A stretch of DNA of 64,000 nt from Squalus acanthias (lineage: Eukaryota), in contig CM059432.1 in the NCBI GenBank assembly GCA_030390025.1, forward strand, positions 89,406,001-89,470,000, written 5' to 3'. The position numbers and the translations under genes are program-made. The stretch's first letter is position 1. Each line of letters starts with the position of its first letter. A model generated the notes under the pieces. It was not told the origin of the DNA. It searched no databases and saw only the letters and a program-made list of their open reading frames with translations. Positions 1 through 64,000 of this stretch are shown piece by piece.

Positions 1-785
1 GAAAGCTCTGACTTATTTTTAACAACCTGAATGTTTTATGGTCTGCATATTATTAGTGATGCAGTGTAAAGCACCAGATTACTGCAGTAAGTGATGGAAC
101 AAGTGAAATGTTTGCTTCAGAGCACTTTCCTGTTAACTTTTGTTGATAAGAAAACACTGGTTCAGCTAAAAGGAGACACAAGTGTAGAAACTTTAGGGTT
201 AAGTAAAATGAATAAACCAAAAAATGTGGATGATTACCATTTAAGTTCCAAGAAAGGAAGTGCAAACACATATTGTGTATCTAGCTGTGCAAGTCACTGC
301 AAAATGACAATTTAAAACAATTCAAAGTGAGTGATCTAGAATAGAAATATCAGCAAGAGCTTTTGATGTGCTCAACAAAGAGGGATATGAAACAGACTCC
401 AAGACAAGATGGACTTAGGAATTCATTCCAATTTAGACTCCAAACTTTGTTGTCTGATATTATTCAGACCACTTTGTGCATTTATATCTTTTATTCATTG
501 CCCCTTTCTGCCAAATGTTTCTTAATGTAAATTTAAAAACAGGCATGAAATTACATATAGAAAGCAAAAACATCAATAATGAGTGTCACTCAAAAAATTC
601 TGTTTTAACATAAATAAGATATTTTAACCTTGCGTTCAATAAAACAGCATTGTGTCATTAAAAAATGAAGCACTAGTGAAATAAATTTATGTATTTCAGC
701 CTCTTCTCCTTTTCAATTTTTTATTTGAGAATTTAGAGAAAGTGTGATAGCGCTTGAGTTACTCCAATGTGCAAGTGTTTGACCT

Positions 786-1183
786 ACAACAACAACTCTT
801 ATTTATATAGTGTCTTTAACATAGTAAAACGTCCCAAGGCACTTCACAGGATCAATTATCAAACAAAATTTGACACCGAGCGACATAAAGAGATATTAAG
901 ACAGGCGAGGTAGGTTTTAAGGAGCATCTTAAAGGAGGAGAGAGTGGTAGAGAGGCAAAGAGGTTTAGGGAGGGAATTTCAGTGCTTAGGGCCAAGGCAA
1001 CTGAATCCACGGTTGCCAATGATCGAGCGAAGAAAATCAGGGATGCACAAGAGGTCAGAACTGGAGGAGCGCAGAAATCTCGGAGAGTTGTAGAGCTTGA
1101 TGAGGTTACAGAGATAGGGCAGGGCGAGGCTATGGAGGGATTTGTAAACAAGGATGAGAATTTTAAAATCGAGGCGTTACCAG
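786..1183 (-). mobile_element. L2-clade LINE 3' fragment
   Basis: (CAA)n tail followed by sequence that aligns with the 3' end of the longer L2 at 33315-33740 (e.g. atttgacaccgag...gagatatta, gagaggtttagggagggaattc). Confidence 0.85.
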
Positions 1184-2320
1184 CCTACCTTGTTTGTCTT
1201 AATATTTATATCATGAAACAAGAGCTGCAAATGTGAATTCCTGAACAATAAAGTTCTGCTGGTAAGTGAAACAGACCACTGCTTCCCAAATTCTGTTTAG
1301 CATATGCAGCAATTTGAGTGTTAAAAAAAGTCCTATAAGTAACTTGTATGTTTCCTCCCTAGAGCAAAATTATTTCTCCGAATGCAACTGTCTGGTCGAA
1401 ATGATCCTAACCCTGCTTGCTGACCGTTTTTAATGGCCTTGTTACTGCTGAAAACAATAATCGATAATTGCTGCTTTCAGTCTTTATTCGGGCAATCCAG
1501 AATTTTTCATCTCAATCCAATCTAAGCCTATTTTAGCAAATAAAATGATATTTACCTCACTCACTGTTACAAGCTTTCCAGATTACGGGCTTCAAGAAAA
1601 AAAATCAATACAAAATACTAACTTATCAGTAGGTTTAAGTTTAGAATGCTAACTTTTCCTCCCTGCATTTTCTGGCACTCAGCTCCTCTAGTATTAAGGG
1701 TAGAACACGAAGCTAAAACCATAGAAAGTACTTGAATGATCTGTTTCCTACTTACTTGGGAAACCACTGTTGAGTTTATAAGCCAAAGTGTAGTGTCTGG
1801 TCAAGTACCTAACCTTTTGCTCCTGTTCCTGCTCTACACCTCTTACAAAGTTCATGGTAAAGAAAGATCTTGACCTCTCAGATGATTTCTGGGACTCAAA
1901 TATCTTCATGTATTATTCATTTATCTCTAGCATCTGAGACTGAGGTATCATCATACCTGACTGATTGATGTAAAAAAATAACCATGGTTCTGTGGGGAGG
2001 ATCCAGAGAGCATAAATCCCATTACTTTCTGAAGGCATTATTTATTTTACTAGGCTGGAATGAACACTTGCAATTGATGAAAAAATTTGAATTCTGTGAA
2101 TTTTGAAACAATAGAGTTCTTCATAAGATAGGCTTCTAGATCTGATTTTAAAAACCTTAAGGACTTCGATGAAGGTACAAATACTGCATCTCTGTACAAT
2201 GAAACTTTTTGCATTTGTTGAAACAATGAAGATGTCTATTACTCATCTATCTACCTAGTTATCCAGATATCCATCAATCTACTTATCTGTATCTTAATCT
2301 ATGATAAACTTGGTATCAAA

Positions 2321-2740
2321 CATGGCTTAGTGGTAGCATTCTCACCTCTGAGTCAGAGGTTGTAGGTTCAAGTACCACGCCAGAGACTTGAGCACAAAAT
2401 CTAGGCTCCAGTGCAGTACTGAGGGAGTGCTGCATTGTCGAAGGTACCGATGTTAAACCGAGAACTCGTCAGACCTGTCAGTAGGATATAAAAGATCCCA
2501 TGGCACTATTCGAAGAAGAGCAGGGGTTTTCTACCGGTGTGCTGGCCAATATTTATTCCTCAACCAACACCTGAAAACAGATTATCTGGTGATTATCACA
2601 TTGCTGTTTGTGGGACCTTGCTGTGCGCATATTGGCTGCTGTGTGCATCAGTGACTACAATTCAAAAGTACTTTATTGGCTGTAAAGTGCTTTGGGACAT
2701 CCCGAGGTCATGAAAGGTGCTATATAAATGCAAGACTTTC
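2321..2740 (+). mobile_element. tRNA-derived SINE with L2-type 3' tail (SacSINE1/DeuSINE-like)
   Basis: A box TGGCTTAGTGG and B box GGTTCAAGTAC. The body is shared with the copies at 45220 and 48854/50008. Tail ...aaaggtgctatataaatgcaag resembles the L2 ends in this window. The family name is from memory. Confidence 0.85.
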
Positions 2741-3481
2741 TAGTTATGCTCATTAATTTTCTGATTCAAATGATGTTTTATCCCATTTTGTGTATGTAGC
2801 CTGGGTTTTCCTTTTCTTACCATCCAGTATACATGCAGGAGGGGCAGAAATGGAGTGCAGATCCGTAATCCTGGTTTAGCGCTCAGCTCATTTTCCGCTG
2901 TAATTTCCAATGGGTGGGTGAAGCATCTGGCCTAAAATGGGCAGGCTTATTTAAATGGGAAAGCATCGTAAGTCCCATTTTCTGCTCAGTCCTGATAAAC
3001 TGAGTGTCTAGCATTAGTAGGCACTACAGAAAAGGAGGAAGTGATTTAAAGGGCCCAATAGGTATTTTCCAAGGATTCAATGTAAACTTATTTATCAGCT
3101 GATTTTGGTCTTTTTTTTGTTATTTGCTACTGAAAACTGCTTAATCATCTACCTTTATTCCCATTCTAAAGAGAACACAATGGGAGCTAAACATGGATAG
3201 CTCTCGGAGCGGGGATCACAATGCGCGATTACCTCACGTCCATTGGATGTTATGCAGGCAGCACACACCTTCGCGCTGCCTGCTCACTTACATGATTTCT
3301 GTGTGCAGCCAGCGCTAACCACACTGTTGATTGGCTGCACACATCAGCAGGGGACCAAAAATCGATACTTGCTAGCACTACTTAAAGCAAGCCTGTACCT
3401 CTTAAAGGGAAGGTGCATTGTGGCTAGAGCTGGTGCTGGGAGTCCTGTGTGAGCTGAATCTGACCTGGGAAAGACAGAAAA

Positions 3482-6093
3482 GTGGCTGAACATTGGAGCG
3501 AGCAGGCACCCAGGTTATCCGATAATACAATGGAGGTCTTGGTGGAGGAGGTGGAAATGAGAGATGTCCTGTATCCGCAGGGAGCCAGGAGGCCCTCCAG
3601 ACACACAGTGAAAAGACAGCATAAGCAGATAGCCGTGGAGGTCAATGTCAGGAGTCTAGCCCCGAGGACCTGGACGCAGTGCCCCAAGATGTTTAATGAC
3701 CTCACACGAGTGGTCAAGGTCTGTGAATGCATTTTCAAAAGACGTCTCCCATCAACTGCACCAATAGCCTCAGCCACTGCTCAAATCACCACACCCCCAT
3801 CACTCACCTACCAGCACTCTCTATTAATCAGGACTCATACCTAACATGCATATGCTTCACCTCACACTCACACACCTAGCAAGCCTCACACCCACATCTC
3901 CCAGCTTGCACACACTTCCCTCTCTCTTACAGGGGAAGGTGGCGCACAACCGAAGACAGCAAGAACTAACCGGAGGGGGAGAAACGTGTCTGCATGTTCT
4001 AACTCCCGTGGAGGAGATGGTGCTGGCCATCATGGGCAGGGCCATTGCTGAGGCTGTGGCCAGCAGCAGGGCTGAAACCATTGAAGATGACGGTATCCTC
4101 ATCCCTAATCCTCCTTCTCACATCCCACTTCCTCCTCCCACAATATCTTCTGACTTACAAGCTGCAGATGGTGTAAGCATGCACCTCTTACTCCCCGCCC
4201 CCTCACCACAACCTTACCCTTGTGCCTTTTTCCTTTCAGACACCCAAGAAGTGAAACCTGGCCAGGCAGTGGAGGAACACCAAGAAGAATGTGATGATGA
4301 AGACACACCGTCACTTGATTTCACACACGCAGCCACTAGTTCAGATACTTAGAGGATATATTAGAGGCGGGATCTGCATGGGGTGAGACACTGGGCACAA
4401 GTGCGCTGCAGCCAGGGCAGGGGACACGGATAGTGCAGGTTTGCAGCTTGCCGGAGGGCGAGGTCACACAAGAGCTCTGCTGCAGACAACTCAGATGAGG
4501 ACTTTGATGGTCCAGGCTACAGAAGAAGGCTGATGGATATACACAACGGGACAGAAATTTGGCTGTTGTCGGGTGAGTACGCTCTGTGTACTCACCCGTA
4601 AGGCCACCTGAAGTGCCCGTTTCCTGCATGCACTGCGTATGCACGGGAAACCGGAACTTCCGTTCCTCTGAAGGGAGAGGTTCAGAAGTTGAACGCGTGC
4701 GCGGGAGAGGCTGCGTGCACGCAGCGAACTTCAGTTTTTTTTCAGGTTTCTCCGGGAAGGTAAGTATGAAGAAGCTGCACTTTTAAAAAGGAGACGCAAG
4801 GCCTGTTTTTAACAAGGTAAGTGGTTAATTAATTACAATTTAAAAAAAATTTCAACAGGTTTATCTTTTTTAGATACTTTAAAGAAAGGTAAGTTTATTT
4901 TTAGCACCGTTAAAAAGTATAATTAATTTTTTCAAAAATTTAAATTTTTGTTTAAAGTAGTTAATTTATTTAACTTATAGTTATTTTAAAAATGTGATTT
5001 TTAAAAAAAACTTATTTGAAGTTTAAGTGTGGTTTTGGGGCCGATCTCTATTCGTAGATTTGGCAGGTCTTCCTGTCAAATCTATGAATGAAAATGTCCT
5101 GCTAGGATTGGCTCTCCATGGCCCACGTGATCCCAGGGGACGCTTCGAACTAACTGCGCCCCTGGGATACACAAGTACTGCGCGCCGGCAGCTGGAGGAG
5201 GCCCAGGACCCGAAGTCCTCGTGGGCCCAAAGCACAACTGTAGGTGCGGTAGGCAAGTACGTGCGCGATGCTTGCACCCGCAGGAAGCCTGAAAGCTGAA
5301 TTTCTGGCCCAACGAAATGCTTGGTGCATTGGGAAGCCTGCTAGAAAGCCTGTATTCAATGTCAAGGAGCATGGAGGAGTCCGGTACCAACTTTGCACAG
5401 GGCTTTACACAGAGCTTGGAGCCCATCCTTTCCAGCATGGAACTGGTGGCCAACACCATTAGCACACAAGTGGACCCACCGATGATGCATGATGGTCGAC
5501 GTCTCAGCTTCCATTGCAGAACAAACAGCTTACACCAATAGAATGAGTGCTGCAGTGCAAACTCAGGCTGAAGTCATGCAAGGCCAGTTTGCTGCCACAC
5601 AAGCTCAGACTGGTCTCATGCAAGCTTAACTTACTGCCATGCAAGCTCAGAATGCTGCCATCATGGCTGTGGATACCATGTTGAAAGGGGCTTGCAGGGT
5701 ATCACAGCAGTCCATCAATCTGTCCTCCAACTGATTACTAGAATTGCTGAGGCGCCACCCCGGGGAGTGGCTGTGGCTCCATGGAGCACAAACCTCAGGA
5801 TGACAGCATTTGTCCTCCAACCCCGGCCACTCTGCCAGTGCCCTTGTTGTTGTCTGTTAGGCAGCCAGCCCAGGCTGCTGCCGCCCATGCCGAGATGGTG
5901 GAGTCCGAAGCTGGGCCTTCTAGGCCCAGAGCTACTCGAGGTTATCCTCCAAAGCCATCTGCAGTCTCCTCCACTGAAAGTCAGCAGCCTTCCAGCAGCC
6001 ATGCTGCAGCCTCTGGGATACCACTCCATAGAAGCACTAGAACAAGCAAAGGCACATAGAAGACAGGCACTAAGGGAATGCACAAGGTTGATT
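3482..6093 (+). pseudogene. Harbinger Myb/SANT-like DNA-binding protein, three exons (3482-3718, 3933-4092, 4240-~6093), disrupted
   Basis: APRLSD..MEVLVEEV...IAVEVN...RTWTQC..FNDL motif, then GKVAHNRR...TGGG. GT-AG introns join in frame (phase 0, then phase 1). Exon 3 has stops and frameshifts and a MITE insertion. Confidence 0.8.
4548..5310 (+). mobile_element. Non-autonomous Harbinger-type MITE (~763 bp)
   Basis: TIRs GGGACAGAAATT / AATTTCTGGCCC with 3-bp TSD AAC (4545-47, 5311-13). Removing it restores the host Myb exon. A near-identical inverted copy lies at 14696. Confidence 0.92.
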
Positions 6094-6229
6094 AGTTTAT
6101 GTTTGTATGCAATATGGCACACTTTTATTTTTGCATTGTGGCCAAGAGGACGATGTGATGGTCAGTGACTGAGGGAAAGTAAGGAGTGTGGGACTGTTGG
6201 TGAATGGAGAATTGGGGTTGGGTTTACTG

Positions 6230-7323
6230 GCATCGCACTCAAATTAGTTCTTCTCATACAGTCCGGGCAGAAAGGGGCCGCCTCACTTCCTCTACCTCCT
6301 CTTCCGCCTCCTCCTCTTCCTCCTCCTCCTCATGCTCCTGCTCCTCAGCTTATCGCCTGATAGCTGGTGGCAAGGGCTGTCCCTCATGATGACAAGGTTG
6401 TGCAGCATACCACCACGAATCTTGACACCCGCTCAGCAGGGCTCCTCCAGAGTGGTCCAGGCAGCATAATCATTGCTTCAGCATGCCAATGGCCTGCTCT
6501 ACCACATTCTTGGGGCAGAATGGCTCTCATTATATGTATGCTGCACACGTGTGCGGGGGTTGCAAACCGGAGTCATGAGCCATGTCATCAGCGGATAGCC
6601 CTTGTCGCCCAGTAATCAGCCTTTGGTTTGCCATGGTGGCTGAAATGCAGCTGGCACAGCGGACTGCCACAGAACGAAGGCATCATGACTGCTACTAGGA
6701 TACCGGGCATTGAGCTGCATGATGCGTTGCCTATGGTCACACACCAGCTAGCCGTTGAGGGAGTGGAATCCCTTTTGGTTCCGGTATATGGCAGAGTTGA
6801 TATGCGGCACCCGCAAAGCAATCTTAGAGAACCGTTGTGCTCGCTCCGCCTGCTTGTCTCTGGTAAGAGAGATTGAAATGAAGTTAGCTGTTTTTGAATA
6901 GAGAGTCTCAGTCATCTCCCTTACGCAACAGTGGATGGCAAACTGTGAGATGTTGCTAATCTCTCCAGCACCAGCCTGGAAGGAGGCAGACGCATAAAAG
7001 ATCGGTCACCACCTCAGCCACTGGCAGTGCGATCCTTGCCCTGCTCTGAGGTTGCAGTTGTGGCTGCAGCAGGTGGCAGATTTCAGTGAGGACGTCCTTA
7101 CTGAAGCGCAGACGTCTCACACACTGTTCCTCACTGAGCTTCAGGTAGGAGAATTGCTCCCTGAACACCCTGGGCGATATGGCCTCCTGCTGAGAGCCCT
7201 TCGCCCCCTCCTCCTCCTCCCTCTTCCAGCAGCTTGTCCAGCTCTGCATGACCTCTGCTCATTCTCCCACTCATGTTCTATTCCAAGAGGAAGGCTGACT
7301 AGTGCACCCACGTCTGGGATCAA
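6230..7323 (-). pseudogene. Harbinger (HARBI1-like) DDE transposase, frameshifted
   Basis: PRVFREQFSYLKLSEEQCVRRLRFSK, KGFHSLN..LVCDH, ARYPGSSHDAF and LLGDKGYPL motifs spread across several frames; Glu-rich C-terminus. Confidence 0.85.
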
Positions 7324-7628
7324 CTGGTTTGTGCAGCAGCCTTGAAGTCAGCAAAAAGCACTTCAGCACCTGCCACACCACTCCCTGTAGACGTTTGAAA
7401 CTTGAAACAACTATGGTGGAACCAAAAATGTGTAGAATTGTAGCAACAGCCAAAAGAAATCAACTAGCAACTAACCTGTAAGTAGTTGATGATCCCTTTA
7501 AATATCGCTGTTGGAGGGTCTTTCCTGCTGCTTATCGCTTGTTCAGCTGTGCAAACTTAAGAGAGGGCATTGGCTGGACCGTTGAGCTGCAAAATGGCAG
7601 CACAGGCGTCAAATCAGCATTGCACACA

Positions 7629-8377
7629 TGTGACACTGGAGGTCCTGGTGGAGGATGTCCAGAGGAGGAGGGATGTCCTGTACTTACAGGGGAATGGAAG
7701 GACGCCACCTCGCCCCCCTTGACCCTCTCTCCTGCAGCAGCTGGTGCTGCTCTGCCTGGCCTCATGTCCTCCTCCCATTCCTCGTGTAGACCAAGGGGGA
7801 GCCCTACAAGATGCCCATGACCAAGCACTCCCTTTCTCCTGGTGACTACTATAAGGTGTCCAATAAGATGGAGTAGCACAGCACTCACACTTTGTAGGTG
7901 AAGTCCTCAGAGAATTTCTGGATAAATGTTGCTTGAGTGTTGGGTGAAGTCTTGCCAAAGTGTCCCAGAAAGTCTCCCAGTGTGTTTCAGCGGTCCTCTT
8001 CACAGCTCCAGCAGCAATGAGCATGAAATGGTGAGTATCCCTTTAAGTGGTGAGTATCCCTTTAAGTTGAGCTTGAAATCAACATCAACGCCGTGTTTAC
8101 TCCCAAACAGCTGGCCACTGTTAGGAGAGAGCATTAGTTAAAGCGCTAGCCATCAAAATGCCGTGCAGCCTCTTTAATGAATGCTAGCAGGCATTTTAAG
8201 TGGCAATCAGCTCTTTAACTAGCCTCCGAGCGGCCATTCCTAGCGCTGGCTTCAACTCCTTTACCAAGATGGTACCTTGCACTAAACATGGGCTAAACCG
8301 GCATTTCAGGTTAAGACCCCATCTTGGCCACCTCTTTACCTTTTTAGCGCTTAAAGTATTCAGCAAAAATCACCCCC
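7629..8377 (+). mobile_element. Internally deleted Harbinger family-B fragment with right TIR
   Basis: 7629-7700 matches the Myb start at 26410; 7710-8000 matches 28990-29300; 8080-8377 matches 31250-31542 and ends AAAATCACCCCC. Confidence 0.75.
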
Positions 8378-8412
8378 ATATTGTTTGCTGGAGCTAGCAA
8401 TTTCATCCATTT

Positions 8413-10385
8413 ATCATAGAATCATAGAATGGTTACAGCACGGAAGAAGACCATTCGGCCCGTGGAGCCTGTGCCAGCTCTCTGCAAGAGCATTTCAGCT
8501 AGTCCCACTCCCCCGCCCTTTCCCCGTAGCCCGGCAAATTTCTTTCTTTCAGATATTTATCCAACTCCCTTTTGAAAGCCGTGATTGAATCTGCCTCCAC
8601 CACCCTTTCAGGCATTGCATTCCAGATCTTAACCACTCGCTGCGTAAAAGAGTTTTTTCTTACGTCGCCTTTGGTTCTTTTGCCAATCACCTTAAATCTG
8701 TGTCCTCTGGTTCTTGACCCTTCTGCCAATGGGAACAGTTTCCCTCTATCTACTCTGTCCAGACCCCTCATGATTTTGAACACCTCTATCAAATCTCCTC
8801 TCAATCTTCTCTGCTCCAAGGAGAACAACCCCAGCTTCTCCAGTCTATCAACGTAACTGAAGTCCCTCATTCCTGGAGTCATTCTCATAAATCTTTTCTG
8901 CACCCTCTCTAAGGCCTTCACATCCTTCCTAAAGTGTGGTGCCCAGAATTGGGGTACTCCAGTTGGGGTCGAACCTGTGTTTTATACAGGCTCATCATAA
9001 TTTCCACGCTTTTGTACTCTATACCTCTTCATGAAGCCCAGGATCCCATAAGACTTTTTAACTGCTTTCTCAACCTGCCCTGCCACCTTCAACGATTTGT
9101 GCACACATACCCCCAGGTCTCTCTGTTCGTGCACCCACTTCAGGATTGTACCATTTAGTTTATATGTCCTCTCCTCATTCTATCACACTTTGCTGCATTA
9201 AATTTCATCTGCCACGTGTCCGCTCATTTCACCAGCCTGTCTATGTCTTCCTGAAGTTTATCACTCTCCTCCTCACTGTTCACTATACTTCCAAGTTTTG
9301 TGTCATCTGCAAATTTTGAAATTGTGCCCTGTACACCCACATCCAAGTCATTAATATATATCAAGAAAAGCAGTGGTCCTAGAACTGACCCCTGGGGAAC
9401 ACCACTGTATACCTTCCTCCAGTCCGAAAAACAACCGTTCACCACTACTCTCTGTTTCCTACCACTTAGCCAATTCCATACCATGCTGCCACTGTCCCTT
9501 TTATTCCATGGGCTTCAACTTTGCTGGCAAGCCTATTATGTAGCACTTTGTCGATCGCCTTTTGGAAATCCATGTACACTACGTCAACTGCATTACTCTC
9601 ATCAACCCTCTCTGTTACCTCATCAAAGAACTCAATCAAGTTAGTTAAACACGATTTGCCTTTAACAAATCCATGCTGGCTTTCTTTAATTAATCCATAC
9701 TTGTCCAAGTGACTGTTAATTCTGTCCCTGATTACTGTTTCTAAAAGCTTCTCCACTACCGAGGTTAAACTGACTGGCCTATAGTTGCTGAGTTTATCTT
9801 TACATCCTTTTTTGAACAAGGGTGTAACATTTGCAATTCTCCAGTCCTCTGGCACCACCCCGTATCTAAGGAGGATTGGAATATTATGGCCAGTACCTCC
9901 GTGATTTCCTCCCTTAATTCCCTCAGCATCCTAGAATACATCCCATCCGCTCCTGGTGACTTATCTACTTTAAGTACAGCCAACCTTTCTAATACCTCCT
10001 CTTTATCAATTTTTATCCTATCAAGTATCTCCACTACCTCCTCCTTTACTATGTCTATGGCAGCAACCTCTTCCTTGGTGAAGGCAGATGCAAAGTACTC
10101 ATTTAGTACCTTTGCCGCCATGCATAGGTCTCCTTTTTGGTCCCTAATCGGCCCCACCCCTCCTCTTACTACCCTTTTACTATTTATATGTATATAGAAG
10201 ACTTTTAGATTACCTTTTATATTGGTTGCCATTCTATTCTCATACCCTCTTTTTGCCCCTCTTATTTTCTTTTTCACCTCTCCTCTGACCTTTCTATATA
10301 TAGCCTGATTCTCAGTTGTATTTGCAATCTGACATCTATCATACGCGCTCTTTTTCTGCTTCATCATATTCTCTATCTCTTTCGT
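8413..10385 (-). mobile_element. CR1 LINE, 5'-truncated
   Basis: RT motifs [24 protein letters not shown] and KFADDTK in frameshifted ORFs; (ATTCTATG)n tail. Confidence 0.95.
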
Positions 10386-10386
10386 A

Positions 10387-11080
10387 AAGGCCCTGAACTA
10401 CCCCAGTAGAGTGACAGGGCCTTTTAGCAGCCTCCCCTCCCTCTAATTTAGGCCCAGTACTTATCTGCTGAAGGCCTCAGTCTTAGCCAAGGCTTTCATT
10501 GGGAGCAGTAATGCCATCTTTGTGGTGCTTATGTCCCTAAAATCTCCCACCACCTCTTCTGATGCTACAGCAGTGTCCCCACTGTACCTCTGTCAATAGA
10601 CTGTACCCTCGCACTGGCGGGCTCACTCTTGGAAGCAGAAATACCACCAGGAGCCCGAGATGCCTCTCTGATGACTCACAAACCAAAGAAATGGGTCAAG
10701 GTTGTGGTCAGTTTGGATGGTCGGGAAGAAGTACCACCTCACCTGAAATCTGCTTTGAAAAGGAGAAACCCCTGTCAACCCCAGTGCCTGCATGTCTGCT
10801 TGATGCTCTGCAAGCCTCCTTCTTTTAAAAGCAGGATCTGTGAGATCTGGGTGCTCAGGCTCTTCATCTGAGTGGTGATGTATCCTGACCTTCCAATCCA
10901 CAACCTCTTCCTTCTTATGTTCCACCCTCAGCTCCTCCTGCCCATTTGTTCTTTCTCTTCTGGCTCACTTTCTATTGCCCTCCAGGTGGATATCTCTTGG
11001 CTTGTGCTTGGGAGAGAGAGTGTAATTGATGACATGTGCAGAAGCAGAGGGGCCTGCTTCTTCTTCCTCTCCTCTGCTTA
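10387..11080 (-). mobile_element. Old Harbinger remnant (Myb exon-3-like)
   Basis: SDEEPEHPDLTDPAFKRRRL...MQALG weakly resembles SDEIFDGAAFRRRVM...LLGA of the other copies; GGCCCTGAA TIR-like start. Confidence 0.35.
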
Positions 11081-11700
11081 TTATTCAGGTAGAGGAGGAA
11101 AAGAAGAAGAGAGGTTAGAATGAGATACTGAGCAGAAGTGTTCCCATGTCATTTTCAGTATAAGGATGGACACGATGGTTTCATGACAATACTTGCTGAC
11201 CAGTAATGTGGGTGCAAAAGGATAAGAAAAAAGAGAAGCAGATGAGATAACTAAAGGATTTTTACAACAAAATTCAACTGCAATAAACAATTACAATGGA
11301 AGAACATTGGAACATTGTCTCTCTGAGCTTAATGGACTTCCTGAAATTTATAGAACACAAAACATAAGCTACAACAGGTATGTAATCAGTAATCTGTTTT
11401 TATTAATCTCTCTCACAAACATGCATGCATATACATTACCCCTTTGTTCAAGAAAATACTATAAATATTATAAACCTCCAATGAAGTTACAGCAATGGGA
11501 GCAGCTCCAAGGAAATACTCAGCCTTTGAAATTTGTCCTCCAGCTTTTTTCAAATAATGTTGACAAACTTTTGAACAAAAACTGCTAGAATTCACCATCA
11601 GTGCAGCTGCCTGAATGATGCTGATACATCCTGGAAAATTAGGCACAATGCATATGTTCAGACTGCAGAATTCAAATTCAGCTCAAAGGATCGCGGATCT

Positions 11701-13351
11701 TGTAGAGTTTCGCAATTATCGCGATTCTAATAATATGAGAGAAGCAGGTTCAATTGAACATTTTTATTGAACGGAAAGCTGCTTTTAAAATAAAGGGTAC
11801 AGAAGCTTGTAAAATGGCCGCCGAGCATCGTGGCAGAAGTTTCCAGAGACACAGTGGGCAGACAAGATGGCGTTGAATATACATTCAGTATGAGACCATA
11901 CCCGGTACAAATTGAAAAGGCAGGATGCAACCCATTTGCATTTTGGACAAAAACAATGATATAAGTGCTTGAATCGTTTCATACGCACAGTAAGAATCAT
12001 TGAACTGGACAATCGGGGGCCCATCCAGACACATCAATACACAAATACCCCCCCCGGCTCAACAATGAGAGAGACATTGGCGGGTGATTAAGCCAGTATT
12101 CGGGGGGCCCCAAAACCAGTTGAGGAGACGATTCATACACATCCTGGCTGGCTCGACAATGAAGAAGGCATTAACGGATAGTTGGCCAGTTTCAGGTGAT
12201 ACCGAAACCCGTGAAGAAGATAATCACCCCATGCTGGGAGTTTTGGGCACCAAAATCATACAAAGGATAACATTTAGATTTGAGCAGGAGATAAGGCCGA
12301 CAAAACAGTATAACTACAGAGGACAAATGTCCATCGGTCTCTTGGCTCTTGGCTCTCTTGACTTTTCGCTCTTCGCCCTTGTCGTGCGCTGGTTCCTTCG
12401 GCGGTGCTATGCTGGTCGGTTGTTCGAGTGTTGGGTGGAGTTCAATCAGAATGAGCCACCTCGACACGGCAGGCAGCAGGGTACACCATCCCGATCATCG
12501 GTAAACGGTGTCCGGACCCATCAGGGCAACACAGCGGTGTGTTCCCGAGCGAGGCCCGAGTGACGAGAAGAAAGATGAGAAGAAAGACGAGAAGAAATTC
12601 CACGTGCCGCCACGGTTAGTAAACCCCGACCGCGCCCGAAGATAAACGGCAGAGTCCACCAGTTCAAATTCTACAGACTACTTCATGACCCGGTTTGAAT
12701 TCCACAAACTACTTCATGACATCAGGGAGTCTGGCTTACCCTCCGGCTCTTTGAGCGGGTAGCCCGAGCCATCTGCGACGAACTTTACCGGGGCCATCTC
12801 AAGTGGACCCATTCGCGGCAGCGAGAGTAAACAAGTTGGGTGCAGAAGCCCTTACAGCCACGTGACAGCCAGGCGCTGCAGCGAAACGAGCTGAGAGCCT
12901 CATTTTAAGTTTCCGAAGTGAGCCGAGTGGTGAGCATGTTTCCCGATCCTACAAATCCAGACGTAGTTTAGGTATATTAAGGGAGGGTGGTTCCTAAGGT
13001 TAATGTATAATGTGTTCCCCCTTTTACGATGTGTCGTGTGTTCCCCATTTCCATAGACCAAGTTTTATAAACGTGTGTATACTGGTACTCTCTTTGATCT
13101 GCGCCTATGACATGTATTTCATTATTTTGGACACCATGCAATAAAAGCATTCATTTCGTGCTATTCAACCAGGTCTATTTGAGTCTTTCTCTGCATTACT
13201 GCTCCTTGCATCTAAGTCCAGGTGTCAGAACCGTAAGGGCGAGTGGGTCGAACCACTCACAGGTGCTTATTGCAAAAGTCTGGCCGGAGACCAGAGCAAG
13301 CAATAGTACAGGCAACGAAAGCCTCACCTCGCACCAGTCCGAACCCTTACA
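11701..13351. mobile_element. Probable solo LTR (1651 bp)
   Basis: Starts TGTAGAGTTTCG and ends CGAACCCTTACA (imperfect inverted termini). 4-bp TSD ATCT (11697-11700, 13352-55). CpG-rich. AATAAA at 13140 (+) and 11763-68 (-). Confidence 0.8.
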
Positions 13352-13689
13352 ATCTGAGCAAAAATATCAGGAACGAATTTTGTCTCTACTGCCCCACGTA
13401 CGCCTAACAATGAGACCAAATTACAGAAAGAAATGAACCACCAACTTACCGCTGGAGGGAAGCCCGTTCCAATTTTTGAGCTGATCTCATTTAGGCAGTC
13501 AGTGCTCCCGTTATATATGAGGATTGCCTCATTAATATATACAAATTGGGGTCAAATGACAAAGTTAGAATCCTGATGCCATTTTCATTTAGACCTGCTT
13601 TGCTACCATCAGTTCCTCAACCTGTCCACAAAAGCTTAAGGGCCTTCTGTCAATGCACTTTTGTCTTCATTGGAGTCCTTCTGGCAATT

Positions 13690-14470
13690 CTAATCTGACT
13701 GGAGGAGAAGTAGTAGAAACAGAAGAAAGGAGCAAACAGTGCTACAGGTGCAGGGAGACCAAATAGAAGGGGTCGAGCTTGCAGGAATCCTTACCCTACT
13801 CACAGAGGTTATAGGCCCGGGACAACATAGCTGCAGTTCTCTGAGGAGCAGTGCATCAGGAGGCTGCGCTTCTCTAGGGAGGTTGTCACAGAGTTGTGTC
13901 ACCTCCTGCAACAAGCTCTGCAGCCACTGCCACAGCTAATATAGCATTACCTGTTGCAATCAAGGTCATTGCAGCCTGAACGGCTTTGCCTCTGACTCCT
14001 TTTAGGCTTCCACAGGGGAATCAGTAACATCAGTCAGTCTGCAGTTCATGCTTACGTTAATCAGGTGACCAAGCTTGCTGGAACAAATGCTTCCATCATG
14101 TTCCCCATGGACAACTGGAAGCAGAGGATAGGGCTCTGTGGTTCGCACAAATTACAGGCTTTCCCCAAGTTCAGAATCTTATTGACTGTGCCCACATCAC
14201 CCTAGCAGCTCCTTCACATGACCCAATTGCCTTTATGAATCTCAAGGGCTTCTACTCCATTAATGTGCAACTGGTGTATGATCACCAGCAACAAATCATG
14301 TAGGTCTGTGGTCGCTTTCCTTGCAGCCACCTTTTATCTTGCAGCAACCCTCCATCCCTCCCAATCTGTGTCCATGCACAGTAAGTGAGAGGCTGGCTGC
14401 TTGGGGACAAGGGCTATCTCCTGCACATTTGCCTCATGACTCCTTTCAGAAACCCACACTTGGCAGCTGA
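13690..14470 (+). pseudogene. Decayed Harbinger (HARBI1-like) transposase
   Basis: SEEQCIRRLRFSRE, IDCAHI, NLKGFYSINVQLVYDH and WLLGDKGY motifs with many frameshifts. Confidence 0.8.
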
Positions 14471-14695
14471 ATTGTCCTTCATCAGAACAATCCCTGCTTC
14501 TCTGCATGAATAGCCATGTCCAACATCTCTTTCAGCCCTTCCACCCTTAAATAAACTGCATACACCCCAAGACCAACATTAATATTTGTGTCAACTAGCA
14601 TTGCAGGATCACTAGCTGCTACAGGAATATTCTCTGCACTCCAAGATTTCAAAAAGGTTTATCATTTCACTTACACAAATGCTTACATACTTATT

Positions 14696-15447
14696 GGGCC
14701 AGAAATTCGGCTTTCCGGCTTCCTGCGGGTGCAAGCATCGCGCGCGTACTTGCCTACCGCGCCTGCCGTTGTGCTTTGGGCCCATGAGGACTTCGGCTCC
14801 TGGGCCTCCTCCAGCTGCCGGCGCGCAGTGCTTGCGTATCCCAGGGGCGCAGTTAGTTCGAAGCGTCCCCTGGGATCACGTGGGCCATGGAGAGCCAATC
14901 CTAACAGGGCATTTTCATTCATAGATTTGACAGGAAGACCTGTCAAATCTATGAACAGAGATCGGTCCTAAAACCACACTTAAACTTCAAACAAATTTTT
15001 TTAAAAATCACATTTTTAAAATACCTATAAGTTACATAAATTAACTACTTTAAACAAAAATTTAAATTTTTGAAAAAATTAATTATACTTTTTAACGGTG
15101 CTAAAAATAAACTTACCTTTCTTTAAAGTATCTAAAAAAGATAAACTTGTTGAAAAAATGTTTAAATTGTAATTAATTAACCACTTACCTTGTTAAAAAC
15201 AGGCCTTGCGCCTCCTTTTTAAATGTGCAGCTTCTCCATACTTACCCTCCCGGAGAAACCTGAAAAAAAAATCGAAGTTCGCTGCGTGCGCGCAGCCTCT
15301 CCCGCGCACGCGTTCAACTTCTGAACCCCTCCCTTCAGGAGAACGGAAGTTCTGGTTTCCCACACATGCATGAAACTGGCACTTCAGGTGGCCTTACGGG
15401 TGAGTACACAGCGCGTACTCACCCGACAAGAGCTGAATTTCTGGCCC
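14696..15447 (-). mobile_element. Harbinger-type MITE, second copy (inverted relative to 4548)
   Basis: TIRs GGGCCAGAAATTC / GAATTTCTGGCCC with TSD ATT (14693-95, 15448-50); reverse-complement match to 4548-5310. Confidence 0.92.
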
Positions 15448-15450
15448 ATT

Positions 15451-16130
15451 ATCACCCAGATGTGAGCCCATGGTGCCTGTTTTAAGTGCTCCCTTACCTA
15501 ACTAGTGCACCTAAGAGATGCTCCCCCAATGTGTTCAGCATGGGAGATGGAGAAGCTAGTGGTCAGCGACTTCTAGGAACTTGGGCCTGAGAGGGCCCAC
15601 TACAGACAGCAGCAACTCAGTGTCCTACCAGGCCAATCTGGCCCAACTGACTTTTTGACTCCTGGGCAGGCATTGGTTGAAGGGTACAAATGCACTGCCA
15701 TTTGAGAGAAGGCAACACGTTGCATTCTCATTGCACAACTGTCACTGCCATCAGGCTGCAGCTCAGCACTCCCACTGATTTGCATGAGAGCAAACTGTAA
15801 GGCATCCAAGATAACATTGAAGCCGCTATCCATTCTATCTCCTAGCCTGTCCAAGCTGGAGAAGCTGGTGGAGCCAAAAGCCTGCAGGGCACCAATATGA
15901 GCAACCCTCAGAGATGCTACCACTGTGCCAGAGGCTCCTGCAAGCATAGCCCTGCTGCTGTGTCCATTGAGATGACCACACGCTCCATGGTTAACTGCAA
16001 AGTGTTGATGCCAAGTTGGTAGTGGACTTCTCTATACTCTATTTCATGTTGTGGAAGCAGTCCAATACATTCAATAATTACTGAAGCGCAGAAAGATTTT
16101 TCTGTGCCCCTAAAGCCTGCAACTCACTGT
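15451..16130 (-). pseudogene. Decayed Harbinger Myb C-terminal region (probable partner of the 13690 transposase)
   Basis: Tail-to-tail position relative to the transposase; weak similarity to Myb exon 3 of the other copies (e.g. GPSGP-like motif, Ala/Gln-rich helix). Confidence 0.4.
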
Positions 16131-16313
16131 CCATCCAATATACACTAAATATGAAAATTTGACCAAAAATGTCCAAACCCAGGCATTTGGCTGAGGTCTT
16201 CAAGTGAAAGCCTTAATGAAGGCATTAAAAAAACACAAAAGGCAATTCAGCAGATAAGTATAACCAAGTGTAAAAATGCAGATTTTGAACTTGTTATTTT
16301 GTTGTAACCCTTA

Positions 16314-16425
16314 GGCCCTGACTTTATCCTAGTGCTTCTGGTGACAACAGGGTGCATTTGGGTTGGATTTACAATTTACACGCTGTCCCATTTTCAGCTC
16401 CATTGAAGTGGTTAAATTCAGGGCT
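16314..16425. mobile_element. Short Harbinger-type MITE
   Basis: Inverted termini GCCCTGACTTTA / TAAATTCAGGGC flanked by TTA on both sides; contains the CCATTGAAGT core. Confidence 0.6.
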
Positions 16426-16552
16426 TTAGCTTGGCCAATAGAAATTTCAGTTATTGGAAAGAAATGGCAGCTGAAAACATTTCTGGAAAACATTGCAAGC
16501 GATTTATGGAACTGTGGTAATCAGTCAAGAGGTTATATCCTCTCTTTCCAAT

Positions 16553-18413
16553 AGAAAAACTCCAAATCTAGAGCCCCCTGGATATCATGGGGCATACAGG
16601 ATAGGATAAGGCAAAAAAGGGAAGCTTATGTCAGATACCGAGAGCTAAATACTGCAGAAAGCCTAGAGGAGTATAGAAAGTGCAGGGGTGAAATTAAAAA
16701 GGCAAAGAGAGGGCTGATAAAATATTGGCAAGTAAAATCAAGAAAAACTTTGCATCTGTCTTCACAAAAGAGAGGGGCGATGCAGACATTGTAGTTAAGG
16801 AGGAGAAGTGTGAAATATTAGATGGGATAAACTTAGTGAGAGAGGAATTATTAAGGGGTTTAGCATCTTTGAAAGTAGATAAATCACCAGGCTTGGATGA
16901 AATATATCCCAGGCTGTTAAGAGAAGCAAGGGAGGAAATAGTGGAGGCTCTGACCATCATTTCCCAATCCTCTCTAGCTTCAGGTGTGCTATCGGAAGAC
17001 TGGAGGACTGCTAACGTTGTACCATTGTTTAAAATGGGAGAAAGGGATAGACCGAGTAATTACAGGCCAGTCAGCCTAACCTCGGTGGTGGGCAAATGAT
17101 TGGAAAAAATTCTGAGGGACAGTATTAATCATCATTTAGAAAGGCGCAGATTAATCAAGAACAGTCAGCATGGATTTGTTAAGGGATGGTCATGTCTGAC
17201 TAATTTGATTGAATTTTTTGAGGAGTTAACAAAGAGGGTTGATGAGGGTAGTGCGTTTGATGTAGTCTACATGGATTTTTAGCAAGGCTTTTGACAAGGT
17301 TCCACATGGCAGACTGGTCAGAAAAGCAAAAGCCCATGGGATTCAAGGGAAAGTGGGAAGTTGGATCCAAAATTGGCTCAGTGGCAGGAAGCAAAAAAAC
17401 AGATGTTTTTGTGACTGGAAAGTTGTTTCCAGTGGGGTTCCACAGGGCTCAGTACTAGGTCCCTTGCTTTTTGTGGTATACATCAATGAGTTAGACTTCA
17501 ATAAAAAAAATTGTCTGTGTGATTGATAGTGAGGAAGAAAGCTGTAGACTGCAGGAAGATATCAATGGACTGGTCAGGTGGGCAGAGAAGTGGCAAATGG
17601 AATTCAATCCAGAGAAGTGTGAGGTAATGCATTTGGGAGGGCTAACAAGGCAAGGGAATACACAATAAATGGTAGGATACTGAAAAGTGTAGAGGAACAG
17701 AGAGACCTTAGAATGCATGTCCACAGATCCCTGAAGGTACCAGGACAGGTAGATAAGGTGGTTAAGAAGGCATATGGGACACTTACCTTTTATTAAGCTG
17801 AGGCATAGAATATAAGAGCAGGGAGGTTATGCTTGAACTGTATAAAGCACTAATTAGGCCACAGCTAGAGTACTGCATACAGTTCTGGTCACCACATTAC
17901 AGGAAATATGTTATTGCATTAGAGAGGGTACAGAGGAGATTTGCGAGGATGTTGCCAGAACTGGAAATTTTTAGCTATGAAGAAAGATTGGATAGGCTGG
18001 GGTTGTTTATTTGGAACAGAGGAGACTGAGGGGAGATTTAATTGAGGTATATAAAATTATGAGGGGCCTAGATAGAGTGGATAGTAAGGACCTTTTTCCC
18101 TTAGCAGAGAGGTCAATAACAAGAGGGCAGAGATTTGAAATAATTGGTAAAAGGATTAGAGGAGCGTTGAGAACTTTTTTCACCCAGAGGGTGGTGAGGG
18201 TCTGAAACTCACTGCCTGAAAGGGTGGTAGAGTCAGAAACCCTCATCACATTTAAAAGTACTTGGATATGCACTTGAAGTGTTGGAACCTACAAGGCTAT
18301 GAACCAAGAGCTGGAAAGTGGGATTAGGCTGGATAGCTCTTTTTCGCCCGGCACAGACACATTGGGCCAAATGGCCTCCTTCTGTGCTGTAAATTTCTAT
18401 GATTCTATGATTC
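16553..18413 (+). mobile_element. CR1 LINE, 5'-truncated
   Basis: DKSPG, NYRPVSLTS, QHGF and RPQLEYC motifs in frameshifted ORFs; (TTCTATGA)n tail. Confidence 0.95.
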
Positions 18414-19312
18414 AATAGCAGCTATTGTGTGTGACAGAGGCTATGACAGTGAAACATACACCTTTAACATTGAAAATACCTATTGCAGCAGCAAAGGAGG
18501 AACAAGTACTGCAGGTACTTATAATGAGTTTTCAGTGAAACACACGCCTCACATACTAATATATAATAGATACGTAATAGAAGATTTCAATGGATGGATA
18601 ATTGTACCTGCAATTTTCCTATAAGCTTTGAGCTGTGTACAGTCGTTATTATGACAAAAATGGCACAGGGTTCTTGGGGGTCTTTCCCCTCCTAAAAAAG
18701 GTTTGTCAGAAACATTTTCTTGATGACTGCACCTTTAAATAGTGACTTCATGTTCAATAGACACTGCAGTCTTTTATTCAGCAAATGGGGGTCATTATTG
18801 CCAAGGTCATTGGAGAATTGCTCAGTTTATCACTATTATTATACATGTTTGAGAAATTTTTAATTAAGAAGATAATGAGCGCTCTATTAGAATTAACTTG
18901 CTATGATAGAACCCAATTTTTGACGTGATCATGTCATATAGTCATGTCAAATGGTCATTCCTTGATTACAAAGGATGAGCAATCAACTAAATTTGGACTT
19001 TTGGTTTTAGAGTCAGATCTGCAGTTTGTGTCCATCAGAACTGAATGCAAGTTTATGTGTTAAGCTGCTGTGCATGCCAAGATAACTGTTGTTCTTATTC
19101 ATACTGTCATCATAATCTTATAGAGTGCATTAATATAAATTCGAGACAATCTGTAAGATTAACTATTATTGTCACTTCCAGATTATTCCAAAACAGGGAA
19201 GTTCCACCTAAACTGAAATCAGGCAGTTATCCAATCAGCCAGTCTTTGCTACAGAGCCATACTTTCTTCAATCAATTAAACTAACATGAAATGAATAAAA
19301 TCAGACCCACTC

Positions 19313-20947
19313 CCTGGACTCAGCAAAGGTCCCGGCAGACTGGAAAACTGCTAATGTAACACCCTTATTTAAAAAGGGCAGTAGACAGAAGGCTGGAAAC
19401 TATGGACCGGTTAGCCTAGCATCTGTGGTGGGTAAAATTTTGGAGTCCATTATTAAGGAGACAGTAACGGGACATTTGGATAATCATAATTTAATAGGAC
19501 AAAGTCAGCATGGTTTTATGAAGGGGAAGTCATGTTTGACAAATTTGCTGGAGTTCTTTGAGGAAGTAACACACAGGGTGGATAAAGGGGAACCAGTGGA
19601 TGTGGTGTATTTAGACTTCCAAAAGGCATTTGACAAGGTGCCACACAAAAGATTATTGCTTAAGATAAAAAATCACGGGATTGGGGGTAATATTCTGGCA
19701 TGGATAGAGGATTGGCTATCTAACAGAAGGCAGAGAGTTGGGATAAATGGTTCATTCTCAGACTGGCAATTAGTAACTAGTGGTGTTCCGCAGGGGTCAG
19801 TGCTGGGTCCCCAACTCTTTACAATCTATATTAACGATTTGGAGGAGGGGACCGAGTGTAACATATCAAAGTTTGCAGATGATACTAAGATGGGAGGGAA
19901 AGTAGTGAGTGAGGAGGACATAAAAAATCTGCAAGGGGACATAGACAGGCTAAGTAAGTGGGCAGAGATTTGGCAGATGGAATACAATACTGGAAAGTGT
20001 GAGGTTATGCACTTTTGCAGGAAAAATAGTAGAGCAAGTTATTATCTAAATGGCAAGAAACTGGAAAGTACTGAAGTACAAAGGGATCTGGGGGTCCTGG
20101 TGCACGAAACTCAAAAGGTTAGTATGCAGGTGCAGCAACTGATTAAAAAGGCCAATGGAATGTTGGCTTTCATTGCTAGGGGGATAGAATATAAAAATAG
20201 GGAGGTATTGCTTCAGTTGTACAAGGTATTGGTGAGACCGCACCTGGAATACTGCATACAGTTTTGGTGTCCATACTTAAGAAAAGACATACTTGCTCTC
20301 GAGTCAGTACAAAGAAGGTTCACTCGGTTAATCCCGGGGATGAGGGGATGGACATATGAGGAGAGGTTGGGTAGATTGGGACTCTACTCATTGGAGTTCA
20401 GAAGAATGAGAGGCGATCTTATTGAAACATATAAGATTGTGAAGGGGTTGGATCGGGTGGATGCCGGGAGGATGTTCCCGATGATGGGTGAAACTAGAAC
20501 TAGGGGGCATAGTCTTAGAATAAGGAGCTGCTCTTTCAGAACTGAGATGAGAAGGAACTATTTCACTCAGAGGGTGGTAGGTCCATGGAATATGCTGCCC
20601 CAAAAAGCTGTAGAAGCTACATCATTACATAAATTTAAAACAGAAATAGACAGTTTCCTAGAAGTAAAGGGAATTAAGGGTTACGGGGAGCGGGCAGGAA
20701 TTCGGACATGAGTCTAGGTTCGGATCGGTCATGGCCCTGTGGGTAGCGTAGCGGGCCCAGGGGCCGTGTAGCCTGATTCTGCTCCTATTTCGTGTGTCCA
20801 ATTCTGTTAGGTTCAGGAGATGGTTCTGTGATAGTAGATTGGCGGTTAGGATCAGATTAGCCATGATCTTATTGAATGGCGGAGCAGGCTCGAGGGGCCA
20901 ATTGGCCTACTCCTGCTCCTATTTCTTATGTTCTTATGTTCTTATGT
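19313..20947 (+). mobile_element. Young CR1 LINE, 5'-truncated, with duplicated 3' tail
   Basis: Uninterrupted RT frame; (TTCTTATG)3 end; two copies of the 3'-terminal motif. Confidence 0.95.
19425..20711 (+). CDS. CR1 ORF2 reverse transcriptase (open C-terminal fragment, no true start codon)
   Basis: 428 codons with [20 protein letters not shown] and KFADDTK; the frame stays open upstream to the truncation point (~19318). Confidence 0.85.
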   Translation: MVGKILESIIKETVTGHLDNHNLIGQSQHGFMKGKSCLTNLLEFFEEVTHRVDKGEPVDVVYLDFQKAFDKVPHKRLLLKIKNHGIGGNILAWIEDWLSNRRQRVGINGSFSDWQLVTSGVPQGSVLGPQLFTIYINDLEEGTECNISKFADDTKMGGKVVSEEDIKNLQGDIDRLSKWAEIWQMEYNTGKCEVMHFCRKNSRASYYLNGKKLESTEVQRDLGVLVHETQKVSMQVQQLIKKANGMLAFIARGIEYKNREVLLQLYKVLVRPHLEYCIQFWCPYLRKDILALESVQRRFTRLIPGMRGWTYEERLGRLGLYSLEFRRMRGDLIETYKIVKGLDRVDAGRMFPMMGETRTRGHSLRIRSCSFRTEMRRNYFTQRVVGPWNMLPQKAVEATSLHKFKTEIDSFLEVKGIKGYGERAGIRT

Positions 20948-21184
20948 AAAGTCAAGCATCCCCCACGATCTACCTGAGGCGCTCTGCTGCAGAGGCCCAA
21001 GTTGGTCCTGGTTCAACAGGCAAGCTGTTTCTGGATGCCTGCTTTGTGTCGCAGCTCATCGGAGATATACTGATGAGCCTGATGCCCAATTTTGGGAAAG
21101 CCTCGGGCCTCCAGCTTCTGTCACGTTCTCCCAGCGCAACATCAATTCTGTACCCGAAAGTGCGTCTAAATGAATTCTTAGCCT

Positions 21185-21830
21185 ATAGTGTCCTTGTACA
21201 AGACCCTGTTTAGGCCTTACTTAGAATACTGTGTCCGGGTTTGGTCTCGTCACATAATGGGTGATATTGAAGCCCTGGGAAAAGTTCAATGGAGGGCTAC
21301 CAAAATGATCCTTAGCTTAAAATCTCCTAGTTATCATGATAGGCTTAGAAAGTAGTTTTTTGTACTCTAGAAAAGTGTAAACACTGGGGGAGAATTAATT
21401 AAAGTATTTAAAATGATGAAGAGACTATACTGCGTCTGTATAGACAGACTATTTGTATGAGATAGAATAGGGAAAATGAAGGGTCATACCTATGAGCTAT
21501 GCAAGCATAGGACTAGGTTAGACATCATGAGGTGTTTCTTTAAGCAGTGTTGTCAACACTTGGAGCAAGTTTCCGGCTCGAGTGGTAATTATGGGTTTAC
21601 TGCGACAGTTCAAAAAGAGACAGAGGGTTCCTTGTTGTGGCTAATATCATTGCATACAGAAGATAGATAGGACTTTGGTATGTACTTCATGGTCACTGAT
21701 TTTCTGGATCTTGTTTTTGAAATTTGGGAGTCCCAATGTGTTGTTGCAACATGACTGTTTGGGACAGGCTCGGTGGACCAGCTGGTCTTTTCCTGTCTAT
21801 CTTGTCGTATGTTTCTATGTTTGTAATCTA
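21185..21830 (+). mobile_element. Old CR1 3' fragment
   Basis: LYKTL.RPYLEYCV and KGHTY.L motifs, heavily decayed. Confidence 0.7.
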
Positions 21831-21925
21831 CCCTTCTTTGTCTCAGCATCCATTTTTTGATTGCGCCTCTGTGAAGCACCTTGGGGTGTTTTTCTATGTT
21901 AAAGGCGCTATATAAATGCAAGTTA
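21831..21925 (+). mobile_element. L2/SINE 3' tail fragment
   Basis: ctgtgaagcaccttggg...ttaaaggcgctatataaatgcaagtt, the same tail as the SINE and L2 copies. Confidence 0.7.
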
Positions 21926-23420
21926 TACATAGCTTGGATTGAAAATAGAATAGTTGAGGGAAATATATACACTGAAACCTAAAGAATGCAGTATACTATG
22001 ATCTGTGACTTTACTGGAAGTTATCAACTTGTTAGCTGATTTTTAATTTGTGCAATTTTTAACCACATTTATGTTTACAATTGGTATCTTATGAGAATGT
22101 GCACTAATAGCTCAATTAACAAAAAGTGATAACGTTGCTGGTTAAGGTAGTGTCATTATAGCATGTGTATGTGACTAGGATGATGGAAGGGGGCAACGTT
22201 AGTAAGTTTAGCAAAAATTAAGGCTCTGTTTTTTCCTTCTCCTTGATGAGGCACAACCTTAAAAGACATGAACAAGTTGTTGGTGACATTCTTTGGGGCA
22301 ATTTTGGTTGACATTGCATGGTGAATAATGGTTGAAATATACCAGCTTAAAGTTGGTGGAATTGGCATTCAATCATCTGGTTATTTCCTCAAAAGCCTAC
22401 CCATTGACCTGTGTAGTGTGGGACTGGAGGTGCTCTCGTGCTGAAGCTTGCAGCCCTCTTCTCCAGTACCTCCTTGATAAGGGAAATTTCTGAGACAATA
22501 ATGCGTACTGCTTGTATTTTACTATACCACTACATTGCAATTTTCCAATCATATTGTCTGGATTGCCACCTGTCTGGTGTATTGTAGGTTAAAGTGGACA
22601 CTTTCTGCTAGTTAAGGTGCTAAACTGTAATGATTGTAGCTGAGCCATGACTGGATACCTAACTCAGCACCAGGCTGCTGCTGATTGTGCGGCCAGTTAT
22701 GCAGCTTACATGGAAAATAACTGGATAAAAGAGCCTTCATACCCGACACCCGGAAAATCACTCCCAAATCAATTAAAGCAAATGGACCAAAAAAATGAAA
22801 AGTGGAGAAATCAAATTAGAAATGAAATAGAAAGAAAGATAAATGAGGCAGTGATAAAGAAATAAATGGTATGAAAACTGAGAAAGAGTAGTAAAAAATG
22901 AGAGAATGAGAAAGAAATGTAGAATGAAAAAAACATGAAAGCATCAACAGTATTTGAAAGCAAGAGAAGAAGAAATGGTATTAAAAGCTTTCTTGCAAGA
23001 GGGGACTGGGGTCGCTATAAGTGGCTTCAATGTCTGTAAGTTCCTGATTATATCCAACAATCTGTGCTGGAGGTGCACGTCCTCATCTGGCTTCCACATA
23101 TGTTTGATCCACAAGTATCATACGCTATTGTGCTCTTCAGTTGAAAAATAAAGGTCAGCAGTCAGGTCCATGCCATGTTCCACTGGTGTAGTACCAGGAA
23201 ATGGTAGGAAATCACTCATAGCTGTGCGGTCTCAATAGTGCATTCTGATCTCTGTACAGCTGTACTTCTTGCAGAGCAAGTTGTCCCAGGCCTCTCTTGT
23301 CAACCAAGTAACTGGTGTAAGCATTCTATTGGTGATGGTCATTTGCCCACCTACTTGTCATGCCTTGTGGGAGCACAAAGGAGAATAAAATGAGGCCAAA
23401 ATTTAAGTTATAATTTAATC

Positions 23421-23595
23421 TAATTTTATCCTAATCCACCCGGCAGGAATCTGACAGGATCGGATTGGCTGCCCGTTTTACACCACTCCCAATGTTACTT
23501 TCCATTGAAGTCAATAGAAAGTAAATCAGGCACAGTACAAAATGAGAACCAATCCATCAGTTTCCCACCGGGTAGGTTAGATTCAAATTATCCTC
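23421..23595. mobile_element. Palindromic MITE (central CCATTGAAGTCAATAG)
   Basis: Imperfect fold-back symmetry about ttactttccattga/tcaatagaaagtaa. Related pieces at ~25165-25300, ~31700-31795 and ~41399-41500. Confidence 0.6.
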
Positions 23596-26365
23596 TTATG
23601 TTTTGAAAATAAGGCATTAAGTTCCTTCTGCGCTGTGTGCACATTACTGTTGAAAGGTATTCTAATATGGTTCACTGCATTTATTAGTTTTGTTTTTTAA
23701 TAGTAAAACATACTAATTGACAAGCAATAAAACAAATACAGTAATATTTAATTAAAATAGCAAACTACTTGCTGATAGACAGAGTGAACCTCTACAGTAC
23801 TACTGTTGGATCTTGTATCTGTTAGACTGCCAACAGAACTGCAAAAATATTACATGTGCGGTGTGAATGTGTTTTCAAAAACAAATTCTGCAAAGTATGC
23901 CCTCTGTATATTTAAACAGGCTTTGTATCTATTTCTGCCTTGGATTTTAGAGACCCATTTGCCATTATTTGTATTTTCCATTTTAGAGCTTTCTTAGCTC
24001 TAGACTCTGATCTACGTTACCTTGGCAACGATTACAATTTTCCAGAGGAATTGTTTTATTCAAATCTTTTTTTTCTTCTACTTTAATGCACTAAAGCATA
24101 CAAAACTATATAAATATGCAATAAACAAAGGATCACACAAAGCACTGTGGGATAGGTATATTATTTCACACGTGGAAAAGCTCTATATAACTTGCTGTGT
24201 GTCTGTTGCTCTTTGAGAGTTATTGTTCTTCCTCAGTGCTGAAAACAGTATCTGCTTTTACATTCATAGAGATAATTATGCCCCAGGGGTTATGGGTGTG
24301 AGTGTAAATACTGCATAGTAGAGTTCTCTTTTGTATGCCATGCCACAAAATGTCAGCAACTCTTATTTATTAATTATACTCCTGTGCTAAATTCTCTTAA
24401 CTTTAGAAAATGAAGCAATACTAGGAGCCAGCTCTCTGAATGCATCAGCCTTGCCTTTGTGATGTGAGGGAACAATTGGCATTCATGAAAGACTATTGCA
24501 CTAAAATATGATGCATCACTGACCGATGAGACAGAGCGGTGACTTCTTCTGATTTCTTTAATGTATTCTGCATTATTGTTGATATATTCTGCAATTATCT
24601 TCAAAAAAGAAACCTCAGGACTGATTTTGCTTGGGTAAAATATGTTGCAGTATTACAGAGGCTTGTAACAAATGAGACTTGCACCTCTAATGGAGATTCT
24701 TTTGCCCTTGCTGCACACTCATCACAGTAATAACTGTCATTAGACTTCATTACTTGTACTGCATTGATAAAATGATTTTATATGATTGCTGACTATATGC
24801 TGACTTAAATCCTTTGTCTTTGAATTGACAATGACTGAAGATAGTTCTAGTTAGGTGAAAAGGTGCCTTATTTTAATTCTTTCTCTCAATTGTGGCACAG
24901 AAAGTAATTAAACAACTATTTCTTTGCACTTAGATTAGAGAGATGGCACTGATCCAGAATTACTTTTTCTCTTTGCACACAGTAACAGCTTTCCTATAGC
25001 TTAGCTCAAGGTTACTAATTGACTTTTGGCTGGAGGTGACAATTCCAAGCAGTGACTTGCTGGAGGAATGCCCGAACAGACTTATTTTTATTCATACCAT
25101 ATAGGGTACATTTTCATCTTTAATGCTCATGGGGCAGAGCTTTGCGTTGAATATCAGGAATTCACCTTTATTTTGCCTTCACCACCGAGGCAGTAATCTG
25201 TCAGAGTGGATCACACACCCTTTATAGACTCAGCTGATTGAAATCAATGGAATGAAAATCAGGCGGGTTCTATAAAGAGCCAGATTACCACCCCTGCACT
25301 CCTGATGCACAAAACCTCATCTGGGAACACTAAAAATGAAGGTTTAACCCTCTGTTCTGTGTGTATATATACATAGTTAAAAAGAAAATACCAACAGAAA
25401 TTCAAAAGCATCAAATCATGAACACAAATAATTTTTACTTAAGCATTGCATACAATACAAGGAATATATGTAACCCATTTTCTGAACTAGATTGTTAGCG
25501 TCCCTTTCCACCAGCTAGTTTTCGAAAGTTAGGTTAGAGATCAAATACTACAAGTCTCATCAGCCCTGTACTATGCACCTTCTCCACCCAAGTGCTAAGC
25601 GGTCAGCCAGGTTACCTGACTACACAGAGTAGTATTTCAGCTACCTGCTCCAGAAGTAGTAAGCTCCACAACAACCCATGCCTTTTCAGTCCTCAGTCCT
25701 AATCAGAAGCATTGGAACAACCAGCAATGGTTAGGAACTGAATTTGTCAGTCTCAGATGCCTTCTGTTGGGCTCAACAATTGTAAAAGTAGCTGAGCAGC
25801 ATGTGAAAGTATGGAGCCACTTGCTCTGTGGAGACTCCAGCTTATGGTTTCCAATCTGTCTTAAGGTGAGTAGTACAAGATGACTAAAGGAAGCAAAATA
25901 CCTTCAGGGAAAAAATGCATACATAGTCCTGCCTAGGCATATTGCACATGAAATAATATATTTTTTAAAACCATTCTTTTCCTTCAACTAGTATTGAATC
26001 ATGGATGATTTTTTACTGTGGAATTATATTCATTGGAAACTAGATTATAACAAAAGCTCAATCCTTTTATGACCTTTTATAGCTGGAATGAAGATTGTCA
26101 TGGGGTTATTTTGGCCAAAGGGTGATAACAGGCACTAAATGGGTGCAGTGCTAATAAGAAACGCCGATTTGAAAGTCCAGATTTAGCATGCAATTTTTGT
26201 GTTAATTGATGATTATCATGATTTGAACGTGCCTGCAGGCGCTATCCAGAAACCTGCAGTTTTAGCACTCAAGTGGTGATTAGACACAATTTTCGTAGAG
26301 TTGTATTTGTGGGCTCCTCGCACCCACTTCCACTGAAGGTGTGGAGTGTGATGGCTGGGAGTGGA

Positions 26366-28150
26366 ATGATGCCTCGAGGAGCAAGAGAGAGGGCACCCAG
26401 GTTGTCTGATGTGGCACTGGAGGTCCTGGTGGAGGAAGTAGAGAGGAGGAGGAATGTCATCTACCTGCAGGAGGGGAAGGAGGACACAGAAGCAGCTGAT
26501 GCGCCGCATTTCTGACGAGATCGCCCAAGAGCCCTGGCCACAGGACATGGCTCCAGTGCCGCAAGAACTTTAATGACTTAACACGAGTGGTCAAGGTAAG
26601 ATCCCATCTCATGAACACACTTATCAATAAGTGCACCACCATCACCAGCATCACAACCTCACACAGTTCATCCACCATCTAACTATACATTGACATTCAC
26701 ACACCCCACACTATTGCATTCTTCATAGGCAATACTCACACCTCAGACACATCTTACAGCTCTTCAACCATGTGAGGTATCGCACACAAATACAGCTGCC
26801 AATACACTCATTTACAATCACCAATCTTTCTCTTCCAGGCACAATTAGCACATGAAGCATAATATCACTCCGGTTGAGGAGGCAATGCTGGCCGTGATCG
26901 GGAGGGGAGTGGCAGACCCCGTGGCCAGAGGCAGAGCAGGGGGCACCTCGCCTAGAGGTATGTGGTGACTGCAGCTTCCTTGTAGATGCTCAACTATTCC
27001 TGATCCCTAATCGCCCAAAGCTATCCTCACTCCCAACCTCCATATGGTCTCATCACACACATCCTCCTATAGTGACCGCATGCGCTGCACCCTAACACTT
27101 CCAGCTTTATCAATGCAGGCTCCCAGGAGCAAGATGCACCTCACCCCATGGAGCAGGTTCAGGAAGAGAAACAGCCACTTTGCCCCCCGGAGGAAGAAGA
27201 AGAGGTGGAGGAGGAAGAACAATGTGCTGCGTCAATAGCTACCACTGTCGCAGCACCAGCTCAGCACCACACGCAAGGTAGAGGCTAGCTTAGAAGAGGA
27301 ATCCTCACCATGGTACGTACCGGGCACTTGTGGGCAGCAGCCAAGCAGGGTGGAAGGGACACCACAGGTGCCACCTTTCCGGGGACAAAGCTGCATACTA
27401 GTTCTGCTGCAGAGGAGTCAGATGAGGACTTCGCAGGGTCAAGCTTCACAAGGAAGCTGATGGGTGCAACAAACCAAGAGCTTTGTGCAATGGAGAGCCT
27501 GCCTGAAAGCCTACGGGTCATGTCTAGGGGGATGGAGGAGTCCACCTCCACCTTGGTCCGTGCCTGGATGCAGAGCCTGGAACACATCATCTCCAGTGTG
27601 GAAAGGCTGGTGACTTCCAGCCAGCGACCTGTGGAGCACGACATCATGCAGCATCTGAGGACTGAGGTCACAGCTTCCATTTCAGTCATTGCAGCTTCAA
27701 TGGAATGCCAACAGCTGCAATGGAAGCTCAGGCAGCTGCCATGAAAGGGGCTTGTAGAGTGTCTCCAATAGCCAGAGATCTGTCCTCCAGCAGAATGAAC
27801 AGAAGCCCCGAGGTAGTGGTGTGGGAATCATGGATCAGGAACCTACTGGCCTCTCTCTGGATGGCAGCATTGCTGCTCTCTCCCCCACTACTGTACCATT
27901 GCCCTTGTCATTGCCTGTCAGCCAGGTGACCTAGACTGCTGAAGCCCGTGCTGAGATGGTGCAGTCTGAGGCAGGGCCATCATAGCTCACAGCCTCTCAA
28001 GGGTGTCCCAGGAGGACATCTGAACTTCCCTCTTCAGATTCTCAGCAGCCATCCACCTCGCCTGCTGCTGCCACTGGGGTTGCACTTTGTAGAAGCATCA
28101 GATTAGGCAAGCGCACTTATAGCCACTAAGGGTAAGCACCAGGGTGAATA
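26366..28150 (+). pseudogene. Harbinger Myb/SANT gene, copy B (decayed)
   Basis: ERAPRLSDVALEVLVEEVERRR...RTWLQCRKNFNDLTRVVK|gtaag; acceptors near 26838 and 27118; SAAEESDEDF. Confidence 0.75.
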
Positions 28151-28389
28151 GTTTAATATTTGTAAGTGATGTTTGTTCTGTCATGTTTACATATTTTGTT
28201 TTTGATGCATATAAACAGTGATGATGGTAATTGGGTAGTGATGGAATTGATGATTTTTAATATTGTGGGGAAGGGGCTGAAAGGATTGAGTGAAGATGAT
28301 GGACTGCCTGATGGTCTTAAGTTGAGAAAGGTACATCAAGTGGCCACAGTGCTCCAGAGTCTGATGGTGGAGCATGTCTCTCAAAAGTG

Positions 28390-29130
28390 CTGTTCAATTA
28401 GATGGTGCCGAGCATCCCTCCTAGGTGCGGCCTGTCTACCTGGAAGCCTCTGGTGCTCCCTCTGGTCCTGCTGGTCATCCTCCTCCTCCTCCTCCTCCTC
28501 CTGCTGTTGTGGCTCTTGAGCTTGACCCTCTGGCACAATTGCTGGCTGATCTCTCATTATCACCAGATTGTGGAACATGCATCAAATCACCATGAATGTG
28601 GACACCTTCTCGGCCGAGCACTGCAAGGCACCTCCTGACTGGTCAAGGACTTCAGGACCCCAATGGTCTGCTCAATGATATTCCTGGTGGCTGAGCCTCT
28701 CTCATTGTATGAGTGCTCAGCTGGTGTTTGGGGGTTTCTCAGGAGTGTCATGAGCTATGGCATCAGAGGGAATCCCATGTCGCCTAGTAGTCAGCCATGC
28801 ACATTGCGTTAGGGCTCAAAGATCTGTGGGACGAATGACTATCTCATTAGAAATGTCTTCCTTCCATGAGGCCACCGTTCTCTGTAATGATCTCCTTGGT
28901 AAAGCGCAGCCTCCTCATGCACTGGTCTTGGGTCATGTGAATGTAGGAGTACTGCTCTTTGAATATGCTGGATTGGATGGCAGCCTCCTTCTGAGAGCTC
29001 TCTTCGTCCCCCTGTCCCTCTGTCCTGCAGCAGCTGGTGCTAATCTGCCTGGCCTCATCTCCTGCTCCAAATCTTCATGCAGAACAAGGGGGACCCCTAT
29101 CAAGAAACCTATGACCAAATGGTAACCCTT
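28390..29130 (-). pseudogene. Harbinger transposase, copy B (internally deleted)
   Basis: C-terminal HN...poly-Glu...RHHLIEQHF, a TRNIIEQTIG-like segment, and the N-terminal RALRRR motif. Confidence 0.7.
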
Positions 29131-29310
29131 TCTCCTGGTGACTCCTGTAAGGTATCCAATAAGGTAGAGTAGCACAGCACTTACTCTTTTTAGGTGAAGT
29201 CCTGAGAGAATATCCGGGAAAAACTTTGATAGAGTGTTCGTGAAGTATTGACAAAGTGTCTCAGAAAGTCTCCCGATGTGTCTCAAAAGTTCTCTTCAAG
29301 CGCAGTCTAG

Positions 29311-31179
29311 TCATAGAATCATAGAATGGTTACAGCACGGAAGAAGGCCTTTCGACCCATTGAGCCCATGCTGGCTCTCTGCAAGAGCACTTCAGCTAGT
29401 CCCACTCCCCCGCCCTTTCCCCGTAGCCTGGCAATTTTTTTTCCTTCAGGTACTTAACCAACTCCCTTTTGAAAGCAGTGATTGAGTCTGCCTCCACCAC
29501 CCTTTCAGGTATTGCATTCCAGATCCTAACCACTTGCTGAGTAAAAAAGTTTTTCCTCATGTTGCCTTTGGTTCTGCTGCTAATCACCTTAAATCTGTGT
29601 TCTCTGGTTCTCGAACCTTCTGCCACGGGAACAGTTTCTCTCTATCTACTCTGTCCAGACCCCTCATGATTTTGAACACCTCTATCAAGTCTCCTCTCAA
29701 TCTTCTCTGCTCTAAGGAGAACAATCCCAGCTTCTCCAGTCTATCCGCATAACTGAAGTCCCACATCCCTGGAATCATTCTCGTAAATCTTTTCTGCACC
29801 CTCTCTAAGGCCTTCACATCCTTCCTAAAGTGCGGTGCCCAGAATTGGACACAGTTGAGGCCCAACCAGTGTTTTATACAGGTTCATCATAACTTCCTTG
29901 CTTTTGTACTCTATACCTCTATTTATGAAGCCCAGGATCCCGTAAACTTTTTTAACTGCTTTCTCAACCTGCCCTGCCACCTTCAACAATTTGTGCACAC
30001 ATACCCCAGGTCTCACTGTTCATGCACCCCCTTTAGGATTGTACCCTTTAGTTTATATTTCCTCTCTTCATTTTTTCTACCAAAATCTATCACTTCACTC
30101 TTTTCTGCGTTAAATTTCATCTGCCACGTGTCCGCCTATTCCACCAGCCTGTCTATGTCCTCTTGAAGTCTATCACTCTCTCCTCACTGTTCACTATACT
30201 TCCAAGTTTTTTGTCATCTGCAAATTTTGAAATTGTGCCCTGTACACCCACATCCAAGTCATTAATATATATCACGAAAAGCAGTTGTCCTAGAACTGAC
30301 CCCTGGGGAACACCACTGTTTAACTTCCTCCAGTCCAAAAAACAACTGTTCACCACTACTCTGTTTCCTGTCACTTAACCAATTTCGTATCCATGCTGCC
30401 ACTGTCCCTTTTATTCCATGGGCTTCAACTTTGCTGGCAAGCCTATTATGTGGCACTTTGTCGAACGCCATGTACACCACATCAATCGCATTGCCCTTGT
30501 CAACCCTCTCTGTTCCCTCATCAAAAAACTCGATCAAGTTGGTTAAACACCATTTGCCTTTAACAATTCCTTAATTAATCCACACTTGTCCAAGTGACTG
30601 TTAATTTTGTCCCTAATTATTGTTTCTAAAAGCTTCCCCTCTACTGAGGTTAAACTGACTGGCCTGTAGTTGCTGGGTTTATCTTTACACCCTTTTTTGA
30701 ACAAGGGTGTAACATTTGCAATTCTCCAGTCCTCTAGCATCACCCCCATTTCTAAGGAGGATTGGAATAATATGGCCAGTACTTCCACGATTTCTTCCTT
30801 CACTTCCCTCAGCGTCCTAGGATGCATTCCATCTGGTCCTGATGACTTATCTACTTTAAGTACAGCCAGCCTTTCTGGTACCTCCTCTTTTTTTATCCCA
30901 TCCAGTATCTCCTCTACCCCCTCCTTCACTATGTCTATGGCAGCATCTTCTTTCTTGGTGAAGACAGATGCAAAGTACTCATTTAGCACCTCTGCCATAC
31001 CCTCTACCTCCATGCGCAGGTCTCCTTTCTGGCCCCAAATCAGCCCCACCCCTCCTCTTAATATCCGTTTACTATTTATATGCCTATAGAAGACTTTTGG
31101 ATTACCTTTTATGTTAGCTGCCATTCTATTCTCATACCCTCTCTTTGCCCCTCTTATTTTCTTTTTCACTTCTTCTCTG
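29311..31179 (-). mobile_element. CR1 LINE, 5'-truncated, nested in Harbinger B
   Basis: Same subfamily as 8413; RT motifs and (ATTCTATG)n tail. Confidence 0.95.
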
Positions 31180-34100
31180 TCATTCAATCTCCAGCAGCAA
31201 GTGAACAGTGAAAGCTGAGCATGGCTATAAGTAGTGCTCGCAATCCTCAGCAACGACTTGTTTACTCCTGTTCAGCTGGTCGCTGTTAGGAGAGGCCGTT
31301 AAATTAAGCATTATCCACCAAAATGCTGTGCAGCCTCTTTAATGAGTGCAAGCAGGTAAATTAATTGTCAAACAGCCCCTTAACAATACTTCGGGCGGCC
31401 GTTCCTAGCGCTGGCTTCAACTCCTTTACCAAGATGGCGTCTTGCGCTAAACACAGGCTAAACCGGCGTTACAGCTTAAGACCCCATCTTGGCCACTTCT
31501 TTACCTCTTTAGTGACTAAAGTATTCGGCCAAAATCACTCCCTCAGTCTCTGAGCTAGATTCAAATCTAGGCTCAAGAATTGAATGGCACAGATTTTCTC
31601 TTTTCTGCTTGGCCATAAAAGATAGCCTTGTTGGAGCATATGGAGGAAAGTCAGGCAGGGAGGTTACATGTCCACAAGGGAACCTGCCAAATATTATGCC
31701 CATTAATCCAGATGGAAAATTGGGAGAGATGTACAACGAGCGGCTGATTCAATATTGCTTGTTTTCCACGATCGCGCAAAGTCAAAATTGCCCCCATTGT
31801 GCATGTGTGAAATTCTACACATGTGCACTCTTAAGGTGTGGTTTGAGTGGGGAGGAGGTTAAAATAGGTGATGGAAAGCCTGATTTTCTTAGTCAAATTA
31901 GAAGTTTTCTAACCTTAGCACAGTAAAGGTCTAAACTGGATTGATTAGTTTATAAAGAATACATTTTTGTCAGAACTTGATCTGCAGCCATACTTTTTGT
32001 TGGGGAAATAACTTGTTCCAATATCTCCAGATAAGACACTTCCTCCTGTCACCAAGCTAGTGAGTGAGTTCAAGATCTTATAGCTTTCACACAACACTGC
32101 CATTAGTAAAGCTTTACTTTACATTCATATCACTGCACTTTGAGAGCACAATTTCAATCCAGAGCTCATGGAAAGGATATCTAGTATGTATTATTCCAGA
32201 GAAGAAATTATTGAGTGGCGGCTTGAATAGTAAAGTATTATTGACTCCTAAAAATACAAGTCAGTGGGGCGAAATTGGATTAGGACCGAAAACGGGAGCA
32301 GGGATGATGATGTGCAATCTGCCCATGCCCGTTGAAAGTAGTGCAAGCAGCATGCAAAATTCGTGATGATTGTAGCGCTGAGCCCAGCGCTAAACACTCT
32401 GCTGGTTGGCTCAGCACACAACAGGAGGCCCAATATCGGGTGTAGTCTGATTTCCAATTAAAGTTTGTCTGCAGAGTGAAAGGCTGTCTGCACTTCTTAA
32501 AGGGGAGGTGCTTTGTTGCTGAAGTACCTCATTGTCACTGTAGCTGCAGCAATGGCACAACAGGGGAGAGAAAGTGCACCTCGCTTCTCTGACGATGCAA
32601 TGGAGGCCTTGGTCCAGATGGTCTATAGAAGGACACAGGTCCTCTACCCGCAGGGGGGCAGGAGGCCTTTGAGTCACACCGTCAGAAGGCAGTGTGAGGA
32701 GATTGCGCAAGCCATCAGTGTCACGAGTGTTGCCGCCAGGACATGGATCCAGTGCCGGAAGAAGTTTAATGACCTCACACTAGTGGCAAGATGGGTAAAT
32801 GCATCATCAAATGCCATATCCCACCATCTGCACCACAAGTCTCACACACTGCTCAATGCACCACACCCCCATCACTCACCTACCAACAATCTCTAGCAAT
32901 CACCACTCATACTCACAATTATAGTTTCACCACACCCTCACATACTTACCACTGCTTCAAGCCTTATACCACCATCTCACACCTAGCACAGAATGTCAGC
33001 TATTCAACCATGACAGGCATGTCACCCAAGGACATTGCACCATACTCACTAACACACTTCCCTTTCTCTTGCAGGCTGAGGTCACTCACAACCAGTGTGA
33101 GCAGCAACAGACAGGTGGGGGCAAACACAGATGCACAACCTTACTACACTGGAGGAGACTGTGCTGGAGATAATTGGAGGGGCCCTCACTGAAGCCGTGG
33201 GGAGCGGAAAATCTCTTCTCACTTACAAGCGGCTGATGGTGTAAGTGTGCACATCTTGCTTTGCCCCGCTCCCATCACCACAACCCAACCCTTGTGCCTT
33301 TCTCCTTTCAGATAGTTGCAATAACAACAAATTGTATTTATCTAGAACCTTTAACATAGTAAAACATCCCAAGGTGCTTCACAGGAGCGTTAGAAAACAC
33401 AATTTGACACCGAGCCACATAAGGAGATATTAGGGCAGATGACCAAAAGCTTGGTCAAAGAGGTAGGTTTTAAGGAGTGCCTTAAAAGAGGAAAGAGAGG
33501 TAGAGAGGCAGAGAGGTTTAGGGAGGGAATTCCAGCGCTTAGGGCCATGGCAGCTGAAGGCACGGCCAACTACGGTTGAGCAATTAAAATCAGGGATGCT
33601 CAAGAGGCCAGAATTAGAGGAGCACAGTTATCTCGGAGGGTTGTGGGACTGGAGGAGATTACAGAGATAGGGAGGGGCGAGGCCATGGATGGATTTGAAA
33701 ATAATGATGAAAATTTTAAAATTGAGTTGTTACTTAACCAGGAGCCAATGTAGGTCAGTAAGCACAGTGGTGATGGGTGAATGGGACTTGGTGCGAGTTA
33801 AAACACAGGCAGCAGAGTTTTGGATGACCTCAAGTTTACATAGGGTTGAATGTGGGAGGCCAGCCAGGAGTGCATTGGAATAGTCAAGTCTAGAGGTAAC
33901 AAAGGCATGGATGAGGGTTTCAGCAGCAGATGAGCTGAGGCAGGGGCTGAATCAGGCAATTTTTCAGAGGTGGAAATAGGCGGTCTTAGTTATGGCGCGG
34001 ATATGTGGTCAGAAGCTCATTTCAGGGTCAAATATGACACCAAGGTTGCGAACAGTCTGGTTCAGCCTCAGACAGATGCTAGGGACAGGGATGGAGTCAG

Positions 34101-34723
34101 TGGCTAGGGAAGGGAGTTTCTGGCAGGGACCAAAGACAATGGCTTCGGTCTTCCCAATATTTAGTTGGAGGAAATTTCTGCTCATCCAGTACTAGATGTC
34201 GGACAAGCAGTCTGACAATTTAGAGACAGTGGAGGGGTCGAGAGAAGTGGTGGTGAGGTAGAGCTGAGTGTCATCAGCATACATGTGGAAACTGACGCTG
34301 TGTTTTCGGATGATGTCGCCAAGGGGCAGCATGTAGATGAGAAATCGGAGGGGGCCAAGGATAGATCCTTGGGGGACACCAGAGATAACGATGCGGGAGC
34401 GGGAGAGACGCCGTTGCAGGTGATTCTTTGACTATGATTAGATAGATAAGAATGGAACCAGGCGCGTGCAGTCCCACCCAGCTGGACGACATTGGAGAGG
34501 CGTTGGAGGAGGATGATGTAGTCAACCGTGTCAAAGGCTGCAGACAGGTCGAGAAGGACAAGGAGGGATAGTTTACCTTTGTCACAGTCACATGGGATGT
34601 CATTTATGACTTTGATAAGAGCCGTTTCGGTACTGTGGCAGGGGCAGAAACCTGATTGAAGGGATTCAAACATGGAGTTCCAGGAAAGATGGGCACGGAT
34701 TTGGGAGGCGACAACATGTTCAA

Positions 34724-35226
34724 ACGAAAGATGAGGTGCTGTTCCTCGAGCTTACGCTGAGCTTCCGTGGAACAGTGTAATAGGCCGAGGACGGTGAGGT
34801 CAGAGTGGGAGTGGAGCGGAGAATTAAAGTGACAGGCCACCGGGAGCTCGGGGTCCCCCTTACGGACTGAACGGAGGTGTTCCGCAAAGCGATCACCCAA
34901 TCTGCGTTTGGTCTCCCCAGTGTAGAGGAGACCACATCGTGAGCAGCGAATACAGTATACTAAATTGCAGGAAGTACAAGTAAATCGCTGTTTCACCTGG
35001 AAGGGGTGTTTGGGGCCCTGGACAGTGGGAAGAGGGGAGGTATAAGGGCATGTGTTGCATCTCCTGCGCTTGCACGGGAAGGTGCCGGGCGAAGGGGAAG
35101 CGGTGCTGGGGGTGGTGGAGGAGTGGACTAGGGTGTCGCGGAGGGAGTTCTGACGAAAGGTCTTCGACCTGAAACGTTAACTCTGTTTCTCTCTCCACGG
35201 ATGCTGCCTGGCCTGCTGAGTTTTTC
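34724..35226. mobile_element. Penelope-like insertion: inverted GIY-YIG fragment plus ribozyme-bearing terminal segment
   Basis: NLVYCIRCSRCGLLYTGETKRRLGDRFAEH on the - strand; 12-bp TSD CAACATGTTCAA (34712-23, 35227-38). Confidence 0.92.
35145..35183 (+). ncRNA. Minimal type I hammerhead ribozyme
   Basis: GAGTT-CTGACGA-a-AGGTC ttc GACCT-GAAA-CG-TT-AACTC: intact core, 5-bp stem II, stem I GAGTT/AACTC and a palindromic stem III. Confidence 0.8.
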
Positions 35227-38200
35227 CAACATGTTCAAGGACTTTGCAGAGGAAGGGGAGGTTGGAGATGGGGGTCAAGGGTTGTTTTTTTGAGGAGAGC
35301 GCTGATGATGGCAGATTTGAATTAGGTGGGGGCAGTACCTGAGGAGAGAGAACAGCTAACAATATCAGCTAACATGGGAGCCAGAAAAGGAAGTTGGGTG
35401 GTCAGCAGTTTAGTGGGAATGGGGTTGAGGGAACAGAAAGTGGATCTCATGGACAAGATGAGCTCGGAGAGGGCATGAAGGGAGATCGGAGAGAAACTGG
35501 AGAATGATGCGAGTTCAGGGCTAGTGCAGGGGGGAACCTGAGAGGAATTTTGGCCTGGTTGGCTAGGGGAAGGATGGGAAGTGGCAGAGCCAGCTGATCC
35601 GATGTTCTTAATCTTAGAGACAAAGAAGTCCATGAGCTCCTCACACTTGCTGTTGGAGGTGAGGGTGGAGGAGAGAGGGGAGAGGGCTTTAAGAAGACGG
35701 TTTACAGTAGAGAAAAGAAGCCGGGGGTTATATTTATATTCCATAATGATCCCGGAATAGTGAGCAGTTTGGCAGATGAGAGCAGGACCCGATAGTGCTT
35801 TATGTGGTCCAGCCAGATCTGGCGGTGAATGGCTAAAACAGTTTTCTGCCATATCTGTTCAAGTCTGCGTCCCTTGGACTTAAGGGAGCAGAGATGAATG
35901 CCTTGCCAGGGGGAACGGCCAAGCTGAGAGAGAGTAATGGTTTTAATGGGGACTAGGGCATCAAAGGTGGTGGTGAGGGTGTGGTTGAGCAGATTGGTGG
36001 CTACAGAAATGTCATAGTGAATGGAAGCCAAAGGCTGGACAGTTGGGATTTTGAAAGTGCAGTTGTAAGTGAATTGGGAAAGAGTTTTTTCCAGGGGCGG
36101 ACACAGAAGGAAGTGGGATTGGGAGGGGGAAGGGGGATGTGGGTGGAGAGTGATATAAGGAAGTGGTCAGAGATGGCCTTATCTGTGATTGACATGAGGG
36201 GAGTAGCGAGGCCACCTGAGATGGCAAGTTAAAGGGGGTAGCAATGACTATGGGTTGGGGAGTTTACATGGAGGGAGAGATTACAGGAGGATAGGAGAAC
36301 AGTGAACTCAGAGGAGAGAGCATGATGAATTGAGATGGAGGTTGAAATCACCGAGGATGAGAATTTGCTCGGTGCAGAGGCTGAGGGAGGAAAGCAGTGA
36401 AGATATCTCGGTGAGAACATTTTTATGGTACTTGGGTGGGTGGTAGAGAACAAGGATTTTAACAAGAGGTGAGGGGGTGGAACAAGGTGAGATGCTCAAA
36501 GGAGGAGAAAGTGCCCGAGGAATAGGGGGACAGACCAAGGTGTGATTTGGTGATAAGAGCCACACCGCCACTGCGACAGTCTGGGTGGTGCAAGTGGTGG
36601 AAGCTATAGCCAGGTGGGGAGGCTTCATTTAGGGGGAAGGTGTCATCACCCCTCAGTCAGGTTTCCGTCAAGGCCATGATGTCAATGCAATCATCCACAA
36701 TAAGCTTATGATGGCAAGGGCCTTGTTCACAAGTGAATGGACATTCTGGAGGGAGATGCGGAGAGGGTCGGTGATAGCTGACCCACTGCCAGTGACCACA
36801 GGGTCAGTGCTGGGAGGGGTGAGTTGGACGGGGAGGTGATTGGCAAGATTAGCTCCTAGCGGGCGGGCAGGCGGGATGTTCAGCGAGAGAGTAGAATGGG
36901 ATAGTTGGGATTGCTGCTCGTAAGGAGGCAGTGACGAGTGCCTCGATGGGCCCTTCGGAGGATGCCAAGAGAGGCACAGAGGGAAGCTGTAGTCTTATCT
37001 AAGAGGGAGTCAAGCCTGGGACAGCAGCAGGACAGTAGGAAGGTCAAAGAATAATCAAGGGTTGGGGTAGGGATTTGGGAGGGCAGAGTACCCGAGAGGG
37101 GAGAAATGAAAGGAGGCATGACGACAAGAGAGAGCGGTCAAGGAAGGGTAGAGAGAAAAGAAAAGGGGGAGAAAAAAGTGGAAATAGAAGAGATCAGCTC
37201 GGGTCTGGAGCAGCAGCCAAAGTGTACACGCGAATGAACACAGGCAAAAACTCAAGTTACATAGGCCTGGTTATGTCGCATTTATTCGAATACATATATC
37301 CTGGTAGTAACAGGGAGTAGATAGGAGACAATAGGAGGGAGTCCAGAGCTAAAGTCAGAGGTCCCGTGGAGGGATAACGTTAACGTAGGTAGGGTGGAGT
37401 CAGCATGGTGCATCGACGAACTGTTGTCCAAGTTCGGAGATGGGTGTAGCGGGTGACTGAAATCCAGAAGCTATTTGAAGGGTAAAGAGTCAGAGGATGG
37501 AGGTTATTTCCATGGGAATGAAGATCCAGAAGATGTGCAGAATCGGTTGCGGGGCAGAAAGATGATGGTGAAGTTGGAGGTCACCGTAAGATCCAGAAGC
37601 AGATCCAGATACCCAAGAACTGCCAGCAGCCGAGCCAGTGCAAGAAGAACTAGAGGAGGAGAGTGATGCAGAAGAAGAAGCACTGTCACTCGAACTGACA
37701 CTCCCAGACACCAGCTCAGAAAATGGCACTGCGCAAACTTTAGAGGGGAGTTTAGAGGCGGGATCTACACACACTGGGATAGTTGGGGTTGCTGCTCGTA
37801 GCCAGGCCAGGGGAAAAGGTAGCGCACGTCCCAGCTCCCCGGAGGGCGTGTTCGCACACAAGTTCTGCTTCACAGGACTCAGATGAGATCTTTGATGGGG
37901 CAGCCTTCAGAAGAAGGGTAATGGGCATGCACACAGAACTGCTTGGTGCAATAGCAGGCCTGCCAGAGAGACTCTTGTCAATGTCAAGGAGCATGGGGGA
38001 GTCCGGCTCCAACATTGCACGGGGCTTTGCACGGAGTTTGGAGCCCATGATTTCCAGGATGGAAGTGATGGGCAACTCCATTAGAGCACTCGTGGACCCA
38101 ACCATGATGCTGGGTGTGAGAGGCCATCTCGCAGCTTCCATTGCAGCACAAGTGGAAGCGACCGAATGTTTGAGTGCTGCAGTGAAAGCTCAGACTTCTG

Positions 38201-38968
38201 CCATGCAGTCTCAGTTTGCTGCCACGCAAGCTCAGACTGCTGCCATTATGGCTGGGTTTCCAGGTATGGAAAGGGGCTTGCAGGTCTTACAGCAGTCCAG
38301 CAATCTGTCCTCCAACAGATGGCTAGGAATGCTGAAGCGCTGCCCCGGGGCAGTGGCAGTGGCTCCATGGAGCAAGAACCTGCTGTCCTCTCTCAGGATG
38401 ACAGCATTTGTCCTCCCACCACTGCCACTCCACCAGTGCCTTTGCTGCTGCCTGTCTGCCAGCCAGCCCAGACTGCGGCCGCCCATGCCGAGGTGGTGGA
38501 CTCTGCAGCTGGGCCTTCTAGGCCCAGAACTGCTTGAGGTAATCCTGCAAGGCCATCTGCAGTGTCCTGCACGGAAAGTCAGCAGCCTTCCACCAGCCAT
38601 GCTGCCGTCACTAGGAGCACTAGAATAGGCAAACGAACACGATAGACAGACACTAAGGGAATGCACAAGGGTGATTAGTTGACTTTGTTATGTAAGATTC
38701 AAAATAATTATTTATAAATGATGTTTGGAATGTTTGTTTTGTGGTGGCTTTCATTTCAGCATTGTGCCCAAGAGGACGTTGTGATGTTCCATGACAGAGG
38801 GATGGAAAGGTGGGGAAGTGTTGAGCAACTGGGATCTGGGGTTTCATTCATTGGAACCGGAGTCTGATGCGCTCACGGACAGCCTGTCCAGAATGGGGAT
38901 CTGCTGCCTGCCTCCTCCCTTCCTCTCCTCCTCTTCCTGCTCCTGCATTCCTCTTCCTCTTCATTTGA

Positions 38969-39323
38969 GGTAAGTTGCTTTTTGGTATTGTACTGGTTCC
39001 TGTACAGTTTATTTGAATAGTGCCTTGGTAAGACATTTAAAAAGTTGGGAAAGTGTGCAGAGATTGCTGCAGGACGTTGGGAAGGCATTGACTCTTAAAG
39101 GAAGGCCTCTGAGTACACCACTTGCTCCCAGTCATGGGGGCTCTACTTGTAGTCCCCCTTGCGCTGCAGCATTACAGGGAGATGGAGCTGAGGCAGCGAA
39201 GATGAGCTGCTCACAGAGGGAGGAGGAGGAGGAGGGCTCTCAACAGGAGGCCTTATCTACCTGGGGTCTTCAGGGAGCACTTATCCTACCTGCACTTAAG
39301 CCAGGAGCAGTGTATTCAGACTG
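38969..39323 (+). mobile_element. Harbinger transposase 5' fragment in opposite orientation
   Basis: MGALL..PL...RRRRRALNRRPY..VFREHLSYLHLSQEQCI on +, matching the N-terminus at 7323-7110. Confidence 0.65.
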
Positions 39324-39324
39324 A

Positions 39325-39567
39325 AGTCACATATAGACCAGACTGGGTAAGGAAAGCAGGTTCCCTTATCGAAAGGGCATTAGTGAACCAGTTGGGTTTT
39401 TACAACAATCCAGCACCTTCATAGTCATATTTTTACTGATACCAGCTTTTTATTTCCAGATTTTCTTTTGAAACTGAATTCAAATTCTCAAACTGTCATA
39501 GTAGGATTTGAACTCACATTTCTAGGATTATTAGTCCAGGTCTCTGGATTACTAGTCCAATAACATA
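39325..39567 (-). mobile_element. tRNA-derived SINE, second family (partial)
   Basis: B box GAGTTCAAATCC on the - strand, with ggactagtaatccagaga head and a characteristic body. Confidence 0.65.
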
Positions 39568-41855
39568 TAATTATTTGTGTTTGGTAAAGCCACAGTATGA
39601 GATTGGAGTGTTACTATACCACAATTAATATGAAATCTGAAAGGTTCTGATAACATGTCTGTTAATCCAATTAAAGCATCATCTTTATATTAGATTAGAT
39701 TTTATTTGTGACTAAAAATTTGATTAACATTGTCATATTAGATTTAAATGAAACCTCACAGTATTTATGGCAAGAATTTGCCTTTTCAATTTTATTTAAT
39801 TACCCTGTTTTTATTATTTTGTTTCTTTTTAAAGTAAACCTCATTTTAGAGGTTGGCTTCTGTGTATTACGCTCATTTTAAATCAGAAATGTATATTTCT
39901 ATTTAAAAGCAACACATAATTGCTAAAAAGTACAGTGATATTTTCAAAGCTCACTACAGACTAACATAACTTGGAAAAATTATCATTCTGTGACCTTTAG
40001 GTTTCCTTTCTCCATATATAAATAAGATGGAGTTTTTATCATTTTCTCTTGGCACAGCCCTTTGATCACAAATATCAAAGCAGAAAATTTTCCAGTGACA
40101 TCTTACCTCAAGAGGTCATTTCTGTTTTTCCTGCATCACATTTGCAGATGAGCTTCACGTTTAAACCATTACAATTAGCATACTAGCCTACTTATCAAAA
40201 TTTCAGGGCCACACTTGATTTCTATTGATGTATTTTATAAGCATTGTGCTGACGAAAACTATGAATTTTAGCCTAAAAATTAATATGGAAAATAGTCATT
40301 TTTCTTTTGTTTACAATGCATGTAATGATGGTAGTGAGCTCACTAAATATCTTTAAATTACATATCAAAACTGCAGGGTTTTTTTCAGTATCCAAGAATT
40401 CTAGAAGTACCAACATTTTCAGGGGAGTGAGAGTACAATGGTGTTTCTATTTAATTAATGGTCGACTAGCCATGTTCGGCATTTGATGTTTTTGTCTGGT
40501 TTATTACCTTTCTCAGTGTCAGCTTCTTTTTCCTCTCTAGCAGTTTGTGATATGTTATTTCAAAATTGCTTTCTTCCTCTGCTTTGCTTTCATACCATGT
40601 ACTACCAAAGCTTGCTCTGGATCTCGGAATGCATTTCTTTCATCGGCACGAATGATCCTGTCAGCACCTGTGAAGTTCCTAGCCTTATCACCAAATGATA
40701 AAGTGTAACATAAACTGAGGTAAAGACTGTTACAACAGAAAGCAAATAAACAGAACCTACACTGTGACAAAACTATTTTAATTCTTTGAAAATATAAGAT
40801 GATTGCATGTGAAAACAACGTGAAATCCCATGACTTGTATTTCTCCAGTTATCCAGGTTATCCTCAGTGACCTTTAAACACACTGTTAAAGAAGTGAACT
40901 GTACCGTAACGCCAGCAGTATTTCAGAGCCGACTTGTTTTACAGGTTTTTGGTAACTAACCCGTGTCTCGGATTTCCTCTTATTGTAAGGCTTACAAATT
41001 TGCTTTTATTTTATTTTGGTGCAAATATATAAACAGTCCAAACATAGACAATTATATATTCGGTTTATTGACAAAAAAGTACAAATATGTGTTGTGTCAG
41101 ATCGGGAAGTATTCAGTGTAAACATTAATAATAAATCCTTTAAATTACAAATTGTATCTGTGAAGAACACGCGTATTCAGTCTATGTGGTGAGCACTAAG
41201 ATAATGGCAAAGAAAAACTGAAAAACAGTAAGCAATAAAAGTGACACAAAGGCTTTGTATGACGGGCAATAAATGGTGGTTACCTCAAACTGCAGCCCAT
41301 ATTTTCAAATAACCACCTAATCTACCCTGGCGCCTGTAGGCCATACATTAATAATCAGCTCCTTAGTCCAAGAGGCCAACTCAGTTATAGACTCGTAAGG
41401 GGTATAAATTTGTTTTGAGCAGTACCTCAAAACAGGCAATAGCGAATCGGCAGGCGGTTTTTGCACTCAGCCTGATTTTCTTTTGCAATGTTAAAACCTC
41501 ATATTAATTTACAGAAAGTAGTTAGCTCATTCAATACACAATAGATCAGGGCCCAGATGAGTTGTCTGATGGACATCAATAGGACATGCATATGTCATTT
41601 GTAATTCTGTGGCTGATTGCCTCATTCATTGGATTCCAAAATGCTGTTGCAAACAGAACACGATTGAAGCGTCAAAGCAACAATGCAATGCAACAGAATG
41701 CTTTGGGCTTAGGTAGGGAGTCAAGACATTCAGTTCAAAGACCAGCATTCTGTGGATTTATTTTGAAGTATATGTTTGACTGGCAGCTGTATTTGTGGGG
41801 GGCAAAATACTGTGAATTAGATTGGCCACCTAAAGTAGTCACGAGAAATACTGCA

Positions 41856-43598
41856 ACTACTACTACTACTAGTTACATTTATACAGTGCCTTGGATATAG
41901 AAAATGTCTCAAGGTGCTTGATAGAGATGCAGTAATTTTAAAAATGGATGCACACCAAAGAAAGAGATATTAGATGGGGCAAACAGAAGCTCAGTCAAAG
42001 AGGTGAGTTTTAATCTGAGAGCCAAGTTTCTCACCGAGATATCTTCACTGCTTTCCTCCCTCAGCCTCTGCACCGAGCGACTTCTCATCCTCGGTGATTT
42101 CAACCTCCATCTCAACTCATCATGCTCCCTCTCCTCTTGGTTCACTGCCTTCCTATCCTCCTTAAATCTCTCCTTCCCTATTAACTCCCCTACCCATATT
42201 CACGGCAGCCCCCCTGACCTGGCCATCTCATGTGGCCTCGCTACTCCCATCGTGTCAACCACAGATAAGGCCACCTTTGATCACTTCCTTGAATCCCTCT
42301 CCACCCGCATTCCCCTTCCCCTTCCCAACCCCACTTCTTCTGTGTCCGCCCCCGGAAAAATTCTCCCCCACTTCCATCTGCACTTTCAAATTCCCAACTG
42401 TCCAGCCTTTGGCCCTCCATTCACCACAACATTTCTGCAGCTACTGATCTGCTCAATCACATCCTCACCTCCACCTTTGATGCTCTTCTCCATTAAAGCC
42501 ATCACTCTCTCTCACCCTGGTCATTTTCCCTGGTTTGGCCCTTATCTCCACTCCTTTAAGTCCATGGGACGCAGACGTGAACGTCTATGGCGGCCAATTG
42601 GTTTAAGCATTCATCGCCAGATCTGGCTGGACCACATAAAGCACTATCAGGTCCTGCTCTCCTCTGCCAAAACTGTTCATTATTCGAGGATCATCCTGCA
42701 ACACAAAGATAACCCCTGGCTTCACTTCTCCACTGCAAACTGTCTTCTTAAACCCTTCTCTCCTGCCTCCTCAACCCTCACCTCCAACAGCAAGTGCGAG
42801 GAGCTCATGGACTTCTTTGTCACAAAGATTGAGACCATCCGTTCAGCTGCCTATCTCGCTTCCCTCCCTCCCCCTAGCCCACCGGGCCAAACTTCCCCTA
42901 AGATTTCCCCCTGCCCTAGCCCTGAACTGGCATCATTCTCTCGTTTCTCTCGTATCTCTCCTCATACCCTCTCCAAACTCATCTTGTCCATGAGACCCAC
43001 CTCCTGCTCTCTTGACCCTATTCCCACCAAACTGCTGACCAGCCAACATCCTTCCTGGCCCCCATGTTAGCTGATATTGTTAATGGTTCCCTCTTCTCAG
43101 GTACTGTCCCCCTCCCTTTCCAATCTGCCATCAGCACCCCTCTCCTCAAAATACACACCCTTGATCCCTCTGTCCTTGCTTCTGACCCCACATTCTCTCC
43201 ATCACAAAGATCACTTACTTCCATCATGACCACCTAACATTGCCTACCTCTGTCCCTACCTGAGCGCAACTGTCCCAGAAACTTTCATCCATGCTTTTCC
43301 CACCTCCAGCCTCATCTGCTCCAATGGTTTTCTGGCTCGCCTCCACCTACCATAAGTTCCAACTCATGCAAAACTCTGCTGCCAATGTCCTATCACACAC
43401 AAAGATCTGCTCACCCATAATTCCTGTCCTTAATGACTCTCTCGCCAGGATCTTGCCCCTCTTTATCCAGTTACAACCCTCCACGAATGCTGTTCCTCTG
43501 ACTCTGGCCTGTTGTAAATCCCCATCCCCTTTGCCCTACCATTGGTGTCTGCACCTTCAACCACCCCAAGCCCCACAATATAGAATTCCTTCCTAAAT
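41856..43598. mobile_element. Rearranged L2 sequence: tail on - (41856-42014), body on + (42022-43598)
   Basis: The 355-aa frame (ILGDFNLH) matches L2 36430-35300. 43186-43598 is L2 C-terminal sequence. The tail is inverted. Confidence 0.85.
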
Positions 43599-45219
43599 CT
43601 TGATTTTAGCTGCATATATTAAGGGGACCAGATTTACCAGTAATCACAGTGTATTATCCTGTATCCTCATCTTGCTCAGGGTCACGGGACAGTATTTTAT
43701 ACTCATGTATTTCAAATAGCGCTTTTGATACCTATTTCATTGAGAAATAACCAAGCTAAAGTAAAAGAATCGTGAAGAATAGAAAATGCCACCTCCTGCA
43801 TAAAGAAAAATTGCAATATTACAATTCAATCTGTCCACAGCACAACAGCAGCAATTCAGACCCTTGTAGAAGATTCTGTTTGTAAACGGTGTACTATTAT
43901 CAGCTGTTTTATCTAATTACAATAGTAAGATGGAGATTTTCTGCCTCTGTTTCTCGGCTCATGATTTTCCACTCATTCATTTGAAGCAAAAATTCCCAGC
44001 CTATAACTTTAAGAAAAGTAGATACAAGCAGTAATTTTACGAATCCCCTGAATTCCTGATGTGGACAGACATAAAATGACCCCCATAGAATATAAACCTC
44101 GAACCAGCAAGGCTCTGCTGGTGGTGCATGGCCTAGTTGTGAGAGAGCACAGTTCAGGATTTCGGCCATGCGTGGGCAAGGAGCAAAGTACTGAACATAG
44201 CAATTTGTGTCAGGCAACAAAGGGAGCCAAAGGGCGTCTCTGCTGCCAGTTAGCTCCTACCTCCTTGCAAAGGAGTAAATATGACAATGAGGCAAATCGA
44301 TTTACCGTTTCAGCTATTTTGGTGCATGCAAAATTTAGCAAGATTAAGATTAAATTGAAAGTAAAAAAATGTTAGAGACAGGGCACAGAACTTTCCCTAG
44401 GTAGCAGAATTCCCAGGAGTACAGGGTGGAGTAGATAGCATTTATGTTGGCATCAGGGCTCCTCACATCAGCCACTTGACCTGCATGAACAAAAGGGATT
44501 TCTTTTCAATTAATGGTGTCTGACTATAGAAATATCACGATGCACGTCAATGCTGGCTACCCAGGAAGCAGCCATGATACTTTAATTATGCAGCAATCCA
44601 TTGTGCTTGCATTAGTTCAAGACTCATTCAGAGTCAACCTTCGAGAGTCAGTGAGACGTCTCCAAATTTTGCCGCTTTAGAAGTTATACTTGGGTTAATT
44701 CACCTCCATCAAGAATTCAATTAGTTGAGAGGGTGGATGATGTTGTAAGTTGAAGATGGTCTGTTGAAAGAAACACTTTCAATGGGCCTAATGGCTTTTT
44801 CATTCCATATTTTTGCCCCAAAAGTCCTGGGGGCCCGCTCCACTGGTGCAATTGTGGCAGAGTAGAACCCCTGTCCACTCTAGACCCAAACAGAGACCCC
44901 ATCCTGCATCCCGGGGACAGAGTCAGCTGAATAACCAGGGCAGTTGTATCATGCCTACAAGGGCATATCAAGGTGCCTGCCCTAATAAACCTACCAGAAG
45001 GCAAAGAGTCCCATAGCCACTCATCTTGAGGTGCCTTCAAGTCTTTCTGGTCTGAAGAAAAAAATGGCACAAAAGTCTTTGCTCCCAGCACAGCCATTCT
45101 GCCTTCAGAGTAAGGTAATCGATCCCCTCTAGCAAACGTTTGGGCCTTCAAGAGACCCATAACTGAACCTGTGCCTGCTCTCGACAGTAGGTTCTGTTAT
45201 GGGCCTATCAGGAAGCATA

Positions 45220-45654
45220 CTGTGGCTCAGTTGGTAGCACTCTCACCTCTGAGATGAAGGTTCTCATGCCTCACTTCAGAGAATTGAGCACAAAATCCAA
45301 GCTGACCCTCCAGTGCAGTACTGAGGGAGTGCTGCACTGTCGGAGGTGCCGTCTTTCGGGTGAGACATTAAACCTGTCATCTCAGGTGGATGTAAAATAT
45401 CCATGGCACTATTTCAAAGAAGAGCAGGGGAGTTATCCCCGGTGACCTGACCAACATTTATCCCTCAACCAACATTACTAAAACAGATTACCTGGTCATT
45501 ATCACGTTGAAGTTTGTGGGAGCTTGCTGTGCGCAAAATTGGCTGCCACGTTTCCTACATTACAAACAGTGACTACACTTCAAAAGTACTTCATTGACTG
45601 TGAAGCACTTTGGGACATCCTGAGGTCGTGAAAAGTGCTGTATAAATGCAAGTT
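45220..45654 (+). mobile_element. tRNA-derived SINE with L2-type tail
   Basis: TGTGGCTCAGTTGG A box; same body and tail as 2321. Confidence 0.85.
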
Positions 45655-46144
45655 CAATAGAATGTCTCAGGGATATCAGGAAACACCAGGATTAGTGCTT
45701 TCTCTGATCCAAGGAAATTTAAGGCCCTTGTCTTTTCCACTCTTGCCAGTACTTTTATGACTTACAGCCTTCTCTACATCTCAAAGTTGCTTTCTCCCTG
45801 AGCTGCCATTTTCCTTTCTCACTGCTCTACATGATCTGGTATTCATTTCTCGTTTCTCTTTCTTCCGCAGCTTGCTCGCTATATGCAAACCTTTACAGCT
45901 CTTTCTTAACTACCAGCAACTACACAAATGGATAGAATCATAGACACCACATCTGTATTGTTAGCAATCCAGTTTAGCGCAAGTATGTCCATCTAAACTT
46001 ACAGAAAAGTTACTATATTTAATTTTATTTATAAAAAGTGCTAATCATAGCCACATAAAGATGTGGTACAGAAAGTTAAATACACGATGGGGCTTACTGT
46101 AATACTAAAAAAAGTGGTGTGAGCCAGTCATAATCCAGCATTGC

Positions 46145-46243
46145 AGTTCTGACGAAGGGTTCGACCCGAAACATTGACTCTGTTTCTCCTCTCTTTGACA
46201 CTGCCTGACCTGCTGAGTGTTTCCAGCACTTTCTGTTGTTATT
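46145..46243 (+). mobile_element. Short Penelope-related retroposon headed by a hammerhead motif (46145-46179)
   Basis: AGTT-CTGACGA-a-GGGT tcg ACCC-GAAA-CA-TT-GACT; 17-bp TSD with 2 mismatches (46128-44, 46244-60). Confidence 0.8.
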
Positions 46244-46270
46244 TCATAATCCAACATTACTTACTTAACC

Positions 46271-46404
46271 AAAAGCAAAATACGAGAGATGCTGGAAATC
46301 TGAAATAATAACAGAAAATGCTGGAAATACTCAGCAGGTCAGGCAGCATCTGTGGAGAGAGAAACAGAGTTAACGTTTCAGGTCGATGACCCTTTGTCAG
46401 AACT
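46271..46404 (-). mobile_element. Short Penelope-related retroposon headed by a hammerhead motif (core mutated to CTGACAA)
   Basis: Reverse complement of the same family; flanks TACTTAACC / TGCTTAACC look like a TSD. Confidence 0.8.
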
Positions 46405-48891
46405 TGCTTAACCTTCAGACTCATGAGTCATGTAGACCAGTGTCACTTAGAGGTTTCTTTTTTTTCAGTAAACCACTGAATCTGTTATAAATTCTCTGCG
46501 TAAAACGTGCTACAATAATTTACTCAGAAAGTGAGTTGGAAGCAGTATTGGTCAGGGTCACTTTAGGATGTGATTGGTAATATTCAGATTGCCTTTGGAA
46601 TGTGCCCACATTCTAGAATGAGGATTGCAATAAGAAATGGCCTCAGGAGCAGTACATTATTTTTGAAGAATGTAGAATGACAATCTGCTAATGGACAGTG
46701 CTCTTCAAGGGCAATCATTTGGCAACGGGCACAGATAATTAGCCATTTTTTCTACAGATAAAAGGTACCTCTTTTTATTGAATTTACAGTACAGTAATGC
46801 AATCTATATTAAAAAGAATTGTTAGACACCTATTAAGTAACAGTATTTTGCATGTCTCTTGCAAATGTGGAGGCTCAGAATATAGTTACTAGTGACTAAT
46901 CATGTTGTAAAGGAATATAAATTAATCAATTAGCCTGAGTGGCTGTATATGTCAATGTTTCATTCTTTTTCCATACTGAAACCATTTTCATTATATGCCA
47001 TAAGCCAGCCACGGCACTTTGAACAATTCAGAAAAGCAGCCTATTAGCAAACTGTCTCCTGAATAATGGTATCAACTTTCCTGGTGGTGTTTCATATTCC
47101 AGAAGAAAATGTGGGTCCAGGAACACTATTACTTGTCAACCTAGCCCATGACAGGTCAGGTCAGTTCACCTCAAAGGCATTCTGAACATAGATAAACTGT
47201 TCCCATTCTAATCCCAGATGCTGTTGATATGAAAATATCATTTTAAATCATTCAAATTTAAGGAGAGAAGGAGGCTACTTCAACCAATTGTGCACTGAAA
47301 ACCCCATAATGGAGCTATTTACTCTAGTGCAATTTTGCTGCTCTTTCCCTGTTCCCGTGAATATTTCAAGGCACCAAAAATCCAGGGAAAGGATGGGAGG
47401 GGGTGGGGGGGTTGGGGGGTGGTGGTGGAAAGCTCCTGCCCAAGACCTCTGCCACTGACCCTCAAAAAGTTTGTTGGGTCAGAGAGATGGCTCTTAATTT
47501 GCGTAGGAATGGTGGGCACCCCACCAATAAGGCCACATACTGTGGCAGAAGAGTGAATGGCAGTAGGGGTATCAGGGTCCCTCCAGAAAGTACAGTCAAC
47601 TTCCCCATGCGTCCTTCTTCATAAGGGGGCTGCATTTAAATATGAACTTTTTAAAATTCACCCCTTTTACTTTGGAGCTCTAGATTTCAGATCCCAACCT
47701 GGACTCCCAAGTGGACCCCAAAACCACCTGTTGGCAGCCTGATAGGCCTGGTCCCTATGTGACCAGGGATGCAGGAACTCCCGGTATTGGGAGTCCCCTC
47801 CCCATCCTACATTGGTGGCCTTGTATGGGGTGAACAGGCTCTGGCCCTTCCAAGACCTATGGAATATCCTACATATGGTTGAGATCTGGAGTAGCCAATT
47901 CCTGTCCAGATTTCTAGCCCTTCCAGTGCAGTCCCTCTGGAGTTATGGTGAGTGCACCCAGGGGCACATAAACGCACAGGTCTACAGGACCCATGTACAG
48001 GGAGCCCAGCCAAACATGGGGCCCCTGCCAGAGGTGGCGAGTTATGTCCAATAGGCAGCTGGCCTGCTGAAGCTGAGGACCTCAACCTCCCCACTCCCGA
48101 TCCTATTGGAACAAGAAGCCACTCGTCAACACCTGTGAGTTCCAGCAGGAGCTCAGGCTTCTGCGTTGGGGTAGGTAATTAATGGGGATTGCGGGAAACG
48201 ATTGTGCAGGGGTACGGAGGGCCCCCGAATGTTTTGGTGCCCAGGGCACCAGAAGTGCCGCAGATTTTAATCCCCCAATTGTTTATCTAACTGTCTCTCA
48301 AACAGTATGATTGAATTAGCTTCAGTAGCCATTCGTGGTAATGCATTTTATATTGTAGTAGCCCTTTGTATAACAAAGTTTCTTCCATCTCTCCCTTTGT
48401 GCTTCCAGATGTAATCCTAAATTTATGCCCCCTTGTTACGAATCATCAATTAGTGGAAATATTTGTTTCACTATTTATTCTCTCAAACCCTTTCATAATT
48501 CTGAACACTTCTATTAGAATTCTCCCCCCTCCACCTGCCTAAGCTTCTCCAATAAGCACAATCCTAGTTTTTCAAGACCCTCATCATAACTATAGCCTCA
48601 CATCTAAACGCTCATTCAAATCAATTTACACACAATCCTTTCCATGGCTCCAGTATCCTTTCCATAATGGAGTGCCCAAAATGATACAATACTGCAACTG
48701 ATTGCTTGTACTGATTCATTATAAGTTCCTTGCTTTTATATTCAATATAGCCAATGATTCTATGATTTTATGAATGTCCCGAAATATAAAGCCCAGAATT
48801 TAATTTGTCCTTTTAATGTTTTTTCCACCTGCAATCCTGCTTTTGTGTGTCAACTGTGGCTCAGTTGGTAGCACTCTCGCCTCTGAGTCAG

Positions 48892-50008
48892 AAGAACAAA
48901 AGAACATAAGAAATAGGAGCAGGAGTAGGCCATACGGCCCTTCGAGCCTGCTCTGCCATTCAATTAAGATCATGGCTGATCTTCGACCTCAACTCCACTT
49001 TCCCATCCGATCCCCATTTTCCTTGATTCCCTGGAGTCCAAAAATCTATTGATCTTAGACTTGAATATACTCAACGACTGAGCATCACAGCCCTCTGGGT
49101 TAGAGAATTCCAAAGATTCACAACCCTCTGAGTGAATAAATTTCTCCTCATCTCAGTCCTAAGTGGCCGACCTCTTAACCTGAGACTATGGGCTGGATTT
49201 TGCCAATGGGGCGCTTTTGGAGGCGGGACTCTAACTTGTCGGGTTTTAGTCACGCCTCCATCGACTTCTGGCCAACCCACGCTATTTTCCCTTGATTGAC
49301 CTTGTTAAACCCGCGCAGCAGGCTTAGTAGGCCAATTAAGTGGAAGCCAGTTACAGAGAACGTCAGCATATGACGTTTCATCTGTCAAATTTTTTGACAG
49401 ATGAATTGTCTGCGAAGCTGTCAAACACTGACATTCTCTGTTGTTTGATGAGTCCTTGTATTCAAGGCTCATCAAACCTCTTTCTTTAGCAGAAATTAGA
49501 TGGTTGTTGCATTGGAGAATGCAGCAGCCATTTGTCATCTCTGCCGGTGAGATGCGAGACTCTCCGCATCCCCAACGATTGAAGCCTGCAGGTAAGTAAA
49601 CATTTTCTATCACTTTCCACTCCCCTCACATACTTACCTCTCCACACTTGCACCCATCACTTACCTTCACAGCGCACTTTTGTACCCCTCCGACCCCCGC
49701 AGACCCACTGCTTGCCTCGGTGGCCCTGGTGGGGTTCGCAGCCTTCGGGAAACCCGCACTTGTGTGGGTAAAATGGGGATAATCCTCTTATCTGCCTGTT
49801 AACTACCTGTTAACAGGCAGTTAAGTGGCTGTAATCCCCTTCCCACCTCCAGGAGATGGGACCCAGCGCGGGTGCCCAACCCGCCTCCCGGGAAGATGGC
49901 ACCCGCCCCCAGATTCTGCCATTTTCCCGTCAGTTCCGCCTCCAAACCCACCTCCCCAGGGCTGGCAAGATCGTGCTCTATGTCCCCTAGTTCTAGACTC
50001 TCCAGCCA
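48892..50008 (-). mobile_element. CR1 3' fragment (48892-49189 plus 49979-50008)
   Basis: aagaacataagaaataggagcagg tail; FTQRVVNLWNSL. Confidence 0.9.
49190..49978. mobile_element. Harbinger-type MITE (~789 bp)
   Basis: Termini GGGCTGGATTTTGCCA / TGGCAAGATCGTGCTC (12/16); TSD TAT; the CR1 host is continuous across the site. Confidence 0.8.
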
Positions 50009-50639
50009 GGTTGTAGGTTCAAGTCCCATTCCAGAGACTTGAGCACAAAAATCTAGGCTGACACTCGAGCGCAGAACTGAGGGAGTGCTGCACTATTGGT
50101 AGTGCCTTCCTTTGGATGAGATGTTAAACCGAGGCCCCGTCTGCCCTCTCACGTGGATGTAAAAGATCCTATGGCACTATTTTGAAGAAGAGCAAGGGCA
50201 ATATCTCCGGTGTCCTGGCCAATATTTATCCTTCAATCAACATCACTAAAACAGATTATCTGGTCATTATCACATTGCTGTTTGTGGGACCTTACTGTGC
50301 ACAAATTGGCTTCCACATTTCCTACATTACAACAGCGACTACACTTCAAAAGTACTTCTTTGGCGATAAAGCGCTTGCTGAGGTCATGAAAGGCGCTATA
50401 TAAATGCAAGTCTTTCTTTCTTTTTAGATCTGTGTATCTCTACCCCATGGTCTCTCTGTTCTTCCACTCCATTGAGAATTTTACAATTTAGAGTGTATAT
50501 TTATCTGAACGTACCACTTAAGATTTATTTTCATGAAGGTACATTTGCCACATCTCTACCAATTCTCCTACCTGTCTATGTGGTCTTCTCTAATCTCCTG
50601 CATTGTTCATCATTGCGCCATAATTTGCTATCAACAGTT

Positions 50640-53600
50640 TGTATGAGCTTCTACAAGTGTGTAAAAAGGAAGAGATTAGCAAAAGTAAACGTGGGTCCCT
50701 TAGAGGCAGAGACAGGGGAAATTATAATGGGGAATAAGGAAATGGATGAGACGTTAAACAAATATTTTGTGTCTGTAATCACAGTAGAAGACACAAAGAA
50801 CATACTGGACATTTTGGAGAACTAAGGGTCTAATGAGAGTGAGGAACTTAAGTTATTAATATTAGTAAAGAAAAAGTACTGGAGAAATTAATGGGATTAA
50901 AAGCCAACAAATCCCCTGGACCTGATGGCCTACATCCTAGGGTTTTCAAAGTGGTGGCTGCATAGATAGTGGATGCATTGGTTTTGATCTCCCAGAATTC
51001 CCTAGATTCTAGAATGGTCCCCATGGATTGGAAGGTAAAAAATGTAACCCCGTGGTTCGAGAAAGGAGGAAGAGAGAAAACAGGGAACTATAGGCCAGTT
51101 AGCCTGAAATCAGTGGTAAAGAAAATGTTAAAATCTATTATTAAGGACGTGGTAACAGGTCACTTGGAAAATCACAATATGATTAGACAGAATCAACATG
51201 GCTTTATGAAAGGGAAATCGTGTTTGAAAAATCTATTAGAGTTTTTTGAGGTAGATAAGGGGGAATAAGTGGATGTAGTATATTTGGATTTTCAGAAGGC
51301 ATTCAACAAGGTGCTACGCAAGAGGTTGTTACACAAGATTAGGGCTCATGGGATTGGGGGTAATATGCAAACATAGAAACATAGAAGATAGGAGCAGGAG
51401 TAGGCCATTCGGCCCCTCGAGCCTGCTCCGCCATTCAATGAGATCATGGCTGATCATCCAAATTCAGTACCCTGTCCCTGCTTTCTCCCCATATCCCTTG
51501 ATCCCTTTAGCCTTAAGAAATATATCTAACTCCTTCTTGAATATATTTAATGAATTGGCCTCAACTGCCTTCTGTGGTAGAGAATTCCATAGGTTCACCA
51601 CTCTCTGGGTGAAGAAATTCCTCCTCATCTCAGTCCTAAATGGCTCACCCCTTATCCTTAGACTGTGACCCCTGGTTCTGGACTCCCCCGCCATCAGGAA
51701 CATCCTTCCTACATCTAGTCTGTCTAGTCCTGTTAGAATTTTGTAAGTTTCAATGAGATCCCCTCTCATTCTTCTAAACTCTAGCGAATAAAAGCCCAAT
51801 CGTCCCAATCTCTCTTCATAGGTCATTCCTTCCATCCCAGGTATCAGTCTGGTGAATCTTCGCTGCACTCCCTCCATGGCAAGAACATCCTTCCTCAGAT
51901 AAGGCGACCAAAACTGCACACAATACTCAAGGTGTGGTCTCACCAAGGCCCTGTACAACTGCAGCAGGACATCCTTGCTCCTGTACTCAAATCCTCTCGC
52001 TATGAAGGCCAACATACCATTTGCCTTCTTAACCGCCTGCTGCACCTGCATGCTTACCTTCAGCGACGGGTGCACAAGGACTCCCAGGTCTCGTTGCACT
52101 TCCCCTTTTCCCAATCTATTGCCGTTCAGATAATAATCTGCCTTCCTGTTTTTGCCACCAAAGTGGATAACCTCGCATTTATCCACATTATACTGCATCT
52201 GCCATGCATCTGCCCAATCACCCAACTTGTCCAAATCATACTGGAGTTTCTCTGCATCCTCCTCACAACACACACGCCCACCCAGCTTTGTGTTGTCTGC
52301 AAACTTGGAGATATTACATCTAGTTCCCTCGTCTAGATCATTAATATATACTGTGAATAACTGGGGTCCTAGCACCGATCCCTGCGGTACCCCACTAGTC
52401 ACTGCCTGCCACTCAGAAAAAGACCCGTTTATTCCAACTCTTTGCTTCCTGTCTGCCAACCAGTTCTCTATCCAAGTCAGTACCTTACCCCCAATCCCAT
52501 GTGCTTTAACTTTTCATGCTAATCTCTTATGCGGGACCTTATCGAAAGCCTTCTGAAAGTCCAAATACACCACATCCACTGGATCTCCCTTATCTATTCT
52601 ACCAGTTACATCCTCAAAAAATTCCAGTAGATTAGTCAAGCATGATTTACCTTTTGTAAATCCATGTTGACTTTGTCCGATCCTGTCACTGTTTTCCAAG
52701 TGCTCAGCTATTACATCTTTTATAATGGACACTAGCATTTTCCCCACTACCGATGTCAGGCTTACCGGTCTATAATTCCCCATTTTCTCTCTACCACCTT
52801 TTTTTAAATAGTGGGGTTACATTAGCTACCCTCCAATCCATGGGAACTGTTCCAGAGTCTATAGAATTTTGGAAGATGACCAGCAATGCATCTACTATTT
52901 CTAGGGCCACTTCCTTAAGTACCCTAGGATGTATATTATCAGGCCCTGGGGATTTATCGGCCTTCAATTCCGTCAATTTCCCTAACACCATTTCCCTACA
53001 AATACTGACTTCATTCAGTTCCTCCCTCTCATTAGACCCTACGTTCCCCGACATCGCTGGGAGGTTATTTGTGTCCTCCTTTGTGAAGACAGAACCAAAG
53101 TATGTATTTAATTGGTCTGCCATTTCTTTGTTCCCCATTATAAATTCCCCTGATTCTGACTGCAAGGGACCTACGCTTGACTTCACCAATCTTTTTCTCT
53201 TCACATATCTATAGAAGCTTTTACAGTCAGTTTCTATGTTCCCTGCAAGCTTACTCTCATATTCTATTTCCCCCCCTCTTAATTAATCTCTTTGTCCTCC
53301 TTTGCTGAATCCTAAACTGCTCCCAATCCTCAGGTTTGCTTCTTTTTCTGGCCAATTTATATGTCCTCTCCTTGGATCTTATGCTATCCCTAATTTCCCT
53401 TGTTAGCCACGGTGGAGTCACCTTTTTTGTTTTATTTTTATGCCAAACAGGGATGAACAAATTCTGTAGTTCATCCATGCGATCTTTAAATGTTTGCCAT
53501 TGCCTATCCACCGTCAACCCTTTAAGTAACATTCCCCAATCCATCCTAGCCAACTCGCGCCTCAGACCATCGTAGTTTCCTTTATTTAAATTCAGGACCC

Positions 53601-54106
53601 TAGTCTCTGAGTCAACTACTTCACTCTCCATCTTAATGAAGAACTCTATCATATTATGATCGCTCCTCCCCAAGGGGCCTCGCACAACAAGATTGCTAAT
53701 TAATCCTTTCTCATTACATAATACCCAATCTAAGATGGCCTGATCTCTAGTTGGTTCCTCGACATATTGGTCCATTAGCATGGATTGAGGATTGGTTAAC
53801 AGACAGAAAACAGAGAGTAGGAACAAATGGGTTATTTTCAAGATGATAGGGTGTAACTAGTGGGGTGCGCAATGATCAATGCTTGCGCCTCAGCCATTTA
53901 CAATCTATATCAATGACTTAGATCAGGGGATCGAGAGTAACTTATCCAAGTTTGCTGATGATACGAAGCTAGGGGGGAAACTAAGCTGCAAGGAGGATGC
54001 AAAGAAGCTGCAAAGGGATATAGTTAATTGATTGGGCAAGAAGGTTGCAGATGGAGTATAATGGGGGAAGTGTGAAATTATCCACTTTGGCAGGAAGAAT
54101 GGAAAA
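50640..54106 (+). mobile_element. CR1 fragment (50640-51366 plus 53774-54106), interrupted
   Basis: NYRPVSL and QHGFMKGKSC; resumes as ...AWIEDWLTDRKQRV and KFADDTK after the insert. Confidence 0.9.
51369..53773 (-). mobile_element. Young CR1 LINE, 5'-truncated
   Basis: Long ORFs 51464-52459, 52514-52783, 52791-53204 and 53257-53841 (SDHN endonuclease end through RT); (TTTCTATG)n tail. Confidence 0.95.
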
Positions 54107-54795
54107 CATAGGAACATATGAACATAGGAACAGGATTAAGCCATTTAGCCCCTCAAGCCTGTTCCGCCATTCAATGAGATCATAGCTGATCTGTGACCTA
54201 ACTCCATATACCCGCCTTTAGCTCATATCCCTTAATACCTTTGGTTAACAAAAATCTATCAATCTCAGATTTAAAATTAACAATTGATCTAGCATCAATC
54301 GCCGTTTGCGGAAGAGAGTTCCAAACTTCTACCACCCTTTGTGTGTAGAAGTGTTTCCTAATTTCACTCCTGAAAGGTCTGGCTCTAATTTTTAGACTAT
54401 GCCCCCTAGTCCTAGACTCCCCAACCAGTGGAAATAGTTTCTCTCTATCTACCCTATCTGTTCCCCTTAATATCTTGAAAACTTCAATCAGATCACCCCT
54501 TAACCTTCTAAATTCCAGGGATAACAACCCTAATTTGTGTAATCTTTCCTCGTAACTTAACCCTTGGAGACCTGGTATCATTCTGGTAAACCTACACTGC
54601 ACTCCCTCCAAGGCCAATATATCCTTCCTAAGGTGTGGTGCCCAGAACTGCTCACAGTACTCCAGGTGTGGTCTAACCAGGGCTTTGTACAGCTGCAGCA
54701 TAACTTCTACCCCCTTATATTCTAGTCCTCTAGATATAAAGGCTAGTATTCCATTAGTCTTTCTGATTATTTTCTGTACCTGTTCGTGACATTAA
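54107..54795 (-). mobile_element. CR1 3' fragment
   Basis: 167-aa C-terminal ORF (LVRPHLEYC...YTQRVVEVWNSLP) and a microsatellite tail. Confidence 0.95.
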
Positions 54796-56059
54796 AGCAG
54801 AACCCCACATCGAAATAATCACAGCCCCCGAGTCTACTCTACCAGCTCCCATCAATAAGGCAAATTGATTGGTCCATCAACAGCAATGTCTTGGAATATG
54901 GACGACTTGCCTTTTTCAGGTATCAGATTATCCAGTCAGATTACAGAGGATCAATTCAATTTCGATCTCCCATCACCGGGCATATCGTCTTGGAGTGACT
55001 TGGACCTAAAAGAAAGCCTGCTCACTCTCAGGAGCTGCGTTTGCCTTGTGGGGGCCCCATGCAACAGTTCGGTTTGGGGCCCCTACATCTTAGTAGACAA
55101 TGATAATAAATACTACCTACTTAATCTGGTGTCAAATCCACACGCATATGATTGTGAAAAGGGATATTTGCAATAGGTAATATAAAGATATTCGCAAATT
55201 GATCAGGGATCAGCTGTTACCTTTGCATAGGTGTCCTCTCATTGGATCTGCTTGGGGGTCCCTGACTGGTTCAGTACCCCATATAATTGCATGAATTGCA
55301 CGGTCCTAACACTGGCTCTGTTTACTCCCCTGCCCTTCACCACCCCACCCCACCCCACCCCCAGGCCATAGGCACTCATTGATTATTAAGCAATTGACAA
55401 ACATGGGTTTCAGTCCTCACTAGAGGAACAAATACCAATAACTCCTCTCAAGCAGCATCGGGAGCACCACAACTCACAATAAAATGTGTGAGTGCATTGC
55501 CATTATTGTTCTGAACACATCATGTACCCCATCAAATTTTATATTGTACTGCAATGAACAGTAGTTCTATTAATTACTGGTGGGACGCTTCAATACTTGC
55601 ATTTTTACAAGACAATTTAGATATATCAGCGTAATTTCTTATAACTAGCCTTCAGGCAACAGCTTGCAGCAATTATAGACCCAAGCCTCATAGTTTCCTC
55701 ATCAGCTGTCGAACAGACATCGGCCTTCAGTGTGGTGGAAGTGCCCATGCGGAAAAGTTTGTGATGCGCTACCTACCTCTTTGTTCTAAATGTCCAAGTG
55801 TAATACTGTGTAACAAGCTTAATTATCGCAAACTACTGAATCCAGGTCCTCCTGTAAGAGGTGTTGGGAAAGATATGCTTGCTATGAGGCTGATTCCCAT
55901 GCAAAATGCTAAACAACAGGGCAATATCAGGCAGAGTCCTTTCCTTTTTGTCACAAATCCACAAAAGAGCTTGTTCCTGGATCTTGCTGGATTGGCTGAA
56001 AAAAGTCCTTCTGTTGCAAGAAGGAGGGGGGAGGGGAGGAGAGGGGGAAGAGAATGGAA

Positions 56060-56200
56060 ATGGTAAGCATCTTTGGCGTTTAGGGCCATCCTCTAATGAA
56101 CAGTTGCATCAGAAGAGCCTGGACAGAGGTGGCTGAAGGAGTCAATGCTGTCCTACTTGTACATCGAACCTGGGAGCAGGTGAGGAAAAAAATGTTTGTT
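56060..56200 (+). pseudogene. Harbinger Myb/SANT fragment
   Basis: RRAWTEVAEGVNAV...RTWEQVRKK matches the Myb/SANT helix pattern. Confidence 0.55.
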
Positions 56201-56741
56201 TCAAGAAGGTTAGTACTGCTTACATGTTGCTTAACTTTACAATACAGCCTTATAAAAGATCTTAACAACAGTGTGGTTTAAGTTTAGGGCAGCATCACCG
56301 AGGAGCCTATTTTTGGGCTGTTAATCTTAAGAAGTCGTTTGACAATTTTCTGAAATTAAGAGCATATATTTACTATTGAATTGTTAATGTGGCATATTCC
56401 AATTCAATAATTTATTTTACCAGCAGTACATTAGGGCATCCAAATAATCACAGTTAGCATCAAAACAAGATAGAAATTTCAAAATTTATGCTAATAGGTC
56501 ATGGTGCCACTGGGCAGAATTGAAAAATGGCATCTGTCTAAAAACTACAGATGTAGATGCAGAAGCAGTTGAAATGCTTAAAATAGAGATAGATTCTTAG
56601 TTGGGAAATAAGGGTAATGTGGAATGTAGAGAAAGGAGAAGGAATTAGGATTAAAAAGATATCCATGGCTAACAAAATGGTGGATCAGGCATGTTAAACC
56701 TATCGGCTTACTCCTATCTCTGAATTGCTAGACAGACTCCC

Positions 56742-58320
56742 AGGCCGCGATTTTCTCCTCGGTATTGGGATGGGTGCGGGTCAGCTGGTTTCCGGGTTCC
56801 AGTCCCACCCCCAGCTGCCTCCACTCTACAGACATGATTTTCCCTTGATTGGCCTTGTTGAGCCCGCCCTGCGGGCTTACCAGCCAATTAACAGGAAGCG
56901 GGTCTGATGACATCATTTGATGATGCGTTATCTGCCAGTTTCCTTAAAGGGACCATGCACAATTTTATTTTGACAGTTGATTTTTCAGTGTTTGACAGCA
57001 TTGAGGTGCTGAAAACACTGACAATCACTGCACAAAGGTGAACTCTTGCACTCAGGTTCTCCAATGACTCCCTCCATATGCTTATGGAGGGAATCACAGT
57101 ACGCAGGGAGGTTCTCTTCCCTTCCAAGAGTGGAATAGACCTCCCCAGGACACCAACTTATCTTGCACCTCCACCCAACCCTCTCTATCTACTTTATCAC
57201 TTCCCCATCTCACTAGCCACCCCTCACACTCACCCTCATTCTACTGCAAGCATACCAACTAACAACACATAAGGGTGGGCACTTGAGGGGTTTAGCCAAT
57301 GTCCATGTGAAGTTTCTGGTAATGTGTTGTCATACAGTGAAATCTCTTTTTCAAAAAGTGCCCCTTATTGGACAGATCTGAGCGCACATTGAGAAATGTT
57401 TTACTGATTTCCAGTGATAACTCCCTTCCAAACCCCCCCCTCCACCACCCCCCCGGCCCGCTATAGTGATGTGTGTGCATGGAATGGCTTGGACATTAAA
57501 GGGATGCTTCACGGTGCTGGTGTGGGATGGTGTCAACCTGGCGCATCATGTGGCAGCCAGGGTTTACAGCATCAAGTGAAGAAAGTCTGGCCATGGTGAT
57601 GCTATCGCTGGCCTCCCGGCCAGCAATTTTGTCAGGGGCTGATGCCCTGTGTCCAGTGCAGCATCAGGTGATGGTGGTGAAGGTTGGTGATGAGGTTGGT
57701 GATGTTGGTGTTGGGGATGATTGTGGAAGGATTCGGAGGACCAAGGTGTGATTGTTTCATTGGCTTCGATGTTGCTGGAATAGATGGCAGCTGCAGGTGA
57801 GATGACAGAAGCGATCTGTCACTGGTGAGAGAGGTTCTCCCAATGAGGTGGCACTGGACATACAGTTGGATTTTAAAACTTGTAAGCTAAAGAAATCTGT
57901 ATATGTATTAAAAATGCAGTAACCAACATTTTCTTTGCTCTGAAACTCACCATGTGTAACATTGCATCCTTCACACCATTTCTGCAGCTGTCATCTTTTC
58001 ACAAACATCAGACCAGACTCACAACATGCCACACTTACCTGGCGTGTTTACCGGACATCATGAAACCCAACCCAGAAGCTGGAAAATCGAAAAACAGCCT
58101 GAAAACCACTGACAAGTACCTGCTAATAGGCAGTTAATTGCCTTTAATCTGTTCCCCGCCGCTAGGTGTCGGGTCCATTCACAAATCGGGGACCCGACAC
58201 TTGGGAAGGTTGTGTGGAGGTGGGTTAACGGCGGGTGTGGAACCCGCCGTCAATCAAAACGACTTTAACCTCTGACCTGCCTCCAAACCCGCCCTCTGAG
58301 CGCCAGCAAAATTGTGGCCT
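56742..58320 (+). mobile_element. Non-autonomous Harbinger derivative
   Basis: Termini AGGCCGCGATTTT / AAAATTGTGGCCT; Myb start remnant RFSNDSLHMLMEGITVRREVLFP; ends related to the MITE at 49190. TSD unclear. Confidence 0.7.
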
Positions 58321-59973
58321 CAGTTTCACACACTCGTGGAAGGTGGACCTGGATTATATTCTGATGCATTCATAAAGCATTTGACAATGGCTCCACCTTA
58401 GATTTTAATTACTATGGAAAAGTTTCATGGAATTGAGAGAGAAGTAGAGTGGTGGCAACTATTTGCGTATTTCACAAATGCACAGGTATAACGATGTTTT
58501 ATCAGCATACTGTATATGCCTACCATACAGCTGCCCTGTGGCCCATTGCAAGTGGCAAGCAACAACTAGCAAGCACACAAGATACCTGCATGCAAGAGGC
58601 CCCCTTTGGCCCTGCCCCTGAAAACAGTTGGGGGGATCGCAATGCACGATTAACTCGCACCCGTTGCTTCCGATGCAGGCGGCAAGCAAAGTTCGTGCTG
58701 TCTGGTAAGTTACATGATATCAGCGTTGAGGTAGCGCTAAACATGCTGCTCAGTGGCTGCGTGACTCAGCAGGGGGCCCAAGTTCATACGAGGCTAGCAC
58801 CACTTAAAGCTAGCCTGCACTAGTTAAAGCCAGCCTGCGCCTCTGAAAGGGGAGGTGCAGTCTAGCTGGAGCAGGTGCTGGAAGTGGCTGGGGAAGAGAG
58901 TCTGACCTGGAAGAACACTGAATTATGGTGCAACTGGGGAGAAAGCATGCTCCAAGGTTCTCAGATACTTGAGGCCTTGGTGGAGGAGATGGACAGGAGG
59001 AGATGCAGTTCCACAAAAAGTTCAATGACCTCACACGAGTGGTCAAGGTCAGTGAATTCATCTTCAAATGCCATATTCCACCAACTGCACCACTAGCCTC
59101 ACACACTGCTCAATGCACCCCACCCCCATCACTAACCTACCAACAATCTCTACCAAACACAACTCACATTCATAACTTCACCTCACCTGCACACACTTAC
59201 CAATGCCGCAAGCCTCACACCCACATCTCACAGCTTGCACACACTGGAAATGATGTGCTCAAGCTTTACGCAAAGCCCTGTGCCAAGTTTGTGGCACTGC
59301 ATCACCTCCTGTCCATTCAACAGGCACACCACCCAAAACACATTGCACCACACTCACTGACACACTTCTTTCTCTCTTGCTTGTTGGTGCATAACTGATG
59401 GCAGCAGGAGTTAACGGGTGGGGGACAGGCACGGTTGCATGACCTTACCCCAATGGAGGAGATGGTGGTTGCCACCTTTGGAGCAGCCATCGCTCAGCCT
59501 GTGGCCAGTGGCAGGGCTGAAACAATCGAAGATGATGGTATCCTCATACCTAATCCTTCTTCTGACTTCCCACTTACCCCTCATCCCACAATTTCTTGTG
59601 TTTCACAAGCTGCACCTCTTGCGTTCCCCCTCCCCTCACCACAACCCTACCCTTGTGTCTTTCTCCTTTCAGATACCCAAGAATTGCAACCTGGCCAGGC
59701 GGTGATGCAGGAGCAAGAACTGGAAGAGGAAGAAGGCAGTGATGTTGAAGACTCCGCACCTGCTACTCGATTTCACACTCACAGCCACCAGCTCAGATAC
59801 TGACACTCCACGTACTTTAGAGGATAGTTTAGACGCAGGATCTACACATGGTGAGACACTGGGCACAAGTAGAGTGGAGCCAGGGCAGGATAGCACAGGA
59901 GACAGCTCCCCAGAGGGCGAGGTCTCACATGAGTTTTGCAGCAGAGGACTCAGATGAGCACTTCAATGGGGCA

Positions 59974-60222
59974 GGCCTGCTTTTACCAGGCATAAGACTT
60001 TTAAAGGTTTTCAGTGAGCGGAGGTTGCGCAGAAAGCGGAACTCTCCACCCGCGGAGGCCCTTCTCCCGGGCAGGCGGATGATCTGTCAAGAGAATTATT
60101 GACAGATCGGAAGTGCCGGGTTTTAGAGCATACGCTTCGCATGCCTGAAACCGGCACTTGCAAGGCCCCTACGGGTGCGTACACACCTCGTACACACCCG
60201 TGGGGGTCGGAATATCCGGCCC
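59974..60222 (-). mobile_element. MITE end related to the 4548/14696 family
   Basis: Ends GAATATCCGGCCC, with the same subterminal CGGGTG.GTAC...GTAC.CACCCG hairpin. Confidence 0.7.
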
Positions 60223-60424
60223 ATTACATTTTGGTAGGAAGAATAGGGAGGTCACTTATTACTTGGAGGGTGCGAGACTAGGTGAGGTAGAGGAACAAAG
60301 GGATCTCAGAGTACAAATACACAAATCGCTAAAAGTTGCGACACAGGTTAGCAAGGCCATAAAAAAAGGACAAAAATGAGAAGTCGCACAACACCAGGTT
60401 ATAGTCCAACAGATTTATTTAATT

Positions 60425-60463
60425 TTACAAGCTTTCGAAGCAGTTCGCTCCTTCGTCAGGTAA
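60425..60463 (-). ncRNA. Minimal hammerhead ribozyme (left arm)
   Basis: TTAC-CTGACGA-a-GGAGC gaact GCTTC-GAAA-GC-TT-GTAA on the - strand. Confidence 0.75.
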
Positions 60464-60680
60464 GTTAGTAATGAGAGAATCTCCCAGAATTCACAATTTA
60501 AACACAGACAAAATCTATTCACATTTTTCCTACAACAAAGAGCACAGCCAAGACAATGAGATGTGTCCCAGGGGGTCCAAAGTGTCAAACCACCTGCTGG
60601 CTGCATATCCTGTCAATTTGTGTTCTTGTGTTAGTCTTTTAAAAAAAAAAACACCTGGGAAGACCGGCCATGATGTCAAG

Positions 60681-61387
60681 TCACGTTCTGTATCGTGACA
60701 TGAACCCAATATCGCGATTGAGGCCATCCTCATGAGTGCGGAACTTGGCTATCAGTTTCTGCTCTATGATTTTGCGCTGTCGTGTATCTCGAAGGCCGCC
60801 TTGGAGAACGCTTACCCGCAGATCCGAGGCTGAATGCCCCTGGCTGCTGAAGTGTTCCCCGACTGGGAGGCAACCCTCCTGCCTGGCGATTGTTGCGCGG
60901 TGTCCGTTCATACGTTGTCTCAGTGTCTGCATGGTCTCGCCGATGTACCATGCTCTGGAGCATCCTTTACTGCAACGTATCAGGTAGACAACGTTGGCCG
61001 AGTCACATGAGTATGTACCGTGTACCTGGTGGGTAGTGTCCTCACGTGTAATGATGGTATCTGTGTCCATGATTTGGCATGTCTTGCAGAGGTTGCCGTG
61101 GCAGGGTTGTGTGGTGTCTTGGTTGCTGTTCTCCTGAAAGATGGGTAATCTGCTGCGAACGATGGTACTTTTGAGGTTAGGCGGCTGCTTGAAGGCGAGT
61201 AGTGGAGGCGTGGGGATGGCCTTAGCAAGGTGTTCGTCGTCATCGATGACATGTTGAAAGCTGCGAAGAACATGGCGTAGTTTTTCCGCTCCGGGGAAGT
61301 ACTGGACGACGTAGGGTACTCTATTGGTTGTGTCCCGTGTTCGTCTTCTGAGGAGGTCTATGCGGTTTTTCGCTGTGGCCCGTCGGA
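60681..61387 (-). CDS. Penelope ORF C-terminus: Cys-rich linker plus GIY-YIG endonuclease (open fragment)
   Basis: PCHGNLCKTC, NVVYLIRC...WYIGETMQTLRQRMNGH and EQKLI..F...GLN. The ORF-track N-terminus beyond 61387 is an artefact of the inversion junction. Confidence 0.88.
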
Positions 61388-61985
61388 ATACCTTCATTAC
61401 ACGTGAGGACACTACCCACCAGGTACACGGTACATACTCATGTGACTCGGCCAACGTTGTCTACCTGATACGTTGCAGTAAAGGATGCTCCAGAGCATGG
61501 TACATCGGCGAGACCATGCAGACACTGAGACAACGTATGAACGGACACCGCACAACAATCGCCAGGCAGGAGGGTTGCCTCCCAGTCTGGGGAACACTTC
61601 AGCAGCCAGGGGCATTCAGCCTCGGATCTGCGGGTAAGCGTTCTCCAAGGCGGCCTTCGAGATACACGACAGCGCAAAATCATAGAGCAGAAACTGATAG
61701 CCAAGTTCCGCACTCATGAGGATGGCCTCAATCGCGATATCGGGTTCATGTCACGATACAGAACGTGACTTGACATCATGGCCGGTCTTCCCAGGTGTTT
61801 TTTTTTTAAAAAGACTAACACAAGAACACAAATTGACAGGATATGCAGCCAGCAGGTGGTTTGACACTTTGGACCCCCTGGGACACATCTCATTGTCTTG
61901 GCTGTGCTCTTTGTTGTAGGAAAAATGTGAATAGATTTTGTCTGTGTTTAAATTGTGAATTCTGGGAGATTCTCTCATTGCTAAC

Positions 61986-62024
61986 TTATCTGACGAAGGA
62001 GCGAACTGCTTCGAAAGCTTGTAA
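61986..62024 (+). ncRNA. Minimal hammerhead ribozyme (right arm)
   Basis: TTAT-CTGACGA-a-GGAGC gaact GCTTC-GAAA-GC-TT-GTAA; U.G wobble in stem I. Confidence 0.72.
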
Positions 62025-63262
62025 AATTAAATAAATCTGTTGGACTATAACCTGGTGTTGTGCGACTTCTCATTTTTGTCCACCCCAGTCCAACGCCGGC
62101 ATCTCCACATCATAAAAAAAGGAAGCCAAGCACTAGGGTTTATTTCTAGAGGGATAGAATTGAAAAGTAGGGAAGTTATGCTAAACCTGTATTGAACCTT
62201 GGTTAGACCACACTTAGAGTACTGTGTACAGTTCTGGTTGCCATATTATAAAAAGGATACAGAGACACTGGAGAGGGTGCAGACAAGATTTACAAGGATA
62301 ATACCAGAAATGCGAGGGTATACATATCAGGAAAGGATGAACAGGCTGGGTCTCTTTTCTCTTGAAAAAAGAAGGCTGAGGGGTGACCTAATAGAGGTCT
62401 TTAAAATTATGAAAGGTTTTGATAGAGTGGATACAGAGAGAATGTTTCTACTTGTGGGAAATATCATAACTAAAGGCCATCCATATAAGATAGTCACCAA
62501 GAAATCCAATAGGGAATTCAGAAGAAACTTCTTTACCCAAAGAGTGGTGAGAATGTGGAACTCGCTACCACAGGGAGCGGTTTAAGTGAATAGTATAGAT
62601 GCATTTAAAGGGAGGCTAGACAAGCATATGAGGGAAAAGGAAATAGAGGGCTATGCTGATAGATTTAGATGAGGAAAAACAAGAGGAGGCTCAAGTGGAG
62701 CATAAACGCCAGCAGGGACTGATTGGGCCAAATGGCCTGTTTCTGTGCCGTATATCCTATGTAATCCTATGTAGTGCCCTTGCTGTTGCTTGTCAGCCAG
62801 CCAGTCCCAACTGCTGCTGCCCATGTTGAGGTGGTGCAGTCTGAAGCCGGGCCTTCTAGGCTCAGAGCTGCTCGAGGTCATCCTGCAAGGCCATTTGCAG
62901 TCTCCGCCACTGAAAGTCAGCAGGTTTCCACCAGCCATGCTGTAGCCTCTGGGGTAGTACGGCATAGGAGCACTAGGACAGGCAAAGGCACACGGAAGAC
63001 AGGCACTAAAGGAATGCACAAAGGTGATTAGTTGTCATTCGTATGCAATATGGTATGGTTTCATTTATAAATTTGGTTTGGAATGTTTCTTTTGTGTTGG
63101 CTTTTTTTTTGCATTGTGGCCCTTTGCACTGTGATGGTCAGTAACAGAGGGGAGGTAAGGTGTGGGACTGTTGTTGAATGTGGAATTGGAGTTGCGTTTA
63201 CTGGTATTGCAGCCAGATGAGTCAGTCACAGACAGCCCAGTCAGAAAGAGACTGTCTGGGCT

Positions 63263-63280
63263 GCCTCCTCCCTTCCTCTT

Positions 63281-63311
<31 letters not shown>

Positions 63312-63361
63312 TTCCTCTCCTCCTCCTCCTCCTCCTCCTCCCTTTCTCTTCCTCCTCCGCC
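63263..63361. repeat. (TCC)n microsatellite
   Basis: About 30 imperfect TCC units at the position of the transposase poly-Glu tract. Confidence 0.9.
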
Positions 63362-63470
63362 TTACAACAGTGACTACACTCCAAAAGTACTTCATTGGCT
63401 GTAAAGCGCTTTGAGAATTCCGCTGGTCGTGAAAGACACTATATAAATGCAAGTCTTTCTTTTCTTTCTT
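63362..63470 (+). mobile_element. SINE 3' fragment
   Basis: ttacaacagtgactacact...ctatataaatgcaagtctttc, the same tail as the SINEs at 2321 and 45220. Confidence 0.85.
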
Positions 63471-64000
63471 TCCTCCTTTTTGTCCTCCTGCTCCTCAGCT
63501 GATCGCCATATGGCTGGTGGCAAGGGATGTGCCCTCATGGTGGCGAGTACTGTAGGTCTCCTTCAGAGCGGTTCAGGCAGCGGAAGGGTTGCTTCAGCAC
63601 GCCAATAACGTGCTCGATGATGTTTCGTGTGGCAGTATGGCTTTCGTTATCTGAATGCTGCCCACGTGTGCAGGAGTTGCACACTGGAATCATGAGCCAT
63701 GTTGTTAATGGATAGCCCTTGTCTCCCAGTAGCCACCCTCTGGTTTGTCATGGTGGCTCAAATGCAGATGGGACAGCGGACTGACACAGAATGAAGGCAT
63801 CATGACTGCTGCCACGATACACGCATTCACTTGCATGATTCGTTGAGTATGGTCACAAACCAGCTGGACATTGAGGGAGTGCAGTACATCTCAGAGTTGA
63901 AATGCAGTGCCTGCAAAGCAATGTGTGTGTAATCAATGGCACCCTGCACCATGGGGAGCATGCAATCCTGGCAAAGCCGTGTGCTCACTCCACCTGCTGC

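Follow-up and report, generated by a model that had tools for sequence, protein, structure and literature searches.

The two short inserts that stand tail to tail in the stretch of Squalus acanthias DNA analysed here (64,000 nucleotides, hereafter the window) are, judged by their sequence, terminal repeat (pLTR) end-pieces of a Neptune-like Penelope element of ~3.4 kb, and the fixed 5' boundary at which they begin quite likely represents a template end of some kind. That boundary is probably where the template RNA has its 5' end, located at the transcript start near +1 (the A of AGTTCTGAC in the numbering used throughout), with the hammerhead motif being copied uncut. An earlier note on this DNA had described the inserts as members of a separate, non-autonomous family of ribozyme-capped retroposons mobilised by Penelope. 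The Penelope origin is borne out by their match to the pLTR of a full-length RT/GIY-YIG element, L031, while the separate family finds no support.

Window BLAST found exactly three family members, each beginning at +1 (Table 1). The two elements, both TSDs and the common AGTT start reported by the earlier note are real, according to this search and to a random-flank test of the TSDs. The 17-bp copies of the element 1 TSD differ by two transitions, and the TSD of element 2 comes to 12 bp if the three bases overlapping the element start (microhomology) are included. Since their identities to the family reference differ (85% vs 95%), the two are probably separate insertion events at adjacent targets, as had been proposed. 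Their lengths of 99 and 134 bp follow from the two 3' ends of the parent (about +100 and +137), element 1 ending at the proximal one. The third copy, at 35146, shares the +1 start that was claimed for it but is not free-standing, forming the inverted arm in a larger Penelope insertion that has TSDs on its flanks and a body half of 426 bases on the minus strand. The body of this composite insertion starts at -328 and its arm reaches to about +81, neither position being close to the usual start sites, and the joins carry target-like bases, an arrangement that resembles twin priming.

Table 1. Penelope-derived features of the window. TSD scores were compared with those of 2000 random flank draws from the window.
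Feature	Position	Strand	Detail
Composite insertion TSD, left copy	34712..34723	+	perfect 12 bp
Penelope body piece -328..-743, endonuclease-coding end	34722..35147	-	head-to-head with arm, 2-base overlap
Third copy, inverted pLTR arm +1..about +81	35146..35226	+	hammerhead core intact
Composite insertion TSD, right copy	35227..35238	+	perfect 12 bp
Element 1 left TSD copy	46128..46144	+	17 bp; 4/2000 random flanks score as high
Element 1, pLTR stub +1..about +101	46145..46243	+	99 bp; 85% identical to family reference
Element 1 right TSD copy	46244..46260	+	17 bp
Element 2 3'-side TSD copy	46262..46270	-	9 bp, 1 mismatch
Element 2, pLTR stub +1..+134 including ~35-nt tail	46271..46404	-	134 bp; 95% identical
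Element 2 5'-side TSD copy	46405..46413	-	0/2000 random flanks score as high

Some further observations concern the window itself. The target of element 1 (46128-46144) resembles +101..+118 of the element's own sequence, and several other TSDs match the element 3' end over an overlap of as many as 8 bases, which hints that primer and RNA pair in some insertions. Standing tail to tail, the two elements give rise to a long hairpin (46202-46345) that scores weakly on plant miRNA models, these being the two matches of an Rfam scan, both below the gathering score. The hairpin is a chance outcome of the arrangement, but is a possible source of double-stranded RNA. Dispersed repeats that also occur in the retrieved loci lie at 4575-5312, 14690-15420, 17404-18276, 29458-30370 and other places.

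The reading of the insert heads as minimal type I hammerheads is supported, with some corrections. The motif pattern of the minimal type I form is present, with its core, helix I, unpaired base and palindromic 15.2-16.2, at 46145-46179 in element 1 (predicted cut after 46175, the 31st base) and at 46404-46368 in element 2. The palindromic G at position 16.2 is lost in element 1, the core of element 2 reads CTGACAA, with G8 changed to A, and among the three window members the core is intact only in the 35146 copy. Two forms account for 157 of the 293 motif matches among the retrieved loci. These common forms have G-U or A-U in place of the G10.1-C11.1 closing pair, G-C being confined to element 1 and rare variants. 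No Rfam hammerhead model matched the inserts, and minimum-energy folds contain stem II and lack stem I, with z-scores between -0.7 and +0.6; the hammerhead call rests on the motif pattern, since Rfam and folding gave it no support. Predicted cleavage falls after +33 in family numbering, in agreement with the earlier placing of the common start ~30 nt upstream of the cleavage site.

The family has at least 20,600 copies, counted from two 37-base motifs (+59..+95) that match the 3.7-Gb genome exactly at 15,515 and 5,102 places. Of the 30 best genomic matches, about half or more continue upstream into common sequence. The full-length copy L031 (5243-8770) is composed of pLTR, broken ORF, 3' UTR and pLTR, the two pLTRs (5243-5368 and 8646-8770) being 95% identical. 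Its broken frames contain DKG, YIDD and VY..YTGET (GIY-YIG-type) motifs, its linker CKHRRCNTC has the form CX4CXXC, within the CX2-5CxxC of Neptune, and the ORF starts with an ATG at about +168, apparently after the tail. A direct Pfam scan of three pieces of the broken ORF gave nothing at 0.001, and a PDB scan of the pieces gave no match. Among 326 homologues of this ORF, the best of them from sharks and rays, many carry PF00078 (RT) and some PF01541 (GIY-YIG). Judged by motifs and linker, L031 fits a Neptune-like EN+ PLE, and the features of EN+ PLEs are found here: a single ORF with RT and C-terminal GIY-YIG, a pLTR at both ends, an optional 30-40-nt tail, an inverted 5' arm and TSDs.

The ends of the family were studied in 124 distinct copies (94 + 30) anchored on +59..+95, these being the first contig-1 matches by position among the 100 listed for each motif; upstream of +59 the sampling takes no account of the 5' end, and top-match sets, being selected by similarity, were omitted from the 5'-end statistics. 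The 3' ends of these copies are bimodal, near +100 and +137, which matches the two RT start sites and tail of the Anolis element (PMC11167929) and thereby explains the two insert lengths. The 5' ends fall at -1..+6 in 36 of the 100 copies reaching +6, with the mode at +2, a density of 6.0% per base vs 0.24-0.38% elsewhere (0.38% over +58..+7 and 0.24-0.29% upstream), or about 16-20x background. Genome-wide pattern counts agree, so that the common 5' end noticed earlier in three copies is shared across the genome. For one variant, apparent starts number 456, 646, 546 and 455 at +3, +2, +1 and -1, and copies intact from -4 number 5,490. Of every 100 matches listed, about 12-32 are, counted by hand, long copies with a point change, and a rough chance-match correction puts the true ends at about 550, 930, 410 and 350, in the same order. 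A 5' end defined by cleavage is rejected, since only three ends lie in +30..+39 (0.26% per base, the background rate), and the earlier view that self-cleavage does not explain the start is upheld.

TSDs, 10-15 bp in length, score at least 9 in 22 of 67 solo-type copies vs 5 of 400 shuffled pairs. They are recognisable in a minority of solo-type copies (12 of 26 in the peak class) and not in most. In most peak copies they abut or overlap the start, which means that no upstream flank was copied. Head-to-head joining with an inverted element piece is seen in 38 of the 124 copies. One such junction, with the inverted arm joined via a common CAG, recurs in 7 of 100 matches listed as a preferred microhomology. 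Separately, L153 and L369 (the same site, G000:C1 near 24364347), L115, L152 and L190 have GTTCTG/TTCT repeats stacked before the start, as if RT had reached the end and then re-primed several times.

Further evidence on the boundary comes from insertions in which the terminal repeat was copied twice. Of 148 distinct loci anchored on the ORF start (90 and 70 of 100 listed places, duplicates removed), 66 have this two-pass form, with an upstream piece that crosses the pLTR into the ORF, mostly to +195..+340, followed by a jump to a downstream piece ending at +100 or +137. Where flanks were read (L220, L351 and L280), one TSD encloses both passes. In the 12 loci whose upstream piece (the second pass) reaches +9, this piece ended in the peak at 6 of the 6 loci where the downstream piece (the first pass) began there, and at 1 of the 6 remaining loci (Fisher test, 0.008 one-sided and 0.015 two-sided). 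The second pass never ran more than 12 bases beyond the first (12/12, permutation p 0.005), with the 12-base tolerance chosen post hoc, after the data had been seen. Linked stops, though seen in a small number of loci, favour a template 5' end over a per-passage pause, which predicts independence. Mini-element masters for the two-pass loci were considered and rejected, as the recurring ORF-side breakpoints (+235, +271) have differing partners, making these loci independent events. It was also observed that a first pass reaching farther upstream goes with a jump deeper into the ORF (Spearman -0.58, p 2.5e-5, 46 loci within set ranges among L201-L360), which may reflect RNA geometry or the positions of microhomology.

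A defined RNA end, one of the causes that the earlier note had raised, is the likeliest, favoured by the peak at -1..+6 and by the linked two-pass stops. The bases at the start, TCCA+1GT, fit the initiator consensus. A G precedes A+1 in 46 of 81 non-long matches listed (counted by hand, with A in 22 and T in 13, the pattern not admitting C), and, in a set of 80 A+1-class loci from which 11 long or direct ones were set aside, at 20 of 44 flank-type junctions (background 27%, p 0.007) and at 19 of the 25 inverted ones. An extra G derived from the cap has been reported for full-length L1 (PMC11702581), and the excess seen here may be taken as a weak sign of a copied cap, suggestive only. Of the copies that have extra bases beside a clear TSD, 15 in all, nine have A as the last extra base, five have G and one has T, with a lone untemplated G in only one of them, and the excess may also have its source in very small pieces, inverted or duplicated, or in the GA-rich inverted arm. 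Fold-back of the cDNA on stem I was rejected as its source, since it predicts CAG, found in only 2 of the 46 G matches (9 have AG; hand count). Several points count against run-off from an RNA beginning at +1. The mode is +2, not A+1, and ends are spread over 8 bases, from -2 to +6; of the 44 5' pLTRs reaching +7, 14 stop at -3..+7 and 30 go further upstream, so that a second class of template is needed; in L221 the second pass stopped at -2 despite a first pass to -185; and the D. virilis start lies ~120 bases upstream of helix I, where an intron ends (PMC2377424, PMC4209133).

A template ending near +2 could instead be produced by processing, through a 5'-3' exonuclease stalled at a protein-bound hammerhead or an acceptor-like CAG event, and this would explain the peak and the two-pass linkage equally well. 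The start is preceded by a splice-acceptor-like pyrimidine tract ending in CAG at -1..+2, the mode of +2/+3 lies at this acceptor, and the 5' edge of helix I is where the D. virilis intron has its end (PMC4209133). Against this, no spliced junction linking a separate upstream exon of the element to +3 was found in 38 peak copies or in 30 loci of the +2 class, the long loci of which are contiguous copies with a point change. The only donor-like hexamers in the ~460 bases upstream lie at about -351 and -459, and the G excess is better matched by a cap. Since the TSDs for the most part adjoin the start, no host exon was captured. Spliced or host-exon templates were rejected on the missing junctions and the position of the TSDs, and processing as a whole is judged unlikely. 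Pausing or release of RT at about +2 on a longer RNA, owing to fold, protein footprint or sequence, with subsequent joining to the target or a jump, would agree with the equal stop fractions in 3' copies (36/100) and 5' pLTRs (14/44), as given by a constant stop probability, but is at odds with the dependence between the two passes. Arrest at the fold, which the earlier note had raised, is disfavoured by the further reasoning that stem I has only 4 bp, is absent from the minimum-energy folds and would have had its 3' strand copied first; a pause of any of these kinds is quite improbable. Trimming of the intermediate by the endonuclease at CCAG/TT would place the making of the boundary at the DNA level, in line with the endonuclease resolution proposed for PLE ends (PMC8557442). 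However, TSDs start mostly with AT, AC or TA (14/22), unlike CCAG/TT, the ends spread over 8 bases, and it is left unexplained why, at positions further upstream, the second pass does not go beyond the first; such trimming is very improbable.

A different alternative is that the short copies form a family of ~100 nt with masters of its own, SINE-like or retrozyme-like. The TSDs of the peak-class solo copies would suit this, as would the derivation of retrozymes from pLTRs (bioRxiv 10.64898/2026.07.22.740005) and an A at +13 that is commoner in short copies (17/38 vs 14/60), giving the lowest p of the comparison, 0.044 uncorrected. Once corrected, however, the comparison of 38 peak copies with 62 longer ones gives no difference at any of 16 variable sites, and the master lineage with diagnostic changes expected of a SINE-like family is not seen at these sites. 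Divergence is similar (6.3% in short vs 5.2% in long copies), the 3'-end split is alike, and in about two thirds of copies the sequence continues into the 3' region of the parent. No head-to-tail pLTR lies directly upstream in any of the 124 sampled copies, one of which (L199) is a two-pass insertion, and the tandem head-to-tail hammerhead units of non-LTR retrozymes are likewise absent (0/124). The +1 start is found also in inverted arms and in 5' pLTRs continuing into the ORF, implying a template that carried ORF sequence. Moreover, the stubs lack the stretch beyond the tail that has to be present in the RNA for the Anolis protein (PMC11167929). As far as these sequence comparisons go, a separate non-autonomous family is not supported, and its existence is very improbable. 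It may be added that the +13 A variant has 555 +1 starts genome-wide vs 546 for the G variant, yet is rarer among long copies (14/60); subfamilies may differ in how often stubs arise.

The preferred reading, run-off at an RNA end near +1, can be set out with the biochemistry of the Anolis protein, which makes its nicks in AT-rich DNA, binds RNA where pLTR and ORF meet, begins reverse transcription internally at two sites, requires RNA downstream of these and uses uncut RNA, hammerhead cleavage being unnecessary for insertion in vitro (PMC11167929). If transcripts of the present element start at about +1, the junction bound by the protein would be that between the 5' pLTR and the ORF. Priming at +100 or +137 would then lead to run-off at the RNA end after 100-137 bases, leaving a solo stub with the ribozyme motif uncut, while longer copies would derive from transcripts with a more upstream start, whether from a long 5' pLTR or as tandem or circular RNA. 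Two-pass insertions would result when RT re-primes further 3', mostly at +195..+340, and recopies the pLTR, and stubs without the downstream region would be dead ends rather than masters. A fuller version, put forward tentatively and with somewhat more doubt than belief, holds that a capped transcript starts at the first base of stem I, that the enzyme, working on its own mRNA, reverse-transcribes the 5' pLTR as far as the cap and is able to prime again on that RNA at 60-200 bases into the ORF, and that the ribozyme heads the mRNA uncut. If this is true, the genome would hold thousands of natural 5'-RACE products showing an uncut ribozyme at the head of an mRNA, and full-length transposition would need a different template, longer or circular.

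The genomic record bears on which RNA PLEs copy and what role the hammerhead plays, most short copies probably deriving from uncut RNA with a defined 5' end. It yields a prediction at the level of single bases, namely RNA 5' ends at -2..+3, and two-pass insertions form an internal control that is repeatable in any PLE-rich genome. It also counsels caution, in that such stubs ought not to be filed as new SINEs or retrozyme monomers.

Among known systems, the minimal type I hammerhead has the CUGANGA and GAAA core, 4-bp helix I, unpaired base before helix II and palindromic 15.2-16.2 seen here, and occurs mainly as dispersed single motifs and opposite-strand pairs. The present motif differs in its helix II of 5 bp, with G-U or A-U closure in most copies, and in that copies begin at helix I and not at the cut site. 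With non-LTR retrozymes the family shares pLTR derivation, a type I hammerhead and many monomers; those are defined by tandem units (bioRxiv 10.64898/2026.07.22.740005), whereas the copies here are solo or inverted, and the two-hammerhead loci have differing breakpoints. Penelope of D. virilis likewise has an internal promoter in the pLTR and an acceptor-like site at helix I, although its start lies 46 bases before a 75-base intron rather than at helix I (PMC2377424); no spliced copies occur among those examined here. Poseidon PAc of Anolis, as studied in vitro, resembles the present element in its two RT start sites spanning the tail (Frangieh 2024, PMC11167929), AT-rich nicks, extension of both strands and uncut RNA template. 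It differs in that its ORF begins within stem II and not, as apparently here, after the tail, and no treatment of 5' ends was found in the text of that study (PMC11167929). The closest likeness is to EN+ Neptune/Nematis PLEs, which have an ORF with RT and C-terminal GIY-YIG, a Cys-rich linker, a pLTR with optional 30-40-nt tail, an inverted 5' arm, solo pLTRs and TSDs of ~10 bp (PMC8557442, PMC3846280). Solo pLTRs are ascribed in these accounts to recombination or deletion, and neither a fixed 5' boundary in about a third of the copies nor two-pass insertions with linked ends were found described there (PMC8557442, PMC3846280). No fixed 5' start of solo pLTRs was found in the open literature, taken as that outside subscription papers, Repbase notes and supplementary figures. 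The element is thus of a known kind, with a fixed start that is apparently undescribed and is open to experimental test.
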